Shown here in pieces: positions 1-64,000 of a stretch of DNA of 64,000 nt. Made by a program: the position numbers and the translations under genes. Location of the stretch: positions 6,160 to 70,159 of IMG/VR virus record IMGVR_UViG_3300027743_000027; one strand, given 5' to 3'. Origin of the DNA: a virus. The notes under the pieces are model-generated. The model was not told the DNA's origin. It worked only from the letters and a program-made list of their open reading frames with translations, and ran no database searches. Each line of letters opens with the position of its first letter. The first letter of the stretch is position 1.

Positions 1-3000
1 CAGATCAAGCCGCTGCTCGACGTCGAGATCGCGTCGGTCGCAGGCGCCAGCGGCGGGCCACTCCTGGGCGGCCACGCCAAGGGCGACAAGGTGCTGATCG
101 ACGTCAAAGGCACCGAGGTCATCGCCACCGTCGTGGGCGAGCACGCCACCAAGGGCGTGCTGACGCTCCTCATCGACCCGGGCCAGGGCCTGGCGTCGAT
201 CAAGGTCTGGCGCGCCCCGAGCAAGGTCAAGGCCTACGGCGGGCCGCCGACGCCTGCCATTCCGCTCACGCCCGTGGCGCCGAACCCGCTGGTCTCGCCG
301 TTCGGCGGCCTGGACGTCGGCCACGTGGTCTACGCGACCGCGGGGCAGCACCTGGGCAAGGTCGGCATCGTCCAGGCCACCAAGGCCGCCAACGGCACGC
401 TGCAGGTCTTCTGGGAGGACGGCACGAGCAACTGGGTGGTCCACCAGAACCTCCAGGCAACGCCTGCGCCGACGATCACGCCGACCGTTGGCCAGCAGGT
501 CAAGCTGAACATGCCCGAGCAGGCGCTGCTGCACACCCAGCTTGGCACGATCACGCACATCGACTCGAACGATCTGGTCACGGTCGAGGTAACGATCAAC
601 AACCAGGCCTTCGACTTCACGCTCGAGCCGACCAGCGTGTGGAAGCTCGAGGCGCCCGCGGCGGTCATCGCCGTGCCGCCACCCGTGCCGCCGCACGGCC
701 TGCCAGCGGGCTACCAGACCTCACCCGCCGAGCCCGTGATGGGCGGCAAGGTGCTGGTCACCGCGCAGGGCCCGAAGTTCGGCCAGGCCGGCACGGTCGA
801 CTTCGTCGGCGGCGTGGGCGTCCACATCAAGTTCGACCAGGGCGGCGGCGACATGCTGCTCAAGGCGAATATCACCGTCATCGAGCCCGTGACGGCGCCG
901 CCAACGCCGAGTGCGCCCGGGGCGCTGCCGACCATCGGCTACTTCGATGCACCTGGCGCGCCCAACCACGGCAAGCCCGTGGCCTCGCTCGACGCCGCAT
1001 CGGGCGCCATGCAGTACACCGACGGCACCTGGGCCTACGGCATCGACCCGGCCTGGGTGGTGCCGACGCCACCGCCGGGCAGCCTGCACGCGCCGACGAC
1101 GCCACCCGCGGCGCCCGCGCCTGTCCAGGCCGCGACACCAGCGTGGCAACCCAAGGTGGGCGACGCCGTCACGATCAACGACATCTTCAACCCACACCAC
1201 GGCGCGCAGGGCGTCCTCGACCTCGAGACGCCGAGCTTCTGGGTGATCAAGCTGCCGACCACGACGGTGGTCATGAGCAAGCCCGACCTGCTGACCAAGA
1301 CGCTGCCGCAGGGCGCGCCAGCCGCGCCGACGCAGACGCAGACGGTCGCCGCGCCCGCGCAGCAGGTGCCGCAACTCGGCAACATCAACCACCTCTACAC
1401 GGGCCACTTCGTTACCATCCACGACCCTGGCGGGGCACTGCACGGCCAGTCCTTCGAACTGGCCGAGGACGTCGACCTGATCTCGGCGCAGGGCGACATC
1501 CCGCTGTGGGAAGACGCCACGCACCAGGGCGTGATCTACCTGCCCAAGCAGAAGGCCTACGACCCGACGCTGCCATTAATCGACCTGCAGGCGCTGGCTC
1601 GCCCCGAGGCGACGCTGCAGGATCTGATCGTGGGCGACCAGGCGGTCGACACACACACGGGCGACACGGTCTACCTGGGCGAGGTGCCGCACTGGTCGCT
1701 GAGTGGCGGGCTCATCGTCTACAAGTCCAAGGCCGACTTCGACGCGGGCATCAATCCGATCACGCTGCCCGTGGCGGACCTCGACCCGGTGCCGGGCATG
1801 CTGATCCACGCCGAGACGCCGCTGCACCAGCTAGCCAAGGGCGACAAGGCCATCGTCAACGACCCGACCTCGAACTGGCATGGCAAAGAGGTCTACCTCG
1901 AGATGGGCGCGCTGGGCATGTACGGCACGAGCACCATCCCCGTCACCGATGCCAGCGGCGCCATGACGACGCTCAAGCTGAACCAACTGACGACGACCTG
2001 GCAGATGACGGCGACCTCGAGCCCGGGTCACCTGGCGCCGCCGCCCGCGTCCGCGACAGGCGGGCCAGTCAAGGATCTGCACGCGCACACGGCGGGCGAT
2101 CTGGTGATGATCAAGCCGGGCATCGGCATCCAAGACGGCGGCACGGTGGTCGAACTGGTCGACTCGCTGGTCGGCCTGCAGCCGCACGATCTCGTCACCG
2201 TCAAGTACGCCAACGGCACCACGAACACCCTCGAGGTCAGCGAACTGAAGGCGCTGCCGCCCAGCGGCGCGACCATCGGCCAGCAGTTCGAGTCAAAGGA
2301 CGTCAAGACCCTCCAGGCAGGCGACAAGGTCATCGTCAAGAGCGGCCACGCCGCGGGCCAGGAGATGACCGTCACCCAGCCCTACGACCCGGCCAGCGAC
2401 CTGCTCGAGGTCAAGGACGCCAGCGGCGGGCTCGAGGACTTCTACCCCGACGAGCTTCTGGTCCACCCGGACTCGCAACTGGGCCTCAAGGCCGCACCGC
2501 TGCCCAAGAAGCTCGAGGACATGCAGGCGGGCGACACGGTCATCGTCAACTCACCGGGCGATCCCTACCACGGCCAGCCCGTGACGCTGATGCACGACCT
2601 GTACGGCTACAAGGCGACCGACTTCATCGACCTGACGACGGCCACGGGCGGCTACCTGAGCTACTACCTGCAGAACCTGGCCGTGCCGCGCCCCGCACCA
2701 CCACCTGTGGTCCAGGCCGCCACTGCCGCGCCTGTCGGCAGCGTCGATGTGACACAGAAGGGCACCAAGGTCACCACCGACTACAAGGGCGCCACGGTCA
2801 CGGGCACCGTCCAGTCCTACAACGCGGGCAAAAAGGTGCTGGTGATCAAACCAGATGGGCCTGTGCCTGGTTTGACAGCCAAGACGTTCACCAAGAGCCC
2901 TGGCAAAGTCCAGGCGCTGGTCACGCCCGCGCCCGCGGCCGCCGCGCCGCCCGCACCGCCGCCGCCTGTGCAGACGCAGACGCCGCCCGCGGCCGCGCTG

Positions 3001-6000
3001 CACCCCATCGACCATCTGGTGGCGGGCGATGCCATCGTCATCAACTCGCCGGGCAGCATCTACCACGGCCAGACGGGCAAGCTGATGAACCCGAGCGTGG
3101 CGCAGACCACCAGCGGCTTCCTCGTGGTCGAGATCGGCGGCTCGAGCAAGACCTTCCTGAAGGCCGACCTGGCCTCACCCACGCCACCACCACCGCCATC
3201 GCCGCAGCAGGTCGCGCTGGATGCCATGACGCAGGGCGCGACGGTCATCATCAACGCGCCCGGCAGCGTCAACCACGGCTACGAGGCGCTGCTGCTCGAG
3301 GCGACGATGCCGACCAATGCGGCCGACATGGTCAACCTGCACATGCTGGCGGGGCCGCAAGCGGGCCAGGACGTCGTCTACTTCAAGACGACGCTGGTCG
3401 CGCCCGGGACACCCATCGCGCCAACCGCGCCTGTGCCAGCGCCGCCCGCGGCGGCTGCGGGCCCGGTCATGACCAAGACGACCAAGGGCGCCATCGTCAC
3501 CACCGAGTACCAGGGCACGCCCGTGACGGCGATGGTCAAGAGCTTCAACGCGGGCAAGAACGTGGTCATGCTGAAGCCTGTCACGCCCGGCCTGCCAGGT
3601 GTACCAGCACAGTTTCAGAAGTCGCCCAGCAAGGTCACGCTGGTGCCGCAGCCAGGCGTCAGCGCACCTGCCACACCCGCGGTGCCTGTGGTCACCACGC
3701 CGCCGCCAGTGGCCGCCCCGGCGCCTGCCGCGACGCCGACGCTGCCACCTGGCCTGACGGCCACGCAAGGCAAGCCCGCGACGTCGCCGTCGACCATGCA
3801 GGCGACGCATCAGGTGGTCGGCGGCGGCCACACCAAGGCGATCTACAAGGACGCCACCGACAACTCGACGTGGATGTTCAAGCCCGATCCGAACGCGGCG
3901 CGAGCCGAGCAGGCGGGCTACAACGTCCAGGCGCTGCTCGGGATCGCCACACCCGAGACGCACGTCATCACCCACAACGGCCAGGTCGGCAGCTTCCAGA
4001 AGTTCCACCCGGGCATCAAGGGCGAGGTCGCGCTGCACGCGGTCAAGAGCCTGACCGACGCCCAGCGCGCCCAGCTACAGCAGCATCAGGTCGTTGACTG
4101 GCTGATCAGCCAGCACGACTCCAACGAGGGCGCGATGCTGATCGGCGCCAACGACGAGATCCTGGCGGTCGACAAGGGCCAGGCCTTCAAGTTCCTGCTG
4201 ACACCCGGCGAGAAGCTGCACTGGACCTACAAGCCGAACCCCAACCAACTGGTCTACCAGCCGCTCTTCGAGGGCTACATCGGCAACAAGTTCGCGCTGC
4301 AGCGGAGTGCCATCGAGCCGATCCTGCAGAAGATCGAGGCGCTCGACGATCAGGTCTTCAAGGACGCCATCAAGCCCTACGTCGACCACGCCGTGCAGCA
4401 GGGCCTGGCGCCGAACGAAGCGGCCATCTACGACAAGCTGCTCAAGCGCAAGCACTCGATCCGCGCCGACTTCGACAAGCTGTACGACCAGGCCGACCAG
4501 CAAGCGGGCCGCTCGAGCGGGCCCTCGCTCAGGCAGGCGGCACCCGCGGTGCCCGCGCCGCCTGTGGTCGCCGCCACCTCGAGCGCCGTCTCGACCAATC
4601 AGGTCACGCCCATCACGCCTGTGCTGGCGACCAACGTCCAGCGCGCTGGCACACACGGCAAGGCCGTGCTGGTTGGCGGCCGCGACATCGAAAACGGCAC
4701 CGTCCACGTCTTCCAGATGCCCGTCACGGGCGACGGCACCAAGCTGGTCATCTCGGCCAAGGTCCGCGCAGGTGCCGAGGCCAAGCTGAAGCAGCACCTC
4801 GAGGGCCTGCCTGCCAACAACGCCGCGCCGCCACCCTCGCCCACCTCCACGGCGCCACCCGCGGACCCGGAGTGGACCAACGTCCTGACGGTGCTGAAGC
4901 ACGTCGGCTCGCACACCAAGCCCACGGGCGACCAGCAGGTGACGGGCTCGAAGGTGGCCGAGCTAATCATCCTGGCCAACAACCTCAAGACCAACAACCT
5001 GGGCTGGACGGCGCAGAAGTCGGGCTACTACGCCGACCTGCTCGAGAAGATGACGGGGCACAGCGTCGTCGAACTGGCGGCCAAGACACCCGATGTCCTG
5101 GCGGCCGAGCTACAGACGCTGTGGATCGGCAACACGGCACTGCACGCGGCCGCCTTCGGGCCCTACGTCGCACCACCGCCACCGCCACCTGTGGCGTCCG
5201 CTGCGCCACCGCCGCCACCGCCGCCACCGACAGGCAAGTTCAAGGCGCGCTCCGAGTCACCCAGCTATCTGGTGCGACGGCTGAGCAACGGCGACCTGAT
5301 CACCGACGGCGTGACGCGGACCGACTCATCCTTCCACGGCATCCTGGGGCGGCACGAGTGGTTCATCGACGACCTGGGCGGTGGCATGTCGGCGCAGTAC
5401 ATGCCGCACTACGGCAAGTCGCTGTCGCCCTACGAGTCGAGCGCTCGAGCGCAGAACAACCCGTACAGCCGCATGGGCCGCCTCGAGGTGACGCTCGACA
5501 ACTGGCAGGGCACGCACACCGAGATCGAGGCGGCGCTGCAGAAGCTGAACGAACTGGGCCTCGAGGTCGCGCCCGCCTCGCCGCAGGATGTCGAACTGCT
5601 GTACCTGGCCAATCAGGTCCACGCCATGGGCCTCGAGTCCTCGAGCAAGTACACCTCGCTGCAGGCCAGCATCAACGACACCACGCCCGTCAGCGAGCAG
5701 ATCAGTAAGCACCAGAAGTTCCTGAGCGACCAGCTTGGCACCGACGTCACCAAGCTGCCGACTTACGACCCGGTGGCCAGGTTCGACAACGGCTACCGCA
5801 TCGTGGGCACCAACGGCCACGAGATCGTCCCCGAGGCAGGCAAGCCCTACTTCGAGCGCCTCGACATCAGCGCCCAGGATCTCGCGCAGAAGCTGCCCAA
5901 CCGCGTCCTGACCCACGACTCGACCGCAGGCACCGAGAACTTCCTGAAGGTGCTGCTCGACGGCAACGGCGCGATGGCCAACACCGAGGAGCGCGTCCGC

Positions 6001-6432
6001 CAGGCGCTCTTCGACCCGAGCCAGGGCATGTCGAGCGTCACCGACATGTACACGGGCGGCGCCAGCTACTTCTTCACGCGCCTGGCGCGGACGACGCACG
6101 GCGAGGGCAGCCGCGGGCCGTTCTGGTTCGACATCGACCTGATGCGACGCACTGATATGCTCGCCTACAAAACGGACACCTACGGGCGGTCCGATCCGAA
6201 CACCAAGAAGGGGCGCTACACCGACCTCGACGACTGGCGGACCAAGCAGCACGTCGCAGGCAACAACGAGGTGGTCATCAAGAACGGCTTCCCGCTGCTC
6301 GACTACCTCGTGCGCCTGTCGGCCAAGAACGCCACCGAGCGGAATCGGTTCATCAAGTACTTCAAGGATCGCGGCATCAGCCAGATTCGCGGCAAGCCCA
6401 TCGAGGACATCGTGCAGGTCGGCTTCCCATGA
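1..6432 (+). CDS. Giant polyvalent phage protein, 5'-truncated by the window edge: KOW/SH3-like array, HipA/PI3-PI4-kinase-like domain, putative ART-fold C-terminus; sits in the MuF/minor-head position
   Basis: Frame 1 has no stop from base 1 (QIKPLLDVE...) to TGA 6432. About 15 repeats of 'xGDxVxI(N)xPG...HG' separated by Pro/Ala linkers. Kinase motifs GGGHTK, WMFKP, AEQAG, DWLISQHD, AVDKGQAF. C-terminal LTHDS...YFFTR...NEVVIKNG. Lies upstream of the protease and capsid genes. Confidence 0.8.
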   Translation, partial: QIKPLLDVEIASVAGASGGPLLGGHAKGDKVLIDVKGTEVIATVVGEHATKGVLTLLIDPGQGLASIKVWRAPSKVKAYGGPPTPAIPLTPVAPNPLVSPFGGLDVGHVVYATAGQHLGKVGIVQATKAANGTLQVFWEDGTSNWVVHQNLQATPAPTITPTVGQQVKLNMPEQALLHTQLGTITHIDSNDLVTVEVTINNQAFDFTLEPTSVWKLEAPAAVIAVPPPVPPHGLPAGYQTSPAEPVMGGKVLVTAQGPKFGQAGTVDFVGGVGVHIKFDQGGGDMLLKANITVIEPVTAPPTPSAPGALPTIGYFDAPGAPNHGKPVASLDAASGAMQYTDGTWAYGIDPAWVVPTPPPGSLHAPTTPPAAPAPVQAATPAWQPKVGDAVTINDIFNPHHGAQGVLDLETPSFWVIKLPTTTVVMSKPDLLTKTLPQGAPAAPTQTQTVAAPAQQVPQLGNINHLYTGHFVTIHDPGGALHGQSFELAEDVDLISAQGDIPLWEDATHQGVIYLPKQKAYDPTLPLIDLQALARPEATLQDLIVGDQAVDTHTGDTVYLGEVPHWSLSGGLIVYKSKADFDAGINPITLPVADLDPVPGMLIHAETPLHQLAKGDKAIVNDPTSNWHGKEVYLEMGALGMYGTSTIPVTDASGAMTTLKLNQLTTTWQMTATSSPGHLAPPPASATGGPVKDLHAHTAGDLVMIKPGIGIQDGGTVVELVDSLVGLQPHDLVTVKYANGTTNTLEVSELKALPPSGATIGQQFESKDVKTLQAGDKVIVKSGHAAGQEMTVTQPYDPASDLLEVKDASGGLEDFYPDELLVHPDSQLGLKAAPLPKKLEDMQAGDTVIVNSPGDPYHGQPVTLMHDLYGYKATDFIDLTTATGGYLSYYLQNLAVPRPAPPPVVQAATAAPVGSVDVTQKGTKVTTDYKGATVTGTVQSYNAGKKVLVIKPDGPVPGLTAKTFTKSPGKVQALVTPAPAAAAPPAPPPPVQTQTPPAAALHPIDHLVAGDAIVINSPGSIYHGQTGKLMNPSVAQTTSGFLVVEIGGSSKTFLKADLASPTPPPPPSPQQVALDAMTQGATVIINAPGSVNHGYEALLLEATMPTNAADMVNLHMLAGPQAGQDVVYFKTTLVAPGTPIAPTAPVPAPPAAAAGPVMTKTTKGAIVTTEYQGTPVTAMVKSFNAGKNVVMLKPVTPGLPGVPAQFQKSPSKVTLVPQPGVSAPATPAVPVVTTPPPVAAPAPAATPTLPPGLTATQGKPATSPSTMQATHQVVGGGHTKAIYKDATDNSTWMFKPDPNAARAEQAGYNVQALLGIATPETHVITHNGQVGSFQKFHPGIKGEVALHAVKSLTDAQRAQLQQHQVVDWLISQHDSNEGAMLIGANDEILAVDKGQAFKFLLTPGEKLHWTYKPNPNQLVYQPLFEGYIGNKFALQRSAIEPILQKIEALDDQVFKDAIKPYVDHAVQQGLAPNEAAIYDKLLKRKHSIRADFDKLYDQADQQAGRSSGPSLRQAAPAVPAPPVVAATSSAVSTNQVTPITPVLATNVQRAGTHGKAVLVGGRDIENGTVHVFQMPVTGDGTKLVISAKVRAGAEAKLKQHLEGLPANNAAPPPSPTSTAPPADPEWTNVLTVLKHVGSHTKPTGDQQVTGSKVAELIILANNLKTNNLGWTAQKSGYYADLLEKMTGHSVVELAAKTPDVLAAELQTLWIGNTALHAAAFGPYVAPPPPPPVASAAPPPPPPPPTGKFKARSESPSYLVRRLSNGDLITDGVTRTDSSFHGILGRHEWFIDDLGGGMSAQYMPHYGKSLSPYESSARAQNNPYSRMGRLEVTLDNWQGTHTEIEAALQKLNELGLEVAPASPQDVELLYLANQVHAMGLESSSKYTSLQASINDTTPVSEQISKHQKFLSDQLGTDVTKLPTYDPVARFDNGYRIVGTNGHEIVPEAGKPYFERLDISAQDLAQKLPNRVLTHDSTAGTENFLKVLLDGNGAMANTEERVRQALFDPSQGMSSVTDMYTGGASYFFTRLARTTHGEGSRGPFWFDIDLMRRTDMLAYKTDTYGRSDPNTKKGRYTDLDDWRTKQHVAGNNEVVIKNGFPLLDYLVRLSAKNATERNRFIKYFKDRGISQIRGKPIEDIVQVGFP

Positions 6433-6833
6433 GCGAACGGCCGCCGACCAGCCGCGACCTCATCGAGCGCGCCCGGCGCTACGTCCGCGATGGCGGCGTG
6501 GGCACCGTCACGCTGCAGGACGGCAGCACGCTGCCACCCGTGCCGATCTGCATCCTGTCGCTCGAGCCCGACATGCTGTGGTTCCTGTTCGTCTTCGACG
6601 ATCACCCGCACGGCTCGTATGTTGCGTCGATCACCGAGGGCGACGACGGCGAGGTCAACGTCATCGGCCAGGACGGCGAGGCCAGCCTCGAGATCTACAC
6701 CACCTGGCTGCCCGAGCAGCAGGCGACGCTCAACCGCTGGCGGACCAGCCTGGCGTCGCAGATGGTCTACCTGGGCGTGTCGCCGCTGCCGCCGAACGTC
6801 GTCTACTACGGCGGCCCGCCGCCGCGAGAGTAG
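6429..6833 (+). CDS. Hypothetical protein (134 aa), translationally coupled to the giant protein; candidate immunity protein
   Basis: ATGA start/stop overlap with the giant ORF; codon usage matches neighbouring genes. Confidence 0.65.
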   Translation: MSERPPTSRDLIERARRYVRDGGVGTVTLQDGSTLPPVPICILSLEPDMLWFLFVFDDHPHGSYVASITEGDDGEVNVIGQDGEASLEIYTTWLPEQQATLNRWRTSLASQMVYLGVSPLPPNVVYYGGPPPRE

Positions 6834-6836
6834 CCC

Positions 6837-7163
6837 GTGCCGCTCTATCAGGCGATGGTCGAGAGCTTCCGCAACGACGACGGCGAGTACACCGCGGGCG
6901 TCGCCTGGGTCTTCGATCCGCGCCGCAACCGCATCCAGATCGAGTGGCTGCCGGGCTTCGACGCCCGCGGCCAGGCCGACATCGAGCGCGTCGCGGGGGC
7001 GCGCAACGACGGCTGGCACGATGCCGACATCTGGAACTACTACACGTCGGCGCAGAGCTACAACGGCTACGTCACCATGCGCAGCCTGCCCGAGCCGCTG
7101 ATCGCACCGAGCATGGACGCGGCCGCGTCGGCTGTCTTGCGGCGCATGGCCACCCAGGCCTAG
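6837..7163 (+). CDS. Hypothetical protein (108 aa); candidate second immunity protein
   Basis: GTG start 3 nt after the previous stop; acidic/aromatic globular composition. Confidence 0.6.
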   Translation: MPLYQAMVESFRNDDGEYTAGVAWVFDPRRNRIQIEWLPGFDARGQADIERVAGARNDGWHDADIWNYYTSAQSYNGYVTMRSLPEPLIAPSMDAAASAVLRRMATQA

Positions 7164-7373
7164 ACTGCCCCCGCCGTTATTCGAACGGGCCGCTAGCGCT
7201 ACAGGCACCGTGCGCAGCCCGGGCGGAATCCCGGGGCCACCCAGGCACCGTCGCACCAGGGCCAGAGGCGCCAAGCTGCCGACAGTTTTGTGACGGCATT
7301 GCAACGCCCGGGCTGGCCCGCAACGCTGCCCGGGCGTTTGCCTGTCACCGAGTCGGGTATATACGGTGGCTCG

Positions 7374-7901
7374 ATGCTCAAACGAGTCGCGGTCATTTCT
7401 CTGCTGATGACCACATTCGCCACAGCAGCGCACGCCGAGATGCTGAGCCCGGGCGAGCCCTGGGAACTCGACGCGCCAGGCACCCTGATCGCAGCAGACG
7501 TCGAGGAACTGGCCAACGAGGTGGGCCTCGAGCCGCCACTCCTGCAAGGCGCGGTGAACACGGTCAAGGCTTCACCACGCGCCTACCTCCAGCATGAAGG
7601 GCTGCTCGAGCCGCCCAAGCCTGCCGCAGCCGCCGCGCCAGCCGGGCCACCACCCGGTATCTGGGACACTCTCGCCAACTGCGAATCGAGCGGCAACTGG
7701 GCGATCTCGACTGGCAATGGCTTCTATGGCGGACTGCAGTTCACGCTCAGCACCTGGCAGAGCTACGGCGGCGTCGGGATGCCCAATCACGCCAGCCGGG
7801 CGACCCAGATCGCCGTGGCGCAGCGGACGCAACGGGCCGCGGGCTGGTGTCAATGGCCTGCCTGTGCGGTGCGGCTGGGCCTGGCCCGGCGCTGCCCATG
7901 A
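7374..7901 (+). CDS. rpf: Secreted resuscitation-promoting factor (Rpf)-type lytic transglycosylase
   Basis: Signal peptide MLKRVAVISLLMTTFATAAHA|E; canonical Rpf domain WDTLANCESSGNWAISTGNGFYGGLQFTLSTWQSYGG...QIAVA...WPAC. Confidence 0.9.
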   Translation: MLKRVAVISLLMTTFATAAHAEMLSPGEPWELDAPGTLIAADVEELANEVGLEPPLLQGAVNTVKASPRAYLQHEGLLEPPKPAAAAAPAGPPPGIWDTLANCESSGNWAISTGNGFYGGLQFTLSTWQSYGGVGMPNHASRATQIAVAQRTQRAAGWCQWPACAVRLGLARRCP

Positions 7902-7941
7902 GCCATGAGCCAGGAGGCACGGTTGCTGCGACGGTGAGGAG

Positions 7942-8019
7942 ATGCCACGCATTCTGAAGTGCCGCAGGTGCGGCGAGCAGTACGTCGAGGGCAAGCCACA
8001 TCACTGTGAGCCTGGCTAG
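7942..8019 (+). CDS. 25-aa zinc-finger-like microprotein MPRILKCRRCGEQYVEGKPHHCEPG
   Basis: GAGGAG directly upstream; CxxC...HxC; stop abuts the next GTG at 8020; too short for the ORF track. Confidence 0.5.
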   Translation: MPRILKCRRCGEQYVEGKPHHCEPG

Positions 8020-8202
8020 GTGCGGCTCAAGATCATCAGCGATGGCACGAGCGCGGGCACGCGCATCGAAAACGAGCAGGGCGAAGACCTGACGCCGCAC
8101 GTGCGAGCGATCCGCTGGACCATCGAGGCCGGGCGCAACCCGCAACTCGAGGTCACCCTGGCGCGGCTCGAGGCTGACGTCGAACTCGACCTGAACGTCT
8201 AG
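8020..8202 (+). CDS. Hypothetical protein (60 aa)
   Basis: Typical codon usage; abuts the upstream micro-ORF. Confidence 0.6.
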   Translation: MRLKIISDGTSAGTRIENEQGEDLTPHVRAIRWTIEAGRNPQLEVTLARLEADVELDLNV

Positions 8203-8259
8203 GTGGTCGCCAACCCGGCCATCTGATACGTTGGCCCGGAGCAGGCTGTGGGGTGAGCG

Positions 8260-9297
8260 ATGCGTGAACGCATGACGGGCCTCGCCCACAGCCTGCGCTC
8301 GGGGCCACTGTTCCATGTCATCGGCGGTGCGCTGGCGGGCCTGCTGGTGATGCTGCTGCTGCTGGCGTGGACGACCGACGAGCGGCAGGCCATCGGCCAG
8401 GCGGTGCGCGAGACGACCACGACGGCCGTCACAGCGGTGGCCGACGCCGCGGGCAACGTCGTCGAGCAGATCACCGAGCGCGAGTCGCTCATCGTCGAGG
8501 GGCCGCCGACGCTCATCCAGCCCCGGCCGACCGAGTTTGTGCTGCCGACGCCCGAGGTCGGCATGACGGCGGTGCCAACGGTGCCAACCGTGCCACCCGA
8601 GGAGTCGGCGCTGGTGATCGCCCGGCCCGCCTCGATCTTCAATGTGGCGCCGCCGCCGACGCTGGCGCCTGTGATCGGCCCGCAGGCGGTCATCGTGCCG
8701 CCGACGCCTGTGCCTGAGCCAGCGCCGCCATCCGAACCCGAGCCCGAGCCGACCGCCGAGCCCGTGGCCGAGGTGCCGCTCGAGCCTGCTACCGCACCTG
8801 CGGTCGCTGCCGCGCCGCCTGTGCCTGTCGTGCCCGCGGCGCCTGTCGCGGCGGCCGCCGTCGCGCCTGCACCGCCGCCATTGCCGACGTGGACGCCCAC
8901 GCCACGACCGCGCTCGAGTGGCGGCGGCTCGACCTCGAGCAGCGCTGCCGAACCGACGGCCACGGCCGAGCCCGAGCCGACCGAGACGCCAAAGCCGCCT
9001 GCGGTGGTGCCCACGAGCGCGCCCGCGCCACTGCCGCCCACTGCTGCACCACCAGTCGCCACCAGCACACCACTGCCGCCCACGGCCGTCCCAGCGCCAC
9101 CGACGAACACGCCACGGCCAGGCCCGCCAGCGACCAACACGCCGAGGCCACCGCAGGCGACCAACACGCCACGGCCAACGCAGCCGCCGCCTGTCGAGGT
9201 TGGACGGCCAGGCCCGAAGCCGACCAAGGAGCCCAAACCGACCAAGGAGCCCAAGCCGACACCACCGCCCAAGCCGACTCGCCCACCACGTGCTTGA
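8260..9297 (+). CDS. Membrane-anchored Pro/Thr/Ala-rich surface protein
   Basis: N-terminal TM segment (VIGGALAGLLVMLLLLAW), then PT-rich tract with TNTPRP x3 and KPTKEP repeats. Confidence 0.75.
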   Translation: MRERMTGLAHSLRSGPLFHVIGGALAGLLVMLLLLAWTTDERQAIGQAVRETTTTAVTAVADAAGNVVEQITERESLIVEGPPTLIQPRPTEFVLPTPEVGMTAVPTVPTVPPEESALVIARPASIFNVAPPPTLAPVIGPQAVIVPPTPVPEPAPPSEPEPEPTAEPVAEVPLEPATAPAVAAAPPVPVVPAAPVAAAAVAPAPPPLPTWTPTPRPRSSGGGSTSSSAAEPTATAEPEPTETPKPPAVVPTSAPAPLPPTAAPPVATSTPLPPTAVPAPPTNTPRPGPPATNTPRPPQATNTPRPTQPPPVEVGRPGPKPTKEPKPTKEPKPTPPPKPTRPPRA

Positions 9298-9601
9298 GCA
9301 GATCCAGGCCTGGCTTGCATCGGTTCTCTCACAGCGCGGCGAAGACCTGCTCACGCTGGGCGCGGTCATCGGCGCCCTGACAGGCAGCATCTCGTTTCTG
9401 TTCCACGCACTGATCGCGTCCAAGGACGCGCAACTCAAGGAGGCCCGCGCCCACCTCGAGGAGGCCGTTATCGACCGCGACTTCTGGCGTGACGTGGCGC
9501 TGGGTGTGGTCCGCCCGAGCGAGAAGGCGGCCTGGCTCGACGAGCGCGCCAGCGCGGCCTCGCGCCGCTTGACGGCGCCACTCGAGCCGCCCGTAGACTA
9601 G
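9290..9601 (+). CDS. Small TM plus coiled-coil protein (holin-like)
   Basis: GTG overlaps the previous gene end; TM LLTLGAVIGALTGSISFLFHALI followed by KDAQLKEARAHLEEA..RDFWRD. Confidence 0.55.
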   Translation: MLEQIQAWLASVLSQRGEDLLTLGAVIGALTGSISFLFHALIASKDAQLKEARAHLEEAVIDRDFWRDVALGVVRPSEKAAWLDERASAASRRLTAPLEPPVD

Positions 9602-9765
9602 CGCCGTCCTGACGTCCCACCCCGGTGCGCTGTCCACGCCTGGCGAGCAAACCGGGCGACCGCGCCTCTCCAGCTATGCCCATTGGTCACGTCGTCCGTG
9701 GGCAGGTTCGGACATCGCACACACGGGCGCGGCGCCAGGACACCTTCCTTCCCCGGGGCTGGTCC

Positions 9766-9793
9766 TTGCGCGACGGGAGCGTCGTGCTACGCT
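9766..9793 (+). promoter_or_regulatory. Putative promoter upstream of the head operon
   Basis: TTGCGC-16 nt-TACGCT with TG extension, in a 220-bp intergenic gap ahead of RBS AGGAGG. Confidence 0.4.
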
Positions 9794-9820
9794 AACGACC
9801 CCGTGACAGGAGGGCCGCTG

Positions 9821-10063
9821 ATGGCGAACGTGGTCATCGTCAACCGCAAGGGCGTGCAGATGCGCCAGTCGAATGGCCGCTACGCACCCAAGATCGTGCC
9901 GCCTGCGGTGGCCGCGTCGGTTGGCCCGCGCAACATCACGCAGCGCGCACCTGGCCCGAACGGCGTCGTCCCGGTCGACCGGGGCACACCACGGCAGAGC
10001 GGCGAGGGCATCGTCCAGTCGAGCCCGGTGCCGCCGAGCGCGGCCTACCGCGTGGTCAAGTGA
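9821..10063 (+). CDS. Small basic hypothetical protein (80 aa)
   Basis: RBS ACAGGAGG; ATG 9821. Confidence 0.65.
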   Translation: MANVVIVNRKGVQMRQSNGRYAPKIVPPAVAASVGPRNITQRAPGPNGVVPVDRGTPRQSGEGIVQSSPVPPSAAYRVVK

Positions 10064-10074
10064 GGGAGGCCTGA

Positions 10075-10284
10075 ATGGCAACAGGACGCACGGGCAGTAG
10101 TGGCTACGTGGTCAAGGCGAGCGCGAGCCAGAATCCCTACCTGAAGCAGAACAGTGGCTTCATCGTCACCAACACGGGCGGCAATCTCAGTTCGCAGGTG
10201 CCGCGCTACGCCGCTGCCAGCCTCAACTACAGCGGCCCCATCAAGAGCACGTCGACTGGTCTGATCGTCACGGTCCCGCGCTAA
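10075..10284 (+). CDS. Small basic Ser/Gly/Thr-rich protein (69 aa)
   Basis: RBS GGGAGG; no acidic residues. Confidence 0.65.
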   Translation: MATGRTGSSGYVVKASASQNPYLKQNSGFIVTNTGGNLSSQVPRYAAASLNYSGPIKSTSTGLIVTVPR

Positions 10285-10289
10285 GGGCC

Positions 10290-11927
10290 GTGCTGCTGCG
10301 CATCAACCGCACGCGGGTTTCGACACGGCCCTGGTCTGAGGCCGAGGCGCTCGCGCTGCGTGACCAACTGGCCGACGCCGACGAGGCCATCGCGCACGAG
10401 GTCTACGCCGCCCGGCTGGCCGCAGGCACGCACTGGGGCGCGCACCACGAGATCTCGAGCGACGGTGAGGTCATCCTCAACCGCCAGGGCCTGCAGGCCG
10501 CCACGGCCGCGCTGGGCGACCTGAGCGAGGCCGAGCGCAGCGTCGCCATCCGCCACCTGAGCAAGCACTACGTCGAGCACGACCTGCCGCTGCCCGACGG
10601 CTTTGTGGCTCGAGCGGGTGAGATGCACGTCCTGGCAGGCGCGGTGGGCGAGATGGCGCCGAGCGACATCCCCCTCTCGAGCGCCTTCACCGAGGCCGAG
10701 CGTCAGCACCTGCTGAAGGGCGACGACGACCCGATGGAGGTGGTCATCGAGGTCGCGCCAGGCAAGAGCAGCCGGGGCTGGAACTACACGCCCGCGGCGC
10801 TGCAGAAGATGGTCACGCACGTCCAGACCAAGACGCTGGCGGGCATCAAGGGCCACCAGCGCGACGAGGACGTCGCCAGCCAGTTCGTCGACCCGGCCAC
10901 GCACTGGATCGGCGCCCTGTGGCAGAACGACAAGGCCTACTTCCGAGGCGTTATCGACAAGACCGCCCCGGATCTGAAGCGCTGGATTCGAGCCAAGCGC
11001 ATTACGCAGCCCAGCATCTTCACGCGGCCCGTGCTGTCACGCGTCGGCGGTGAGACGCAGGTGGTCGACCTCGAGCCGCTGGGGATCGACTGGGCGCCAC
11101 TGGATCGAGCCGGGATGCCCTCATCCAGAGTGGTCGCCTGGGGCGAGATGGATGCCATCGGCGGCGAGCCGTTCGAAAGTCGGGCGCCGCTCGACGACGA
11201 CCAGATCACAACTACAGGGAGCGGTCATATGACAACCGTCCGAGAAGCGCTCGACGCGCTGCGTGAACACGGCGCACCCGCCAGCCAGGTGCTGCAGGCG
11301 ATGAACTGGCGCGCCAACGATGTGCTGCCCGGGCTGCTGGCCACTGACCGTCGTGGCGTGGCCGAGGCCCTCGACCAGGCGACCCTGCAGCACGTGGCCG
11401 CGGGCGAGATGGCCAAGGCGCACCGCCCGCAGGACTTGCTGGCGGCCATGAACCTCGACCTGGCCACCGTGGCGCCGCTGATCGACGCGGCGCAGTGGCA
11501 GCGGCTGCAGGCGGCCGAGACGGCCGTGGGCGAGATGCGCAGCGCGCTGGGCCTGGCCGAGACGGCCGATGCGGCGGCGGTCCGCACGCGGGTGACCGAC
11601 CTCCAGACGGCCGTCGCCACGACCTCGCAGCAGGCGCTGCGCTCGAGTGTCGAAGCGATTGTCGCCCGTGGCGAGATGGCGGTGCCCACGGCGGTCCGCC
11701 CGCTGGTCACCAGCACGGCGCTGCTCGAGCTACAGCCAGGCGCCGACGAGACCGCGATCAAGAGCGCCATCACCAAGGCCAAGGGCGTGCCCGAGATCAA
11801 GCCGATCCTCGAGGCCAGCCTGGGCAGCGCGCATATCCGCCCGACCGCGACCGGGTCCGCGGGTGAGATGCACAACGGCGCCAGCCGCGAGCCCGTGGGC
11901 TTGCCGACGCGCCGACGGTCGATCTGA
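10290..11927 (+). CDS. Prohead protease/scaffold fusion; probable nested scaffold start at ATG 11229
   Basis: Precedes decoration and capsid genes; protease-like core (KSSRGWNY..., GIKGHQ, HWIGA, QPSIF, GIDWAPLDRAGM); helical Ala-rich C-terminal half; in-frame ATG 11229 with upstream AGGGAG. Confidence 0.75.
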   Translation: MLLRINRTRVSTRPWSEAEALALRDQLADADEAIAHEVYAARLAAGTHWGAHHEISSDGEVILNRQGLQAATAALGDLSEAERSVAIRHLSKHYVEHDLPLPDGFVARAGEMHVLAGAVGEMAPSDIPLSSAFTEAERQHLLKGDDDPMEVVIEVAPGKSSRGWNYTPAALQKMVTHVQTKTLAGIKGHQRDEDVASQFVDPATHWIGALWQNDKAYFRGVIDKTAPDLKRWIRAKRITQPSIFTRPVLSRVGGETQVVDLEPLGIDWAPLDRAGMPSSRVVAWGEMDAIGGEPFESRAPLDDDQITTTGSGHMTTVREALDALREHGAPASQVLQAMNWRANDVLPGLLATDRRGVAEALDQATLQHVAAGEMAKAHRPQDLLAAMNLDLATVAPLIDAAQWQRLQAAETAVGEMRSALGLAETADAAAVRTRVTDLQTAVATTSQQALRSSVEAIVARGEMAVPTAVRPLVTSTALLELQPGADETAIKSAITKAKGVPEIKPILEASLGSAHIRPTATGSAGEMHNGASREPVGLPTRRRSI

Positions 11928-11956
11928 GCTAGCCAGGAGAGGAGGACCAGCTACCA

Positions 11957-12331
11957 ATGGCAAACACCAATGGCCACAAGATGGCCGATGGCCTGAGCGT
12001 TGACGTGACCGTGCCGAGCGGCACCGTCGTCGCGCAGGGGGAGTTCGTATACATCGACGGTTTCTTCGGCCTGGCCGAGTTCGACGACAAGCCCGTCTCG
12101 ACCGGGGCGGCGGTCATCGCCATCAACATCGAGCAGGGTCAGTACGACACGGATCAGATCACGACGGCTGAGGCCTACGCGGTGGGCGACGTCGTCAACT
12201 TCAACATCACGACCAAGCTGTTCACCAAGGCGGCCGTCTCGGGCACGATCCTCCCGGTGGGCCGCATCACCATCGCCAAGAACGCGGATAACGTCATCGG
12301 CTTCTTGATGCTGCCGCAGCGGCTGGCCTGA
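11957..12331 (+). CDS. Capsid decoration/cement protein (DUF2190-like)
   Basis: Strong RBS AGGAGAGGAGG; 124-aa beta-rich (VDVTVPSG..GEFVYIDGFFGLA...GDVVNF...VGRIT); lies between scaffold and capsid. Confidence 0.75.
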   Translation: MANTNGHKMADGLSVDVTVPSGTVVAQGEFVYIDGFFGLAEFDDKPVSTGAAVIAINIEQGQYDTDQITTAEAYAVGDVVNFNITTKLFTKAAVSGTILPVGRITIAKNADNVIGFLMLPQRLA

Positions 12332-12345
12332 GGGAGGAGTAGACG

Positions 12346-13440
12346 ATGGCTATCCGAATCATTGACGCCCCAACGCTGCGCGCTGAACGGCGTCAGGGCG
12401 AGCGCACCTACACGGCCCAGGCGACCATCTGGGATCAGCCCTTCGAGGTGCCGATCCACATCGCCGCGGGCGAGATGGACACCTACGACCTCAACCGCCC
12501 GGTGCGCGAGTACCTGGCCACGCTCAACGCCCGCCCGGTGGCTGGTGAGATCATCGCCACGCCGCCCAACCTGGCGCAGTTCGTCACCAAGACGGTCGTC
12601 GACCTGAACCTGGGCCGCGAGCAGGTGCCGCTGCTGTACCCGGCGGTCTACACGCGGACGATCACCGACGCCAACCTGACCGAGAACGTCGATGTCGGCG
12701 CGATCATGGCGCGAGCGTCGGTCGTCTTCCTGCAGCACATGGAAGGCGGCGAGGTCCGCTTCGGCACGCGCACGCTCACGCCACGCCAGACGGTGCCGCT
12801 GGTCACCTACGCCGCGGGCTTCGAGTACACCGAGGATCTGGTCGAGTACGACAAGACGTGGGAGATCACGCAACTCAATGAGGCCCTGGGGCGGGCCTAC
12901 AACGCGCTGCTGAACCACATCCACCTCTACCCGATCACCAGCTACACCTACGCGGCCAAGAACCAGACGCCCGCGGACGCGACGGCCAACACCACCTTCC
13001 GCGAGAAGATGCGCGCCACGCTCAAGGCGGGCCTGATCCACGCAGGCAGCGACACGGGCACCGACACGGGCCTGGGCCGCTCGCCCAACGTCCTGCTGGC
13101 GCACTCGAGCCGCCGCTGGGACATCGAGGAGGCGCTGCAGCGCTTCGTGGTCAGCGGCACCGAGTACCCGGCACTGGCAGGCATCGACACGCTGGTCTTC
13201 TACGACGGCTACAGCATCACCGTCGGCGCCCGGAAGTACGTCTATCCCGGCGTGGCGACCAACAAAGCCTACCTCGTGGACACCAGCACCTACCTCATCG
13301 AACTGGTCAAGCACGACCTGCGGACCGACGCGGGCGTGGGCGATCTCAGCCGCCTCATCCAGCAGCAGATCGTGTCTCGCGCCCGCCGAGGCGTCTTCAT
13401 CTCGCCGCCCAACTGCGTCGAGGAAGTCACGCTGCCGTAA
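12346..13440 (+). CDS. Major capsid protein (HK97 fold)
   Basis: RBS GGGAGGAG; 364 aa; EGGEVRFG..YAAGFEYTEDL..LGRAYNALLNHIHL, ends VEEVTLP; position in head cluster. Confidence 0.88.
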   Translation: MAIRIIDAPTLRAERRQGERTYTAQATIWDQPFEVPIHIAAGEMDTYDLNRPVREYLATLNARPVAGEIIATPPNLAQFVTKTVVDLNLGREQVPLLYPAVYTRTITDANLTENVDVGAIMARASVVFLQHMEGGEVRFGTRTLTPRQTVPLVTYAAGFEYTEDLVEYDKTWEITQLNEALGRAYNALLNHIHLYPITSYTYAAKNQTPADATANTTFREKMRATLKAGLIHAGSDTGTDTGLGRSPNVLLAHSSRRWDIEEALQRFVVSGTEYPALAGIDTLVFYDGYSITVGARKYVYPGVATNKAYLVDTSTYLIELVKHDLRTDAGVGDLSRLIQQQIVSRARRGVFISPPNCVEEVTLP

Positions 13441-13449
13441 GGAGGGCAC

Positions 13450-14049
13450 ATGACCGAGCAGCCTGCTGAGCAGACGCCGACCCCGGCGCCTGCTCCCGCG
13501 CCTACCACGACGACCACCACGCGTCGCACGAGGACTGCCGTGACCGCAGCACCCGAGCCCGCCAAGAGCGGCGAGGACATCGAAGCCAGCCCGACCGAGA
13601 CGCCTGTCGAGGTCCAGCACACGCCGACCTACCCGGTCGGCACCGTCGGTATGCACGCCGAGGGCGTGACCAATATTCCGCCAGGCACGCCGATCACCGT
13701 GGCGCCCGACCCGACCGACCCGGCGGCGGTGGCGGCCGCGCCAACCGTCTCGCCCGCGCCAGGCACCATCGAGGTGGCTGGCCCCGCGCCGCTGCCCCGG
13801 CCAGGTGACGAGCAACTTATTCGCGGCACGGCCGCGGGCAACGAACTGTGGGCCGAACTGACGGGCAACACGCTCGAGGCGCCTGATGCCCAGGCGGCTG
13901 AGGTGAGCGCTCGCGAGGCGGCGGAAACCAAACTCGAGCAGGACCGCGAGGCGGCCGAGGCCGCGCAGGCCAATCAGCAGAAGCTGCTCGATGCCACCGC
14001 CGCGCAGCAGGAGCAGCAGCGCGCCGCCCGGGAGCAGCAGCGCGCCTAA
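13450..14049 (+). CDS. Pro/Ala/Glu-rich protein after the capsid gene
   Basis: RBS AAGGAGG; low-complexity N-terminus, coiled-coil C-terminus. Confidence 0.65.
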   Translation: MTEQPAEQTPTPAPAPAPTTTTTTRRTRTAVTAAPEPAKSGEDIEASPTETPVEVQHTPTYPVGTVGMHAEGVTNIPPGTPITVAPDPTDPAAVAAAPTVSPAPGTIEVAGPAPLPRPGDEQLIRGTAAGNELWAELTGNTLEAPDAQAAEVSAREAAETKLEQDREAAEAAQANQQKLLDATAAQQEQQRAAREQQRA

Positions 14050-14055
14050 ATCACC

Positions 14056-14622
14056 ATGACGCCGACCGACGACCTGCGGCTGACGCTGCGCATGAATCTC
14101 GACGAGACGATCCCGCCCGGCGGGAGCGACGCAGACACCATGTTTGCGGATGCCGAGATCGACAACCTGCTCATCCAGAGCCAGACCATCGAGGAGGCTT
14201 CGTGGCGCGGCTGGGTGGTCAAGTGCATGCGCCTGTCACTGCAGGCGCTCGAGTCGGGCGGCGGCACGCTGGTCTCGGCGCAGATGGGCAGCGAGCAGTT
14301 CAAGTGGTCCGAGGCCGCCGCGGGCGACGTCACGGGCATCTGCGAGAACATCGTCCAGTACTGGTGGAACCAGATCCCCATCGGCTCTGCACCAGCCGTC
14401 GGCGGCGGTGGGGCGCGCATCCTGAGCATCCGAGCGGTGGCGCTGCCAGGCATCAACGCGCCCTACACGGCCTCGAGCGATCCGAACAGCTACGGCGATC
14501 CGTGGCTGGGCTCGGGCGCCACGCCCTGGTGGCCAGGCGACCCCTCACGGCTGCTGTACTACATCAAGGCGGGCTGGCGCTGGCCATCGGCCGAGACCTA
14601 CACCGCGACGCTCCCTGAGTGA
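14056..14622 (+). CDS. Head-tail adaptor
   Basis: LRLTLRMNLDE..GGSDADTMFADAEIDNLL...W..K pattern; position after capsid. Confidence 0.7.
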   Translation: MTPTDDLRLTLRMNLDETIPPGGSDADTMFADAEIDNLLIQSQTIEEASWRGWVVKCMRLSLQALESGGGTLVSAQMGSEQFKWSEAAAGDVTGICENIVQYWWNQIPIGSAPAVGGGGARILSIRAVALPGINAPYTASSDPNSYGDPWLGSGATPWWPGDPSRLLYYIKAGWRWPSAETYTATLPE

Positions 14623-15053
14623 CCATGCCGACCTTGACGCTGCTGGCGCAACAGGTGCTCGGGGCTCGCGAGCAGACCATCGACAAGCTGGGCTGTCAGG
14701 TGACGCTCGAGGCAGCCATCCGCCAGGCGCGCCAGCCTGGTGAGGGCTACCTGCGCAAGGCCCGCTCGAGCTTCGGCCCGTACCAGGCCTACGTCTACTG
14801 GCAGGGCGGCGCCAGCGCGGATCGCGGCAACCAGGGCGGTGAGCTACTGCGCCAGGACCGCGACATCACCTGGGGCGCGAGCTTCAAGCTGGCCGACGGG
14901 CTCGAGATGTGGCCCAGCGGCGAGATCGACGCGCAATCCGAGTTCGAGCTAGCCCACCCCGTCTACGGTCGCTTCCGCCTCGACCGGGTCCAGCAGATGA
15001 GCGTCCAGGGCCAGAACGTCGGCTGGCAGTGCGGCCTGGTGCGGGTCAGCTAG
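14619..15053 (+). CDS. Head closure/stopper protein
   Basis: Position and size; beta-rich. Confidence 0.55.
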   Translation: MTMPTLTLLAQQVLGAREQTIDKLGCQVTLEAAIRQARQPGEGYLRKARSSFGPYQAYVYWQGGASADRGNQGGELLRQDRDITWGASFKLADGLEMWPSGEIDAQSEFELAHPVYGRFRLDRVQQMSVQGQNVGWQCGLVRVS

Positions 15054-15409
15054 TGCCCTACGTCAATCATCAGAACGTCGGCGGCTCGATCTACAACAAG
15101 GTCCGCCGTCACATCGCCGCCACGATCATGGCCATCCAGCCGCTGGGTGGCGAGGCCGAGGCGCACATGAAGACACATGCGCCCTGGCAGGACATCACGC
15201 GCAACGCCCGCAACAGCCTGACAGGCACGGTCGCAGTGGCCCAGGCGCCGCAGCGCACGCGCATCTCGCTGCGGCTGAGCCACGGCATGGACTACGGCAT
15301 CTGGCTCGAGTTGAAGAACGCGGGCAAGTACGCCATCGTGCGGCCCACGGCGCTGATCTACCGCCAGCGGGTGCGGCGCGCCTACCAGCGCGTGTGGGCG
15401 AACTGGTGA
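15053..15409 (+). CDS. HK97 gp10-like neck protein
   Basis: AEAHMKTHAPWQDITRNARNSL...LSHGMDYGIWLELKNAGKYAIVRPT. Confidence 0.75.
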   Translation: MPYVNHQNVGGSIYNKVRRHIAATIMAIQPLGGEAEAHMKTHAPWQDITRNARNSLTGTVAVAQAPQRTRISLRLSHGMDYGIWLELKNAGKYAIVRPTALIYRQRVRRAYQRVWANW

Positions 15410-16362
15410 CGCTACGCGAGGCCGTCCGCGTGGCGCTGATCGGGGATGGCTCCGATCCGTGGCGCGACGACGTCATCGAACTCGAGGGCGCCAAGACGCA
15501 GGGTGACCTGGCCAGCCCGATTGCCACGGGCCAGGCGCAAGCGCTGCCGTTCGTCATCGTCCGCTTCGGGCCGCAGACCGTCGGCCAGTACTGGGGCAAC
15601 CTGGGCGATGCCATCGAGATCTGGCCCTACGCCGACGACGAGACCTGGCAGGCGCTCGACCTGCTGTGCGGCCTGGTGCTGCTGCGCCTGGACAAGCAGA
15701 TCCTTGACGTCGACGGCACGGCCTACCAGTTGAGCTACGCGGGCGTCTCGACGCAGGACACGCCCGTGGCCGAGTGGGACGCCTACACGCGGCCCTTGCG
15801 CTTCGACAGCATCAAGATCGCCAGCACCACGCCGGGCGCCATCCACCCGCTGGCCGAGGCCTTCAACGCCTGGAGCACGACGACCTTCGGCCCAAACGCC
15901 AACATCTGGTGGCAGGTGACCTCGAGCCCGCGGATCAGCCAGGAGACCGACCACTACAACGTCTGGCTCGACAAGATGCGGGCGACGCTCAATGGGCACA
16001 TCGTGACCACCGACCCGCAGGAGGTCATCCAGCACCTCGACAGGCTGGCGGCGATCCTGCCGCGAGCCACCATTCGGTACGCCGACACCTACCTGGCGAC
16101 CATCGAGGCCACTCGCGCCGAGCCCGAGGCCGACCCGCATCAGGACGGTCAGATCAGCGTGGACGTCAGCTACGGCGCAGTCAACGGCAACTACTGGGCG
16201 AGCGTACCTGGCGACCCGAACCATCCCTGGGTGCCGACCGACCCGAACCATCCGTGGATCGAGCACCCCGTGCCGCCTGACCCAGCCATCTCGATTCCAC
16301 TCGAGCACGTCGAGGTGCGAGACGGCACGTTGGTTGGCGAATCGCCTGAACCACAACCCTGA
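15406..16362 (+). CDS. Tail terminator/sheath-completion protein
   Basis: Immediately before the sheath cluster; PFVIVRFG...IEIWPY; C-terminal DPNHPW repeat. Confidence 0.6.
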   Translation: MTLREAVRVALIGDGSDPWRDDVIELEGAKTQGDLASPIATGQAQALPFVIVRFGPQTVGQYWGNLGDAIEIWPYADDETWQALDLLCGLVLLRLDKQILDVDGTAYQLSYAGVSTQDTPVAEWDAYTRPLRFDSIKIASTTPGAIHPLAEAFNAWSTTTFGPNANIWWQVTSSPRISQETDHYNVWLDKMRATLNGHIVTTDPQEVIQHLDRLAAILPRATIRYADTYLATIEATRAEPEADPHQDGQISVDVSYGAVNGNYWASVPGDPNHPWVPTDPNHPWIEHPVPPDPAISIPLEHVEVRDGTLVGESPEPQP

Positions 16363-16374
16363 CGGGAGGAATGC

Positions 16375-16635
16375 ATGACCCAGCCAGAACCGCAATCCGT
16401 TGAAGTGCCGACCGAGCCGCTGTACGGCGCCGAGGATGTGGCCCGCGCCCTGAGTAGCTCTGGCGACCGGGCCCTCGCGCAGGCGTGGTTTCAGAGCAAC
16501 GACAAGGTGGGCATCACCAAGGCCGAGGCCGACGCGCTGATCCAGCAGATCGAGAGCGGGCAATCGCCGCAGCAGCAGGCCGCACCAGACCAGCAGGCCG
16601 CGCCTGCCGAGGACGCTGAGGGAGGCACCGCCTGA
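16375..16635 (+). CDS. Small hypothetical protein preceding the sheath
   Basis: RBS GGGAGG; coupled to the sheath start. Confidence 0.6.
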   Translation: MTQPEPQSVEVPTEPLYGAEDVARALSSSGDRALAQAWFQSNDKVGITKAEADALIQQIESGQSPQQQAAPDQQAAPAEDAEGGTA

Positions 16636-18086
16636 TGCCGGGCCAGATCGTTCGTCCAAACGAGGTGATGATTCGCGCAGGCGTCGGTCTGCGGATCACC
16701 ACCAGCACGCCGCTGCCGAGCTTCATTCGCGGCCGCTTCGGCTATGTCGGCAAGGCCAACTGGGGCCCGCTCAACACGGCCGTCGAGATGCTCAGCCGCA
16801 GCCAGATCTCCGACACCTACGGCCCCTCTGGCGAGGCGGGCAACACGATGGATGGCGCCGAGGAGGTCTTCAACGGCGGCGCCGTGACAGGCGTCGTGGT
16901 CAGGCTGGGCACGGGCGGCACGGCAGGCACCGACACGCTGACCGATACCGCGTCGGCCACCGTCGGCAACATCCGTGTGCTCTACCCCGGGACTCGAGCG
17001 TTCGGCTACAGCGTGCGCGCCAATCTGAGCGACCCGAACGTGCGCGAACTGGTCGTCTACGAGGGCACGGTGCAGCGCGAACTGTGGTCCTTCCCGAAAA
17101 AGAACGGCACCTACAACGAGATCGACGGCCTGATCGCGGCGGTGGGCAACAGGAGCCAGTTCATCACGGTGACCAAGACCGCGCCAGGCGACGGCACGAT
17201 CAAGGACGTCGCGCAGAAGGCCATCCCGGCAGGCACGCCACCGACCGTCGACGACGCCAGCTACAGCGCCGCGCTGACCGAACTGGGCAAGGAGAACTTC
17301 TTCGTCACCGTCGTCGACAGCGAGGATGAGGACGTCCACGACATCATCCAGGCCTGGGTCGACGATCAGCAGATGCACGGCCGCCGTCGCGTCGCGGTGC
17401 TGGGCATTCCGATCACCGAGACGTGGGCCAGCCGCAAGGCGCGAGCGTCGGGCTCGAACAACCCGGCCATCATCATCGTCGGCAACGGCTTCGAGCGGCA
17501 TGGGCCCGACGGGCTCGAGGTCATCGCCTGCGACGGCTACCTGGCCGCCGCCCGCTTCGCGGGCGCCTACACCGCCTGCAAGCCCAACCAGCAACTGACG
17601 CACCGCGTCATCCCCGACGCGACTGGCCTGGTCGGCGCGCTGACCGACGACCAGCTAACCGAGGCCAAGCTGTCGGGCCTGTCGACTTTCAGCATGAGCT
17701 TCCGCGGGCGGGTGTGGATCTCTGAAGGCGTCAACACCCTGGTCGACCCGGCGCTGCCGCCAGTGTGGGCCGAGGGCATGTCGAGCGCCTGGAGCAAGAT
17801 GCGCCGAGTGATGACGCGCTTCTACCTGATTGACGACATCACGGCGCAGTGGGACGACATGATCGGCCAGGTCAACAACACAGAGACGGGGCGCGGCGTG
17901 CTCAAGACGGCGGCGCAGGCCATCGTCAACAGCTACATCGCCAGCGGCGCGCTGATCAGCGGCACGGTGGCCGTCGACGTCACGCGCCAGCCCAACGCGG
18001 CCGCCGACGAGGCCTTCTTCGTCTTCACCAATCTGGTCGACGCCGACGGTGCTGAGCGCCTGATCCTGAACGCGATGTTCCCATAG
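16635..18086 (+). CDS. Tail sheath protein (XkdK-like)
   Basis: GKANWGPLN, VVRLG, LYPGTR, LTHRVI, EGVNTL, WSKMRRVMTR; 483 aa. Confidence 0.92.
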   Translation: MPGQIVRPNEVMIRAGVGLRITTSTPLPSFIRGRFGYVGKANWGPLNTAVEMLSRSQISDTYGPSGEAGNTMDGAEEVFNGGAVTGVVVRLGTGGTAGTDTLTDTASATVGNIRVLYPGTRAFGYSVRANLSDPNVRELVVYEGTVQRELWSFPKKNGTYNEIDGLIAAVGNRSQFITVTKTAPGDGTIKDVAQKAIPAGTPPTVDDASYSAALTELGKENFFVTVVDSEDEDVHDIIQAWVDDQQMHGRRRVAVLGIPITETWASRKARASGSNNPAIIIVGNGFERHGPDGLEVIACDGYLAAARFAGAYTACKPNQQLTHRVIPDATGLVGALTDDQLTEAKLSGLSTFSMSFRGRVWISEGVNTLVDPALPPVWAEGMSSAWSKMRRVMTRFYLIDDITAQWDDMIGQVNNTETGRGVLKTAAQAIVNSYIASGALISGTVAVDVTRQPNAAADEAFFVFTNLVDADGAERLILNAMFP

Positions 18087-18099
18087 GAGTACAGCAGCC

Positions 18100-18375
18100 A
18101 TGACCCAGCCTCCCGACAACGACAAGGACAAGGAGCATCCGCGAGGCGGACCACCCGGCCAGACGGGCGCGCACCCACAGGGTGGCCCGCCTGGCCAGAC
18201 AGGCGCACATCCGCAGGGCGGCCCGCCAGGCCAGGCCGACCAGCCCGCACCCGATCAGAGCCTGCCGCAGCCACAACCGCAGCCCGATCAGGACTTGCCG
18301 CAGCCGCAGCCAGAGCCGACACCGCTGCCCGCCGCGGGCGACCAAGACGAGGAGGACGCTGAGCAGAAGCCATGA
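18100..18375 (+). CDS. Pro/Gln/Gly-rich repeat protein with three HP(R/Q)GGPPGQ units
   Basis: RBS AGGAG; 36-bp repeats that differ mainly at synonymous sites; overlaps the tube gene start. Confidence 0.65.
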   Translation: MTQPPDNDKDKEHPRGGPPGQTGAHPQGGPPGQTGAHPQGGPPGQADQPAPDQSLPQPQPQPDQDLPQPQPEPTPLPAAGDQDEEDAEQKP

Positions 18376-18821
18376 CGATGAACACCCGGCCCGTCGATCC
18401 GACGCTGCTGATCGCGGGCTTCCGAGGCGCCTTCTACTGGGACGGCCAGCCGTTCGGCGCCACAAGTGCCTGGGAGATTCAGGAGAACTACAGCAACAGC
18501 GACACGCAGCCAGTCGGGGTGATCGCGCCCATCCCGGTCCTGCAGAGTGTCACCTTCACGCTGACGTTCACCGAGATCACCATCGACGACACCCTGCCTG
18601 TCGAGCGCCTGCGGATGCTGAAGTCGGTCGCGCAACCCAACTTCAGGTTCGTTGGCGAGGTCTTCCGTCCCGATGGGTCGGTTGGCCGCTACATCTGCGA
18701 CAAGTGCGTGCCTGACGGCGCCTTCCGCCTGGCGGCGGTCAGCCCGGGCGACACCATGACTCGCGACCACAGCTACCGCGTCCTCGAGATCCCGGACATC
18801 GACGCGGCACTCGGCGCGTAA
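18372..18821 (+). CDS. Tail tube protein (XkdM-like)
   Basis: 149 aa after the sheath; GFRGAFY.DG...VTFTLTFTE...F.F.G..RPDG...CVPDG. Confidence 0.85.
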   Translation: MTMNTRPVDPTLLIAGFRGAFYWDGQPFGATSAWEIQENYSNSDTQPVGVIAPIPVLQSVTFTLTFTEITIDDTLPVERLRMLKSVAQPNFRFVGEVFRPDGSVGRYICDKCVPDGAFRLAAVSPGDTMTRDHSYRVLEIPDIDAALGA

Positions 18822-18840
18822 GCGCCCACAAGGTCTTCCA

Positions 18841-19506
18841 ATGCAGCAGCAGCCTATCGTCCACATTCCCGAGAGCGACCTGCCGAGCAACGGCATCACC
18901 CACCTCGAGGAGGAACTCGAGGTCAAGCCCGCGGTCCTGCACACGCCCGAGGACGGCAGCACGCCACCGCGCACGGCCGAGCAGGAGCGGGCGTTCTACC
19001 AGGCAGCCGAGCCCGACATCCTGGCCGGGCTCTTCGGCGCCATCGAGGAAGCGCAGGTGGCGGTCGCGGTGGCAACCTTCCCGAGGTTCCAGTTCCCACT
19101 GAGCCGCCCGGACGGCACCTACGTGACGGACGCGCAGGGCGAACGGGTGACCGAGCCCATGCGCGTCCGCTTCCTGAAACAGAATGACGCCGACATCGAG
19201 GCCGCCACGCGGCGCGGCACGACCTGGGTGCCCAACCCGGACATCCCCGGCGGGCCACGCGTCGAGCGCGTCAACCAGGCCCGGATGCGCGCCTGGGTGA
19301 TCTACAACGCGACCGTGCCCGAGGACAAGGCCAAGTACTGGGACCGCAAGGAACTGGTGCAGAAGCTGCGCGCAGGCAACGGCGTCGAGGTCATCGAGGC
19401 GATGCTCGACGCGGGCGAGAAGCTGCAGGCTGTCAACGTCATCTACGGCCACTCGGGGCTGATGACGCGCAGCGAGTCCGAGGCCGAGCAGGTCGCAAAA
19501 CCATAA
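18841..19506 (+). CDS. Tail assembly chaperone G (XkdN-like)
   Basis: Between tube and tape measure; IYNATVPED...W...L.AGEK motif. Confidence 0.8.
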   Translation: MQQQPIVHIPESDLPSNGITHLEEELEVKPAVLHTPEDGSTPPRTAEQERAFYQAAEPDILAGLFGAIEEAQVAVAVATFPRFQFPLSRPDGTYVTDAQGERVTEPMRVRFLKQNDADIEAATRRGTTWVPNPDIPGGPRVERVNQARMRAWVIYNATVPEDKAKYWDRKELVQKLRAGNGVEVIEAMLDAGEKLQAVNVIYGHSGLMTRSESEAEQVAKP

Positions 19507-19742
19507 GGTTCGGCGGGCGCCGCCTGACGCTCTATCACCGCCTCTGGCAGAAGCATCACCTCACACCATGCCAGTACGAGGGTCGGGCGTCAGCCGCCGA
19601 GCCGATGTGCCGGGGGTGTCGCGTGTTCATTTACGCCAGTGAGCTAGAGAGCGGCCGCCAGGAGTCCGAGCAACTCGAGCACCTGCGGCGGCAGCAGACG
19701 GCCGCTGGCCAGGCGCCACCTGCGCGCCCGAGGCGGCACTAG
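19495..19742 (+). other. Programmed -1 frameshift site GCAAAAC and GT chaperone extension
   Basis: GCA AAA CCA TAA; the -1 frame (ACC at 19500) runs 80 codons, TIRFGGRRLTLYHRLWQKHHLTP...RVFIYAS..., to TAG 19742, which abuts the tape measure start. Confidence 0.75.
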
Positions 19743-22688
19743 GTGGCCGCCAACCAGATCTACCACGAGGTCATTCAGGTCGAGGTCCGCGACCAGTCGC
19801 AGGCCGCGCTGAACACCGTCCAGAAGAACGTCCAGAAGACCGAGGCCGACCTCAACCGCATCAGCAAGGCGCCCTTCAACGTCGTCGTCAAGGTCACCGA
19901 CATGCTGACGCGGCCGCTGATGAGCATGGTCAACAGCGCCGTCGCCCTGGCCCGGCGCGGTGCGCAGGTGCCCGTGACGATGCTGGATCGGTTTAGCCAG
20001 CCGTTCCACAACATGCTCAACAACATGCGCGGTGCGGGCAACCAGATCCTGCAGGGCGTCGGGCAGGGCATCGGCTCGATGGCCTTCAGCCTGATCGCGC
20101 AGGGCGCGGGCATGGTCCAGGGCGCGATTCTGGGCATGAACAGCAGCCTCGAGACGAGCCAGATGCAGTTCGAGACGCTGATGGGCGATGCCGACGCGGC
20201 GCGGACGCACGTGGCCGACCTGTTCGAGTTCGCCAAGAAGACGCCCTTCGAGTCTGAGCCCGTCATCGCCGCTGCGCGCACGCTGCGCACCTTCGGCGGC
20301 GGCGCGCTCGACACGATGGAGAACATGACCATGTTCGGCAATGCCGCCGCGGGCACCTCGAGCGACATCAAGGAGGTGTCGTTCTGGTTCGGCCGCGCCT
20401 ACGCCGCGATCCAGGCAGGTCAGCCCTTTGGCGAGGCGCGCATGCGCCTGCAGGAGCTAGCCATTCTGAGCCCGCAGGCGGCGGCCAAGATCGAGGCGCT
20501 CGAGAAGGCAGGCAAGAAGGGCGACGAGGTCTGGAAGGCCATGACGGCCGATCTGGGCCGCTTCAACGGCGCGATGGACAAGCAGGCCACGACGTGGACG
20601 GGCCTGACCAGCACGCTCAGCGACGTCATCAAGATCACGTCGGCCAAGATGTTCGAGCCGTTCTTCAAGACGGCCAAGCGCTGGGCGGGCGCGCTCAACG
20701 ACATGCTGGCGACCGAGCAGTTCGAAGAGTGGGCCAAGGGCGCGGGCGATGCCGTCAACAAGTTCGTCGAGGACGCGGCCGACCTGTTCGGCACGGCGGT
20801 CGACGCCGTCAAGGCGCTGCAGAAGGCCTTCGACGATACGCCCGGCGCCATCGGCGTGATCCACGACCTGATCCGCAAGACCTTCGGTGACAGCGTCGCC
20901 AACTTCCTGCAGCCGTTCCTCGACAGGTTCATGCGGCTGATCCCGACGCTCAAAGAGGTCGGCAAGTGGCTGGGCTTCGCCTTCCAAGATCTGCAGAAGG
21001 GCAACCTGCGCAACGCGGTGATCTCGCTGGGCGCGGCCTTCACCACGCTCACGGGCATGGACGTGACGGGCCTGACCAGCTTCATCAACGACATCGCCGG
21101 GCCCGCGGTCGGCAACGCGCTGAACTGGATGGCGACGACCGCCTGGCCCGCGATCCAAGAGGCGATGGGCGCGGTCATGAGCTTCATCGTCCGCGAGGTC
21201 ATCCCCAAGCTCGGGGAGCTGTGGTCGTGGGTGGGCGAGAAGAGCCAGGCGGCCTGGCACTGGTTCACGCAGGAAGCCTGGCCCGCGGTCATGCAAATCC
21301 TGCAGCAGGTCAAAGACTTTATCGAGTCGCAAGTACTGCCCCGGCTGCGCGACCTGGCCGCCGCGCTCAAGCCGCTGCTCGAGGAAGCCTGGAAGGCGGC
21401 GCAGAAGGCCGCGCAGTCCTTCTACGACACGGTCACCACCGGGCAGCCCGCGGTCGAGCAGGCGCAACGCGACTTCGGCGTCCTGGCGATTGTGCTGAAC
21501 CCGCTGGCAGGCATCGCCGCCGAACTGAACGGCATCTGGGGCGAGATGGGCCGCCTGTGGGAGAAGATGCGTGACCCGCTGGCTGGCCTGGTCGACTGGC
21601 TGACGCAGTTCAAGGATCAGGCCTGGCTGCTGCTGGCCGTGCCGCTCGGGCCGTTCGTCCTGCAGGTGGTCGGCATCCTGAACACGCTGTGGGCCGCGCT
21701 GAAGGTCGTCCACGGCGCGCTGTTCAACCTGAACAACCTGCTCGAGGCCGCGAGCCCGCTATGGGACGCCGTGACGGCCGCCATCGGCCGCTTCTTCGAC
21801 ATGGTCGGCACCACGATCAGCAAGATCCGCCAGGCGGGCGCGGACATCATCGGCGGCCTGATCTCGGGCATGAGCAGCGTCAACCTCGAGGCCTGGATTC
21901 GGTCCAACGTCACCGACAAGATCCCCGAGTTCATCAAGAACGCGCTGGGCATCCACTCGCCCTCGACGGTCATGATGGAGATCGGCTCGAGCCTGATGGG
22001 CGGCCTGATCAGCGGCCTCGAGGCGCGCATGCCCGAGATCATGTCGTTCATGTCGGGCCTGTCGAACGTCTTCGGCGGCAGCGACGTCGGCGGCTGGATC
22101 GACGCGGCCATCCGCGCCACGGGCGTGCCCGCAAGCTGGGCCGGGCCGCTCAGCCAGATCATCCAGCACGAGTCGGGCGGCAATCCGCTGGCGGCCAACA
22201 TGACCGACGTCAACGCCCAGGCAGGCAACGCCAGCGTCGGTCTGATGCAGCTAACGGGCAGCAACCGCGCCGCCTACACGCCGCCGGGCCTCGACCCGAT
22301 GGACCCCATCGCGCAGATCATCGCTGGCATCCGCTACATCCAGAGCCGCTACGGCGACATCGCGGCGGTGCCAGGTGTACGTTCACTCGCCGCGGGCGGC
22401 GCCTACCAGCCCTACGACAGCGGTGGCGTGCTGCCACCGGGCCTGACGCTGGCCGCCAACGGCACGGGCAGCAACGAGTTCGTCCTGACGCCCGGCCAGC
22501 TACGCGGCCTGGGCGGCGGCGTGGTCTTCGCGCCCGTCTTCGAGATCCACGCCGAGGGTGCGGCGCCCGGTGTGGGCGAGGAGATCACCGCCGCGCTCGA
22601 GGCCGAGAGCAATCGCCTCTTCAGTCTCCTGGGCAGCCAGCTACGGCTGGCGTTCGGCAACCTGGCGCTCGAGGGCGGGGCCACATGA
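19743..22688 (+). CDS. Tape measure protein with C-terminal SLT lytic transglycosylase
   Basis: Tape-measure motif FETLMG..A...LFEFAKKTPFE; Trp-spaced helical repeats; IIQHESGGNP...SVGLMQ...IRYIQSRYG. Confidence 0.93.
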   Translation: MAANQIYHEVIQVEVRDQSQAALNTVQKNVQKTEADLNRISKAPFNVVVKVTDMLTRPLMSMVNSAVALARRGAQVPVTMLDRFSQPFHNMLNNMRGAGNQILQGVGQGIGSMAFSLIAQGAGMVQGAILGMNSSLETSQMQFETLMGDADAARTHVADLFEFAKKTPFESEPVIAAARTLRTFGGGALDTMENMTMFGNAAAGTSSDIKEVSFWFGRAYAAIQAGQPFGEARMRLQELAILSPQAAAKIEALEKAGKKGDEVWKAMTADLGRFNGAMDKQATTWTGLTSTLSDVIKITSAKMFEPFFKTAKRWAGALNDMLATEQFEEWAKGAGDAVNKFVEDAADLFGTAVDAVKALQKAFDDTPGAIGVIHDLIRKTFGDSVANFLQPFLDRFMRLIPTLKEVGKWLGFAFQDLQKGNLRNAVISLGAAFTTLTGMDVTGLTSFINDIAGPAVGNALNWMATTAWPAIQEAMGAVMSFIVREVIPKLGELWSWVGEKSQAAWHWFTQEAWPAVMQILQQVKDFIESQVLPRLRDLAAALKPLLEEAWKAAQKAAQSFYDTVTTGQPAVEQAQRDFGVLAIVLNPLAGIAAELNGIWGEMGRLWEKMRDPLAGLVDWLTQFKDQAWLLLAVPLGPFVLQVVGILNTLWAALKVVHGALFNLNNLLEAASPLWDAVTAAIGRFFDMVGTTISKIRQAGADIIGGLISGMSSVNLEAWIRSNVTDKIPEFIKNALGIHSPSTVMMEIGSSLMGGLISGLEARMPEIMSFMSGLSNVFGGSDVGGWIDAAIRATGVPASWAGPLSQIIQHESGGNPLAANMTDVNAQAGNASVGLMQLTGSNRAAYTPPGLDPMDPIAQIIAGIRYIQSRYGDIAAVPGVRSLAAGGAYQPYDSGGVLPPGLTLAANGTGSNEFVLTPGQLRGLGGGVVFAPVFEIHAEGAAPGVGEEITAALEAESNRLFSLLGSQLRLAFGNLALEGGAT

Positions 22689-23446
22689 TCGAGTTCATCC
22701 TGCGCGGGCCCGACGACCCGGGTGGCGTCAACGCGCTGATCCTGCCATCCAACCCGACCGAGTTCACCGTGCTCAGCGCGCCGAACTTCACCACGGTCAA
22801 CATCGACGGCCTGGGCGAGGTCCGCCTGCCGAACGGCCGCGCCAGCACGACCTACGCCTGGGATGCGACCTTCTATGGCCCGGCCCGCGTGGCGCTGACG
22901 CCGCTGATCAGGAACTGGCGGCCGCCTGTCGACATCGTCGCGCAGATCGACAACTGGGTCGACCAGCAGGTGCGGCAGCGGCGCACGCTGAGCCTGGTCA
23001 TCAGCGATTCGAACGTCAACAAGGACGTCTGGATCGCCCGCTGGTCCTACAAGCCCACGGGCGGCTTCGGTGACATCGCCTACTCGCTCGAGCTAGTCGA
23101 GGCGCGGACCATCCAGATCAGCATCGACGGCGACGCCGCGGGCACGATCAGCGGTGGTGTCTCGAGCGAGGGTCCAACGCCCGACGACGGCGGCGAGACG
23201 GCGCCCACGCCGAGCACGTGGATCGTCCAGCAAGGCGACTACCTGATCAAGATCGCCAAGGCGGTCTACGGCGACTCGAGCCGCTGGCGCGAGATCTACG
23301 ACGCCAACAAGGAACTCATCGGCAGCAACCCCGACCTGATCCACCCCGGCATGGAGCTACAGATCCCGGGTGGCCAGCGCGCCGACGTCGAGCCCTCGAC
23401 CGACGAGCTTGGGCCCGCCAACGATGTCTTCGTCGAGGCCGCCTGA
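22685..23446 (+). CDS. LysM-containing tail tube initiator (XkdP-like)
   Basis: LPSNPTEF, GDIAYSLELVE; LysM WIVQQGDYLIKIAKAVYGDSSRWREIYDANK..IGSNPDLIHPGMELQIP. Confidence 0.9.
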   Translation: MIEFILRGPDDPGGVNALILPSNPTEFTVLSAPNFTTVNIDGLGEVRLPNGRASTTYAWDATFYGPARVALTPLIRNWRPPVDIVAQIDNWVDQQVRQRRTLSLVISDSNVNKDVWIARWSYKPTGGFGDIAYSLELVEARTIQISIDGDAAGTISGGVSSEGPTPDDGGETAPTPSTWIVQQGDYLIKIAKAVYGDSSRWREIYDANKELIGSNPDLIHPGMELQIPGGQRADVEPSTDELGPANDVFVEAA

Positions 23447-25116
23447 TGTCGGTCGTGCCCGAGGAGATCCTGGCGCTGCTCGACCGGGCCACCGAGGCCG
23501 ACGTCGCGCCGTCGGTCAACCTGGCGCGACCAACGCTCGAGGATCTGTCGTCGACGCGTTACAGCCTGGCGCTGAGCAGCCCCACCGACGCCAAGCTGCG
23601 CCACATCCCGTTCGTCTCGCTCAGCTTCGAACAGCAGGAGGGCGAGGTCGCCTCGCGGGTCAGCGCAGGCATCCCGGACGTCGACAGCGATCTGGGCCCG
23701 CTCTGGGAACTGTGCACGATGGGCACGCCGCTGTGGCTGCTGGCGGGCCAGAGCACGCTGGTCGAGATGTTTCGCGGCACGATCATGGAGGTGGGCGACC
23801 GCACCACCAACGGCGCCAGCTTTGGCATCGTCGCCTACGACGGCCTGCACAATGCCCTGCGCAGCAAGTACGACCTGATCTTCGGCCCTGACACCACGCT
23901 GACCGAGGTCATCCGCGCCTACGCCGCCAAGGCCACCATCGAGCTTGGCTACATCGAGGAGCCGGGCGTCAAGCTGGGCGTGCTGACGATGCGCCAGGAC
24001 ACGATGATCGACGGCCTGACCAAGGCGCTCAACCGGGTCGCCGTCCTGGGCGGCGGCTCGCTCAAGCTGCGCGCCGTCCAGGGCAAGCTCGAGTGCATCC
24101 GCCCGGCCAGCAACCCCGTCATATACCACTTCCGCACGGGCGGTGTGGCGGTCAACACCACGATCAAGGGCTCGATCAGCGATCTGATCAACACCGTGCA
24201 GGTGGTCGCGACGGTGCCTGGCAGCGACGAAGACGACGAGAACGCGCAGGTGCAGGTCATCAAGACCCTCTCGAGCGACGCGGGCTTCACGGGCGCGCAG
24301 GAGATGGTCTACAGCGCAGAGGCCGACTCGCACGAGGCGGCGCGGCTCGAGGCCGAGAGCATCCTGGCCGAGAAGGGTTTCCCGACGTGGACCTACTCGC
24401 ACACGGGCTTCGCGGTGCCTGGGGTCTACAAGTGGGAGCGGGTGCACATCACTGACGGCATCGTCGACAACCACTTCATCGTCGCGGGCCTGAGCATGGA
24501 CCTCGTCGGCCGCACGATGCAGATGAGCCTGACGACGACCGAGGAGATCGCTCGCAAGACGCGCCAGACCGCGCTCGAGGCGGCGCTCGCGGACCTGAAG
24601 CAGACGAGTGCCAGCACGGGCACGGCGAGCACGGGCACCACCGCGGGCGCGACGCTACTGAAGCAGATCGCCAAGCCTGTCATGGGCCTGGCCTACGTCG
24701 CTGGCGGCGCCGCGGGGCGGACCGACTTCAGCAAGGACATGCACCACGTCGGCACCGACTGCAGCGGCTTCGTCTCGTGGATGACGCGCCAGCTTGGCGG
24801 CACCACGGGCACGACCACCGACGCCATCGCGCAGGCCAGCGCGCTGATCCAGACCAACGGCACCGACCAGGCCATGCCGGGCGACTACATCCTGTACTGG
24901 GACGGCGGTGCCAGCCAGACAGGGATGGCCTACCCGCACGTGGCGATGTGGCTGGGCGGCGGCCAGGTGCTCGAGTCGGGCGGCAGCGTCAAGCCCTCGA
25001 GCATCGGCATCGGCTCGCTGCTGAACGGCTATAGCCGCTATGAGGTACGGCGCAACGACGCCGTCTTCAAGAAGGTCAACGCCACCCCCACCAAGACCTC
25101 GAGCAAGAAGGCCTGA
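23446..25116 (+). CDS. Baseplate hub (XkdQ-like) with C-terminal NlpC/P60 peptidase
   Basis: FRGTI...IVAYD hub motif; YVAGG...DCSGFVSW...PGD...HVAMWLGGG. Confidence 0.85.
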
Positions 25117-26303
25117 TGGTCGGCCGTCTCGACGGCGCCTCGAGCGTCGCGGTGGCCGTCCGCGATTTCCTGGCCGCGACGCGCTCGGGCGACATGCCGG
25201 GCTACGAGCGCGGCGTGGTCAACAGCGACGGCTCGCTGCAGCCCGATAGCTGGACCGGGCCACCGTTTGCGCCACCGGGCGAGGGCGGCGGCCAGGTGCT
25301 CGAGTTCCTGCTGGGCACGCCGCTCGACGAGGGCTACACCGAGACGGCGCTGATCGGCATCACCATCGACGGCACCAGCGTCGAGCACAGCCATCACCAC
25401 AATGGCCTGCTGCCCGGCGACCGGGTGATGCTCATCTGGCTCAACCACGGCTCGCCCACGGCGCAGCCCGTGGTCATCCAGAATCTGAGTGGCCAGCCTG
25501 GCTCGGGCACCCAGCCGAACGGCGGCGAGCCCGGGCCACCTGGGCCGACCGGGCCGCCTGGACCTGCGGGGCCTGCAGGCACACCAGGCGCGCCCGGTCC
25601 GACAGGCGCCAAGGGCGATACGGGCGCCACGGGTCCGCCCGGCTCGACTGGACCCGCAGGCGAGGACGGTCCCGCTGGACCACGTGGCAATCCAGGGCCA
25701 ACGGGTGCGACAGGCGCTGTCGGGCCGCCGGGCGCGACCGGGCCGCAGGGTGCTCCTGGCCCGGTCGGCCCCGTTGGTCCGCCAGGCACGCCTGGTCCGA
25801 GTGCCACCTGGCGCGGCGCCTGGTCCGCCGTGACCGACTACGTCATCTGGGACGCGGTCGACTACCAGGGCTCGAGCTACATGGCCTCTGCCGACCCGGC
25901 CGTCGGCACCTCGCCGCTGGTCTACCCGTGGGTGCTGATCGCCGCTCGCGGCGCGCAAGGCCCGGCAGGCACCGCGGGTACGGGCGCAGGCGTCCACGAG
26001 GAGTTCCTGCCCGCGGCGGCGGCCACCTTCGTCGACCTGGCGCAAGCGCCCGCGGTGCTGCTGACCGTCGCTCGAGCGGGCGTGGTCCAGAGCCAGGTCA
26101 ACGGCGACTACTCGCTGAGCGGCCAGCGGGTGACGTTTGCGGATGCCTTCAACGGCAGCCAGCGGCTGGTCATCGCCTACCAGGCCGCGGGCACGGGCGG
26201 CGGCGGGCCGACCCCCGACTATGGCGTGGACTCCGACCTGCGCGCTTACATTCAGCGTGTCATGGCGGTCATCGACCCCGGCGGCGCACCGCCACCACCC
26301 TAA
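25116..26303 (+). CDS. Baseplate spike-like protein with a collagen (Gly-X-Y) segment
   Basis: L.PGDRV OB-fold motif; about 30 GXY triplets; WRGAWS..Y...DAV.YQGSSY module. Confidence 0.7.
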
Positions 26304-26317
26304 GGAGAAGCGAGACT

Positions 26318-26719
26318 ATGGCAGGCTCCAAGACCGACACGTTCGAGACGCGGCTGCTCAACCACATCTTCAAGGGTGGCGCCACGCCAGCCTTCACCGC
26401 GCTCTCAACGGTCTACATCGCGCTGATGACGACGGTGCCCAGCGACGCGAGCGCAGGCGTCGAGGTCTCGGGCTCGAGCTACGCTCGGGCGGCGGTCGCG
26501 GCGGCGGGCTGGACGTCACCGACCAATCAGGTCCAGAACAACGCCGAGGTCACCTTCCCGGCGGTTACCGGGTCGGCCTACACGGTCGTCGGCTGGGCCA
26601 TCTTCGACGCCAGCACCAGCGGCAACATGCTGTACTGGGGCGACACCACCTCGACGACGATGAACGTGGGCGACGTACCGCGCTTCGCGCCAAACGCCAT
26701 CACCGTCACTGAAGACTGA
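26318..26719 (+). CDS. Small virion/fibre subunit (133 aa)
   Basis: RBS AAGGAG; LLNH...YIAL.T..P.D...EVSGSSYAR...FP....DASTSGNML pattern common in phage fibre clusters. Confidence 0.75.
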   Translation: MAGSKTDTFETRLLNHIFKGGATPAFTALSTVYIALMTTVPSDASAGVEVSGSSYARAAVAAAGWTSPTNQVQNNAEVTFPAVTGSAYTVVGWAIFDASTSGNMLYWGDTTSTTMNVGDVPRFAPNAITVTED

Positions 26720-26720
26720 G

Positions 26721-27029
26721 GTGGCCTGGGCCGATCTGACACCGACGGCGGACGAGACCGTCCGCATCGAGCGCCAGGAGCCAGGCTACGTGCTCTACCA
26801 GTCCACCGATGGGCGGCGCTGGGAGGTGCGGGGCGTGTGTGATCGGCGCGGCGACTGTCTGATCGGCGCGGTCATCGCCACGCCCGAGGGCCTGGTCGAG
26901 ATCGAGTCCCTCGCGCACCTGGCCTGGCTGGTCGCGGAACTGGGCCGCGAGCGCATCGACGCGGAGATGGATGTGCCCGTCGGGCCTGGCTTCAGCGGCT
27001 GCTGCCCGCTCGAGGTCACCGAGTTGTAG
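26721..27029 (+). CDS. Hypothetical Cys-containing protein
   Basis: Fills the gap; CDRRGDC and CC motifs. Confidence 0.55.
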   Translation: MAWADLTPTADETVRIERQEPGYVLYQSTDGRRWEVRGVCDRRGDCLIGAVIATPEGLVEIESLAHLAWLVAELGRERIDAEMDVPVGPGFSGCCPLEVTEL

Positions 27030-28366
27030 TGCCCACCAAGTTCTACCTGCATCGCACGGCCAGCGAGGTCCAGCCGACGCTGCCTGCCACCAATGCCAGC
27101 GCGTCGACAACGACGCCGACGTGGACGCCTGGCGTTAGCAATGGGCAAGCCGCCACACCGCTGCTCTTCAACCGCACGATGAACACCACCATCGGCACGG
27201 TCGCCCAAACGAGCCTGGCGTATACAACGGCCAACAATACGCTGGACCAAAAGCAGCCGTTCCTCAGGTTCGTCAGCCCACCACTGGCGGCGCAGACCAT
27301 TGCGGCCCAGAGCATTTCGGTGCAGTACGGCTATTCAAATAGCAACACCGCCAGTTTCTTCCAGCCTACAAGCTTCGTCGGGGTGTGGCGGCCGTCAACA
27401 GGTGCGCTGGTCGGCACGTTAGCGACAGTCGGGCAGAACGTCGCAAATGCAGCCACGACGAGCCAAGGCTTTTCCAACAACAACATGACCTGTGCGGCGG
27501 TGACGTGCGCCGCTGGCGACGTCATCGTTGTGGAGATCTGGCGCTCCGCGTCGGTCCAGACGATGGGCACGGCCTACACCAACACCATCTTCTACGACGG
27601 CAGCGGCGGCGACTCCAGCACCACAAATATCTCCGCTTACCTCAACTTCGCCAACACCCTCACCCTGCAGACGCTGCCAGCCGAGATCACCTTCCGGGCA
27701 GCGGTCGGCACGCAGGCCAACGCTGGGGCTTTCACGCTCGCCTTGCCACCAGGCACGACCGACGGTGACTTTCTGGTCGTTTGGGCTGAGTCTAGCTCTG
27801 CCGTCTCTTCGACGGGCCCGCTCACTGCCCCGGCCGGGTGGATTAAGGGCACGACGTTCAGCCCCAACGGAACAAGCGGCTTCTGTTGCTTCTACTGGGC
27901 ACCATACAGCGCTGCCTTGTCGCGGGCGTTCATGAACAATGGCTCTAGCTCGTGGTGCGTCGGGGCGTATTACAAGACAGGCGAAGTCTTGGATGTGGAC
28001 GGCGCCGCAGTTGCGACGTATGTCACGTCCAACACAACGACGGTCACTATCGGGCAGCCAACGACGACTGGCGCAGGCCGCTATGAGGTCGTGGGTATCA
28101 GCCATCCCGCGACAGGCACCCTGAACACCACGGCGACGGTGAGCCTTGACGCGGCGGGTACGTCTGGCATTCCAACGTCACAAAGCTGGCTTGGGCACTA
28201 CTTGGTGCATCCCTTGGGCGCGAGCGTCACCTGCCCCGCCCACAACTTCAATTTTACGGCCAATATCGCCAACAAGACCGGGGCGGGGTTGCTGCTGAAG
28301 GCCGCGCCATCCATCAGCGAGCCAGACAACGCGCTGGCCGGGCCCGTGGACAACTTCGAGGCCTAG
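27029..28366 (+). CDS. Thr/Ala-rich virion fibre protein
   Basis: Beta-rich, 445 aa, within the fibre cluster; locally lower GC. Confidence 0.7.
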   Translation: MPTKFYLHRTASEVQPTLPATNASASTTTPTWTPGVSNGQAATPLLFNRTMNTTIGTVAQTSLAYTTANNTLDQKQPFLRFVSPPLAAQTIAAQSISVQYGYSNSNTASFFQPTSFVGVWRPSTGALVGTLATVGQNVANAATTSQGFSNNNMTCAAVTCAAGDVIVVEIWRSASVQTMGTAYTNTIFYDGSGGDSSTTNISAYLNFANTLTLQTLPAEITFRAAVGTQANAGAFTLALPPGTTDGDFLVVWAESSSAVSSTGPLTAPAGWIKGTTFSPNGTSGFCCFYWAPYSAALSRAFMNNGSSSWCVGAYYKTGEVLDVDGAAVATYVTSNTTTVTIGQPTTTGAGRYEVVGISHPATGTLNTTATVSLDAAGTSGIPTSQSWLGHYLVHPLGASVTCPAHNFNFTANIANKTGAGLLLKAAPSISEPDNALAGPVDNFEA

Positions 28367-31300
28367 ATGCCCATCGACACGGGCCTGTGGACCGTCTGGG
28401 GCACGGGCACGCAGGACGAATCTGGCGGCACGCTGAACCAGACGCCGTCGGGTGTGGCCGGGCAGTACATCGGCATCTATAGCAACGCCACCTTCGACCT
28501 GACCAACAAGGAAGTCCAGGCGCAGATCGCCCAGCTTCCAAGCTCTGCGACAGGCGTCCAGGCGGTCTTCCGCGTCGAGATCGACGCCAACAACGCGGTG
28601 ACCATGTGCTACAGCGACGGCCAGTTGCTGTGCCAGCACCAGATCGCCAGCACGATGACCAACGTCAGCCTGCAGGCCTGGACGGCCAACACGCTGGCGT
28701 TCCGCATCAACTTCGACAACACGCAGAGCCTGGTCTGGTTCGACATCTACGTCGCGGGTAGCGGCTGGGTCAACAAGTTCTACGAGGCGCTGCCGATAGC
28801 CACCACGGCGCTGCGAATCAGCATCGCCACGGGCTGCTACGCCACGGTCGGCTCGCCTGGCACGACCAAGTGGGAAAGCACGGGCCTGCCGATTGTCCGC
28901 AACCTCGTGGCCTCGAGCGCGGGCACCGCCACGGCGGCAGGCGCGACCTCACGCCGTCGTGCCCTGACGGGCTCGAGCACGGGCGCCGCGACGGCTGCCG
29001 CCACCATCCGCCGAGGCAAGTCGGTCGGCAGCGTCTCGAGCGCGGGTGTGGCGACGGCGGCCAGCACGCCGAGCAGGCGGCGCTCGTTGGGCTCGCGGAC
29101 GACCGCAGGCGTGGCGACCGCTGCGGCGACGATCAGCAAGACCAGCGGTGCGCCGCCCGAGGACGTTTACGGCGACCTGATCCGTGGCGAGCCAAGTCTG
29201 ACGGTCTACTGGCCGATGCACGAGGCCGCGGGCGCGGGGCTGATCAACGATGAGGTCGGCAGCACCGACCTGACTATCTTCAGCGGCGTCACGCAGGGCG
29301 TCGCCAGCGGCATCCCGGGCGACTCGAGCCCGACGTCGATTCGCCTCGATGGCACGGTCAACAGCCGGGTGATGAACACCAACCCGACCGACATCGTGGC
29401 CTTGGCAACGACGAACTTCACCTTCGAGTGGTGGTTCTTCCAGACCGCTGCCGATAACGCGGCAAACCAGTCCTGGGGCGCGCCGTTCTTCGAGTTCGGT
29501 GACGGTGCCAGCAACATCGGCCTGAACGCCTGGAACTACGACTCGCTGACCAAGTTCTACGTCGGGCTGACGCCCACGCAGGCGATGTCGGCCGCAGGCG
29601 TCACGACGACCGATGCCTGGCAGCACTATGCCGTTGTCCGCAACGGCCTCAATGGCATCCTGTACGTCGACGGGGTAGAGGTTGTCCGCGTCACTGATGT
29701 CGGCACGACGCAGATCCTGAACTGGCGTTTCCAGCTTGGCTTCCGCGAGACACCCGACTACGGCGGCCAGTACCTCTACCGACGCGGCTGGTTCACCCAG
29801 GTGGCGGTCTACGATGCCGCGCTCAGCCCGCTGACCATCGCCACGCACCACGCCGTTGGCATGGGCGAGGAGCTACCGCAGCCGAGCCCCACCGAGTGGC
29901 AGAGCATCCAGGGTGAGGTGCCCAACCCGGCAGGCGCCGACGAGTACGGCTACAACGCCATCGCCGTCGACGCCTTCACCCCGGACACGGTCTACCTGGG
30001 CACCAACCACCAGGGCATCTGGCGCTCGACCGACGCGGGCCTGACCTGGGCATACCGCAGCACGGGCACGGGCTCGAGCCAACTGCTGGGCGGCGGCAAC
30101 TGGACGCTGGCGGTCGATCCGTTCAACGGCGCCATCTACACCACCGTCGGCCACGGCGCGCAGGGCGTCTGGAAGTCGACCGACGGCGGCGTCAACTGGG
30201 TCGATACGTTCAACAGCACGATCAGCACGCTGGTCGGCACCAACGACATCTACACCATCTCGGCCGACCCGCACCTCGAGGATCACCTGCTGGTCACCTT
30301 CCACTACTACTGGACCAACCCCGTCCCGGACAGTGGCTCGGGCATCTGCGAGAGCTTCGACGGCGGCGCGACGTGGACGGCGCACTTCCCGCCCGCGGGC
30401 TCAGCCTGGGGCGCAGGCAACGGCGTCTGGTTCGGCAACGACAGCAACACGTGGGTCTTCGGCAGCCAGAACGACGGCTTCTGGATCACGCACGACGGTG
30501 GCGACACGTGGGCGCAGTGGACCGCGCTGACGATGGCGCACGGCGCCACGCACGCGCTCACGCGCACGCCCAGCGGCGTCCTGCTGGTGGCCGTCGACCA
30601 GACCGTCTTCCGCTCGACTGACAACGGCTACACCTGGGTCAACGTCGGCACGGGCCTGAGCGGCGGCTACTTCCAGGCGGTGGCCAGCGACGGCGTCAAC
30701 ATGTTCACCGCCGCCGCGTTCCCGACCAACGGCGATAACGGCGACCACCCGTGGCTGAGCAAGGCTGTCCTGGCATCCGCGGGCACGGCCTGGACGACCT
30801 TCGGCCCGGCGCCCATGTCGGCCGAGGGCCAGCGCAACGGCCCGGTCCAGGCCGCCTTCGACACCGTCACGGGCGTCATCTACACGGCCAACTGGCGCGG
30901 CGGCGTGTGGCGCCTGCAGGGGACGCCACCCGAGCCAGGCGCGCTACCACCTGTGACGGCTACGGGTGGCGCGGTGGCCAGCGCGGCGATCTCGGGCGGC
31001 TCGACGCCCGCCACCGACTTCCTCACCGACACCTTCACCGACGCCGACGGTACCAACATCGGTGCGCACACGCCCACGACGGGCGGTGCCTGGGTGGTTC
31101 AGATGTGGAATCCCGAGGACGGTCTCGAGATCGGCATCTACAGCAACACGCTGACCTGCGAGCCCTTCGGCCAGCGCCACGCGCTGAACCTGGCCACGCC
31201 ACCCGCCGCCGACTACGAGGTCCAGGCGCAGATCAAGTGCAACGGTAGCGACGACAACAAGGTCGGCGTCCGCCTGCGCGGCCAGAACGCCGCGGGCTTC

Positions 31301-34102
31301 AACCCGCCGAGCTACGTGGCCATGTTCGATGCGCAGGTCATGACGTGGAAGCTGCTGGGCTGGGACGGCGGTCAGGTCGAGCGCGGCACATGGGCCGATA
31401 GCGGCTTCACCACGGGCGTGACCCGGAGTGTCAGGCTGAAGGCCACGGGCAGCCTGCTCGAGGTCTACGTCGACAGCACGCTGCGGATCAGCGCGACCGA
31501 CACGGGCCTGAGCGCGACAGGCTACGCCGGGGTGTGGATGGAGGGCGGCGGCCGCTACGTCTACGTCCTCGACAACATCCGCGCTGGCGGCGAGGAGGAG
31601 GTCGGCCCGGGCTACAAGGATCTGAGCGGCTCGAGCGCGGGCCAGGCGACCTGCGCAGGCGCCATCTCGGGCGGCGCGGTGGCCCCGCCGGGCGCCTACG
31701 AACTGGTGGCGCAGGTTCGAGGCCGCTCGCCAGGCTCGCCCTTCGGCACGCTCTTCACGACCACCGACATCGACACCACGGGTGCCAACCTGCTGCTCGC
31801 CTGCTACGTGCACAACGAGAACCCGCCGCCCGTGCTCAGCGACAGCAAGGGCAACACCTGGCTCGAGGGCGTCTCGAACACGGCCTTCTGGGGCGCCCGG
31901 ATCTACTACGTCAAGGCCGCGGGCATCAGCGTCGGCCCGGGCCACACCTTCAAGCTCGAGGTGCCAGGCAGCCCCGATGCGACCTTCTTCGGCAACCTGC
32001 AGGTTTACGCCTTCAAGGGTGCCGACGCGAACCCGCTCGACGACACCAATCAGGAGACCAGCTTCGGCACCACCACGCTGCAGCCTGGCCCGGTCGACCC
32101 GACCACCGACGGCCAACTGATCATCACCGTCCTGAACCACAACCGCAGCGTGGCGCCGACGATCAACGCGGGCTTCACGACGCCCTACGGCTACGTGGAG
32201 GGCGACTACTTCGGCTATCTCGGCGCGCACTCGAGCTACCTGCTGCAGCCCACCGCCGCGACCAGCGACCCGACATGGACAGGCACTGACGGCAGCTACT
32301 ACGGCGCCATCGCCAGCTTCAAGGCAGGCGTCGCGGGCGGCCCGATCTACAAGAACCTGAGCGGTACCAGCAACGGCGTGGCCAGCAGCCCGCTGCTCGA
32401 GCCCAGCCGCCAGCGGCCGCTCGTGGCGACCGCGAGCGCCAGCAGCACGACCACGGCGAGCCTCTCGCGCAAGCGGCGGATCGCGGCTGCGGCGCAGGCC
32501 AATGGCACGGCAACCACGACAGCCAGCGTCGCCCGGCGCGTGCCACTGGGCGTGCGCACGAGCGCGGGCGTGGCGACCACGAGCGCGGTGGCCTCGCGGC
32601 AGCGGCGCCTGGCGTCCGTGCAGAGCGCGGGTATCGCCACCACCACGGCCGCGCCCGCTCGCCGCCGAGCGCTGAACGCGCTCAGCCAGGGTAGCGCCAG
32701 CGTCCTGGCGCTGCTCACCAAGAGCAGCCCGACCGTGCCACCTGTGAGCATCACGGGTGCCGCCACCACGACGGCGCAGGCGAGTCGCAGGCGCCGGGTC
32801 GGGCCAGTCAGTGCGAATGGCCTGGCGACGGTGAGCGGCACGGCCAGCAAGGTCACGCCGACTGTTACGCCCGCCCCGGCGAACGGCCTGGCGACCGCCA
32901 CGGCGCTCCTGTCCCGACGGCGGACACCAGGCCTGGTCAGCAGTGTAGGCCTCGCCAGCACCACCGCCACCGCCTCGCGCCGCAGGCCGCTGGCTGCGCT
33001 GAGCGCGGGCACCTCGAGCACGGTGGCCGCCGTTGGCCGCAGGCGCACGCTGACGGCTGTCTCGAGCGCGGGCGTGGCGACCACCGCGGGTCGGCTGACG
33101 AAGCCGCTGGCGGCCATCCTGAGCGCAGGCAAGGCCACGGTCGTGGGCTTCGCCTACAAGGTCACGCCGCAGGTGCCACCCGTGTTGAGCGCAGGCCGAG
33201 CGACCGTCACGGGCAGCGTCGGCAATCGCCGCCTGCTGGGCACGATCTCGAGCGCGGGCAAGGCCACCACCACGGCGACCACGACGCGCAAGCGCTCGCT
33301 CAGCGTCGCCAGCCTGGGCGTCGCGAGCACGACGGCCACGGCCTCACGCCAGCGGCGCCTGGCGCCTGTGGCCACTGCGGGTGTGGCCAGCCCGACCGCT
33401 GCGCCAGCCCGGCGGCGGCCACTGCTGGCGAGCACCGCAGGTGTGGCCACGACCACGGCGGTCCTGGCAGGCGGCGCGCTGCGCGTCACCAGTGCAGGCC
33501 TGGCCACCACGACGGCGCAGGTGGCCGCTCGCAGGCGCCTGGCAGGCACCAGTGCGGCCGCGAGCACCACCAGTGCCAGCATCGTCCGCAAGCGCTCCCT
33601 GGGCTCGCGCAGCACGCTTGGCCAGGCCACCACGACCGCCGTGCTATCCAAGACGCGAGCCACGATCAGCGGCACGAGCGCAGGCAAGACGACTGTCACG
33701 GCGGTGCCGAGCCGCAGGCGCACGCTCGCGGGCTCGACGAGCGCAGGCCAGGCGACGGTCAGCGTCACGTTGATCAAGGGCCGCGCCCGCGACCTCGTGG
33801 CCGCCAGCACGGGCACCTCGAGCACGCTGGGCAAGACGACAGCGCGGCGCTGGATCGGCCTGATCACCATCGTCGTCGGCACTTCGAGCAGCAGCAGCAG
33901 CCTCAAGGTCAAGCGCTCGCTCAGCGGCACCAGCGCCGGGCGAACCATCGCCGCGGGCTCGCTGGGTGTCACCATCGGCCAGGTGCAGGTGTTCTGGAAC
34001 ACGCCTGGCGAGCAGTTCGTCTTCGCCCCGACGCCTGGCCTCGCAGAAGTAACCTGGGGCGTCGAGAGCGACCAGTTCATGCCCGGTGAGGTCAGCGTGT
34101 GA
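28367..34102 (+). CDS. Large multidomain fibre/adhesin (1911 aa): LamG/ConA-like domains, BNR-type beta-propeller and ~21-aa Ala/Thr/Ser/Arg repeats
   Basis: YWPMHE...FTFEWW...WQHYAVV..LYVDG...VAVYDAALS (LamG); repeated S.D.G.TW Asp-boxes; many S.G.ATTTA..SRRR.L repeats. Confidence 0.8.
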   Translation: MPIDTGLWTVWGTGTQDESGGTLNQTPSGVAGQYIGIYSNATFDLTNKEVQAQIAQLPSSATGVQAVFRVEIDANNAVTMCYSDGQLLCQHQIASTMTNVSLQAWTANTLAFRINFDNTQSLVWFDIYVAGSGWVNKFYEALPIATTALRISIATGCYATVGSPGTTKWESTGLPIVRNLVASSAGTATAAGATSRRRALTGSSTGAATAAATIRRGKSVGSVSSAGVATAASTPSRRRSLGSRTTAGVATAAATISKTSGAPPEDVYGDLIRGEPSLTVYWPMHEAAGAGLINDEVGSTDLTIFSGVTQGVASGIPGDSSPTSIRLDGTVNSRVMNTNPTDIVALATTNFTFEWWFFQTAADNAANQSWGAPFFEFGDGASNIGLNAWNYDSLTKFYVGLTPTQAMSAAGVTTTDAWQHYAVVRNGLNGILYVDGVEVVRVTDVGTTQILNWRFQLGFRETPDYGGQYLYRRGWFTQVAVYDAALSPLTIATHHAVGMGEELPQPSPTEWQSIQGEVPNPAGADEYGYNAIAVDAFTPDTVYLGTNHQGIWRSTDAGLTWAYRSTGTGSSQLLGGGNWTLAVDPFNGAIYTTVGHGAQGVWKSTDGGVNWVDTFNSTISTLVGTNDIYTISADPHLEDHLLVTFHYYWTNPVPDSGSGICESFDGGATWTAHFPPAGSAWGAGNGVWFGNDSNTWVFGSQNDGFWITHDGGDTWAQWTALTMAHGATHALTRTPSGVLLVAVDQTVFRSTDNGYTWVNVGTGLSGGYFQAVASDGVNMFTAAAFPTNGDNGDHPWLSKAVLASAGTAWTTFGPAPMSAEGQRNGPVQAAFDTVTGVIYTANWRGGVWRLQGTPPEPGALPPVTATGGAVASAAISGGSTPATDFLTDTFTDADGTNIGAHTPTTGGAWVVQMWNPEDGLEIGIYSNTLTCEPFGQRHALNLATPPAADYEVQAQIKCNGSDDNKVGVRLRGQNAAGFNPPSYVAMFDAQVMTWKLLGWDGGQVERGTWADSGFTTGVTRSVRLKATGSLLEVYVDSTLRISATDTGLSATGYAGVWMEGGGRYVYVLDNIRAGGEEEVGPGYKDLSGSSAGQATCAGAISGGAVAPPGAYELVAQVRGRSPGSPFGTLFTTTDIDTTGANLLLACYVHNENPPPVLSDSKGNTWLEGVSNTAFWGARIYYVKAAGISVGPGHTFKLEVPGSPDATFFGNLQVYAFKGADANPLDDTNQETSFGTTTLQPGPVDPTTDGQLIITVLNHNRSVAPTINAGFTTPYGYVEGDYFGYLGAHSSYLLQPTAATSDPTWTGTDGSYYGAIASFKAGVAGGPIYKNLSGTSNGVASSPLLEPSRQRPLVATASASSTTTASLSRKRRIAAAAQANGTATTTASVARRVPLGVRTSAGVATTSAVASRQRRLASVQSAGIATTTAAPARRRALNALSQGSASVLALLTKSSPTVPPVSITGAATTTAQASRRRRVGPVSANGLATVSGTASKVTPTVTPAPANGLATATALLSRRRTPGLVSSVGLASTTATASRRRPLAALSAGTSSTVAAVGRRRTLTAVSSAGVATTAGRLTKPLAAILSAGKATVVGFAYKVTPQVPPVLSAGRATVTGSVGNRRLLGTISSAGKATTTATTTRKRSLSVASLGVASTTATASRQRRLAPVATAGVASPTAAPARRRPLLASTAGVATTTAVLAGGALRVTSAGLATTTAQVAARRRLAGTSAAASTTSASIVRKRSLGSRSTLGQATTTAVLSKTRATISGTSAGKTTVTAVPSRRRTLAGSTSAGQATVSVTLIKGRARDLVAASTGTSSTLGKTTARRWIGLITIVVGTSSSSSSLKVKRSLSGTSAGRTIAAGSLGVTIGQVQVFWNTPGEQFVFAPTPGLAEVTWGVESDQFMPGEVSV

Positions 34103-36600
34103 GAACCCTTGTCCCGAATGAGATGCTGCTCAACCCGGCGGTCGGGCTGCTATCTGCGCCCAGCCCGGCTGGGCCGCTGACCATCTCGAGTACCACCAGC
34201 CTGGTCGGCAGCCTGAGCGTCAGCGGCCTGATCACGGGCAGCGGCAGCGTCCCGGCGGGCGGCTCGAGCGGTCAGGTGCTGGCCAAGAGCAGCGCGGCGG
34301 ACTATGCGCTGGGCTGGACCACGCCGTCGCCGGGCCTGACGATGCCGCTGACCCAGCCGCTGACCTTCAGCCCGGACAGCACGCACGACATCGGCAGCAC
34401 GGCGACGCTGCGCCCTCGCGACCTGTTCCTGGCCCGCAGCGCTGTCGTGGGCGGCACCTCGAGGCTCGTCGGCACGGTCACCTACGGCGCGGACGCCACC
34501 GCGCCGCCGATCTCCCGGGCGCCGCAGTTCGCGCCCCGGGATCTGTCGCACGAGGCACCTGGCGGGTACAGCATGTTTTCGGGCCGAGATGGCACCAATG
34601 CCTGCGCGAACCTGTACTGGGACGGCAGCAACTACCAGCGCTACAACGTCGCTCAGCCCAGCACGATGTGGGGACTCGGGCCGAACAATGGCTTCACCGT
34701 CTACGCTGTCGCAGCGGGTGCGAACCCGGCGTCGACACTGAACACCGTCTTCAACGTCACGAACGCCGGGGTAGCAACGCTCTACAACAGCCTGCTGTTT
34801 GGCACCGACAACGCTCTCGACATCGGCCAGAACGGCGCGGCCCGCCCGCGAGACGTCTACGTTGGCCGCAACCTGAACGTCGCGGGCGTCGCCACCGTGC
34901 AAGACGAGGGCGCCGACACGCCCAGCCTGGTCAACCAGGGCATGACTGCCTTGGGCGGCAGGATCAACATCGGCGGCACGGGCGGCGGCGACCGTATCGG
35001 CTGGATGCTGACCGGGATCAATACGCCCTCGCAGACGATCATGAACGGCTCGACGCAGGTGCTGTGGTATGCCGAGTACTGGAGCAACGACCTGGCGACC
35101 AGCGACACCCGCGGCATGGACTTCGGCGTCATCGGCCCGCCGACGGTCAAGCCCAACGCACTGACAGTGCTGCGCATTCGCGGTGTCGGCGCTCGAGCGC
35201 AGGGACCGAACTACGCCACGGGTATCCGCATCGAGCCGATCAACAACGGCACGCTCGAGAACTGGGGCCTCGATATCGCCGCGCCAGGCACGTCGGCGCC
35301 CACGGCCTACGGCATCCGCAACGAAGGCAAGGCCTGGTTCAAGGGCCAGGTCGATATCGGCCCCGACGGCACCGCTGCCAATCGCCCGATCATCAGGACC
35401 GTCCCGGGCTACACCCAGTCGCTGAGCATCGAGGTGAAGCAATACGCGTTCATCGGGTCGGCCAATGGCTCGCACCTGTGTGGCAATGCGTACTGGGACG
35501 GTAGCTGGCAGCGCTTCAACGTCGCGACGCCCGCGAGCCTGATGGTCGCTTCGGGCGACGGCACCATCCAGATCCAGCAAGCCGCCGCGGGGGCAAACCC
35601 GATTGGCACGTGGGCGGTGATCCTGGCCGTCAACCCCACAGGCATTGTGCAGTTCAAGCGGGTTGGGACAATGGCCGATCCGACCATCGAGATTCCCTGG
35701 CAGGGCTGGCTCAGCACGCGGACCTCGAGTGGCGGCTTGAACCCGATGCTCTCCACGACGGGCGATGATTACGTCGCGCTCTACTGCGGCCCGACCGGGC
35801 TGCTCTTCACCAACTACAACAACACGCTCCGCATCGGCACGCTCGACAACGGTGGCAACCTGTCGGTCAATGGCCAGGTGCAAGGCGCCTCGCTGAACAT
35901 CACCCCCGGCGGCGGGTCGTTCGCTGGCCGAACGAACTTCTTCGGCGCGACCACCACGGGCATCGCCACGACCGCCGCGAGCCAAGGCTCGCTCGAGGTC
36001 CAGCCGTCGGGCGGTGGCGCGGCGATGATCTGCTTCCACCGCCCCGGCGCGTTCGCGACGTACTTCGGCGTCGACACCGACAGCATCTTCCGCGTCGGCG
36101 GCTGGAGTATGGGCGCGGCAGCCTACCGCCTCATCCTGGGCGACGGCTATCCGAGCAACCCCAGCCTGGGCCTCAACGGCGCCAACGTTGGCACGAACGG
36201 CGTGATCTTCTCGTGTCACGCCAACCTGTACGGCGGCGTCTACTACTCGACCAGCGGGGCGTTTGTGGCCTGGCCCAGCGAAGGCCGCTTCAAGGCGCGT
36301 CAGGCGGCGCTGCCAGACCCGCTGGCGCTGCTCGAGCGGCCCGCGATCAGCTATCGCCAGCCGTCGGTTGCCTGGGCCGACGGTGAGGCGCTGGTGAGCA
36401 GCGCCGAGGACGGTGAGCCGTCCTGGGGCTTTCGCGCCGAGGACTGGCGCGACATCCCGGAGCTTGTCCAGCCTGGGCCCGCCGGGATCGACAGCTTCAA
36501 CCTGACGGGCATGATCCCGCTGACCTGGGACGCCGTCCGGGCGATCTACGCCGAACTCGTGACGCTACGCCACCGCGTCGAAGAATTGGAGCGCGCATGA
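34099..36600 (+). CDS. Tail fibre protein with a possible degenerate S74-like C-terminal chaperone
   Basis: PAGGSSGQVLAKSSAADY; duplicated DIG...RPRD and N.YWDG..QR.NVA modules; C-terminal S..RFK...WGFRAED...PELV plus coiled coil. Confidence 0.75.
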   Translation: MRTLVPNEMLLNPAVGLLSAPSPAGPLTISSTTSLVGSLSVSGLITGSGSVPAGGSSGQVLAKSSAADYALGWTTPSPGLTMPLTQPLTFSPDSTHDIGSTATLRPRDLFLARSAVVGGTSRLVGTVTYGADATAPPISRAPQFAPRDLSHEAPGGYSMFSGRDGTNACANLYWDGSNYQRYNVAQPSTMWGLGPNNGFTVYAVAAGANPASTLNTVFNVTNAGVATLYNSLLFGTDNALDIGQNGAARPRDVYVGRNLNVAGVATVQDEGADTPSLVNQGMTALGGRINIGGTGGGDRIGWMLTGINTPSQTIMNGSTQVLWYAEYWSNDLATSDTRGMDFGVIGPPTVKPNALTVLRIRGVGARAQGPNYATGIRIEPINNGTLENWGLDIAAPGTSAPTAYGIRNEGKAWFKGQVDIGPDGTAANRPIIRTVPGYTQSLSIEVKQYAFIGSANGSHLCGNAYWDGSWQRFNVATPASLMVASGDGTIQIQQAAAGANPIGTWAVILAVNPTGIVQFKRVGTMADPTIEIPWQGWLSTRTSSGGLNPMLSTTGDDYVALYCGPTGLLFTNYNNTLRIGTLDNGGNLSVNGQVQGASLNITPGGGSFAGRTNFFGATTTGIATTAASQGSLEVQPSGGGAAMICFHRPGAFATYFGVDTDSIFRVGGWSMGAAAYRLILGDGYPSNPSLGLNGANVGTNGVIFSCHANLYGGVYYSTSGAFVAWPSEGRFKARQAALPDPLALLERPAISYRQPSVAWADGEALVSSAEDGEPSWGFRAEDWRDIPELVQPGPAGIDSFNLTGMIPLTWDAVRAIYAELVTLRHRVEELERA

Positions 36601-36890
36601 CCATCCCCGAGACTCCCCCACCGCCCGCGGTGACAGGCACCGCGCCACGCACCGCCGATGAGGTCAACGGCATCATCGGCCTGCACCTGCGCCAGTTCAA
36701 GTCGCTCAAGGCGATCATCGGCAACGATCAGGAGTGGCTGGTCGCCTGCGACCTGCAGGCCGCCCCATACCACTTCACGGCCGATCAGGAGACGCTGCTC
36801 AAGAGCGCCATCTTCGGCCTGGACACCTCGCTCGACGGCGTCGATATGACTTTCATCAACCGCCTGGTGGGCATGTTCGGGTCGCTCTAG
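36597..36890 (+). CDS. Small hypothetical protein (possible fibre chaperone)
   Basis: ATGA-coupled to the fibre gene. Confidence 0.55.
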   Translation: MTIPETPPPPAVTGTAPRTADEVNGIIGLHLRQFKSLKAIIGNDQEWLVACDLQAAPYHFTADQETLLKSAIFGLDTSLDGVDMTFINRLVGMFGSL

Positions 36891-36893
36891 GCC

Positions 36894-37373
36894 ATGACGA
36901 TGACCCAGCCGTTGTTCCCGACGATTCCGAATCCGCCGCCGCCGAGCACCAGCGTCCGCAGCCCGATCTCGCCGCGGGCGTTCCTGCCGACGGTGCGGAT
37001 CGACTGGAACACGGTCAACGGCCCGGACTGGAACATCAACACGCTGGGGCAGATCGGCATCGCCACGCGGGCGCAGGGCTGGGCGCAGGACGGCATCGTC
37101 GCCTCACTGACGCAGCGCGGCGCGCATCTGGTCTTCCCGCTGTGGTTCGGCTGGGACATCGAGCGGGCGCTGCTGCGCGAGACGCACGCGCAGGTCGAGG
37201 CCGACATCAAGCGCGGCCTGCTGTACGCCTGGACGCGCTGCACGCAGGGCCGCACCATCGACGTCCAGCAGTTCGGCTTCGAGTGGGACGGCGACCGCGT
37301 GACCGTCTCGTTTCTGCCCATTCCGACGGCCGAGCTAGGGCTGCACGGCGTCCGCCTCGAGGTGACCTACTAG
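36894..37373 (+). CDS. Baseplate wedge protein (XkdS/DUF2634, gp25-like)
   Basis: W....L.TQRG.HL.F...FG.DIE...RT.DV.QF.FEWDGD. Confidence 0.75.
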   Translation: MTMTQPLFPTIPNPPPPSTSVRSPISPRAFLPTVRIDWNTVNGPDWNINTLGQIGIATRAQGWAQDGIVASLTQRGAHLVFPLWFGWDIERALLRETHAQVEADIKRGLLYAWTRCTQGRTIDVQQFGFEWDGDRVTVSFLPIPTAELGLHGVRLEVTY

Positions 37374-38995
37374 TGACGTTCCCACCCGAGATCGAGATCA
37401 ATCAAAACGCCGACGTGATCCTGGCGCGGATGAAGTCGAACGATGCCATGATCGGCATCGACACCAGCCCCAACAGCCCGATGAACATGGCGCTGGCGCC
37501 TGTCAGCATCGAGCTAGCCGAGGCCTACCGCCAACTCGAGGCGATGCTGTGGCGCAACCGCCTGGTCGGGCCCGAGGGCGAGGTGGCCAGCGGCGACGAC
37601 CTCGACGCCGTGGGCGACGAGCGCGGCATCTACCGCCTGCCTGGCATCCAGGCCACGGGCATCGTCCGCTTCCTGGGCCCGAGCGGCACGGCCATCGCGG
37701 CCAACACGGTGGTCACCACGCTGGGGCCGAACGTGCGGCGCTACACGACCGACGCGGCGGTGGTCATCCCGGTGGGCGAGGAGGTCGACGTGGCGGCCAC
37801 GGCCATCGAGGTGGGCACCTCGAGTAACGTGCCCGCGGGCGCCATCCAGCTACTCGAGATCCCGATCACGCGTACCCGGGTGACCAATCCCGACGCCTTT
37901 CGCGGCGGCGTGGACGTCGAGAACGATGACGCCTACCGCGCTCGCGTTGTCGAGTTCGTCCGCGATCCGCCGAACGGCAGCAACCCGGCGCAGTACCGCA
38001 AGTGGGCGCGAGACATCCCGGGTGTCGGCGGCGCGATCACGCTGCGGCCAGGCGAGGTCGACGCGGGCCCACCCGGCACGGTCGACCTGTACATCGTGAA
38101 CGCGCTGATGCTGCCCGCCGAGCAGGCGCTGGTCGACGCCGTGCAGGACTACATCGCGCCGCCGCGCATCATCACCGTCCAGGCCGAGGTCTTTACCATC
38201 GGTAATGCCAACGGCGTCAGCAACGTCAGCCAGCCCGGCGCCACGGGTCAGGCCGTCAGGCTGGCCTACAGCGCGGCTGGCCAGGGCGAGATCCACTACC
38301 GCCCGACGCTGGTCCAGGGCGGCAACTGGACCGCTCGCGTGCGTCTCGAGGCCAGCGCGGTGGCGGGCACGACCAGCCTGCTGCAGATCCACGCCTACAA
38401 CGTCACGGGCGGCGTCATCGCGCCCGACGAGGCGGGCCACGCCGACGGCACCTCGAGCAAGACGCTGCGCGCCGTGGACATGAGCCTGACGTGGGTCGAC
38501 TTCACCGTGCCCTTCTACTGGAATGGCACCGACATCATCGAGCTATACCTGACCCGGCTGGCCACCGACACGACCACCGAGGTCTTCGTCGACAGCGTCA
38601 CCTGGCGCTCGCGCTTCAGCAACTACGAACTCGAGGGCCTGGCGCCGATCCTCGACGAGGTCCGCGTGAAGCCCGCCATCGGGCGGCCCATCGACGTCGC
38701 GGCCAGCATCCACATCCAGCCCGGCTACGCCTGGACGGGCACGGGCAGCGTCCAGAGCCTGGTCGCGGCCGCGCTCAACGCCTACCTGCGCGAGCAGGCG
38801 CTGGCCAACGCGACCTCGCCCAGCACGGCCGTCAACGACATCATCTACGGCGAGATCGGCGCGGTCATCCAGGCCACGCCGGGCGTCGACTACTACGACC
38901 CCGTCACGCTCCGAGTGAACGGCGCCACGGCCAACATCAGCGTCGCCAAGCGCGAGGTCGCGGTGCCCGGCGTCTACACGTTCACCCAAATCTAG
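37373..38995 (+). CDS. Baseplate J-like protein (XkdT-like) with an internal extra beta-sandwich domain
   Basis: ASGDDLD....RGI.R...ATG; GG.D.E.D..YR.R; GSN..QY..WA..IPGV; GPPGTV; IIYGEIG..I...PGV..Y. Confidence 0.9.
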   Translation: MTFPPEIEINQNADVILARMKSNDAMIGIDTSPNSPMNMALAPVSIELAEAYRQLEAMLWRNRLVGPEGEVASGDDLDAVGDERGIYRLPGIQATGIVRFLGPSGTAIAANTVVTTLGPNVRRYTTDAAVVIPVGEEVDVAATAIEVGTSSNVPAGAIQLLEIPITRTRVTNPDAFRGGVDVENDDAYRARVVEFVRDPPNGSNPAQYRKWARDIPGVGGAITLRPGEVDAGPPGTVDLYIVNALMLPAEQALVDAVQDYIAPPRIITVQAEVFTIGNANGVSNVSQPGATGQAVRLAYSAAGQGEIHYRPTLVQGGNWTARVRLEASAVAGTTSLLQIHAYNVTGGVIAPDEAGHADGTSSKTLRAVDMSLTWVDFTVPFYWNGTDIIELYLTRLATDTTTEVFVDSVTWRSRFSNYELEGLAPILDEVRVKPAIGRPIDVAASIHIQPGYAWTGTGSVQSLVAAALNAYLREQALANATSPSTAVNDIIYGEIGAVIQATPGVDYYDPVTLRVNGATANISVAKREVAVPGVYTFTQI

Positions 38996-39002
38996 GACAG
39001 CC

Positions 39003-39656
39003 ATGACCAGCAGCAGCACGCCACCACCACCGCCCAAGACCAACGGCCTGGTCGAGTGGCCGATCTCGAGCGAGGTCGGCCGCGACATGCAGCGCATGGA
39101 GCCGTGGTTCATTCGCCGCTCGCCTGTGCTGTCGCGCCTGCTCGACGTCTACGGCGACGAGCTAGACACCTTCCTGGGCCTGCACGCCGAGATCCTGGCG
39201 CAGATGTTCGTCCGCACCAGCACCTGGGGCCTGACCTACTGGGAACTCGAGCTAGGCCTGCCCTACGTCACGGGCCTGACCGACACCGAGCGCGCTGATC
39301 GGATCATCGCCAAGATGCGGAGCTACCGCCAGGGCACGCCGTTCGTCATCCAGCTTGTCGCCAACTCGTACAACCTGGGCCACGTCACGCCCATCGAGGA
39401 CTTCCCGGGGCGGCGGCTGATCATCCGTTTCGACGACATTCGCGGCGTGCCCAACAACCTGGCCAGCCTGCAGGACACGCTCGAGCATCTGGTCCGTGCC
39501 AGCGCCCTGCTCGAGTACCAGTTCAGTTACATGCTGTGGCAGGAGGTCAAGGCCAGCGGCGTCCTGTGGGGCCAGATGAAGGCCTCCAACACGACCTGGG
39601 AGCAACTGCGGACGATGTCGCCCGCGGATCTGCCGACCGACACCCCGTACCCGTGA
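39003..39656 (+). CDS. Baseplate wedge protein (XkdU/YmfQ, DUF2313-like)
   Basis: QMFV.T.TWGL.YWE.ELGL...ER...I.AKMR. Confidence 0.85.
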   Translation: MTSSSTPPPPPKTNGLVEWPISSEVGRDMQRMEPWFIRRSPVLSRLLDVYGDELDTFLGLHAEILAQMFVRTSTWGLTYWELELGLPYVTGLTDTERADRIIAKMRSYRQGTPFVIQLVANSYNLGHVTPIEDFPGRRLIIRFDDIRGVPNNLASLQDTLEHLVRASALLEYQFSYMLWQEVKASGVLWGQMKASNTTWEQLRTMSPADLPTDTPYP

Positions 39657-39666
39657 GGAGTAACCG

Positions 39667-41190
39667 ATGGCGCTGAGCCCACGCTTCCAACTCGACGACA
39701 TCCTGGGCAACGAGGTCGTCGATTTCGCTGTCCTGCAGGCCAACAACGACAAGCTCGACGTGGCCGCCGCCAGCCAGGCGCTGGCCAACACGTTCACCAA
39801 CGTCCAGACGATCCACCGGGCAGCGGTGGGCAACCCGGCGCTGCAGGTCCGCCTGACCGCCGACGGCTCGCCGCGCCTGGCGATCAATGCCGACGGCTCG
39901 CTCAACTGGGGGCCCTCGAGCCTGCAGGTGGCCAGCGGCGTGATGACCATCGGCAGCGCGGCGCTGCGCGCTCCCTCGCTGCAGGTGGCTGCGGGCGCCG
40001 CTGCCACGCCCAGCCTGAGCTTCAGCACCGACCCGGACACGGGCATCTTCAGCGGCGGCGCCGACATCCTGGCGCTGGCGGTTGGCGGCGTCGAGACCAA
40101 CCGCATCAACAATCAGGGCGAGATCCGCTTCAACCGCACCAATGCCCGCATCGCCGCGGGCACGGGCGACGACCCCGCAACGCCTGGCGAGCGCCTGGTC
40201 CAGATCAACGCGCTGACGATCACGCCCGGCCGCCTCTTCGCCGCCTCGCTGGCGGTCGCGGGCACGAGCGCCCACACGGGCGCGGCGACCTTCGCGGCGG
40301 GCGTCAACGTCACGGGCAACAGCGTCTTCAACCAGTCGCTGCAGGTCGCGGGCGACCTGAACGCCTACGGCGGCCGGGTCAACTTCGAGGGCAGCAACGT
40401 CGTCTACATCCAGTGGCGCGGCGACCTGGGCGCGCTCTACATCCCGTATGGCAACGGCATCTACACCACCGCAGGCACGTTTACGGGTGTGCTCAGCACC
40501 TCGAGCGACCTGCGCGCCAGCGGGCGGCTGATCGTTGGCGGCTACGACGCGGGCTGGACAGCCAACTTCGCCGCCAACGCCATCACCGCGGGCCGCTTCT
40601 ACCAGCAGAACAACGCGGGCGCCTACTGCCTGGACATCACCGATGCCAGCGTCAGCTACAACGCGGCCAACAAGATCGTGCAGCGCGACGGCGCGGGCGG
40701 CATCCAGTGCGCGGGCCTGTACATCCCGACGGGTGCGCAGGGCGGCAAGCCGACGCATGTCATGGGCCAGACAGGCGACGGGAATGCGCGCTGGTGGCCA
40801 GCCTCTGCCGTCGGCCCTCCAGCTAGTCCTGTGACGCTGGCCCAGGGCTGGACCTGCACCGTTGACTACCCTGACTTCGGACAACAGGTCAGTGCGTTCG
40901 GTGTCGACCGAACGGGTTACTGGCTGATTGTCATGCGCGGTCAGCTTGGCACGGGGCATGGCGGCGGGCATTACTACCGCCTCGACATCGACGGCGTCGG
41001 TGGCAGTGTCGATACCGGGATGTCTGACGCGGGTGGCGACGAATCGCTGACCGCCTCAGTCGGCTTACGCTATGGCCCCGTGCTGATCGGCCCCGGCAAC
41101 GTCATTCGCACCTACGCCAACAAGGCGGAAGGTTCTTTCACGGGCACGACCTACGCCTACTTCATGCCCACCAGCAGCTACAACGGCTGA
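39667..41190 (+). CDS. Tail fibre/receptor-binding protein
   Basis: N.DKLD N-terminal anchor; G.AATPSLSF..DPDTGIF; follows the wedge genes. Confidence 0.75.
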   Translation: MALSPRFQLDDILGNEVVDFAVLQANNDKLDVAAASQALANTFTNVQTIHRAAVGNPALQVRLTADGSPRLAINADGSLNWGPSSLQVASGVMTIGSAALRAPSLQVAAGAAATPSLSFSTDPDTGIFSGGADILALAVGGVETNRINNQGEIRFNRTNARIAAGTGDDPATPGERLVQINALTITPGRLFAASLAVAGTSAHTGAATFAAGVNVTGNSVFNQSLQVAGDLNAYGGRVNFEGSNVVYIQWRGDLGALYIPYGNGIYTTAGTFTGVLSTSSDLRASGRLIVGGYDAGWTANFAANAITAGRFYQQNNAGAYCLDITDASVSYNAANKIVQRDGAGGIQCAGLYIPTGAQGGKPTHVMGQTGDGNARWWPASAVGPPASPVTLAQGWTCTVDYPDFGQQVSAFGVDRTGYWLIVMRGQLGTGHGGGHYYRLDIDGVGGSVDTGMSDAGGDESLTASVGLRYGPVLIGPGNVIRTYANKAEGSFTGTTYAYFMPTSSYNG

Positions 41191-41202
41191 GAGGACCACC
41201 AC

Positions 41203-41568
41203 ATGGCAGAACAGTTCACGATGCAGGTCAGCGACCGCTCGCTGCGCCGCGTGCAGATCTCGATGGCGGCGGTCCAGGCCGCCGACCAGACCGCGCAGGC
41301 CGCGCTGCAGGCCCTGCAGAACATGGTCGGCCAGGCGCGCAAGGGCCTCGACGACGCGCTGGGCGCGCTCTGCGACGCCAATGACCAGACGCTGCCCGCC
41401 GACTACACGCTGACGGTCAACCAGGCCGCGGGCTCGATCACCATCAGCACCGACGTGCAGCCCGCGGGCGTGACCATGCTGCCACCGCTCGAGGGCCAGA
41501 CCAACGGCCAGGCGAACGGCCAGGGCCTGCTGAGCGCGGTCCCCGCGGATGCGCAGCGCGACCCATGA
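41203..41568 (+). CDS. Hypothetical coiled-coil protein
   Basis: RBS GAGAGGA; Gln/Ala-rich helix. Confidence 0.6.
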   Translation: MAEQFTMQVSDRSLRRVQISMAAVQAADQTAQAALQALQNMVGQARKGLDDALGALCDANDQTLPADYTLTVNQAAGSITISTDVQPAGVTMLPPLEGQTNGQANGQGLLSAVPADAQRDP

Positions 41569-41786
41569 GCATGATCGACCACGTCATCTGGGACGTCGGC
41601 GGTGGCGGTGACTTCAACCCGGATGGCGCGATCTACAAGCTGTGGCGCGGTTATCGCGACGCCGGGCAGTACCTGGGCTTGCCGATCTCGCCCGAGGTGC
41701 AGGTGTCCGACGAGGAGGTGCAGCAGCCGTTCTCGAGCGGCGCCGTGATCGCCTGGAACCCTCGCGATGGGGCGCGCCTGGTGTGA
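41565..41786 (+). CDS. Stand-alone LGFP-like cell-wall-binding protein (73 aa)
   Basis: GAIYKLW......LGLPISPE......QPFSSGAVIAW.P. Confidence 0.7.
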   Translation: MSMIDHVIWDVGGGGDFNPDGAIYKLWRGYRDAGQYLGLPISPEVQVSDEEVQQPFSSGAVIAWNPRDGARLV

Positions 41787-42412
41787 GCCTGGCGCCCGCG
41801 CTGCTGTGGCCGCCGCAGGCCCGCCTCGAGCCGCCCACGCCGCCACTCGACCTGGGCATCAAGAACTGGATCGACGTCTCGAACTACCAGGGCACGCTGA
41901 CCCCGGACTGGTTCGCGCACTGGACCGCCCGCGGCTACGGCGGCCTGGTCGTCCAGGCGGTGCGCGGCTACGCGGGTGAGGTGCTGACGCAGCAGCAACT
42001 GACCGCCGCACTCGAGGTGGGCTGGGACATTGCGGGCTACATCTGGTGCTGGGCGCGCCAGGCGCAGAACATGGCCAGCGTGCGCGAGCGGCTGAGCTAC
42101 TTCGACGGCTTCGCGCTCGACTTCCTGGCGGTCGACGTCGAGGACATGAACACCACCACGGGCGACGTCGAGGCGACGCTGGCGGCCGCTGACGAGTATC
42201 AGGAGGACCGCGCCTGGATCTACACGGGCAAGTGGGTCTTCGACAAGCTGGGCTGGAGCAACCAGCGTCACTGGGCCGACCGCAAGCTGTGGTTCTCGGC
42301 CTACGATGGCATCGCGGACGTCGACGTGGGCTTCGTCCCGTTCGGTGGCTGGACGCAGGGCGAGATGAAGCAGTGGACCGACATGCCCGTTGACCAGAAC
42401 GTCCGCCGATGA
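41783..42412 (+). CDS. GH25 muramidase endolysin (catalytic domain only)
   Basis: IDVSNYQG, AVDVED, IYTG, LW.SAYDG, KQWT, VDQN. Confidence 0.88.
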   Translation: MSLAPALLWPPQARLEPPTPPLDLGIKNWIDVSNYQGTLTPDWFAHWTARGYGGLVVQAVRGYAGEVLTQQQLTAALEVGWDIAGYIWCWARQAQNMASVRERLSYFDGFALDFLAVDVEDMNTTTGDVEATLAAADEYQEDRAWIYTGKWVFDKLGWSNQRHWADRKLWFSAYDGIADVDVGFVPFGGWTQGEMKQWTDMPVDQNVRR

Positions 42413-42978
42413 CGGTTGCGCCGCCGCTACTCTATTGCCCGCCGCGGGTCTGGGAGCACGAGCCCTGGCCCGAGCCCGTCGACCCGCCGCTACTGCAGTT
42501 CGACCGCCAGGAGCCGCGAGTCGACCAGACCGCCAACTGGACGTGCGCGTGCGCCAGCCTGGCCTGGGTCATGAACGCGCTGGGCGAGCCCGCGCCAGAC
42601 GACGGCGGCAAGTGGAACGAATGGACGGCCGTGGTCGAGCTACGGCGCGTGGCAGGCGACCGGGCGGTGACGCCCGAGTACGGCCTGGCGTGGGCCTCTG
42701 GCGTGGACCTCGAGTTGCTTTACAACACGTATGGCTACGCCTGTGAGCGGCTGCTCGATGCCTCGTGGGCCGATCTGGTCTACCTGTGTGACCTGGGCGT
42801 CGGCCAGCTTGGCGGCGCCCGCTGGTATCACTGGAGCGGCCTGCGCGACTACGACGGCCTCGAGTTCGAACTGGCCAACCCGGCGGCGCGCTGGAAGAAC
42901 GTCGGCCAGCAACTCGACGCGGCCGAATGGAACGCCTGGGGCCGCTGGAATGCGGTCGTCGTCACCGAGCGCCTGTGA
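42409..42978 (+). CDS. Peptidase C39-like (papain-fold) lysin
   Basis: Q...WTCACAS.AW, YGL..ASG, WYHWSGLR, LANPA (Cys-His-Asn). Confidence 0.75.
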   Translation: MTVAPPLLYCPPRVWEHEPWPEPVDPPLLQFDRQEPRVDQTANWTCACASLAWVMNALGEPAPDDGGKWNEWTAVVELRRVAGDRAVTPEYGLAWASGVDLELLYNTYGYACERLLDASWADLVYLCDLGVGQLGGARWYHWSGLRDYDGLEFELANPAARWKNVGQQLDAAEWNAWGRWNAVVVTERL

Positions 42979-42981
42979 GCC

Positions 42982-43203
42982 ATGTCGATGAGCCCGGAGC
43001 GACTGCGGGCGCTGCACCTGTGGCTGGCGGTGCTGTGGCTGGTGGTCGGCATTCCCGCGGGCGTCTACATCACCTACTTCATGGCCGAGCCCCACGCCGC
43101 GTTCGCCATTCTGGTGGTCAGCCTGTACGCCAACTCGGTCACCCACCTGTCGGCCTACGGCGCGGCGCGAGCCGAGATCACCACCCCAACCGAGGAGACG
43201 TGA
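42982..43203 (+). CDS. Putative holin (2 TM)
   Basis: Two hydrophobic helices; directly after the lysins. Confidence 0.6.
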   Translation: MSMSPERLRALHLWLAVLWLVVGIPAGVYITYFMAEPHAAFAILVVSLYANSVTHLSAYGAARAEITTPTEET

Positions 43204-43205
43204 GT

Positions 43206-43385
43206 ATGCGCACTGTGATCGGCCCACGTGGCGAGCCCGCGGGCGGTGCCTCTGGCTTCGTTCAGCCTGTCAGCCCGACCAGCGGCGGCAAGCCGAACCC
43301 GGGCACCAAGAAGGACCGCCGCCTCAAGGAGAATCGCACCAAGACGAGCAAGACGAGCAAGAGCGGCGCGATCAAGCGGAGGTGA
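43206..43385 (+). CDS. Small basic protein (59 aa)
   Basis: RBS GAGGAG; Lys/Arg-rich C-terminus. Confidence 0.55.
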   Translation: MRTVIGPRGEPAGGASGFVQPVSPTSGGKPNPGTKKDRRLKENRTKTSKTSKSGAIKRR

Positions 43386-43386
43386 T

Positions 43387-43485
43387 ATGGGCAAGGGCAA
43401 GCTGAGCAACCTGGGCGGCAAGAAGGCCAAGCCGTTCGGCACCAAGGGCGGCGGCAAAGTGCCGAAAGGCGGCAAGAAAAAGTAG
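43387..43485 (+). CDS. 32-aa Lys/Gly-rich peptide MGKGKLSNLGGKKAKPFGTKGGGKVPKGGKKK
   Basis: RBS GGAGGTG; AAG/GGC codon usage. Confidence 0.55.
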   Translation: MGKGKLSNLGGKKAKPFGTKGGGKVPKGGKKK

Positions 43486-43496
43486 CGCTCGAATCC

Positions 43497-43526
43497 TTGC
43501 ACTCTGGTGTGCTTGGCGCGTATAGT
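43497..43526 (+). promoter_or_regulatory. Early-type promoter P1
   Basis: TTGCAC-18-TATAGT with GCTTGGCGCG just before the -10. Confidence 0.7.
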
Positions 43527-43557
43527 GGTGTCACCAGCCGATGGAGGGCTGGCAGCC

Positions 43558-43782
43558 ATGAACATCTGCGACGACACCTGCGGCAGCGAAGGCTACTTCG
43601 ATCCGAGCCGCGAAGCGTTGATGTGTGATTCCTGCGGCAAGGCCGATCTCGGCCTGGCGCTGACCCGGCTCAGCAAGAGCCTGATCCGCAAGGACGACGA
43701 CGCCGCCGTGCGGCGCTACGCTCGCCTGGTGTGCGGCACCTGGGCCGTGGCCGTCGAGGCCACCTGGCAGGTGCCCGCGTGA
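43558..43782 (+). CDS. Small Cys-rich hypothetical protein
   Basis: RBS GGAGGG; CxxxC...CxxC. Confidence 0.6.
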   Translation: MNICDDTCGSEGYFDPSREALMCDSCGKADLGLALTRLSKSLIRKDDDAAVRRYARLVCGTWAVAVEATWQVPA

Positions 43783-44054
43783 CGCCAACCAACTACTACG
43801 GCGTGCGGCTGGCCAAGCTGCCGCCCGCCGAGCGGATCGGGCGCCTGCGGCTGATCCTGGGCGAGACGCTGACGGCGGTGCCACGCCAGCATCGCTACGG
43901 CCAGTGCCCGAATGGGAAGGGCGCTCGCTGCGACCACGGCGCGGCCTGGACCTCGAGTGAGCTTGACGGCCTGACGTACACGCTGTGGAAGGTCGGCCGC
44001 TTCGACAAGGACGGCGCCATCGTCGGCGGCGCGCATGATGGAGCCCCGACGTGA
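43779..44054 (+). CDS. Small hypothetical protein
   Basis: GTGA overlap with the upstream gene. Confidence 0.55.
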   Translation: MTPTNYYGVRLAKLPPAERIGRLRLILGETLTAVPRQHRYGQCPNGKGARCDHGAAWTSSELDGLTYTLWKVGRFDKDGAIVGGAHDGAPT

Positions 44055-44239
44055 AGCGCGCCTGGTGTGCCATCCACGGCGCCGAGCGGCACCTGCTGGT
44101 GTGGGTGTGCGGCAACTGCGGCACCCGCCTCGACGGCTGGGGCGAGCGCACCTGCGAGCGCACCTGCCACGGCGCCTGGCGCAAGACCTGGCTGCCCGAC
44201 GGCGAGGCGCAGACCTCCTGGCGCTGCATCGAGAGCTAG
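44051..44239 (+). CDS. Small Cys/Trp-rich protein
   Basis: GTGA overlap; CxxH, CxxC, CxxxC. Confidence 0.55.
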   Translation: MKRAWCAIHGAERHLLVWVCGNCGTRLDGWGERTCERTCHGAWRKTWLPDGEAQTSWRCIES

Positions 44240-44267
44240 CGCCAGTGGCCTTTTGTGACGCGAATAT

Positions 44268-44310
44268 GTCACCGAAATTGTTGTCAGCCGCTGAGCTTGA
44301 CGCGTATATT
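44268..44310 (+). promoter_or_regulatory. Promoter P2 with operator-like element
   Basis: GTCACCGAAATTG-TTGTCA-18-TATATT; ATG 6 nt downstream. Confidence 0.7.
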
Positions 44311-44316
44311 GTCGGC

Positions 44317-44511
44317 ATGACCAGCAGCCAACCAGCAGCCTTCCACGGCTACTGCCGCATTGCCGATGAGTTCCGCACCCCAGTCCACGCCGCCCAGCTT
44401 GTGGTCAGCTTCAAGAGCGACCCGCACAACACCCCGATCAAGTGCTGCCACACGTGCCAGCAGTCCTTCGACTGGAACAGCCTGCTGAACGTGCTCGAGG
44501 TGCTCGCGTGA
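44317..44511 (+). CDS. Small hypothetical protein (probably leaderless)
   Basis: ATG 6 nt after the -10; CCxxC. Confidence 0.55.
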   Translation: MTSSQPAAFHGYCRIADEFRTPVHAAQLVVSFKSDPHNTPIKCCHTCQQSFDWNSLLNVLEVLA

Positions 44512-45254
44512 GCGACCGCCCGCGCCTGCTCGACCTGTGCTGTGGCGTCGGCGGCGCCAGCGTTGGCTACCTGCGCGCTGGCTGGGCCGTGACAGGCGTC
44601 GACCTCAAGCCGCAGCCCAACTACGGCGGCACCGACTTCGTCCAGGCCGACGCCATCGAGTACCTGGCCGCGAACATCCACCAGTTCGATGCCGTCCACG
44701 CCAGCTTCCCGTGCCAGGGCTACAGCATCGCCACGCCGACGTGGGCCAAGCAGCAGGAGGCCGAGGGCTGGTATCGGACCGACCTGATCCCGACGGCTCG
44801 AGCGATCTGCGACGACTACGGCATGCCGCTGGTCATGGAGAACGTGCCGCGGGCCGAGCGCGACTACCGCCACCCGAGCCTGGTCGTCAACACCTACGGC
44901 ACCGACCTGGGGCCCGAGTTTGACGGCACGCCCGAGCAGATGCTGCTGCCCGTGCAGCGGCCGATCACCCTGTGCGGCCAGCAGTTCGGCCTGCCGATCA
45001 TCCGCCACCGCGTCTTCGAGGTCGGTGAGATGGTCAGCCCGCTGCCGCACCAGCCGCACCAGGGCAGCGTGCGCGGCGGCGAGATCATCACCGTCGCAGG
45101 CCACGGTGCCGACAACGCCAAGGGCAACTCGAGCCTGAACGCCTGGCGCTGGGCGATGGCCATGCCGTGGGCCAAGTCCAGGCACGAGCTAGCCGAGGCC
45201 ATTCCACCCGCCTACACCCAGTACCTGGGCGAGCAGATCCTCCGATGGCTGTGA
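44508..45254 (+). CDS. DNA (cytosine-5) methyltransferase, short phage type
   Basis: Motif I LLDLCCGVGG, IV HASFPCQGYS, VI VMENV, VIII RHR.FE, X EAIPPAYT. Confidence 0.88.
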   Translation: MSDRPRLLDLCCGVGGASVGYLRAGWAVTGVDLKPQPNYGGTDFVQADAIEYLAANIHQFDAVHASFPCQGYSIATPTWAKQQEAEGWYRTDLIPTARAICDDYGMPLVMENVPRAERDYRHPSLVVNTYGTDLGPEFDGTPEQMLLPVQRPITLCGQQFGLPIIRHRVFEVGEMVSPLPHQPHQGSVRGGEIITVAGHGADNAKGNSSLNAWRWAMAMPWAKSRHELAEAIPPAYTQYLGEQILRWL

Positions 45255-46030
45255 ACCCGGCGCGCCTGCCCACGTCGCTCACCGAGGCGCCCCAGGCACG
45301 GCCTGCGCGGCCGACGGTGCCGCTATGGGTCAAGGACGAACAGTGGGACGTGTGGCACATCTGGCCGATCTACGAGCGCCTGAGCGCCACGGGCGAGACG
45401 CGCACGCTGTGCGGCGATGAGTTCACGTGGACGCCGACGGTGGTCACCAGCTACCACGTCCTCGAGGCCGTTGGCTGCTACCTGTGCCGCCTGGCGCTCG
45501 AGGGCACACCCGTGCCGCGCCGCGGGCGCCGTCGCCACCTGCCCGGCGGGCCAGGCCAGACGCAACGTGCCAGCAACGCGCCGCAGGCCTCCCGGCGGGC
45601 ACGCGCCATCGAGCAGGGCGCGACGGTCAAGGTCTACACCACGCCGACAGGCGGCACCAGCCAGCGCGCCGTGCCCACGCCGACGATGAAGGCGCGCATG
45701 GCGGCCGAGGACGTCGCCTGGGCAGGCACCTTCGAGGTCGGCACGCGGCTGCAGACGTCACCCTGCCCGTTCTGCGGGCAGTCGAACGTGGGCGCGGCCT
45801 TCTGTTCGGCCTGGTGCCAGCGCGAGTGGAATCGCGAGGCGCAGGATGACAAGCACGAGCGCTCGGGGCGACGCATGGCCAAGCGCCACTTCCTCGAGCA
45901 GTTGTACGGCGTCAAGCGCCGCGACACGATCACCTCGTGGACGCCACCCGTGCGGCAGATCCGCCAGGGCGCGGGCGGCAGGACCGACAGCGACAACGCG
46001 ATGCTCTACATCGCGACGAACTACATCTGA
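45251..46030 (+). CDS. Hypothetical protein with Zn-finger motifs
   Basis: CxxC pairs; CPFCG...FCSAWC. Confidence 0.55.
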   Translation: MNPARLPTSLTEAPQARPARPTVPLWVKDEQWDVWHIWPIYERLSATGETRTLCGDEFTWTPTVVTSYHVLEAVGCYLCRLALEGTPVPRRGRRRHLPGGPGQTQRASNAPQASRRARAIEQGATVKVYTTPTGGTSQRAVPTPTMKARMAAEDVAWAGTFEVGTRLQTSPCPFCGQSNVGAAFCSAWCQREWNREAQDDKHERSGRRMAKRHFLEQLYGVKRRDTITSWTPPVRQIRQGAGGRTDSDNAMLYIATNYI

Positions 46031-46047
46031 TTTTTTTGTGACACGAT

Positions 46048-46103
46048 GACACCGAATCCGATGCCAATAAATGTTGACGTCAAGCATGCTTGGCGCGTAT
46101 AAA
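46048..46103 (+). promoter_or_regulatory. Promoter P3 with operator-like element
   Basis: GACACCGAATCCGATGCC; TTGACG-18-TATAAA; ATG 6 nt downstream. Confidence 0.75.
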
Positions 46104-46109
46104 CACGGC

Positions 46110-47054
46110 ATGCACTTCACCACGTTGACCGAAGCCGAGAGCTTCATCGTTGCCAGCCAGATCCCGGGCCGCAAGTTCGAGATCACCGATCTGACCGCCG
46201 ACCTCGAGCAGGCCGCTCGCACGGTCTCGCTGAATTGGATCTCGCCGTCGAACGGCCACTGGGCCAACAACTTCATGTACGACATGAAGACGCGAGCGCT
46301 TGGCAAGGGCCTGTCGGTCGGCCAGGCCAAGGGTGTCCTGAACGTCGTCCGCGCCGAGGCCAAGCCTGCGGCGCCCGTGGCCACCACCGCCAGCCTCGAA
46401 TTGAACGTCGCCAAGGTCCGCACCGCCCGCTTCCGGGTGGTCGCTGACGACAGCCAGAGCATCGCGGTCCGCCTGAGCGTGCCGACGATGTGGACCGACG
46501 CGCCGAAAGGCACGCGCAAGCTGAGCGTCCGCCAGGCCGACGGCTGGAGCACGGTTGGCAAGATCTCGCCCGCGGGCGACGTCCAGATCTTCAAGAAGGC
46601 TGGCCCGACGCTCGAGGCCCGCGTCCGCCAGGCGCTGACCACGCTGGCCAATGCCGACGACGACCTCGTGTACATCCTGGCCTACGCGATGGAAGGCAGC
46701 GAGTGCGGCTTCTGCGGCAAGGAACTCGACACGGTCGAGAGCCTGACGGTCGGCTACGGCCCGACCTGCGCCAAGAAGTTCGGCCTGCCGTGGGGCGCCA
46801 AGGCCGTCCCAGCCAAGGTGGCGCTGGCCAAGGCGGGCCTCGCGCCCGCCGAGGTCGAGACGATCACGGTCAAGGCGGGCCGCACCTACGACGAGATCTT
46901 CGGCCAGCAGAAGGCCGACTACGACCTGCAGTACGACACCGACGGCGCGGTCGTCACGGGCGCGGGCGTCATCCTGCGCCCCAAGGCTGCCAGCTACGCC
47001 GACGACCTGGCCGCTGACGCCGACCTGGCCAACGACCTGGCGGCAGGCAACTGA
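46110..47054 (+). CDS. DUF6011-like Zn-ribbon protein
   Basis: CGFCGKELDTVESLTVGYGPTCAKKFG. Confidence 0.7.
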   Translation: MHFTTLTEAESFIVASQIPGRKFEITDLTADLEQAARTVSLNWISPSNGHWANNFMYDMKTRALGKGLSVGQAKGVLNVVRAEAKPAAPVATTASLELNVAKVRTARFRVVADDSQSIAVRLSVPTMWTDAPKGTRKLSVRQADGWSTVGKISPAGDVQIFKKAGPTLEARVRQALTTLANADDDLVYILAYAMEGSECGFCGKELDTVESLTVGYGPTCAKKFGLPWGAKAVPAKVALAKAGLAPAEVETITVKAGRTYDEIFGQQKADYDLQYDTDGAVVTGAGVILRPKAASYADDLAADADLANDLAAGN

Positions 47055-47065
47055 AAGGACCGACC

Positions 47066-47416
47066 ATGAAAGACCCGAATTGCGCGGCCTGCCAGGCAGG
47101 CGTGGCCAACCCGATCTCGCACCAGGCGGGCTGCCGCTACGGCGACGACTACCGCCGTGGGCACGAGGCCGTCGAGGCTGAGGGCGACAAGGTGCGCGCC
47201 AGCCAGACTGCCGCTCGCGAGGCCAGCAAGGCCGTCCAGCGCACGCTGGACATCAGCTACATCCTGCAGGGCCAGGACATCGACGGCGCGACGCTCGACC
47301 TGTTGAAGGCCGTCTGGGACCGCGCCTACGTCATGGGCCAGTGGCGTGGCATGGACACGCTGAAGGCGAACCTCGAGGCGGCGGTCGGCCAGACGTTGAG
47401 TGAGGGCCCACGATGA
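47066..47416 (+). CDS. Hypothetical protein
   Basis: RBS AAGGA; CxxC..H..C. Confidence 0.6.
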   Translation: MKDPNCAACQAGVANPISHQAGCRYGDDYRRGHEAVEAEGDKVRASQTAAREASKAVQRTLDISYILQGQDIDGATLDLLKAVWDRAYVMGQWRGMDTLKANLEAAVGQTLSEGPR

Positions 47417-47646
47417 TCGACCGCTGCTGCTGCGACCGCTGTGAGGGCCGCGAGGACGGCCTCTGGCGCGACGACGACGCTTACGCGCTGCGGCGCCCGG
47501 CGCTGGCGCCCAGCACGCTCCCAGCGCGCCCCTGTGCGTGCTGCGGACAGCCTGTGCTCGAGGATGGCTCGTGCACCTGCGGCTACGCGCCTGGCCAGCT
47601 ACTCGGCCCACACCTCCTGGCGTGCCCGGCGGCACTGCCGTTCTGA
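47413..47646 (+). CDS. Cys-rich hypothetical protein
   Basis: ATGA overlap; 10 Cys in 77 aa. Confidence 0.5.
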   Translation: MIDRCCCDRCEGREDGLWRDDDAYALRRPALAPSTLPARPCACCGQPVLEDGSCTCGYAPGQLLGPHLLACPAALPF

Positions 47647-47662
47647 AAGGACACCGTTTCAC

Positions 47663-47860
47663 GTGGCACAGACCCAAGTTCTCTCGATCCGCCTGACCCT
47701 CGAGGAGGTCGCCAAGCTGAGCAAGGTGGCGATCTGCCCGTGCTGCAAGCAGCGCATCAGCAAGCCCACCACGGCCGCGCAGGCCATCCTCCGCGCCGCG
47801 CTGGCCAACGGCGCCGAGGCGCCTGAGCCCGACGACGACGACGAGGCGGCGGGCTCGTGA
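47663..47860 (+). CDS. Ribbon-helix-helix-like protein with a CPCC insertion
   Basis: TQVLSIRLTLEEVAKL...CPCC...TTAAQAILRAAL; RBS AAAGGA. Confidence 0.55.
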   Translation: MAQTQVLSIRLTLEEVAKLSKVAICPCCKQRISKPTTAAQAILRAALANGAEAPEPDDDDEAAGS

Positions 47861-48324
47861 AGGCGCTGCGCATCGCCGCCGCGGGCGTCGCGCTCATCGC
47901 GGGCGTGCTGCTCGTGGCGCCCGTCACGCCAGCCCGCGCCGAGTCGATGACCGACATCCTCGCCCGGCACGACGCCAAGAAGGCCGCTGAAGCGGCCGCC
48001 CAGAAGGCCCAGGCCGACGCGACCACCGCCGCGATCCTGGCGCAGCCACGCCCGAGCACGGCTGAGCCGACGCTGCCAGGTACGCCCACCATCATCCTCG
48101 ACCGACCGCTCAAGCCCGAGGAGACGCCCGCGGAGCGCGAAGCCCGCTTGAAGCGCGACGAAGCCGACATCATCGCGGTCGAGACCCTGGTCAGGCGCAT
48201 CCACTCGGGCGTGGTGGTCAAGGCGTGGTTCGACGACGCGCTCGTGCTGCACCGCGTCTGGCTTGGCCCTGAGGGCCGCTGGCACGAGGCAGGCGGCTCA
48301 TTCGACTACGTCTCGGCGGACTGA
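47857..48324 (+). CDS. Secreted hypothetical protein
   Basis: Signal peptide MKALRIAAAGVALIAGVLLVAPVTPARA|E. Confidence 0.65.
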   Translation: MKALRIAAAGVALIAGVLLVAPVTPARAESMTDILARHDAKKAAEAAAQKAQADATTAAILAQPRPSTAEPTLPGTPTIILDRPLKPEETPAEREARLKRDEADIIAVETLVRRIHSGVVVKAWFDDALVLHRVWLGPEGRWHEAGGSFDYVSAD

Positions 48325-48325
48325 G

Positions 48326-48442
48326 GTGGGCAGCTTCACCTCGTTTCTGATCCTGCTGCTGGTGCTGACGCTGATCGGCTATACGGTCTACATCGTGTGG
48401 CTGGTCGCGGGTGGCGGCATGGCCTGGCGACTCGCCCCGTAG
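48326..48442 (+). CDS. 38-aa single-TM peptide
   Basis: MGSFTSFLILLLVLTLIGYTVYIVWLVAGGGMAWRLAP fills the gap before the promoter. Confidence 0.45.
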   Translation: MGSFTSFLILLLVLTLIGYTVYIVWLVAGGGMAWRLAP

Positions 48443-48443
48443 A

Positions 48444-48485
48444 GTCACCGTCATTGTTGACAAGCGCAGCCTTGGCGCGTATATT
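48444..48485 (+). promoter_or_regulatory. Promoter P4 with operator-like element
   Basis: GTCACCGTCATTG-TTGACA-17-TATATT; CCTTGGCGCG before the -10. Confidence 0.8.
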
Positions 48486-48515
48486 CCTCGTGTCGGCCGA
48501 TGGAGGGCCGCAATC

Positions 48516-49175
48516 ATGATCAACCCCACCGTTCGCGCACTGGTTCCGACCTACTTCTACCTGTCCGTCCGCTACATGGATGGCCTCAAGGACCAGGCCG
48601 CCCGCGACAGCTACACGGGCGTCGCGCTCAGCATTGAGTACAACGACGGCGTCTACGCGGCGCCTAGCGCGAAGCCCGAGCAGAAGATGGTCTTCTTCAG
48701 CGGCGACTTCGGCCAGGACTACAACGACGTGGTCGACTTCGTTCAGACGATCAACGTCAACGAGGCGCCCTTCATGTGCTCGAGCAGCTTCGACGACTAC
48801 CTGTTCGACGCGGGCTACGACGCCGTCGAGCCCGTGGCCGACGAGATCCCCGTCGCGACCGAGGCCGACCTCGAGGCCGACCAGGCCGCGAGCCAGGCCG
48901 AATGGCTCGCCTACTCGACGCCCAGCGCGGCGAGCGTGGCGCGCTTCACCGCCGTCACCGACCGCGCCCTCGAGATCGACCGCAAGCTCGAGGCCGCGTG
49001 GGCCAAGGTGCCCGCCGCCAAGCTGCGTTGGGCGCTGGCCAACGTGATCGCGTCGAGCGACTACAACACCAGCTACCCGGGCGCGCCGCTGGGCCGCGCC
49101 GAGGCGATGGACGCCATCACGGTGCTCAACGCGCTGCTGGCCGACCAGGCCGAGGCCGAGGCGCTGCGGCCGTGA
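48516..49175 (+). CDS. Acidic hypothetical protein
   Basis: RBS GGAGGG; typical codon usage. Confidence 0.65.
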   Translation: MINPTVRALVPTYFYLSVRYMDGLKDQAARDSYTGVALSIEYNDGVYAAPSAKPEQKMVFFSGDFGQDYNDVVDFVQTINVNEAPFMCSSSFDDYLFDAGYDAVEPVADEIPVATEADLEADQAASQAEWLAYSTPSAASVARFTAVTDRALEIDRKLEAAWAKVPAAKLRWALANVIASSDYNTSYPGAPLGRAEAMDAITVLNALLADQAEAEALRP

Positions 49176-49696
49176 GCAAGCGCAAGCCGAACCAGCAGGC
49201 CGGGGTGACCCGGCCTGTTCCATCTCTGGCGCCGTGGACGCCGTTTCTGCCCGCGACGCCCGTGCACCCGACGCCTGAGAAGGTGGCCGAGCTAGCGCAG
49301 ATCACGGGCTCGTCGCCCGACGAGGTGTGGGCCTCGATGGTCCACGACATGGTCAACGGCGAGTGGTGGATTAACAGCCGCTATCTGGTGATCAAGCCTC
49401 GCGAGCCGCGCCACGATGGGCTGGGCTACGTGTGGCACCTGAGCTTCCGCCGCCTGGACCGCCAGCCCGTGGGCCGCGAGCACTTCCGCGACTTCCAGCG
49501 CATCAAGAACGAATTGCTCGGGCCCGAGGCCTGCGCCTTCGAGATCTACCCTGCCGAAAGTCGCCTGGCCGACACGTCAAATCAATTCCATCTTTTTGCC
49601 TACGACGATCTCCGCAGTTTCCCTTTCGGGTTCATCAATCGCGGTGTCCTTGACGACGACTCGGGCATGGTGCAACGCCCGCTCAACGAGGACTAG
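49172..49696 (+). CDS. Conserved phage hypothetical protein
   Basis: HLSFRRLDR...DFQRIKNELLGPE..AFEIYPAESRL.D..N..HL motif, recognised from phage proteins. Confidence 0.7.
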   Translation: MSKRKPNQQAGVTRPVPSLAPWTPFLPATPVHPTPEKVAELAQITGSSPDEVWASMVHDMVNGEWWINSRYLVIKPREPRHDGLGYVWHLSFRRLDRQPVGREHFRDFQRIKNELLGPEACAFEIYPAESRLADTSNQFHLFAYDDLRSFPFGFINRGVLDDDSGMVQRPLNED

Positions 49697-50107
49697 ATGG
49701 CCAGGCCAGGGCCCAAGCGCGAGCCGCTCGAGGTGCGCTACTGGCGCCACGTCGAGATCCGAGGCGACCGCGACTGTTGGCCCTGGACAGGCGCTACCAA
49801 CGGTAAGGGCTACGGCGTCGTGGCCCGGGGCGGTGACAGCAATGGCGTCTCACCGCTCTACGCCCACCGCGTCGCCTACGCACTGGAGCGCGGCATAGAC
49901 CCGCGCTCGCCGCTGATGCCGCCAGTGGTGCGCCACTTCAAGTGCAACAACCCGGCATGCCAGAACCCGACGCATCTGCGCGGCGGGTCACATTGGGACA
50001 ACCACCACGACATGATCAGCCAGGGCCGTGGCTGGTGGCAGAACCCCGCCACTGTGGCGCGGTCGATGGCCACTCGAGCCGCCCGGCGAGCCAAGGAGAA
50101 CGCGTGA
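49697..50107 (+). CDS. HNH endonuclease
   Basis: CWPWTGA..KGYG...AHRVAY...VRH.KCNNPACQNPTHL..G...DN..D. Confidence 0.9.
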   Translation: MARPGPKREPLEVRYWRHVEIRGDRDCWPWTGATNGKGYGVVARGGDSNGVSPLYAHRVAYALERGIDPRSPLMPPVVRHFKCNNPACQNPTHLRGGSHWDNHHDMISQGRGWWQNPATVARSMATRAARRAKENA

Positions 50108-50715
50108 CCTACTACCACATGACCAGCATCTACCACCTGCCCGTGATCCTCGAGAGCCGCTACCTGAAGGTGGTCGAGTCGAACGTCGATCTCAACCCGG
50201 CCAATGAGCACGCCGGGCCCGACGTGGTCTGGGTGACCACGAGCCCGCGGCCGCACCAGGGCTGGGCCGAGATGCTGCGGCCCGAGCACGACCACATCGA
50301 CAAGTGCCGCATCATCATCGAGGTCGATCCGCCCGCGGCCGACGTCCACGCCTGGTGGGACTGGTCGACCGCGCACGGCGCCACCGACCACCACAAGTGG
50401 GCGCTAGCGGTGTCCGGGACGGTCACCATCCGAGGTGGGCGCAAGCGCGAGCCCGAACTCGAGCAGCGCCTCCTGGCAGCGGCGCGGGCCGAGTGGCACG
50501 TCATCGAGCGCCGCGTGCCGTGGCAGGAGTGGGTGCGCATCACCGACCAGCTTTCGGGGCAGATCATCTGGCAGCGCGACGAGGCGCAACTCGCGGGCGG
50601 CTTCCGCATGCCACGCCTGTTCCAGCCGCGCCTGGTCAGCAAGGCGGAAGAGCGCGCCTACTTCGACCGCGTCGCGCCGTCGGTCAATATCGCTCGCGAC
50701 CTGGGCCTGCTCTGA
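50104..50715 (+). CDS. Putative ADP-ribosyltransferase-fold protein
   Basis: YYHMTS..HL..IL.S.YL...VVWVTT.P...W.V. Confidence 0.5.
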   Translation: MTYYHMTSIYHLPVILESRYLKVVESNVDLNPANEHAGPDVVWVTTSPRPHQGWAEMLRPEHDHIDKCRIIIEVDPPAADVHAWWDWSTAHGATDHHKWALAVSGTVTIRGGRKREPELEQRLLAAARAEWHVIERRVPWQEWVRITDQLSGQIIWQRDEAQLAGGFRMPRLFQPRLVSKAEERAYFDRVAPSVNIARDLGLL

Positions 50716-50726
50716 CGCCCCGCCAT

Positions 50727-50769
50727 GTCACCCGAATTGTTGTCAGGCAGGGGTGATGCGACGTATATT
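50727..50769 (+). promoter_or_regulatory. Promoter P5 with operator-like element
   Basis: GTCACCCGAATTG-TTGTCA-18-TATATT. Confidence 0.75.
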
Positions 50770-50801
50770 GTCGGCACATCAGCCGATGGAGGGCTGGACC
50801 G

Positions 50802-50924
50802 ATGACCAAGACTCGCTGCACCTGCGGCCACACTCGCAACGCACACTCGCGCTTCGGCCTTGGCAAGCTGTGGTGCTTCATTCTCGGCTGCCCGTGCGTG
50901 AGCATGGAGGAGGCACAATCGTGA
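50802..50924 (+). CDS. 40-aa Cys/His-rich microprotein
   Basis: RBS GGAGGG; MTKTRCTCGHTRNAH...C....CPC. Confidence 0.55.
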   Translation: MTKTRCTCGHTRNAHSRFGLGKLWCFILGCPCVSMEEAQS

Positions 50925-51679
50925 CGGAGGAAGTGACGTTGACAACCGTGGGCCCGACCAGCGTGGTCGCGATGGCCCAGGCGCTCGAGCAGGGCGTGCC
51001 GCTGTCGACCGAGGCGGTCCAGGCGGTCTCGCTCGAGCCACACACGTGGACGCCTGACGCGGCGTGCCCGATGCGGTCGCACAACCGCAAGGTCGGCAGC
51101 CTGGTCAGTCTGTACGACCTGGCGCACCCGCAGAGCACCATCGTAGTCCCGCCGGGCGTGAGCAACGTCGCCTGGCTGGCCCGGTGCGAGACGCACGCCG
51201 CCGACTTCTACAGCCGCACCATCAGCCCGGCCTGGAAGGCGCGCAACCGCCCGTGGGAGTTCTGCCCCGAGTGCGCCGCCGTGTTCGCCTCGCGCTTCGG
51301 CGGCGGGCTCAGCAAGCCACGCCGCACGGGCCGCAAGACCAAGACCATCGCGGTCGCGCCTGCCGCACCCACGGCCAAGCCCAAGCAGTCGAGCGCGGCG
51401 CCCGCGCTCATCGAGGCCGTGCCACCCATGCCCGAGGATGCCATCGACCCGGTCGAGGAAGCCGTCTGGAACGCGTGGTCGAGCAAGCTAGTGACGCTGG
51501 CGCCCGCGGGCTCGAGCATCGAGTGGGTCGAGAACTACCACTACGAGATCGTCCTGCCCGACAAGCGGACCATCGAGCTACGCGTGCACAACGGCGACGG
51601 CATCTACCGCCACCGCGACGCCGCAGGCAAGAGCCACTACCACGACGACCTCACCGCGCTGCTGGCCGAGATCGGCTGA
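50921..51679 (+). CDS. Hypothetical protein
   Basis: RBS GGAGGAGG; C..H...CPEC. Confidence 0.6.
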   Translation: MTEEVTLTTVGPTSVVAMAQALEQGVPLSTEAVQAVSLEPHTWTPDAACPMRSHNRKVGSLVSLYDLAHPQSTIVVPPGVSNVAWLARCETHAADFYSRTISPAWKARNRPWEFCPECAAVFASRFGGGLSKPRRTGRKTKTIAVAPAAPTAKPKQSSAAPALIEAVPPMPEDAIDPVEEAVWNAWSSKLVTLAPAGSSIEWVENYHYEIVLPDKRTIELRVHNGDGIYRHRDAAGKSHYHDDLTALLAEIG

Positions 51680-51792
51680 CCGACCTATAGTTGGCCGTGG
51701 GCCTCCATCGCCCACTCGCGAAGCGCCTGGCTGCCCTTTCGGCCGGGCGTTTCGTTTGGCCCATTCCGACACCGAACTGGATGACAAGAACC

Positions 51793-52581
51793 ATGACCTA
51801 TGAACCTGATGTGACCTGGCTGGCGACGTCCACGCCGTGGACCGCCGACGAGTGGTTGAGCGACCGTGAGCCCGCGCCGATGTGGCTGTCCAAAAAGGCG
51901 CGCAAGAAGGCCCGCAAGCGCGCCAAGCGCCTCGAGCGCCTGCGCGCCTGGCAACAGCCGTTGTGGTCGCTGCCGCCGCTCCCAGCGCGGCCCAGGCGCA
52001 CCGTGGACCGCACGGTCAGCCTCGAGCCGACCGAGGGCAAGCTGCGCCTGATCTTCACCGACTTCGACGGCGTCCTGAACCAGCACGCCAGCGGCGCCTA
52101 CGAACTGGCGCCCGCGCAGGTCTCCCGCCTGGATCGCCTGGCGGCCGAGACCGACGCGGTGGTCGTGGTCTCAAGCTGGTGGCGCTGGATCGGCGTGGCC
52201 GCGCTGCGCCGCGACCTGGCGGCGGCGGGCTTCACCGGGCGACTTATCGGCCGCACGCCCTGGCTGGGCGAGACCGAGGCCTGGGATGCCCGCGAGCGCG
52301 GCACCGAGATCGACGCCGTGCTGGCCTACCTGGGCGACCGCGTCGAGAGCTTCGTCATCCTCGACGACCACGACCGCATGGGCGTCCTGCTGCCGAGCCT
52401 GGTGCAGACGCTGGCGACTGACGGGCTGACCGACGACGACGTCGAACGGGCGCGAGCGATGCTGCTCTCGCCCCGAACCTCGCGCCTCGAATGCGTCACC
52501 GAATCGGTTGACGCGGAAGGACGCGCCAAGCTACACTCTCTGCAGCCGCTCGTTGGGGCGGCGGAAGGAAAGGACTACTGA
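51793..52581 (+). CDS. HAD-superfamily phosphatase (Swiss-army-knife RNA-repair type)
   Basis: IFTDFDGVLN, VVSSWWR, RG.EI, FVILDD, GLT. Confidence 0.8.
   Translation: MTYEPDVTWLATSTPWTADEWLSDREPAPMWLSKKARKKARKRAKRLERLRAWQQPLWSLPPLPARPRRTVDRTVSLEPTEGKLRLIFTDFDGVLNQHASGAYELAPAQVSRLDRLAAETDAVVVVSSWWRWIGVAALRRDLAAAGFTGRLIGRTPWLGETEAWDARERGTEIDAVLAYLGDRVESFVILDDHDRMGVLLPSLVQTLATDGLTDDDVERARAMLLSPRTSRLECVTESVDAEGRAKLHSLQPLVGAAEGKDY
52495..52537 (+). promoter_or_regulatory. Promoter P6 with operator-like element
   Basis: GTCACCGAATCGG-TTGACG-18-TACACT; spacer carries CGCGCCAAGC, the reverse complement of the GCTTGGCGCG element. Confidence 0.7.
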
Positions 52582-53714
52582 TGAAACAGGGTCTCTCGCT
52601 CACCGAATTCGCGACCGAGGTCGAGCAGCGCGACGCGGCCAAGGTCGACTACCTGACGCCTGTGCGTCTGCTCGACGTCCGCACCAACGATCACGGCACG
52701 CGGCTGGCGCTGCGCGACATCGAGAGCGCCGACGGCAACGAACTCGAGCCGATGAACATGCTGCCGACCGCGCACAACCAGCTAGCGCAGTACCTGGGCG
52801 TGCCCAAGGCCTTCTACGACGGCCTGCAGACGACGCCCGACATCCTCGATCCGAACGATCCGACGCAGCCGCTGTACGACACGCTGATCAACGGCCTGCT
52901 GCGCTCGCGGCGCGAGGACACGCGCCTGGTGCGCACCCTCTACGGCGAGGCCCGCGGCTTCCTGTCCGACCGCTACCGCCAGATGGACAACCTCGAGATC
53001 CTGATGCGCCTGCTGCCCGTGATCCAGAAGCTGCCCGCGGTCGACTGGACCGCCTCGAGCCTGCAGGTCACCGACCAGAAGATGTACCTGCAACTGGTCG
53101 ACACCTCGAAGCCCGTGGTCATCCAGAGCGGCACGCACAACCGCATGAGCGATGTGCTGCAGCGCGGCGTCATCATCAGCAACAGCGAGGTCGGCCTGGG
53201 CTCCTTCAGCGTCCAGCCGCTGGTCTTCCGCCAGGTGTGCAGCAACGGCCTGGTCATCACCGAGTACGCCCAGCGCAAGTTCCACGTGGGCGGCAAGAAC
53301 AACAGCGACGCGGGCGTCGTGTGGCAGAGCGATACGCAGCGGGCGCGCAACGAGACGACGATCCTCGAGATGCGCGACCTGATGATCACCGCGATGTCCG
53401 ACGACTTCCTCGACAAGATCGCCGCTCGAGCGCAGGGCGCGGCCGACCTGCAGATCAAGGGCAATCAGGTGGTCAACGCGATCACCAACGTCACCGAGCG
53501 CTTTCGCCTGACGCAGGACGAGCGCTCGAACGTCGAGAGCACCTTCTTCGAAGGCGGCGACCTGAGCCTGTGGGGCCTGGTGAACGCCATCACCCGCACC
53601 GCGCAGGACGTGCCCAGCTACGACCGCAGCGTCGAGCTACAGGGCATCGGCGGCAACCTCCTGGCGCTGCCCAAGCACGAGGTTGGCGCGCTCCTGGCAG
53701 CGGCCAGCAACTGA
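52581..53714 (+). CDS. DUF932-like protein
   Basis: RGFLSDRY..MDN; G..ISNSEVG.GS..V.PLVFR.VCSNG; WGLVNAIT..A. Confidence 0.8.
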   Translation: MKQGLSLTEFATEVEQRDAAKVDYLTPVRLLDVRTNDHGTRLALRDIESADGNELEPMNMLPTAHNQLAQYLGVPKAFYDGLQTTPDILDPNDPTQPLYDTLINGLLRSRREDTRLVRTLYGEARGFLSDRYRQMDNLEILMRLLPVIQKLPAVDWTASSLQVTDQKMYLQLVDTSKPVVIQSGTHNRMSDVLQRGVIISNSEVGLGSFSVQPLVFRQVCSNGLVITEYAQRKFHVGGKNNSDAGVVWQSDTQRARNETTILEMRDLMITAMSDDFLDKIAARAQGAADLQIKGNQVVNAITNVTERFRLTQDERSNVESTFFEGGDLSLWGLVNAITRTAQDVPSYDRSVELQGIGGNLLALPKHEVGALLAAASN

Positions 53715-53724
53715 TCACCGACCT

Positions 53725-53750
53725 GGCCCGGGCGAACCGCCCGGGCCGTT
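53725..53750 (+). terminator. GC-rich hairpin after the DUF932-like gene
   Basis: GGCCCGGGCG-AAC-CGCCCGGGCC then GTT (weak U-tail). Confidence 0.5.
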
Positions 53751-53773
53751 CCGCGTCTTGATGGAGACCCGAC

Positions 53774-54073
53774 ATGCATGAGCCACATCCGTTCGAGCCG
53801 AACTGGCGGACGTTGAAAGTCACCGCGCTGCGCCAGTGGGCGCGCACCAACGGCGGCGGCCCACCGCACTTCAATGAGTTCACCAAGGCCGAGGTCGTCG
53901 CCTGGATTGAGAAGCACCACCCGGAGACGGCGGTGGGCCAGCCGAGGCGGCTCTACTGCGACTCGTGCTACCGCGAGCAGCCTGTCGAGGTGGGCGGCGA
54001 TGGATCGGTCGTCGAGTGCGCCGTGTGCGGCTACCGCATCGCGCCAGCGCGCCTGCTGCGAGCCAACCGATGA
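53774..54073 (+). CDS. Hypothetical protein with a Zn ribbon
   Basis: RBS GGAG; CDSC...CAVC. Confidence 0.6.
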   Translation: MHEPHPFEPNWRTLKVTALRQWARTNGGGPPHFNEFTKAEVVAWIEKHHPETAVGQPRRLYCDSCYREQPVEVGGDGSVVECAVCGYRIAPARLLRANR

Positions 54074-54098
54074 GCCGCGGGGCGTATAGTGCGGCCAC

Positions 54099-54245
54099 GT
54101 GGCCCCGTCGCGTGGTCAGAGCACGGTCGAGTACGCGCTGCTCCTGGCGACCATCACCATCTCGATCCTGCTGGGTGGCGCGGCCTTCGGGCCCGCCGTC
54201 GCGGCCTGGCTGCACGCATTGGTCGCCTACATCGTCGCCACCTGA
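54099..54245 (+). CDS. flp: Flp/Fap-type (Tad, type IVc) prepilin, 48 aa
   Basis: MAPSRG|QSTVEYALLLATITISILLGGAAFGPAVAAWLHALVAYIVAT: Gly-1, Glu+5, Tyr+6, hydrophobic then amphipathic helix; GCGTATAGT -10 box 8 nt upstream; absent from the ORF track. Confidence 0.75.
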   Translation: MAPSRGQSTVEYALLLATITISILLGGAAFGPAVAAWLHALVAYIVAT

Positions 54246-54254
54246 GCGCCGGGC

Positions 54255-54500
54255 GTGATCGCCGTGGCGGAACGGATGGATGCCCGCCAGCAGTGGCTGG
54301 CCTGCAGCCGCAAGCAGCGCTACGGCTCCGAGGAGTCGGCGCGCACCGCGATGATCAGGCTCTGGCTCGATGGGCGCGGCGATGGGTTGAAGGTCTACCG
54401 CTGCCGCGTGCCCGAGCAGACCGCGCACTGGCACATCGGCCACGTCCAGACCTACTGGATGCGGCGCGCTGGGCGGCTCGAGGAGGACGCTGACAGTTAG
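54255..54500 (+). CDS. Hypothetical protein
   Basis: C..K.RY.....A......VYRC.....HWHIGH phage motif. Confidence 0.6.
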   Translation: MIAVAERMDARQQWLACSRKQRYGSEESARTAMIRLWLDGRGDGLKVYRCRVPEQTAHWHIGHVQTYWMRRAGRLEEDADS

Positions 54501-54551
54501 CGCACAACAACGCACAACACTTGACAGTCATCCGCAGCGGCATGCTAGAGT
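54501..54551 (+). promoter_or_regulatory. Promoter P7 with a tandem direct repeat
   Basis: CGCACAACA x2 (10-bp period) abutting TTGACA-19-(TGc)TAGAGT. Confidence 0.65.
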
Positions 54552-54560
54552 CCACCTCGC

Positions 54561-55532
54561 ATGCCGCTGTTGGCATGTGGAAGGAAGGAACTGGAACTGG
54601 TGCACGACAAGCGCGCACAACTGATCGCGGAAGGGCGGCAGGTGGTCAAGGAGGTCTTGAACCGCCAGTGGAAGCTGGGCGACCTGGGCATCGCCTACGC
54701 CTACGCCGACCCGGCCGCGCACGGCGACGCTCGAGCCAAGATCCTCGAGTACGCCGAGGCCATCGAGATGGAGAACCCGAGCAACATGCTCACCTACGTC
54801 CGCGTGTGCCAGGCCTGGGGCCTGACGCGGACGGCCGAGATCCCGTGGACGTGCTACCGCGACCTGGCCAATCGCCCGGATCGGTTCGGCGTCATGGCGG
54901 CGTTCCAGGCGCACTGCGAGCAGCAGGGCATCACGACGAACCACTACCGCGCCCTGCAGGCGTTCGACGGCCGCAAGCCCACCTCCGAATTCTCGGCGGG
55001 CCGGGCCGTCGAGCAGGGCGCGCTGGCGCTCGAGGCGATGCCGACCGCCGATGCGGTCCGCCTGGCGCAGAGCGTCCTCACCCGGGCTGACGTCCAGGCC
55101 GTCCTGCCGTCGGTCCTGGGCGAGGTGGCGCTGGCCCAGCCGCAGGCCTTCCGCGAGGCCGTCAGGCGCGATCCGAACGTCCGCCGCGAGGTGGCGAGCG
55201 CGCAGATCGAGGACTGGCGGGCCCGCAACGACGGCATCCAGCGCATCACCGCGGGCAATCCGACGCTGCGCCACCTGGCCGAGGGCGACGCGCTGCTCGA
55301 CCTGACCGAGGCCGTCAACGACTTCACCATGCGCGTCGAGGCGATCTGGCCGCGCCTGGGCCAGGTGCCCGCGGAGGCCGCGGGTGGGCTCGACACGGGC
55401 GCCACGCGCCTGCTGCGCGAGACGCTCGAGCGCGGCGAGGAGACGCTCGCCAAGGTCCGCAACATGCTCACGCACGGCAAGTCCGATCTCGAATCGTTCC
55501 TGGGCGACGTCCTGGGCAAGGGAGTCCGCTAA
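54561..55532 (+). CDS. Helical hypothetical protein (DUF6192-like; start may be GTG 54600)
   Basis: LIAEGR.VV.....QWKLGD N-terminus; paired with the downstream gene. Confidence 0.55.
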   Translation: MPLLACGRKELELVHDKRAQLIAEGRQVVKEVLNRQWKLGDLGIAYAYADPAAHGDARAKILEYAEAIEMENPSNMLTYVRVCQAWGLTRTAEIPWTCYRDLANRPDRFGVMAAFQAHCEQQGITTNHYRALQAFDGRKPTSEFSAGRAVEQGALALEAMPTADAVRLAQSVLTRADVQAVLPSVLGEVALAQPQAFREAVRRDPNVRREVASAQIEDWRARNDGIQRITAGNPTLRHLAEGDALLDLTEAVNDFTMRVEAIWPRLGQVPAEAAGGLDTGATRLLRETLERGEETLAKVRNMLTHGKSDLESFLGDVLGKGVR

Positions 55533-55942
55533 TGGCGTTCCAGCGACTGGCCTGGGTCCAGGCCCTCGAGCCCGCGATCCCGCACGACGGCGAAGACCCG
55601 AAGTCGTTCGCCACACTCAGCCACGAGACGGGTCTGACACACGGCCAGGTGGGCGAGGCCATCGCGGACATCCGCGACGCCAGCCCGGCGGTGCCGCTGG
55701 TCACCAGCAACCAGGGCGCCCTCTTCACGCAGGTCGACTGGCGCGTGACCAAGTTCGCGCTGTGGCGGATGCGGACGTGCCGCACGGTCATCCGCCGCCT
55801 GCTGACGGGCGTGCTGATGCCCTACTGGCACATGCAGGGCCTGAGCGAGGCGCAGATGCGCCAGCGGTCGCGGGCCCTGGTCAACGCCATCGAGGCGATG
55901 GATGACGAGATCGCGGTGGCGCGAGAGGCGCTGACCGCGTGA
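55532..55942 (+). CDS. wHTH-like protein (RacP-like)
   Basis: L..ETGLT..QV..AIA.IRD....PL....G..F...RRLLTGV. Confidence 0.5.
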   Translation: MAFQRLAWVQALEPAIPHDGEDPKSFATLSHETGLTHGQVGEAIADIRDASPAVPLVTSNQGALFTQVDWRVTKFALWRMRTCRTVIRRLLTGVLMPYWHMQGLSEAQMRQRSRALVNAIEAMDDEIAVAREALTA

Positions 55943-56160
55943 CCAGTGCGGCAATGGACGAGCACCTGTGGACCGTCGCGGAGGTCTCCAGCAAGCTACG
56001 CGTGACACCCCAGACGGTGCAGCGCTGGCTGCTGAGCGGCCGCGTGGCGGGCTACAAGCTCGCCCATGGCCGCGTCGGCTGGCGTATCCCGCAGAGCGAG
56101 GTCGAGCGGCTGCTGACCGAGTCCTACAGCCCGCCGACCACCGACCAACCCGACGCGTAG
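55939..56160 (+). CDS. Excisionase-like HTH DNA-binding protein
   Basis: LWTVAEVS.KLRV..QTV.RW..SG.V.GYKL....WRIP.SEVERLL. Confidence 0.85.
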   Translation: MTSAAMDEHLWTVAEVSSKLRVTPQTVQRWLLSGRVAGYKLAHGRVGWRIPQSEVERLLTESYSPPTTDQPDA

Positions 56161-56178
56161 TTCCGAGCGCCGTGCCGC

Positions 56179-56204
56179 AGGGCGACCACCCCGGTCGCCC
56201 TTTT
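56179..56204 (+). terminator. Rho-independent terminator
   Basis: AGGGCGACC-ACCCC-GGTCGCCCT-TTT. Confidence 0.75.
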
Positions 56205-56258
56205 CCCATGCCCGATGCAGTCACCGAATTGGGCTACAGTTCCGAGGAGGGACAATCC

Positions 56259-56483
56259 ATGACTCAGGTTCTGCCGAACGGCGTGGTCCCCAAGCGCTCG
56301 CGCCACCAGGCGCATCTGCCCGCGGTCATCGAGGCCGCCTACCAGGCCAGCGAGACGCGCCGCCAGGGCACCAAGACCAGCCGCCTGGACTACGCCGCAG
56401 GCTATGAGGACGGCTACCGCGACGCCATCGAGGCGCTGCAGAGCGAAGCGCGGCGGCTGCAGCGCGGGCTGATGAAGCCATGA
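56259..56483 (+). CDS. Hypothetical protein
   Basis: RBS GAGGAGG; Y..GY.DGY motif. Confidence 0.6.
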   Translation: MTQVLPNGVVPKRSRHQAHLPAVIEAAYQASETRRQGTKTSRLDYAAGYEDGYRDAIEALQSEARRLQRGLMKP

Positions 56484-56713
56484 CCATGATCGACCGCCTC
56501 GAGCGCGTGTGGGTCGGCGCGGCGGCGATCACCATCACCGTCCTGGGCGTGACCGCCGACCTGCTGGCGCCGTTTGTCATCGGCTGGCTGGTGGCCGACG
56601 TCTCGGGCGCCACCGCAGGCCTGCTGGTGGGCGTGCCGCTGGCGCTGCTGATGTGGCCCGGCGCCTACTTCCTCGTGCGCAGCGTCCGCCGCATGTGGCC
56701 GCCGACGGCCTGA
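56480..56713 (+). CDS. Small membrane protein (2 TM)
   Basis: Hydrophobic; ATGA overlap. Confidence 0.6.
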   Translation: MTMIDRLERVWVGAAAITITVLGVTADLLAPFVIGWLVADVSGATAGLLVGVPLALLMWPGAYFLVRSVRRMWPPTA

Positions 56714-56724
56714 CCATCCGACCA

Positions 56725-56886
56725 GTGCCGCGCCCGCGCCAGCATCCCTTCACGCCCTATGCCAGCGAGTACTGCCGTAAGTCGATGCATTGGGCTTGCC
56801 ACGGGTGGTTCGGTGCGCCCGGCAAAGACCACAAGCGGCGCAAGCCGTGCGAGTGCCGCTGCCATGCAGGACAGGAGTCCCGATGA
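56725..56886 (+). CDS. Cys/His-rich microprotein
   Basis: C....H..C...CECRCH. Confidence 0.5.
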   Translation: MPRPRQHPFTPYASEYCRKSMHWACHGWFGAPGKDHKRRKPCECRCHAGQESR

Positions 56887-57155
56887 CCACCACCAACACC
56901 GATCTGCTGCTCACCATCGAGCAGTTCAGTCACCACCTGGGCCGCGCTGGCGCGGCGTGGAACTTCGATCAGTTCTGCCGGGCGCAGGGCTGGACGACCA
57001 CGAGCCTGCACGATGGCGAGTCGATGTACCGCTACGCCGTCGAGAAGTTCCACAAGTTTCAGGACGTGGCCCATTTCCTCAACAACAACGATCCGATCCT
57101 CCTGCAGCGCATCGTGCTCGCGCACCTGGCCGAGCAGGCCCAGGCCCGCCAGTGA
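56883..57155 (+). CDS. Hypothetical protein
   Basis: RBS AGGAG; ATGA overlap. Confidence 0.6.
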   Translation: MTTTNTDLLLTIEQFSHHLGRAGAAWNFDQFCRAQGWTTTSLHDGESMYRYAVEKFHKFQDVAHFLNNNDPILLQRIVLAHLAEQAQARQ

Positions 57156-57205
57156 CGTTTACAAAGCGGCCGATTCGCACATGTACCTCTCGAGGAGAGA
57201 CCACC

Positions 57206-57571
57206 ATGAAGTGCGCAAGCTGCGGCTGGACGATGCTGCCGCCGCAATGTCAGAACCCCGACTGTACGCAAGGCAACAAGAAGCGCCGCCCACAGTTCCT
57301 GCCGCCGCTGCGGACCAGCCGTGGCCACGGCCCGGGTGCGCGGGTGCGCACGTACCAGGCGTCGGGTGACGTGACGCTCGAGAACTGGCGCGAGCAGGGC
57401 CGCGACGCGGGCTGGGACAACTACACCACCGAGGACTGCCGCCGCGAGTGGGCCGCGATGACGCCCGCGGAGCGCGCTCGCGTCGAGGCCGAGCTACGCG
57501 GCTGGGACGACGCACCCGAGCGCGTGCAGCAGGTGATCGAGCGCGGGCTCGAGCGACTGAACGATGGCTGA
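57206..57571 (+). CDS. Hypothetical protein with an N-terminal Zn finger
   Basis: RBS GAGGAG; MKCASCG...CQNPDC. Confidence 0.6.
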   Translation: MKCASCGWTMLPPQCQNPDCTQGNKKRRPQFLPPLRTSRGHGPGARVRTYQASGDVTLENWREQGRDAGWDNYTTEDCRREWAAMTPAERARVEAELRGWDDAPERVQQVIERGLERLNDG

Positions 57572-58181
57572 GTCTGAGATCGAGGCCGACACGCGACCGT
57601 CTCAAGACGAGATCGACATCATGCGGGTCACGATCAAGACGCAGAAGGAATGGGTCGACGGTTGCCACCGCGAACTGAAGGCCAAGGACGCTGAGATCGT
57701 GCATTTGCGCGACATCAACGCCGATCAGGATCACGCCCTCGATCAGGCGCGGCGTGAGATCGAGCGGCTGCAGACAGCCTACGCGCACGACATGGCCCTC
57801 GCCGCCGCTGAAGGCCAGGCCGACCACCAGGCCGCGCAGCGCCTGCGCTATGAGTTGGATAGCGTCGGTCCAGCAGTGGCGTTGTTGAACAGCCATGTCG
57901 AGCGACTGCAGGCCTACGCCGACGCCCACCCGTGCGACCACATGCCCGCGTGCGTCGACACGCGCCGCGACACGCTCGAGGCCGCGGGCGAGCCAGGCCC
58001 GTGCGAGGCCCGCATCTGGCACGGGCCGGGGCACCAGTCCAGCACACGCTGCCGCCTGCGCGGGCAGCACGAGGAGCACGAGGCGGTGTACGGCGAGTTC
58101 AGCCAGTTCGCCACCTGGCGCGACCAGCCCGACGGCAAGCTCACCTTCAGCGGCTACTTCGACGAGGCGCCACATGCCTGA
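57564..58181 (+). CDS. Coiled-coil protein with a C-terminal Cys/His domain
   Basis: Heptad region, then CEARIWHGPGHQS.T.C...H..H. Confidence 0.65.
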   Translation: MAESEIEADTRPSQDEIDIMRVTIKTQKEWVDGCHRELKAKDAEIVHLRDINADQDHALDQARREIERLQTAYAHDMALAAAEGQADHQAAQRLRYELDSVGPAVALLNSHVERLQAYADAHPCDHMPACVDTRRDTLEAAGEPGPCEARIWHGPGHQSSTRCRLRGQHEEHEAVYGEFSQFATWRDQPDGKLTFSGYFDEAPHA

Positions 58182-58325
58182 GCCGCCGTTCCAGCCGCTG
58201 CCAACCTGGCCCGGCGAGCCGTTCGGGGCCGTGCCGCCACCGCCCTTCGAGAACTTCTGCCTGACGCTCGAGCGGCGGCCTTCCCTTTCGCCTGAGTTGT
58301 CACCATCATCGGTTACTATCCCGCC

Positions 58326-58706
58326 ATGCCGAGGTCACGCATCAGTCAACCACCCAGCGACTGGTCGCCCGCAGGCCAACGCCTCGAAGAGGTGTTGATG
58401 GCCCAAGGGCGCCAGACCGACTGGCTAGCCGAGCGGCTGCGGATCAGCCGCAACTACCTGTACCGCATGCGCTTGAACCCGACCAACCCGATGTACCGCG
58501 TGCCGCAGGCGGGCCTGTGGGCCAGGTGTGAGCGCATCCTGGGTCTGGCATCAGGCGCCATCCAGCCCGCCGAGCGCGCCCGACCTGACCCGGCGGTGGC
58601 CGAGGCGCGGCTGAAGATTCGGCGCCAGGCCGCCGACGACCGTGGGCGCGCCGCCCGGGGCGCTCGCTTCAAGGAGCGCGTGCAGCAGATCGCGGTGACC
58701 GCGTAG
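58326..58706 (+). CDS. XRE/Cro-like HTH regulator (probably leaderless)
   Basis: L..QGR...WLAERL.ISRNYLYR; TACTAT 6 nt upstream, preceded by the operator-like GTCACCATCATCGGTTAC. Confidence 0.7.
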   Translation: MPRSRISQPPSDWSPAGQRLEEVLMAQGRQTDWLAERLRISRNYLYRMRLNPTNPMYRVPQAGLWARCERILGLASGAIQPAERARPDPAVAEARLKIRRQAADDRGRAARGARFKERVQQIAVTA

Positions 58707-58790
58707 GTCACAGAACTGCGCTGGCGATGGGTATCGAGCAGGCGAGCGCGACACGGCAGCCAGCACCAGCGCAGCCCAGGGAGGATACAC

Positions 58791-59192
58791 ATGGCAGATC
58801 AGGTTCTGACGGGGAAAGAGGAGAAGGTCATCCGCACGGTCGAGCGGACGCTCGAGGCCGTCCAGAGCGGCCACCAGCAGCCCGGCGTCAAGGTCACCAA
58901 CCTGTCGAGCGGCAAGATCCAGATCGAGGTCCACGCCTACGACGACGACATCTCGACCGCGGGCACGCTCGCGATGGCCGAGTACGACCGCGTGATGACG
59001 TGGGCGCTGAAGCAGCAGGGCCTGGTGGGCGTGCCCGAGGCCGAGCTACAGAAGCTGCGCTGGTACGCCAGCATCGGCCTGGCCGCCGAGGCCAAGCAGG
59101 AGCCCGCCAGCCAGGATCTCGAGCCCGACGACTTCCTGGCCAAGCTGGTGGCGGTCAACAACGCCGGGGTGCAGGTGACCGATGCCGACTGA
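58791..59192 (+). CDS. Hypothetical protein
   Basis: RBS GGGAGG. Confidence 0.65.
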   Translation: MADQVLTGKEEKVIRTVERTLEAVQSGHQQPGVKVTNLSSGKIQIEVHAYDDDISTAGTLAMAEYDRVMTWALKQQGLVGVPEAELQKLRWYASIGLAAEAKQEPASQDLEPDDFLAKLVAVNNAGVQVTDAD

Positions 59193-59427
59193 CCTCGATG
59201 CCGAGCGATTTGCCCTCACGGCCTGGGCAACGTCCGAGGCGGGCGCTCGAGCGATGTGGCAGGCCTGGTTCGACAGCATGGCCGCGCAGCATCTCGAGGT
59301 CGACCGCCACCACCAGCGCTGGGTGATCCTCGAGCCCGTCGAGCAGCGCTTCCACGGCCTGATGGCGCAGGCGTTCATGACGAGCGCCCTCGCGGCGCTC
59401 GCGGAGGAGGTGGCCAGTGGAGGATGA
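59182..59427 (+). CDS. Hypothetical protein
   Basis: Overlaps both neighbours; helical. Confidence 0.5.
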   Translation: MPTDLDAERFALTAWATSEAGARAMWQAWFDSMAAQHLEVDRHHQRWVILEPVEQRFHGLMAQAFMTSALAALAEEVASGG

Positions 59428-60163
59428 CGGGCTCTACAGGCTCCTGGCCGAGCCCTTCGGCGGCTACTACACCGCCGAGGGCGTCTTCGGCCCGTTCCTG
59501 TCGGGCGAGCAGGTCACGACGCGGCTGAACGAAGTCCTGGGCGTCGGCCTCTGGCAGTTCCACGTGATCCAGTTCAGCGTCGACCAGGCGGCGGATGAGG
59601 TCGTCGCGCTGGGCGAGCTACGCGCCTTCATCGACGGCCAGTGGATCACGCGCCAGCAGTTCGGTGGCCAGAAGATCAAGCGCCGCAAGGGCGGCGAGAT
59701 CAACAGCCTGGCCGACGACCACAAGGGCGCGGCCACCGACGCGATGAAGAAGTGCGCCAGCCTGCTGGGTGTCGGCCTGTACCTGATGGTCTCGAGCGCG
59801 ACCTGGCACCAGGGCGTGCCGCCGCGCCAGGCAGAAGCAGCCCGGACGGCCCGCACAGCGCGCCCAGCCGCAGCGGCCGCGAGCCAGGCACCTGCCAGAC
59901 CTGCGGCCGTACCTGCCGCGCCAGCGACCGCTGGGGACGCTCCCGCACAGGATAGACCCAGCGACGCGGCGACAGGCAGGCCGCCCAAGTGTATGCAGTG
60001 CGAGCAGCCGCTGGCCGAGGTGGCGATCCCGGCGAGAGGTGGCCGACCCGCCGAGAAGTGGACCGTCAACAAGCTGCGCTACCAGGGCCTGCGCAAGCAC
60101 GGCATGGTCCTGTGCAGCGACTGCTACCGCGCCGCCAATGCGCTCGCGGCGCAGGCGGGATAG
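59417..60163 (+). CDS. Rad52/Sak-like single-strand annealing protein
   Basis: V..RLNEVLG...W; R.Q.GG; KGAATDAMKKCASLLGVGLYL; C-terminal Zn finger. Confidence 0.85.
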   Translation: MEDDGLYRLLAEPFGGYYTAEGVFGPFLSGEQVTTRLNEVLGVGLWQFHVIQFSVDQAADEVVALGELRAFIDGQWITRQQFGGQKIKRRKGGEINSLADDHKGAATDAMKKCASLLGVGLYLMVSSATWHQGVPPRQAEAARTARTARPAAAAASQAPARPAAVPAAPATAGDAPAQDRPSDAATGRPPKCMQCEQPLAEVAIPARGGRPAEKWTVNKLRYQGLRKHGMVLCSDCYRAANALAAQAG

Positions 60164-60175
60164 ATTTCCGATGCG

Positions 60176-60631
60176 ATGGAGGACAACTTGATGGCGGACC
60201 AGCCGCTGGGCACGACGCGGCGGTGGGCCGCCGAGCCACTGTTCCCGGACCTGTTCCCGGAGCCCAAGGTCATGGAGGTGACCAAGCCGATGCCGCAGGT
60301 CAAGCTGCCGCCCGCGGAGGGCCTCGAGCGGCGCGAGGCGGGCATGGCGCAGGCCTGGGACAACACCCCGGAGAACTGGCGCACGGCGGCGCTGACGCTG
60401 CTCTACCAGCTTGCCCGGACGCAGGCCGAGGTGACTGCCGACGACCTGCAGGCGGTCCTGCCACCGCTGCCGCCAGAGGCGCACCCGAACGTCATGGGCG
60501 GCCTGTGGAGCGCGGGCGTCAAGCAGCGGCTGATCAGGCGCACCGACCGCACGATCATCAGCACCCGGCCGTCGGCGCACGCCCGGCGCGTGCCCGTGTA
60601 CGTCTCGCTGATCTACCGCCCACATGGCTGA
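60176..60631 (+). CDS. Hypothetical protein
   Basis: R..GMA.A.....W......TADD...HPN.MG...I...RP..H.R...VY.S phage motif. Confidence 0.65.
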   Translation: MEDNLMADQPLGTTRRWAAEPLFPDLFPEPKVMEVTKPMPQVKLPPAEGLERREAGMAQAWDNTPENWRTAALTLLYQLARTQAEVTADDLQAVLPPLPPEAHPNVMGGLWSAGVKQRLIRRTDRTIISTRPSAHARRVPVYVSLIYRPHG

Positions 60632-60833
60632 GTTCGCCTGGCCGTGGGAGACGCACGGTGGCAGCTTCGTCTGGGGCGATGCCAAGCTGGCCCGCCCGCG
60701 GCCGTCGGTGCTGCCCAGCCGCTGCTGCGAGGCAATGGACCCGGAGCAGACTGGCCGCTGCCGCGAGGGCTGCTGCGACGATTACCGCTGCCGGGCGTGC
60801 GGCAAGACGTGGCGCTACGAATGGCCTGACTGA
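60624..60833 (+). CDS. Small Cys-rich protein
   Basis: CC...C..GCCDDY.C..CG. Confidence 0.55.
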   Translation: MAEFAWPWETHGGSFVWGDAKLARPRPSVLPSRCCEAMDPEQTGRCREGCCDDYRCRACGKTWRYEWPD

Positions 60834-61057
60834 GCCCACATTGTGACGCCGGGAGGCCTTGAGTCGGCCTGCCTTGGCGGCGTTACCCTGAGCGGATTGT
60901 CCCTGGCGCTCGAGCGCGACGTGATCTGCGGGCCAACGGTCACCGTCGCTGGAAGGACTGCTCGAGCAGCCAGTCCGCCGAACTGAAGACAAAGAAAAAC
61001 CGCCACCCCAACGTCCTGGCAAGACCAAGGTGACGGCTTTCCGAAAGGAAAAGAACT

Positions 61058-61516
61058 GTGCCAAGTCTACAGCACCCGCCATCGGGTGCAAGCAATCACA
61101 ACGTAAACGCACAAGATGTTGTGGTCGACGGCGCGGGCCACACAAGCAGTGGCGATAACCACCCGTGGCCCGCCGAGGCCCGGCGTCTAGCGGCCGAGGC
61201 TCGCGAGGAGCACGGCGCGGACTGGGCGACGATGCCGACCTGGCTGCTGCGGTCGCAGTGGCTGCGTCGTCTCGAGCCACGCGTGACGGTCTTGCTGCTG
61301 ACGATGTCGACCGTCGTCACACCGCAGGGCGAGATGGTCATCAGCGAACGCGAGCTTGCCAATCGGCTGATGTGGCGCTTCGACGTGCTCGTGCGCGTGC
61401 TGGATGATGCGGAGGCGCACCGCCTGATCGAGCGCGTGTCGCTATCGGCACTGCCGACTGAAATGACCTGGCGCCTGACGTGGGTCTGGACGCAGTGGCA
61501 GGCGCTGCATGGATAG
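61058..61516 (+). CDS. wHTH-like protein upstream of the initiator
   Basis: RBS AAAGGA; S.RELA.RL......L......LIER. Confidence 0.55.
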   Translation: MPSLQHPPSGASNHNVNAQDVVVDGAGHTSSGDNHPWPAEARRLAAEAREEHGADWATMPTWLLRSQWLRRLEPRVTVLLLTMSTVVTPQGEMVISERELANRLMWRFDVLVRVLDDAEAHRLIERVSLSALPTEMTWRLTWVWTQWQALHG

Positions 61517-62348
61517 CCCAACCAGCGCGGTGGTCCCGCTGTCAATCCTGACCGACTCGCGGTTGGCGTGTAACGCCAAGGTCGGCCTGAGCATCATGGC
61601 GGCTTACGCGGCCAAGGGCGTCGTCACCATCAGCCAGGCTGAGGTCGCCGGGCTGATGGGCATCACGCCGCAGGCGCTGTCGCAGGCCATCCAGCCAGCC
61701 ATCGCAGCCGGGTTCCTCGAGCGCGTCAAGCGCGGCGGCGTCCTGACCTGGCGGTTGCCGTGGCATCAACCACAGCTTGACGGGCATCAAGTAGGGGTTG
61801 ATCACGATCAAGTAGGGGTTGATTCCTCGCGTGCGCGCACGCAGGCGCGGGTTAGTTCCCCTAGTCCCAGTACTAGTACTCCACGTACTACTCCACGTAG
61901 GGAATTAAGTCTGTCGGCTGAGGAAACCGCGAAGGTCCACGCTCGCTACGACCGTATCCTGGGCGCGGCGATGGTGACCAACCAGATCGCGATGGCGCTC
62001 AACTACGCCGCGGGCAAGGGCATCTACACCGACCACTACCGCATGGTCATGAACTGGCTGATCAAGCCCGAGCGCGAAGCCGAGCTACACGCCTTGCGGC
62101 TGGCCGAGCACACCGCCCGTATGGCCACCGAGCAGGCCCGCCTCGAGCGCGCCAAGGCACCGTATCGTCCTGCGGTGAGTGCCGAGCCCAAGCCGCTGAA
62201 GCTGACCAGCATCGACGAGATCGACCCACCCAGGCCCATCGAGATCGCCATCGACCGCTGGAAGCATGATCACCCCGACAAGTGGTTCGACGACCCGAAC
62301 CTCGACGACCTCAAGCCCTACCTGGCGGCGCTGGGCGTGGCCTCGTGA
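61509..62348 (+). CDS. Phage replication initiator (N-terminal wHTH) containing the probable origin
   Basis: ILTDSRL...AK...ISQAEVAGLMGIT..ALSQAI.....GFLER; internal iterons; directly upstream of the helicase. Confidence 0.8.
   Translation: MDSPTSAVVPLSILTDSRLACNAKVGLSIMAAYAAKGVVTISQAEVAGLMGITPQALSQAIQPAIAAGFLERVKRGGVLTWRLPWHQPQLDGHQVGVDHDQVGVDSSRARTQARVSSPSPSTSTPRTTPRRELSLSAEETAKVHARYDRILGAAMVTNQIAMALNYAAGKGIYTDHYRMVMNWLIKPEREAELHALRLAEHTARMATEQARLERAKAPYRPAVSAEPKPLKLTSIDEIDPPRPIEIAIDRWKHDHPDKWFDDPNLDDLKPYLAALGVAS
61765..61907. repeat. Iterons and adjacent AT-richer repeats (putative replication origin)
   Basis: ATCAA-N7-TTGA(T/C) at 61765, 61786 and 61807 (21-bp period; last two identical, ATCAAGTAGGGGTTGAT); then AGTACTAGTACT palindrome and TACTCCACGTA x2. 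Confidence 0.75.
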
Positions 62349-63913
62349 CCGAGGCGCCCGAGGTGGTCGCCAACGGCGTCGCCTACGCCGAGCCAGAGCC
62401 CGAGCCAGAGGAGGATGCGGGCCGCGACAGTACGCAACCGCCGCACGACGACGAGTCCGAGCGGGCCGTCTTCGGCGCCATCCTGAAGCGACCCGCGGCG
62501 GTCCGCGAGATCGTCGACCTGCTCGACGCCAAAGACTTCTACAGCCCGCGCCACCAGGCCATCTGGAAGGCGATGCAGGCCATCGAGGCCGACAACCAGC
62601 CCATCGACTACCACCTGCTGGCGGATCGACTGCACCAGCACGGCAGTTACGAGCAGGCGGGCGGGCTGCTGTACCTGAGCGAGATCAACCTGGCCACGCC
62701 CTCGAGCGCGCACATCGTCCACTACGCCAAGATCGTGGTCCGCGACGCGATGCTGCGGCGGCTGATCGCGCTGGCGCAGAACCTCGCCCAGGCGGCCTGG
62801 CGGGGCGATAAAGACCCGCTGGCGCTGCACGCCGAGATGGAGCGCCGCCTGGCCAAGCTGAGCCTGCGCGCCGTCGAGGATGACGGTGTCGACATGAGCG
62901 CCGCGACCGACCACGTCATGGCCACGCTGGTCCAAGACCGTGAGGCCTGGCGGACCTGGGATCACAGCAAGGGCGAGTACATGTCGGGCGCCAAGACGGG
63001 CTTCCGCAAGCTGGATCGGACGCTGATGGGCATGAAGCCCGGCGACCTGATCTACCTGGCCGCCCGCACCAGCGTCGGCAAGAGCATCATCGCCCAGCAG
63101 ATCGCGCTGAACGTGGCCGCGCACGAGGGCCTGGTCTACTACGCCAGCCTCGAGATGAGCCGCCTGAAGCTCATGCACCGGGCGCTGGTGATGCGCACGG
63201 GCGTGCCCCGCCACGAGCTAGGGCGTGGCAACGTCAGCGACGGCGAATACCAGGCCATCCAGAAGGCGGGCCTCGAGCTACGGCAGCTACCGCTGCGCTG
63301 GGACACCACCTCGCGGACCGTCGAGGAGATCCGCCGTCGAGCGCAGCGGTGGGCCGACCAGATGGGTCAGGCGCTGTCGCTGATCGTCGTCGACTACGTC
63401 CAACTCTTACGTGATCAGGTCTCACAGCGGTCAAACCGTTACGAAAACGTGAGCCTGGCCAGCCACAACCTGAAGGACATGGCCGAGGCGCTGCAGACGA
63501 CCGTCCTGGCGCCCGCGCAGGTCAGCCGCGAGGTGCTCAAGCGCGCCAGCAAGATGCCCGACCTGAGCGACCTGCGCGAGAGCGGCGACCTCGAGCAGGA
63601 TGCCGACATCGTCCTGGGCCTCGACCGCGCTGACTACCACGACCGCGACGCCGAGGATCACACGGCGACCATCGCCGTGCTCAAGGCCCGCGACCTGGCC
63701 GCCGACCGCGGGCGTGGCACGTTGATCCCGCTGGCCTGGCACCCGGAGCGCGAGATGTACGGCGACCTGTACGAGTCCGAGAACACCAACGTCGTGCCCT
63801 TCCGCCCGCGACCGATCCTGCACGACGACCTGCAGGCGCGCCTGGCCGACGCCGAGCGCGCTGTCGAGGACGAGACGCCCACGCCCGACGATCCGAATGG
63901 ACTTCCCTGGTGA
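62345..63913 (+). CDS. dnaB: DnaB-like replicative helicase
   Basis: PPH..E.E.AV.GAIL, DFY..RHQ.I, TGF..LD, AARTSVGKS (Walker A), SLEMS, IVVDYVQL, QVSR, LSDLRESGDLEQDADIV. Confidence 0.96.
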   Translation: MTEAPEVVANGVAYAEPEPEPEEDAGRDSTQPPHDDESERAVFGAILKRPAAVREIVDLLDAKDFYSPRHQAIWKAMQAIEADNQPIDYHLLADRLHQHGSYEQAGGLLYLSEINLATPSSAHIVHYAKIVVRDAMLRRLIALAQNLAQAAWRGDKDPLALHAEMERRLAKLSLRAVEDDGVDMSAATDHVMATLVQDREAWRTWDHSKGEYMSGAKTGFRKLDRTLMGMKPGDLIYLAARTSVGKSIIAQQIALNVAAHEGLVYYASLEMSRLKLMHRALVMRTGVPRHELGRGNVSDGEYQAIQKAGLELRQLPLRWDTTSRTVEEIRRRAQRWADQMGQALSLIVVDYVQLLRDQVSQRSNRYENVSLASHNLKDMAEALQTTVLAPAQVSREVLKRASKMPDLSDLRESGDLEQDADIVLGLDRADYHDRDAEDHTATIAVLKARDLAADRGRGTLIPLAWHPEREMYGDLYESENTNVVPFRPRPILHDDLQARLADAERAVEDETPTPDDPNGLPW

Positions 63914-64000
63914 GCACGCCCATCGCGGAGATCCGCGCCAGCATCGCCCGCCAGCTTGACGCCGCGCTGCCGAGGCTGCTCGACGAGGCACCGCAGACGC

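Follow-up and report, generated by a model that had tools for sequence, protein, structure and literature searches.

The giant protein whose gene runs into the window (the whole stretch of 64,000 nucleotides analysed here) at its first base is best explained as a polyvalent effector formed by extension of the MuF (minor head/head-morphogenesis) protein in an uncultivated tailed phage of high G+C content, an explanation that we hold as a whole to be probable though well short of certain. Behind the MuF domain lie an array of predicted small β-barrels, an atypical kinase domain, several small subdomains and a C-terminal ADP-ribosyltransferase (ART)-like domain with the fold of DarT. Coordinates below are those of the window, and residue n of the protein corresponds to window base 3(n-314)+1.

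aa ~13-316, + strand, nearly all 5′ of the window: MuF head-morphogenesis domain (PHROG 1657)
1..6432, + strand: window part of the giant MuF gene (aa 314-2456 and stop codon)
73..3663, + strand: array of ~16 predicted small β-barrel-sized units, aa 338-1534 (self-HMM searches, linker segmentation)
3784..4506, + strand: atypical kinase domain of PI3/PI4K-HipA-CtkA type, aa ~1575-1815 (AF2, Foldseek, VIA-align, conservation)
4618..4800, + strand: MID1, small α/β subdomain, aa ~1853-1913 (AF2 secondary structure; follows the kinase in most relatives)
4867..5157, + strand: MID2, helical bundle, aa ~1936-2032 (helices 376-472 of the AF2 model)
5248..5736, + strand: CB (β-rich, aa ~2063-2145) and CH (helical, aa ~2152-2225), preceding the ART (AF2 model)
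5860..6429, + strand: DarT-fold ADP-ribosyltransferase-like domain, aa ~2267-2456 (AF2, VIA-align, conservation)
6429..6833, + strand: ORF134, coupled small gene (ATGA overlap with the giant gene's stop)
6837..7163, + strand: ORF108, second coupled small gene (GTG start 3 nt past the ORF134 stop)
10290-11927: protease/scaffold-like gene, downstream of the giant gene
11957-12331: head-decoration gene (PHROG 122)
12346-13440: capsid gene

The giant gene and its head-gene neighborhood

Frame 1 has no stop codon between base 1 and a TGA at 6430-6432 (2,143 codons in the ORF listing of the window), in agreement with the preliminary description of an ORF of more than 2140 aa open from base 1, and the upstream DNA shows the real gene to be longer, with an ATG 939 nt 5′ of the window (position 5221 of the record) and a product of 2,456 aa. 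The length of the ORF is by itself no evidence of coding, because the G+C content is 68% and other long ORFs are open, including a rival frame at 3-4097 (1,364 codons) and long antisense ORFs. Frame 1 is identified as the coding frame by homology: the last 896 aa of the protein, corresponding to a kinase-to-ART module of ~900 aa, match 1,564 library representatives at E ≤ 1e-3 (202 at E ≤ 1e-30), and the two nearest viral contigs (L008 and L009) carry giant ORFs of 2,488 and 2,379 codons.

PHROG 1657 (MuF head-morphogenesis) matches aa 13-316 of the protein at E 3.6e-58; directly upstream of the gene are the terminase large subunit and portal genes, and downstream are head genes. The MuF domain that the preliminary description had proposed to look for next to portal and terminase is therefore present as the N-terminus of the giant protein itself, and the gene's site upstream of protease and capsid genes, also proposed there, is confirmed by those at 10290-11927 and 12346-13440, the capsid gene product sharing 34-38% identity with proteins from phages of Bacillus and Clostridioides, among them one annotated as a major capsid protein. 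A search of the record, which is 87% complete, gave no tyrosine integrase, and there is hence no sign of a temperate phage.

The barrel array

When the protein is searched against its own sequence with iterated HMMs, nine type A units, marked by a KOW-like motif at the N-terminus, and three type B units are detected, and segmentation by eye adds ~4 further barrel-sized segments between the Pro/Ala linkers. The KOW/SH3 array reported earlier is thus real, although its Pfam matches all fall under the cut-off (SH3_15, E 1.9e-4; KOW, E 0.014; LSM12_LSM, E 0.0028); its linkers are Pro/Ala/Thr-rich. The suggestion that the array aims the enzymes is not supported, as relatives have other spacers in its place or no spacer. 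This ~1,200-residue flexible chain of ~16 barrels may rather be a lineage-specific spacer, possibly in contact with the packaged DNA.

An atypical kinase domain

The kinase and C-terminal motifs first read from the window are all present, the former being GGGHTK (aa 1587, window 3820), WMFKP (1604), AEQAG (1615), DWLISQHD (1679) and AVDKGQ (1702), and the latter LTHDS (aa 2283, window 5908), GGASYFFTR (2332) and NNEVVIKNG (2401, window 6262). Two AF2 models, of the kinase and of the C-terminal region, were built from shallow alignments (23 and 28 rows). The kinase model (pLDDT 85.1) has 23 PDB matches at E ≤ 1e-3 by Foldseek, the best being CtkA (E 8.6e-5), and VIA-align places it closest to PI4KIIα (Z 15.6, rmsd 3.8, 227 aligned), followed by CtkA (Z 14.3), Fam20 (12.6), actin-fragmin kinase (12.4) and HipA (11.4), so that the HipA/PI3K-like fold claimed from motifs is borne out. 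Family models reach it less readily: the giant protein's own HipA_C match (E 0.004) scores 17.3 bits against a Pfam cut-off of 30.5, and the PI3_PI4_kinase model has no match in the whole record, while among 23 relatives scanned with Pfam HipA_C is found in 12 (best 1.1e-6) and PI3_PI4_kinase in 4 (best 5.1e-5).

The proposed kinase residues are the ATP-binding Lys1607, the catalytic-loop His1685-Asp1686 and the metal-binding Asp1704. Lys1607 is kept in 149 of 151 relatives and the two aspartates in 150 each, with an acidic residue at position 1616 in 136, and judged from these residues the catalytic set looks intact. The concern that this might be a pseudokinase retains one basis, the divergent catalytic loop of this copy (Asn at position 1688, where 128/151 relatives have His), but is weakened because the catalytic residues are conserved. 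PI4KIIα, Helicobacter pylori CtkA and HipA share the fold and the conserved Lys/Asp/Asp set with the phage domain, which, unlike them, sits in a predicted virion protein and has Pfam matches of its own only below cut-off. A lipid substrate would be unlikely to suit the whole family, given its wide range of hosts.

The C-terminal DarT-fold domain

The C-terminal model (pLDDT 82.5, pTM 0.82) bears out the ART-like block claimed earlier and gives it a DarT-like fold. The best four of 48,161 chains in VIA-align are all DarT (8baq_A, Z 11.4, rmsd 3.1, 158 aligned; 7yk3_C, Z 11.1; 7omu and 7omv, Z 11.0 each; rmsd 3.0-3.2 and 150-158 aligned residues overall), the alignment spanning nearly the whole of DarT, and the next ARTs score far lower (SopF, Z 6.5; Tpt1, 5.9; OspC3, 5.7; CopC, 5.3; CteC, 5.1). 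The SopF, OspC3 and CopC alignments (Z 5.3-6.5) run from the helical part into the ART core. Foldseek returns a weak list that includes SopF and DarT, and the ESM-Atlas neighbors (OspC, 0.91; DarT clusters, 0.86-0.87) serve as leads only.

The candidate active site comprises His2285, Arg2313, Tyr2336/Phe2338 and Glu2403, so that the His, aromatic strand and Glu picked out from the window fall on conserved positions. Among 149 relatives Asp2328 is kept in 149, Ser2324 in 148, Glu2403 in 147, Arg2313 in 137, Phe2338 in 132 and His2285 in 108 (24 gaps and 17 other residues). As in DarT, the Glu opens the strand after the substrate loop and the His, Arg and aromatic strand come in the same order, an equivalence that rests on order, spacing and a non-significant alignment rather than on a superposition. 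Pfam, NCBIfam and PADLOC models have no match to the domain, the Pfam DarT model has no match anywhere in the record at a threshold as loose as E ≤ 10, and hhalign comparison of the 149 module domains with 12-13 genuine DarT sequences gives Prob 1.3-3.5%, like unrelated controls. We therefore assign the domain a DarT-like fold and reject its membership in the DarT family. It also differs from DarT of DarTG in its surroundings: DarT is a stand-alone host toxin, whereas the phage domain is the end of a head protein and has neither a DarG macrodomain nor a NADAR neighbor. Neither Macro nor NADAR was found in the record (87% complete), hence there is no recognizable ADP-ribose-removing antidote.

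The kinase-to-ART module in relatives

Many library matches cover module residues ~25-400. Of the 159 proteins retrieved, 143 contain both enzyme domains, the kinase and the DarT-like one, and MuF, on which the module usually sits, is detectable in 81, tallies that lean toward two-domain proteins because matches were ranked by whole-module score. The order MuF-KIN-MID1-MID2-CB-CH-DART is found in 55 of 62 viral loci with a 5′-complete ORF, and in bacterial genomes 83 of 94 pattern matches are true members, 55 of them with a kinase in the same ORF. Relatives are only 25-35% identical, yet the catalytic residues are among the most conserved. Departures from the full arrangement include a MuF-borne MID1-CH-DART protein of Pseudanabaena phage Pan1 in which a kinase is not detectable, stand-alone C-terminal proteins (P0034, 305 aa; P0159, 356 aa), and P0015-P0017, McProf gp54 and Onyinye gp16, which lack the DarT-like domain and join the same kinase to an ADPrib_exo_Tox ART. 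SAP or Rho_N-type motifs stand between MuF and the module in relatives, in one member each.

The small genes ORF134 and ORF108

Two coupled small genes follow the giant gene as first described, with an ATGA overlap and a 3-nt gap. ORF134 matches no family model, is found by tblastn in only two of 80 loci (47% identity in L008, 27% in L009) and has no detectable relation (E 0.046) to c1, the first small gene of another lineage. ORF108 (70% identity in L008, 38% in L009) is probably, on its sequence, a distant member of the c2 family, proteins of ~110-117 aa encoded just downstream of the module in other phage lineages: hhalign gives a colinear alignment of 100 columns (Prob 65%, E 6.1e-5). At c2 loci a DarT-like ORF ends 390-613 nt upstream in 80/80 cases, in a lineage whose portal and capsid belong to other PHROGs than those of the window's phage.

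Complex prediction of ORF108 with the kinase and C-terminal pieces weakly suggests that it may bind the module: the score is 0.60 (runs 0.35, 0.61 and 0.60) against 0.34 for the best control, a value at which by calibration a pass is more often wrong than right unless binding is already likely. Of 80 solved complexes 58 attain the pass mark, as do 2 of 110 mismatched pairs, and passes at ≤ 0.60 comprise 7 of the 80 solved complexes and both passing mismatches; the ORF108 runs agree in at least 26% of contacts, with a partner pLDDT of at least 77. The proposal that both ORFs control the enzymes is not supported, since only ORF108 has a module-linked conserved family and a weak binding prediction.

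Comparison with known phage effectors

Known MuF proteins include the polymorphic toxins of (temperate) phages (Jamet et al., 2017; PMC5576092), among which the Enterococcus faecalis EFV toxin and Bxa with Bsi and BAH have been studied (PMC11699363). The giant protein shares with them an N-terminal MuF domain by the portal, a C-terminal enzymatic extension, small coupled downstream ORFs and an ART, which is a frequent payload of MuF toxins (PMC5576092). It differs in its ~1,200-aa barrel array, in coming from a record in which no integrase was found, and in its payload, a 900-aa block of atypical kinase and DarT-fold ART for which there is no covering Pfam model; the main text of PMC5576092 has 0 occurrences of “kinase”. 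With the polyvalent proteins of phages and conjugative elements (Iyer, Burroughs, Anand, de Souza and Aravind, 2017; PMC5512222) it has in common a very large, multi-domain architecture, here predicted to be virion-associated, with more than one enzyme that would modify the host; ART as well as kinase figures among the classes listed there, injection with the DNA is proposed, and T4 Alt is the model for head-packaged ARTs (PMC5512222). In that source, however, the ART is of the H-Y-D Tox-ART-HYD2/N4 type and the kinase is a C-terminally truncated Ser/Thr/Tyr-type enzyme of Verrucomicrobia, Chlamydia and Bacteroidetes phages, whereas here they are DarT-like and PI3/PI4K-HipA-like, and “DarT” has 0 occurrences in its text (PMC5512222).

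The mycobacteriophage proteins McProf gp54 and Onyinye gp16, annotated as “minor capsid and ADP-ribosyltransferase fusion”, contain the same kinase-like domain (E 4.2e-65 and 2.6e-56 with the module HMM), a C-terminal ART and a small downstream gene; their ART is the classical ADPrib_exo_Tox (PF03496), unlike the DarT fold here. McProf gp54 lies right behind the portal gene and Onyinye gp16 before the terminase gene. The kinase-like middle domain is absent from the annotation of both. The view that this is an undescribed system holds in part: its kind is known from MuF toxins (PMC5576092) and polyvalent proteins (PMC5512222), but in the literature we found no study of this pair of kinase and DarT-fold ART.

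Alternative explanations

Each of two other readings seems to us unlikely. The protein may be an interbacterial MuF polymorphic toxin that, whole or as its module, is freed at lysogen lysis and poisons competitors, ORF134 and ORF108 providing immunity, one per enzyme. Small ORFs stand behind MuF toxins in 89.4% of 191 cases (PMC5576092), the prophage MuF-type ART Bxa is antibacterial and has two immunity proteins (PMC11699363), and the tight coupling of the two small genes, the constant place of the c2/ORF108 family behind the module, the members in bacterial chromosomes and MAGs, which would fit prophages, and, weakly, the ORF108 complex prediction all point the same way. Yet the calibration of that prediction, the missing tyrosine integrase and hydrolase-type antidote (in a record 87% complete) and the conservation of ORF134 in just two close relatives speak against it, and a cytoplasmic protein of 2,456 aa has no entry route into a neighboring cell. 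Of about the same standing is the proposal that kinase and ART are an obligate pair on one target pathway, for example with one modifying the product of the other or blocking its removal or repair, and are for that reason inherited as a single 900-aa block. The fixed order of KIN-MID1-MID2-CB-CH-DART in complete viral ORFs, the co-occurrence of both domains and the pairing of the same kinase with ADPrib_exo_Tox where the DarT-like domain is missing (McProf gp54, Onyinye gp16, P0015-P0017) agree with this, but the co-occurrence comes from the biased sample, the Pan1 protein and P0034 and P0159 do without a detectable kinase, and polyvalent proteins routinely join unrelated effectors (PMC5512222).

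We give still less credence to a module acting on the phage itself, modifying phage DNA or head proteins in the producer or on ejection and so guarding the genome. DarT, the nearest fold, modifies DNA bases (PMC11543638), the predicted place of the giant protein is beside the packaged DNA, the SAP or Rho_N-type motifs occur in relatives, and in L013-type phages a large DNA methyltransferase gene comes after the two small genes; DarT-type ADP-ribosylation, however, stops replication and is deployed against phage DNA (PMC11543638, PMC11825919), NAD+ and ATP are not expected in the capsid, and Macro and NADAR, as enzymes of reversal, were not found in the record. Least credible is that the enzyme-like domains are inactive structural relics in a large internal head or scaffold protein: the C-terminal domain does match no active-family sequence model and the catalytic loop is divergent at Asn1688, but Lys1607, Asp1686, Asp1704 and Glu2403 are kept in 147-150 of 149-151 sequences in spite of the low overall identity.

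A proposed packaged two-enzyme effector

The reading we prefer, and consider more plausible than otherwise, is that the giant MuF protein is a capsid-packaged effector with two enzymes, ejected with the DNA. By analogy with its family, the MuF domain would bring the protein into the assembling capsid, at the portal, and the kinase-to-ART module would most likely exit with the DNA and act early in the infected cell. ORF108, and perhaps ORF134, may be synthesized alongside the effector in the producing cell as its cognate partner, either inhibiting it (immunity) or acting as a chaperone for its packaging. The idea of such delivery is not new; of the widespread enzyme pair itself we found no study. 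In the host the kinase would phosphorylate proteins, and the ART, with NAD+ as donor, would ADP-ribosylate a target that is either protein or, as for DarT, nucleic acid; the outcome for the infected cell may be host take-over or counter-defense.

A giant MuF protein in the head module

The phage is known from a single metagenomic source, a 70,159-base linear virus record with a completeness of 87% (CheckV) and a G+C content of ~68% across the window. Frame 1 has no stop between base 1 and the TGA at 6430-6432; its start, an ATG in the upstream DNA (L004), lies 939 nt ahead of the window and makes the encoded protein (P0002) 2,456 aa long. Because long open frames are cheap at ~68% G+C (a second frame is open over 1,364 codons in the same DNA), open-frame length is weak evidence for a gene, and we take frame 1 as the gene on account of its homology and domain content rather than its length. 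The genes discussed here are the following:

L004:1108-2526, terminase large subunit
L004:2411-4093, portal
Window 1-6432 (+), giant gene (start 939 nt upstream of the window)
Window 6429-6833 (+), ORF134
Window 6837-7163 (+), ORF108
Window 7290-7901, 203-aa protein with an Rpf-type transglycosylase domain
Window 8260-9297, 345-aa Pro/Ala/Thr-rich ORF
Window 12346-13440, capsid

The terminase and portal genes thus lie upstream of the giant gene, and downstream the order is ORF134, ORF108, the Rpf-type transglycosylase, a Pro-rich protein, a protease/scaffold-like gene, a head-decoration gene and the capsid gene. A simple scan of 6300-8300 found no promoter-like or terminator-like site. The N-terminus of the giant protein (aa 13-316) matches PHROG 1657 "head morphogenesis" (E 3.6e-58) as well as 12 further head, MuF or minor-head PHROGs; Pfam PF04233 (Phage_Mu_F) gives no match to the protein and matches 9 of the 23 relatives scanned. 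The preliminary description, made from the window alone, had proposed to look upstream for a MuF domain next to portal and terminase, and the domain proves to be the N-terminus of the giant protein itself, with both genes in front of it.

The layout of MuF polymorphic toxins (Jamet 2017) is present, with a MuF N-terminus, a C-terminal enzyme-fold domain and a small ORF (<150 aa) directly downstream, and so is the composition of a polyvalent protein, since a single head-module protein of 2,456 aa joins MuF domain, barrel array, kinase fold and ADP-ribosyltransferase (ART) fold. By analogy, a MuF-toxin/polyvalent protein is the best-supported account of what the giant protein may be. The MuF domain would anchor the protein in the head, and the cargo would exit with the DNA and modify host molecules early in infection, much as T4 Alt is described, in the available text of the sources, as a head cargo that leaves with the DNA and modifies the host early (PMC5512222, PMC9503650, PMC5576092). 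Of this account the analysis itself shows the predicted folds, the conserved catalytic residues, the conservation of the module and the linkage of the genes, while packaging, ejection, activity and substrate are inferred.

GenBank phages include no close relative, identities being at most 34% for the MuF domain and at most 38% for the capsid (Bacillus phages). The nearest GenBank relatives of the capsid, at 34-38% identity, are low-G+C Bacillus, Weizmannia and Clostridioides phages, set against the 68% G+C of this phage. The tyrosine integrase model Phage_integrase has no match in the 87% complete record; family members do occur in bacterial chromosomes.

A predicted kinase of the PI3/PI4K-HipA-CtkA branch

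The last ~900 residues of the giant protein form a module of a kinase (KIN), four subdomains (MID1, MID2, CB and CH) and a DarT-fold ART-like domain (DART). The kinase was modelled with AlphaFold2 over aa 1561-2040 from 28 aligned relatives, at a mean pLDDT of 85.1. Against the PDB, Foldseek returned 23 matches at E<=1e-3, led by Helicobacter pylori CtkA (8.6e-5) and continuing with actin-fragmin kinase, CK1 and PI3K, while the all-against-all aligner VIA-align aligned PI4KIIalpha at Z 15.6 (rmsd 3.8, 227 aligned, 17% identity), CtkA at 14.3, Fam20 at 12.6, actin-fragmin kinase at 12.4 and HipA at 11.4. The predicted structure is a bilobal kinase fold of the PI3/PI4K-HipA-CtkA branch. Profile searches leave fainter traces: HipA_C reaches 17.3 bits on the giant protein (E 0.004; below its cut-off of 30.5), NCBIfam TIGR03843 scores weakly at 22.4 bits (cut-off 172.4), and PI3_PI4_kinase has no match anywhere in the record at E<=10. 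Among the 23 relatives scanned, weak Pfam matches are to HipA_C in 12 and to PI3_PI4_kinase in 4. The kinase and C-terminal pieces gave no more than chance-level matches to PDB sequences, both as single sequences and as an alignment profile.

With roles given by motif order rather than by superposition, the ATP-binding Lys, the catalytic-loop Asp and the metal-binding Asp are Lys1607, Asp1686 and Asp1704, present in 149, 150 and 150 of the 151 family domains, in which Gln1646, Asp1679, Gln1707 and Arg1796 are likewise nearly invariant. The Glu that had been picked out in an AEQAG motif is residue 1616, which is Glu or Asp in 136/151. The divergent catalytic loop had raised the suspicion of a pseudokinase. 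The family consensus here is H-D-x-H and this copy carries Asn at the second His, as do 20/151 relatives, and with Lys1607, Asp1686 and Asp1704 near-invariant the suspicion is weakened. Judged from these residues, the catalytic set looks complete, and phosphotransfer is the predicted activity.

A C-terminal domain with the fold of DarT

The C-terminal model (aa 2041-2456, 23 aligned relatives) has a pLDDT of 82.5 and a pTM of 0.82. Foldseek found no match to it at E<=1e-3 in the PDB or BFVD, its weak PDB list including SopF and DarT, and the likeness to DarT surfaced only with the all-against-all aligner. Among 48,161 representative chains the four best were all DarT, at Z 11.0-11.4, rmsd 3.0-3.2 and 150-158 aligned residues, and the alignments span model residues ~227-416 and almost the complete DarT chain.

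DarT chains aligned best with the C-terminal model
8baq_A, Z 11.4, rmsd 3.1, 158 aligned
7yk3_C, Z 11.1
7omu, Z 11.0
7omv, Z 11.0

Other ARTs follow at Z 5.1-6.5 (SopF, Tpt1, OspC3, CopC and CteC). We therefore rank below DarT the alternatives of an OspC/CopC-type ADP-riboxanase or a SopF-type ART, for which Z is 5.3-6.5 versus 11. The neighbours in ESM-Atlas, namely giant-virus DUF5846 (0.92), OspC (0.91) and DarT clusters (0.86-0.87), are leads pointing toward the same ART reading.

The most conserved residues of the 149 family domains are Asp2328 and Gly2375 (149 each), Ser2324 and Asp2372 (148 each), Glu2403 (147) and Gly2332 (146), and Arg2313 (137), Phe2338 (132) and Arg2340 (128) are also conserved; His2285 is found in 108/149 and Tyr2336 likewise in 108/149, with Phe in 13 more. 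DarT, as the available text of its description has it, is an ART of the H-Y-E class whose catalytic Glu is E160 in DarT2 and E152 in DarT1 and whose NAD-binding loop has an essential conserved Arg (PMC11543638). Compared by order, His2285 - Arg2313 - Tyr2336 - Glu2403 fits the DarT layout. Glu2403 is the first residue of a strand in the model, and a statistically non-significant hhalign alignment sets it on the "A-E" Glu of DarT and the TGGASYFFTR strand on the DarT aromatic strand.

At the level of sequence, a search of the record with PF14487 (DarT) came up empty at E<=10, and hhalign of the family domain against 12-13 genuine DarT sequences, taken from the genomes of 14 actinobacteria and one Desulfosarcina, gave a Prob of 1.3-3.5%, like that of unrelated controls. 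No Pfam, NCBIfam or PADLOC model matches the domain. It is DarT-like by fold, but by sequence and profile it falls outside the DarT family. A search of the record at E<=1 recovered neither Macro nor NADAR, and thus no DarG macrodomain or NADAR antitoxin gene paired with the domain; its neighbours are ORF134 and ORF108, which match no family. DarT itself ADP-ribosylates bases in single-stranded DNA, and given the modelled fold nucleic acid has to be taken seriously as a possible substrate, although the fold does not fix it. For MID1, MID2, CB and CH we found no fold match, the structure match lists being filled by the kinase and ART cores, and ESM-Atlas had no usable match to aa ~1840-2261.

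A putative barrel array between head domain and enzymes

Between the MuF domain and the kinase (aa ~338-1534) lies a row of barrel-sized units separated by Pro/Ala/Thr-rich linkers. Iterated self-searches separate two types, the first with nine units and a KOW-like motif at their N-terminus and the second with three units, and ~4 more can be recognized by eye; the ~16 barrel-sized units of this copy make it the longest spacer among the family members compared. Pfam matches to the array are all sub-threshold (SH3_15 at 22.1 bits, cut-off 24; KOW at 15.7 bits, cut-off 22.3; LSM) and the relative P0008 has a precomputed KOW match, which together hint that the units may be KOW/SH3-like. Tandem Repeats Finder reports short low-complexity DNA repeats only in the giant gene; the array has therefore diverged at the DNA level.

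The preliminary description saw in the array a device that aims the enzymes at their targets. The array is kept in the close relatives P0007, P0008, P0018 and P0019, helical repeats stand in its place in P0004-P0006, and in P0010 and P0011 the MuF domain is joined almost directly to the kinase. Relatives that swap the array or go almost without it speak against an aiming device, and because the array is lineage-specific we favour a spacer, perhaps one that contacts DNA.

Kinase and ART as a recurrent module

With the last 896 aa as query, 1,564 library representatives were recovered at E<=1e-3, 946 at <=1e-10 and 202 at <=1e-30. Domain HMMs built from the family alignments and run on 159 proteins, a sample biased toward double-domain proteins, place the kinase and the DarT-like domain together in 143, with a detectable MuF domain in 81 and a combination of MuF, kinase and classical exo-toxin ART in 3. 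In IMG/VR one peptide pattern had 252 matches, of which 249 were confirmed as contigs of the family, and 80 loci were kept from these; the ORF is complete at its 5' end in 62, of which 55 have the order MuF-KIN-MID1-MID2-CB-CH-DART, 6 the same order without detectable MuF, and 1 is short. In a bacterial genome collection, a degenerate DNA pattern returned 94 stretches; 83 have the domain, and in 55 of them its ORF includes the kinase as well. The genomes are labelled Desulfobacterota, Acidobacteriota, Verrucomicrobiota, Nitrospirota, Hydrogenedentota and others.

The two enzymes also occur apart. Among GenBank phages, the kinase domain recurs without the DarT-like domain in mycobacteriophage "minor capsid and ADP-ribosyltransferase fusion" proteins, where it is paired with ADPrib_exo_Tox, and the DarT-like domain ends a MuF protein without a kinase in Pseudanabaena phage Pan1. 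Because this kinase comes in fixed combination with an ART, whether exo-toxin or DarT-like, the two may be functionally coupled.

Several members depart from the common form. P0012-P0014 (1,702-1,777 aa) have no detectable MuF domain and combine the kinase with a divergent C-terminal domain and a further C-terminal extension; the module therefore also sits on other carriers. P0003 (1,492 aa) has an intein-like insert in the conserved Cys-containing end of its MuF domain, with a precomputed match to PF14890 (Intein_splicing). One IMG/VR contig of 133,335 bases holds two copies of the module ~88 kb apart (L040 and L047), and duplication, a pair of prophages or a faulty assembly could each explain this.

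Small genes behind the module

ORF134 overlaps the stop of the giant gene (ATGA) and ORF108 starts 3 nt after ORF134. By tblastn against the 80 loci, each is found only in L008 and L009, the two nearest viral contigs, which also have the giant gene, ORF134, ORF108 and the Rpf-like gene in this order. In other phage lineages the giant gene is followed by two small-protein families, c1 (~170 aa) in 72/80 loci and c2 (~115 aa) in 69/80. Proteins of all four kinds (ORF134, ORF108, c1 and c2) have no match in Pfam, PHROGs, NCBIfam or PADLOC. The three ORF108 sequences align with c2 by hhalign over 100 columns (Prob 65%, E 6.1e-5; cross-controls E 0.083-0.48), and the joint alignment is colinear with four invariant positions. 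ORF134 was considered as a member of c1 and set aside, its E of 0.046 being not significant beside cross-controls of 0.083-0.48.

An IMG/VR search with c2 only returned 94 relatives, and in 80/80 of those kept a DarT-like ORF ends 390-613 nt upstream. Because L013, a c2-bearing phage, has its portal and capsid in other PHROGs than the phage studied here, the small gene seems to move along with the module and not with any particular head lineage. A predicted complex of ORF108 with the kinase and C-terminal pieces scored 0.60 (runs 0.35, 0.61 and 0.60; best control 0.34), against a mark reached by 58/80 solved complexes and 2/110 mismatches, with passes at <=0.60 comprising 7/80 solved complexes and both passing mismatches. 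Contact agreement in the runs was at least 26% and partner pLDDT at least 77. These models give a tentative indication that ORF108 may bind the module, the one computed hint that the downstream protein might neutralize a toxic C-terminal domain.

In L013-type phages the two small genes are followed directly by an 809-aa DNA methyltransferase (L013:10124-12553, PHROG 27806). McProf gp55 (L005:8192-8560) and Onyinye gp17 (L006:9523-9921), encoded downstream of the MuF/kinase/exo-ART fusions in mycobacteriophages, have a short conserved motif in common and may be a separate partner family; neither these two nor Pan1_16 has similarity to ORF134, ORF108, c1 or c2. In the window, the 203-aa protein between the MuF operon and the head genes combines an N-terminal hydrophobic stretch with a Transglycosylase-like (Rpf-type) domain (Pfam E 3e-28; PHROG 29757). 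The 345-aa ORF is mainly Pro/Ala/Thr-rich with one hydrophobic N-terminal segment and no family match, and given the G+C it could be a real gene or a chance open frame.

Relation to known systems and significance

Proteins of the MuF-toxin/polyvalent kind are already known, and the pair of kinase and DarT-like ART is one that we did not find described. In the available text of the polyvalent-protein paper (PMC5512222) the kinase is a truncated Ser/Thr/Tyr type and the ART belongs to the H-Y-D clade (Tox-ART-HYD2-type), with DarT not mentioned there; the giant protein appears to differ in having other kinase and ART clades, and no Pfam ART model matches it. The main text of the MuF-toxin paper (PMC5576092), as far as available, does not mention kinases. 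Our literature search turned up no work on a MuF-borne PI3/4K-HipA-like kinase combined with a DarT-like ART, an architecture that the architecture tables of these papers (PMC5512222 and PMC5576092, supplements/FTP) could list.

The boldest reading of the module, which taken as a whole we consider rather improbable, joins the kinase and the DarT-fold ART into an obligate capsid-delivered machine that attacks host nucleic acid, with ORF108/c2 as its inhibitor. The injected ART would ADP-ribosylate host DNA (or RNA), turning the defence chemistry of DarT on the cell; the kinase would serve this pathway too, perhaps by disabling removal or repair of the adduct, or host defences; and ORF108/c2 would be devoted to holding the enzyme inactive up to the time of packaging.

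What happens in the first minutes of an infection is decided by head-packaged enzymes, few of which have been studied, T4 Alt and Bxa being examples in the sources available to us. The module is very common, with 1,564 representative clusters, 249 IMG/VR contigs and prophages in many bacterial phyla. We consider it of moderate interest because the family is large and experimentally untouched and because no Pfam, NCBIfam or PADLOC model covers its ART half. As a small partner gene travels with the module, the family also lends itself well to testing toxin-partner pairs. A kinase with broad action on host proteins, if that is what the module has, would resemble the T7 kinase, which the available text of a recent report describes as disarming defences by phosphorylation (PMC13645617), and if the ART modifies DNA in the manner of DarT, chemistry that hosts use in a defence toxin would serve these phages for attack.
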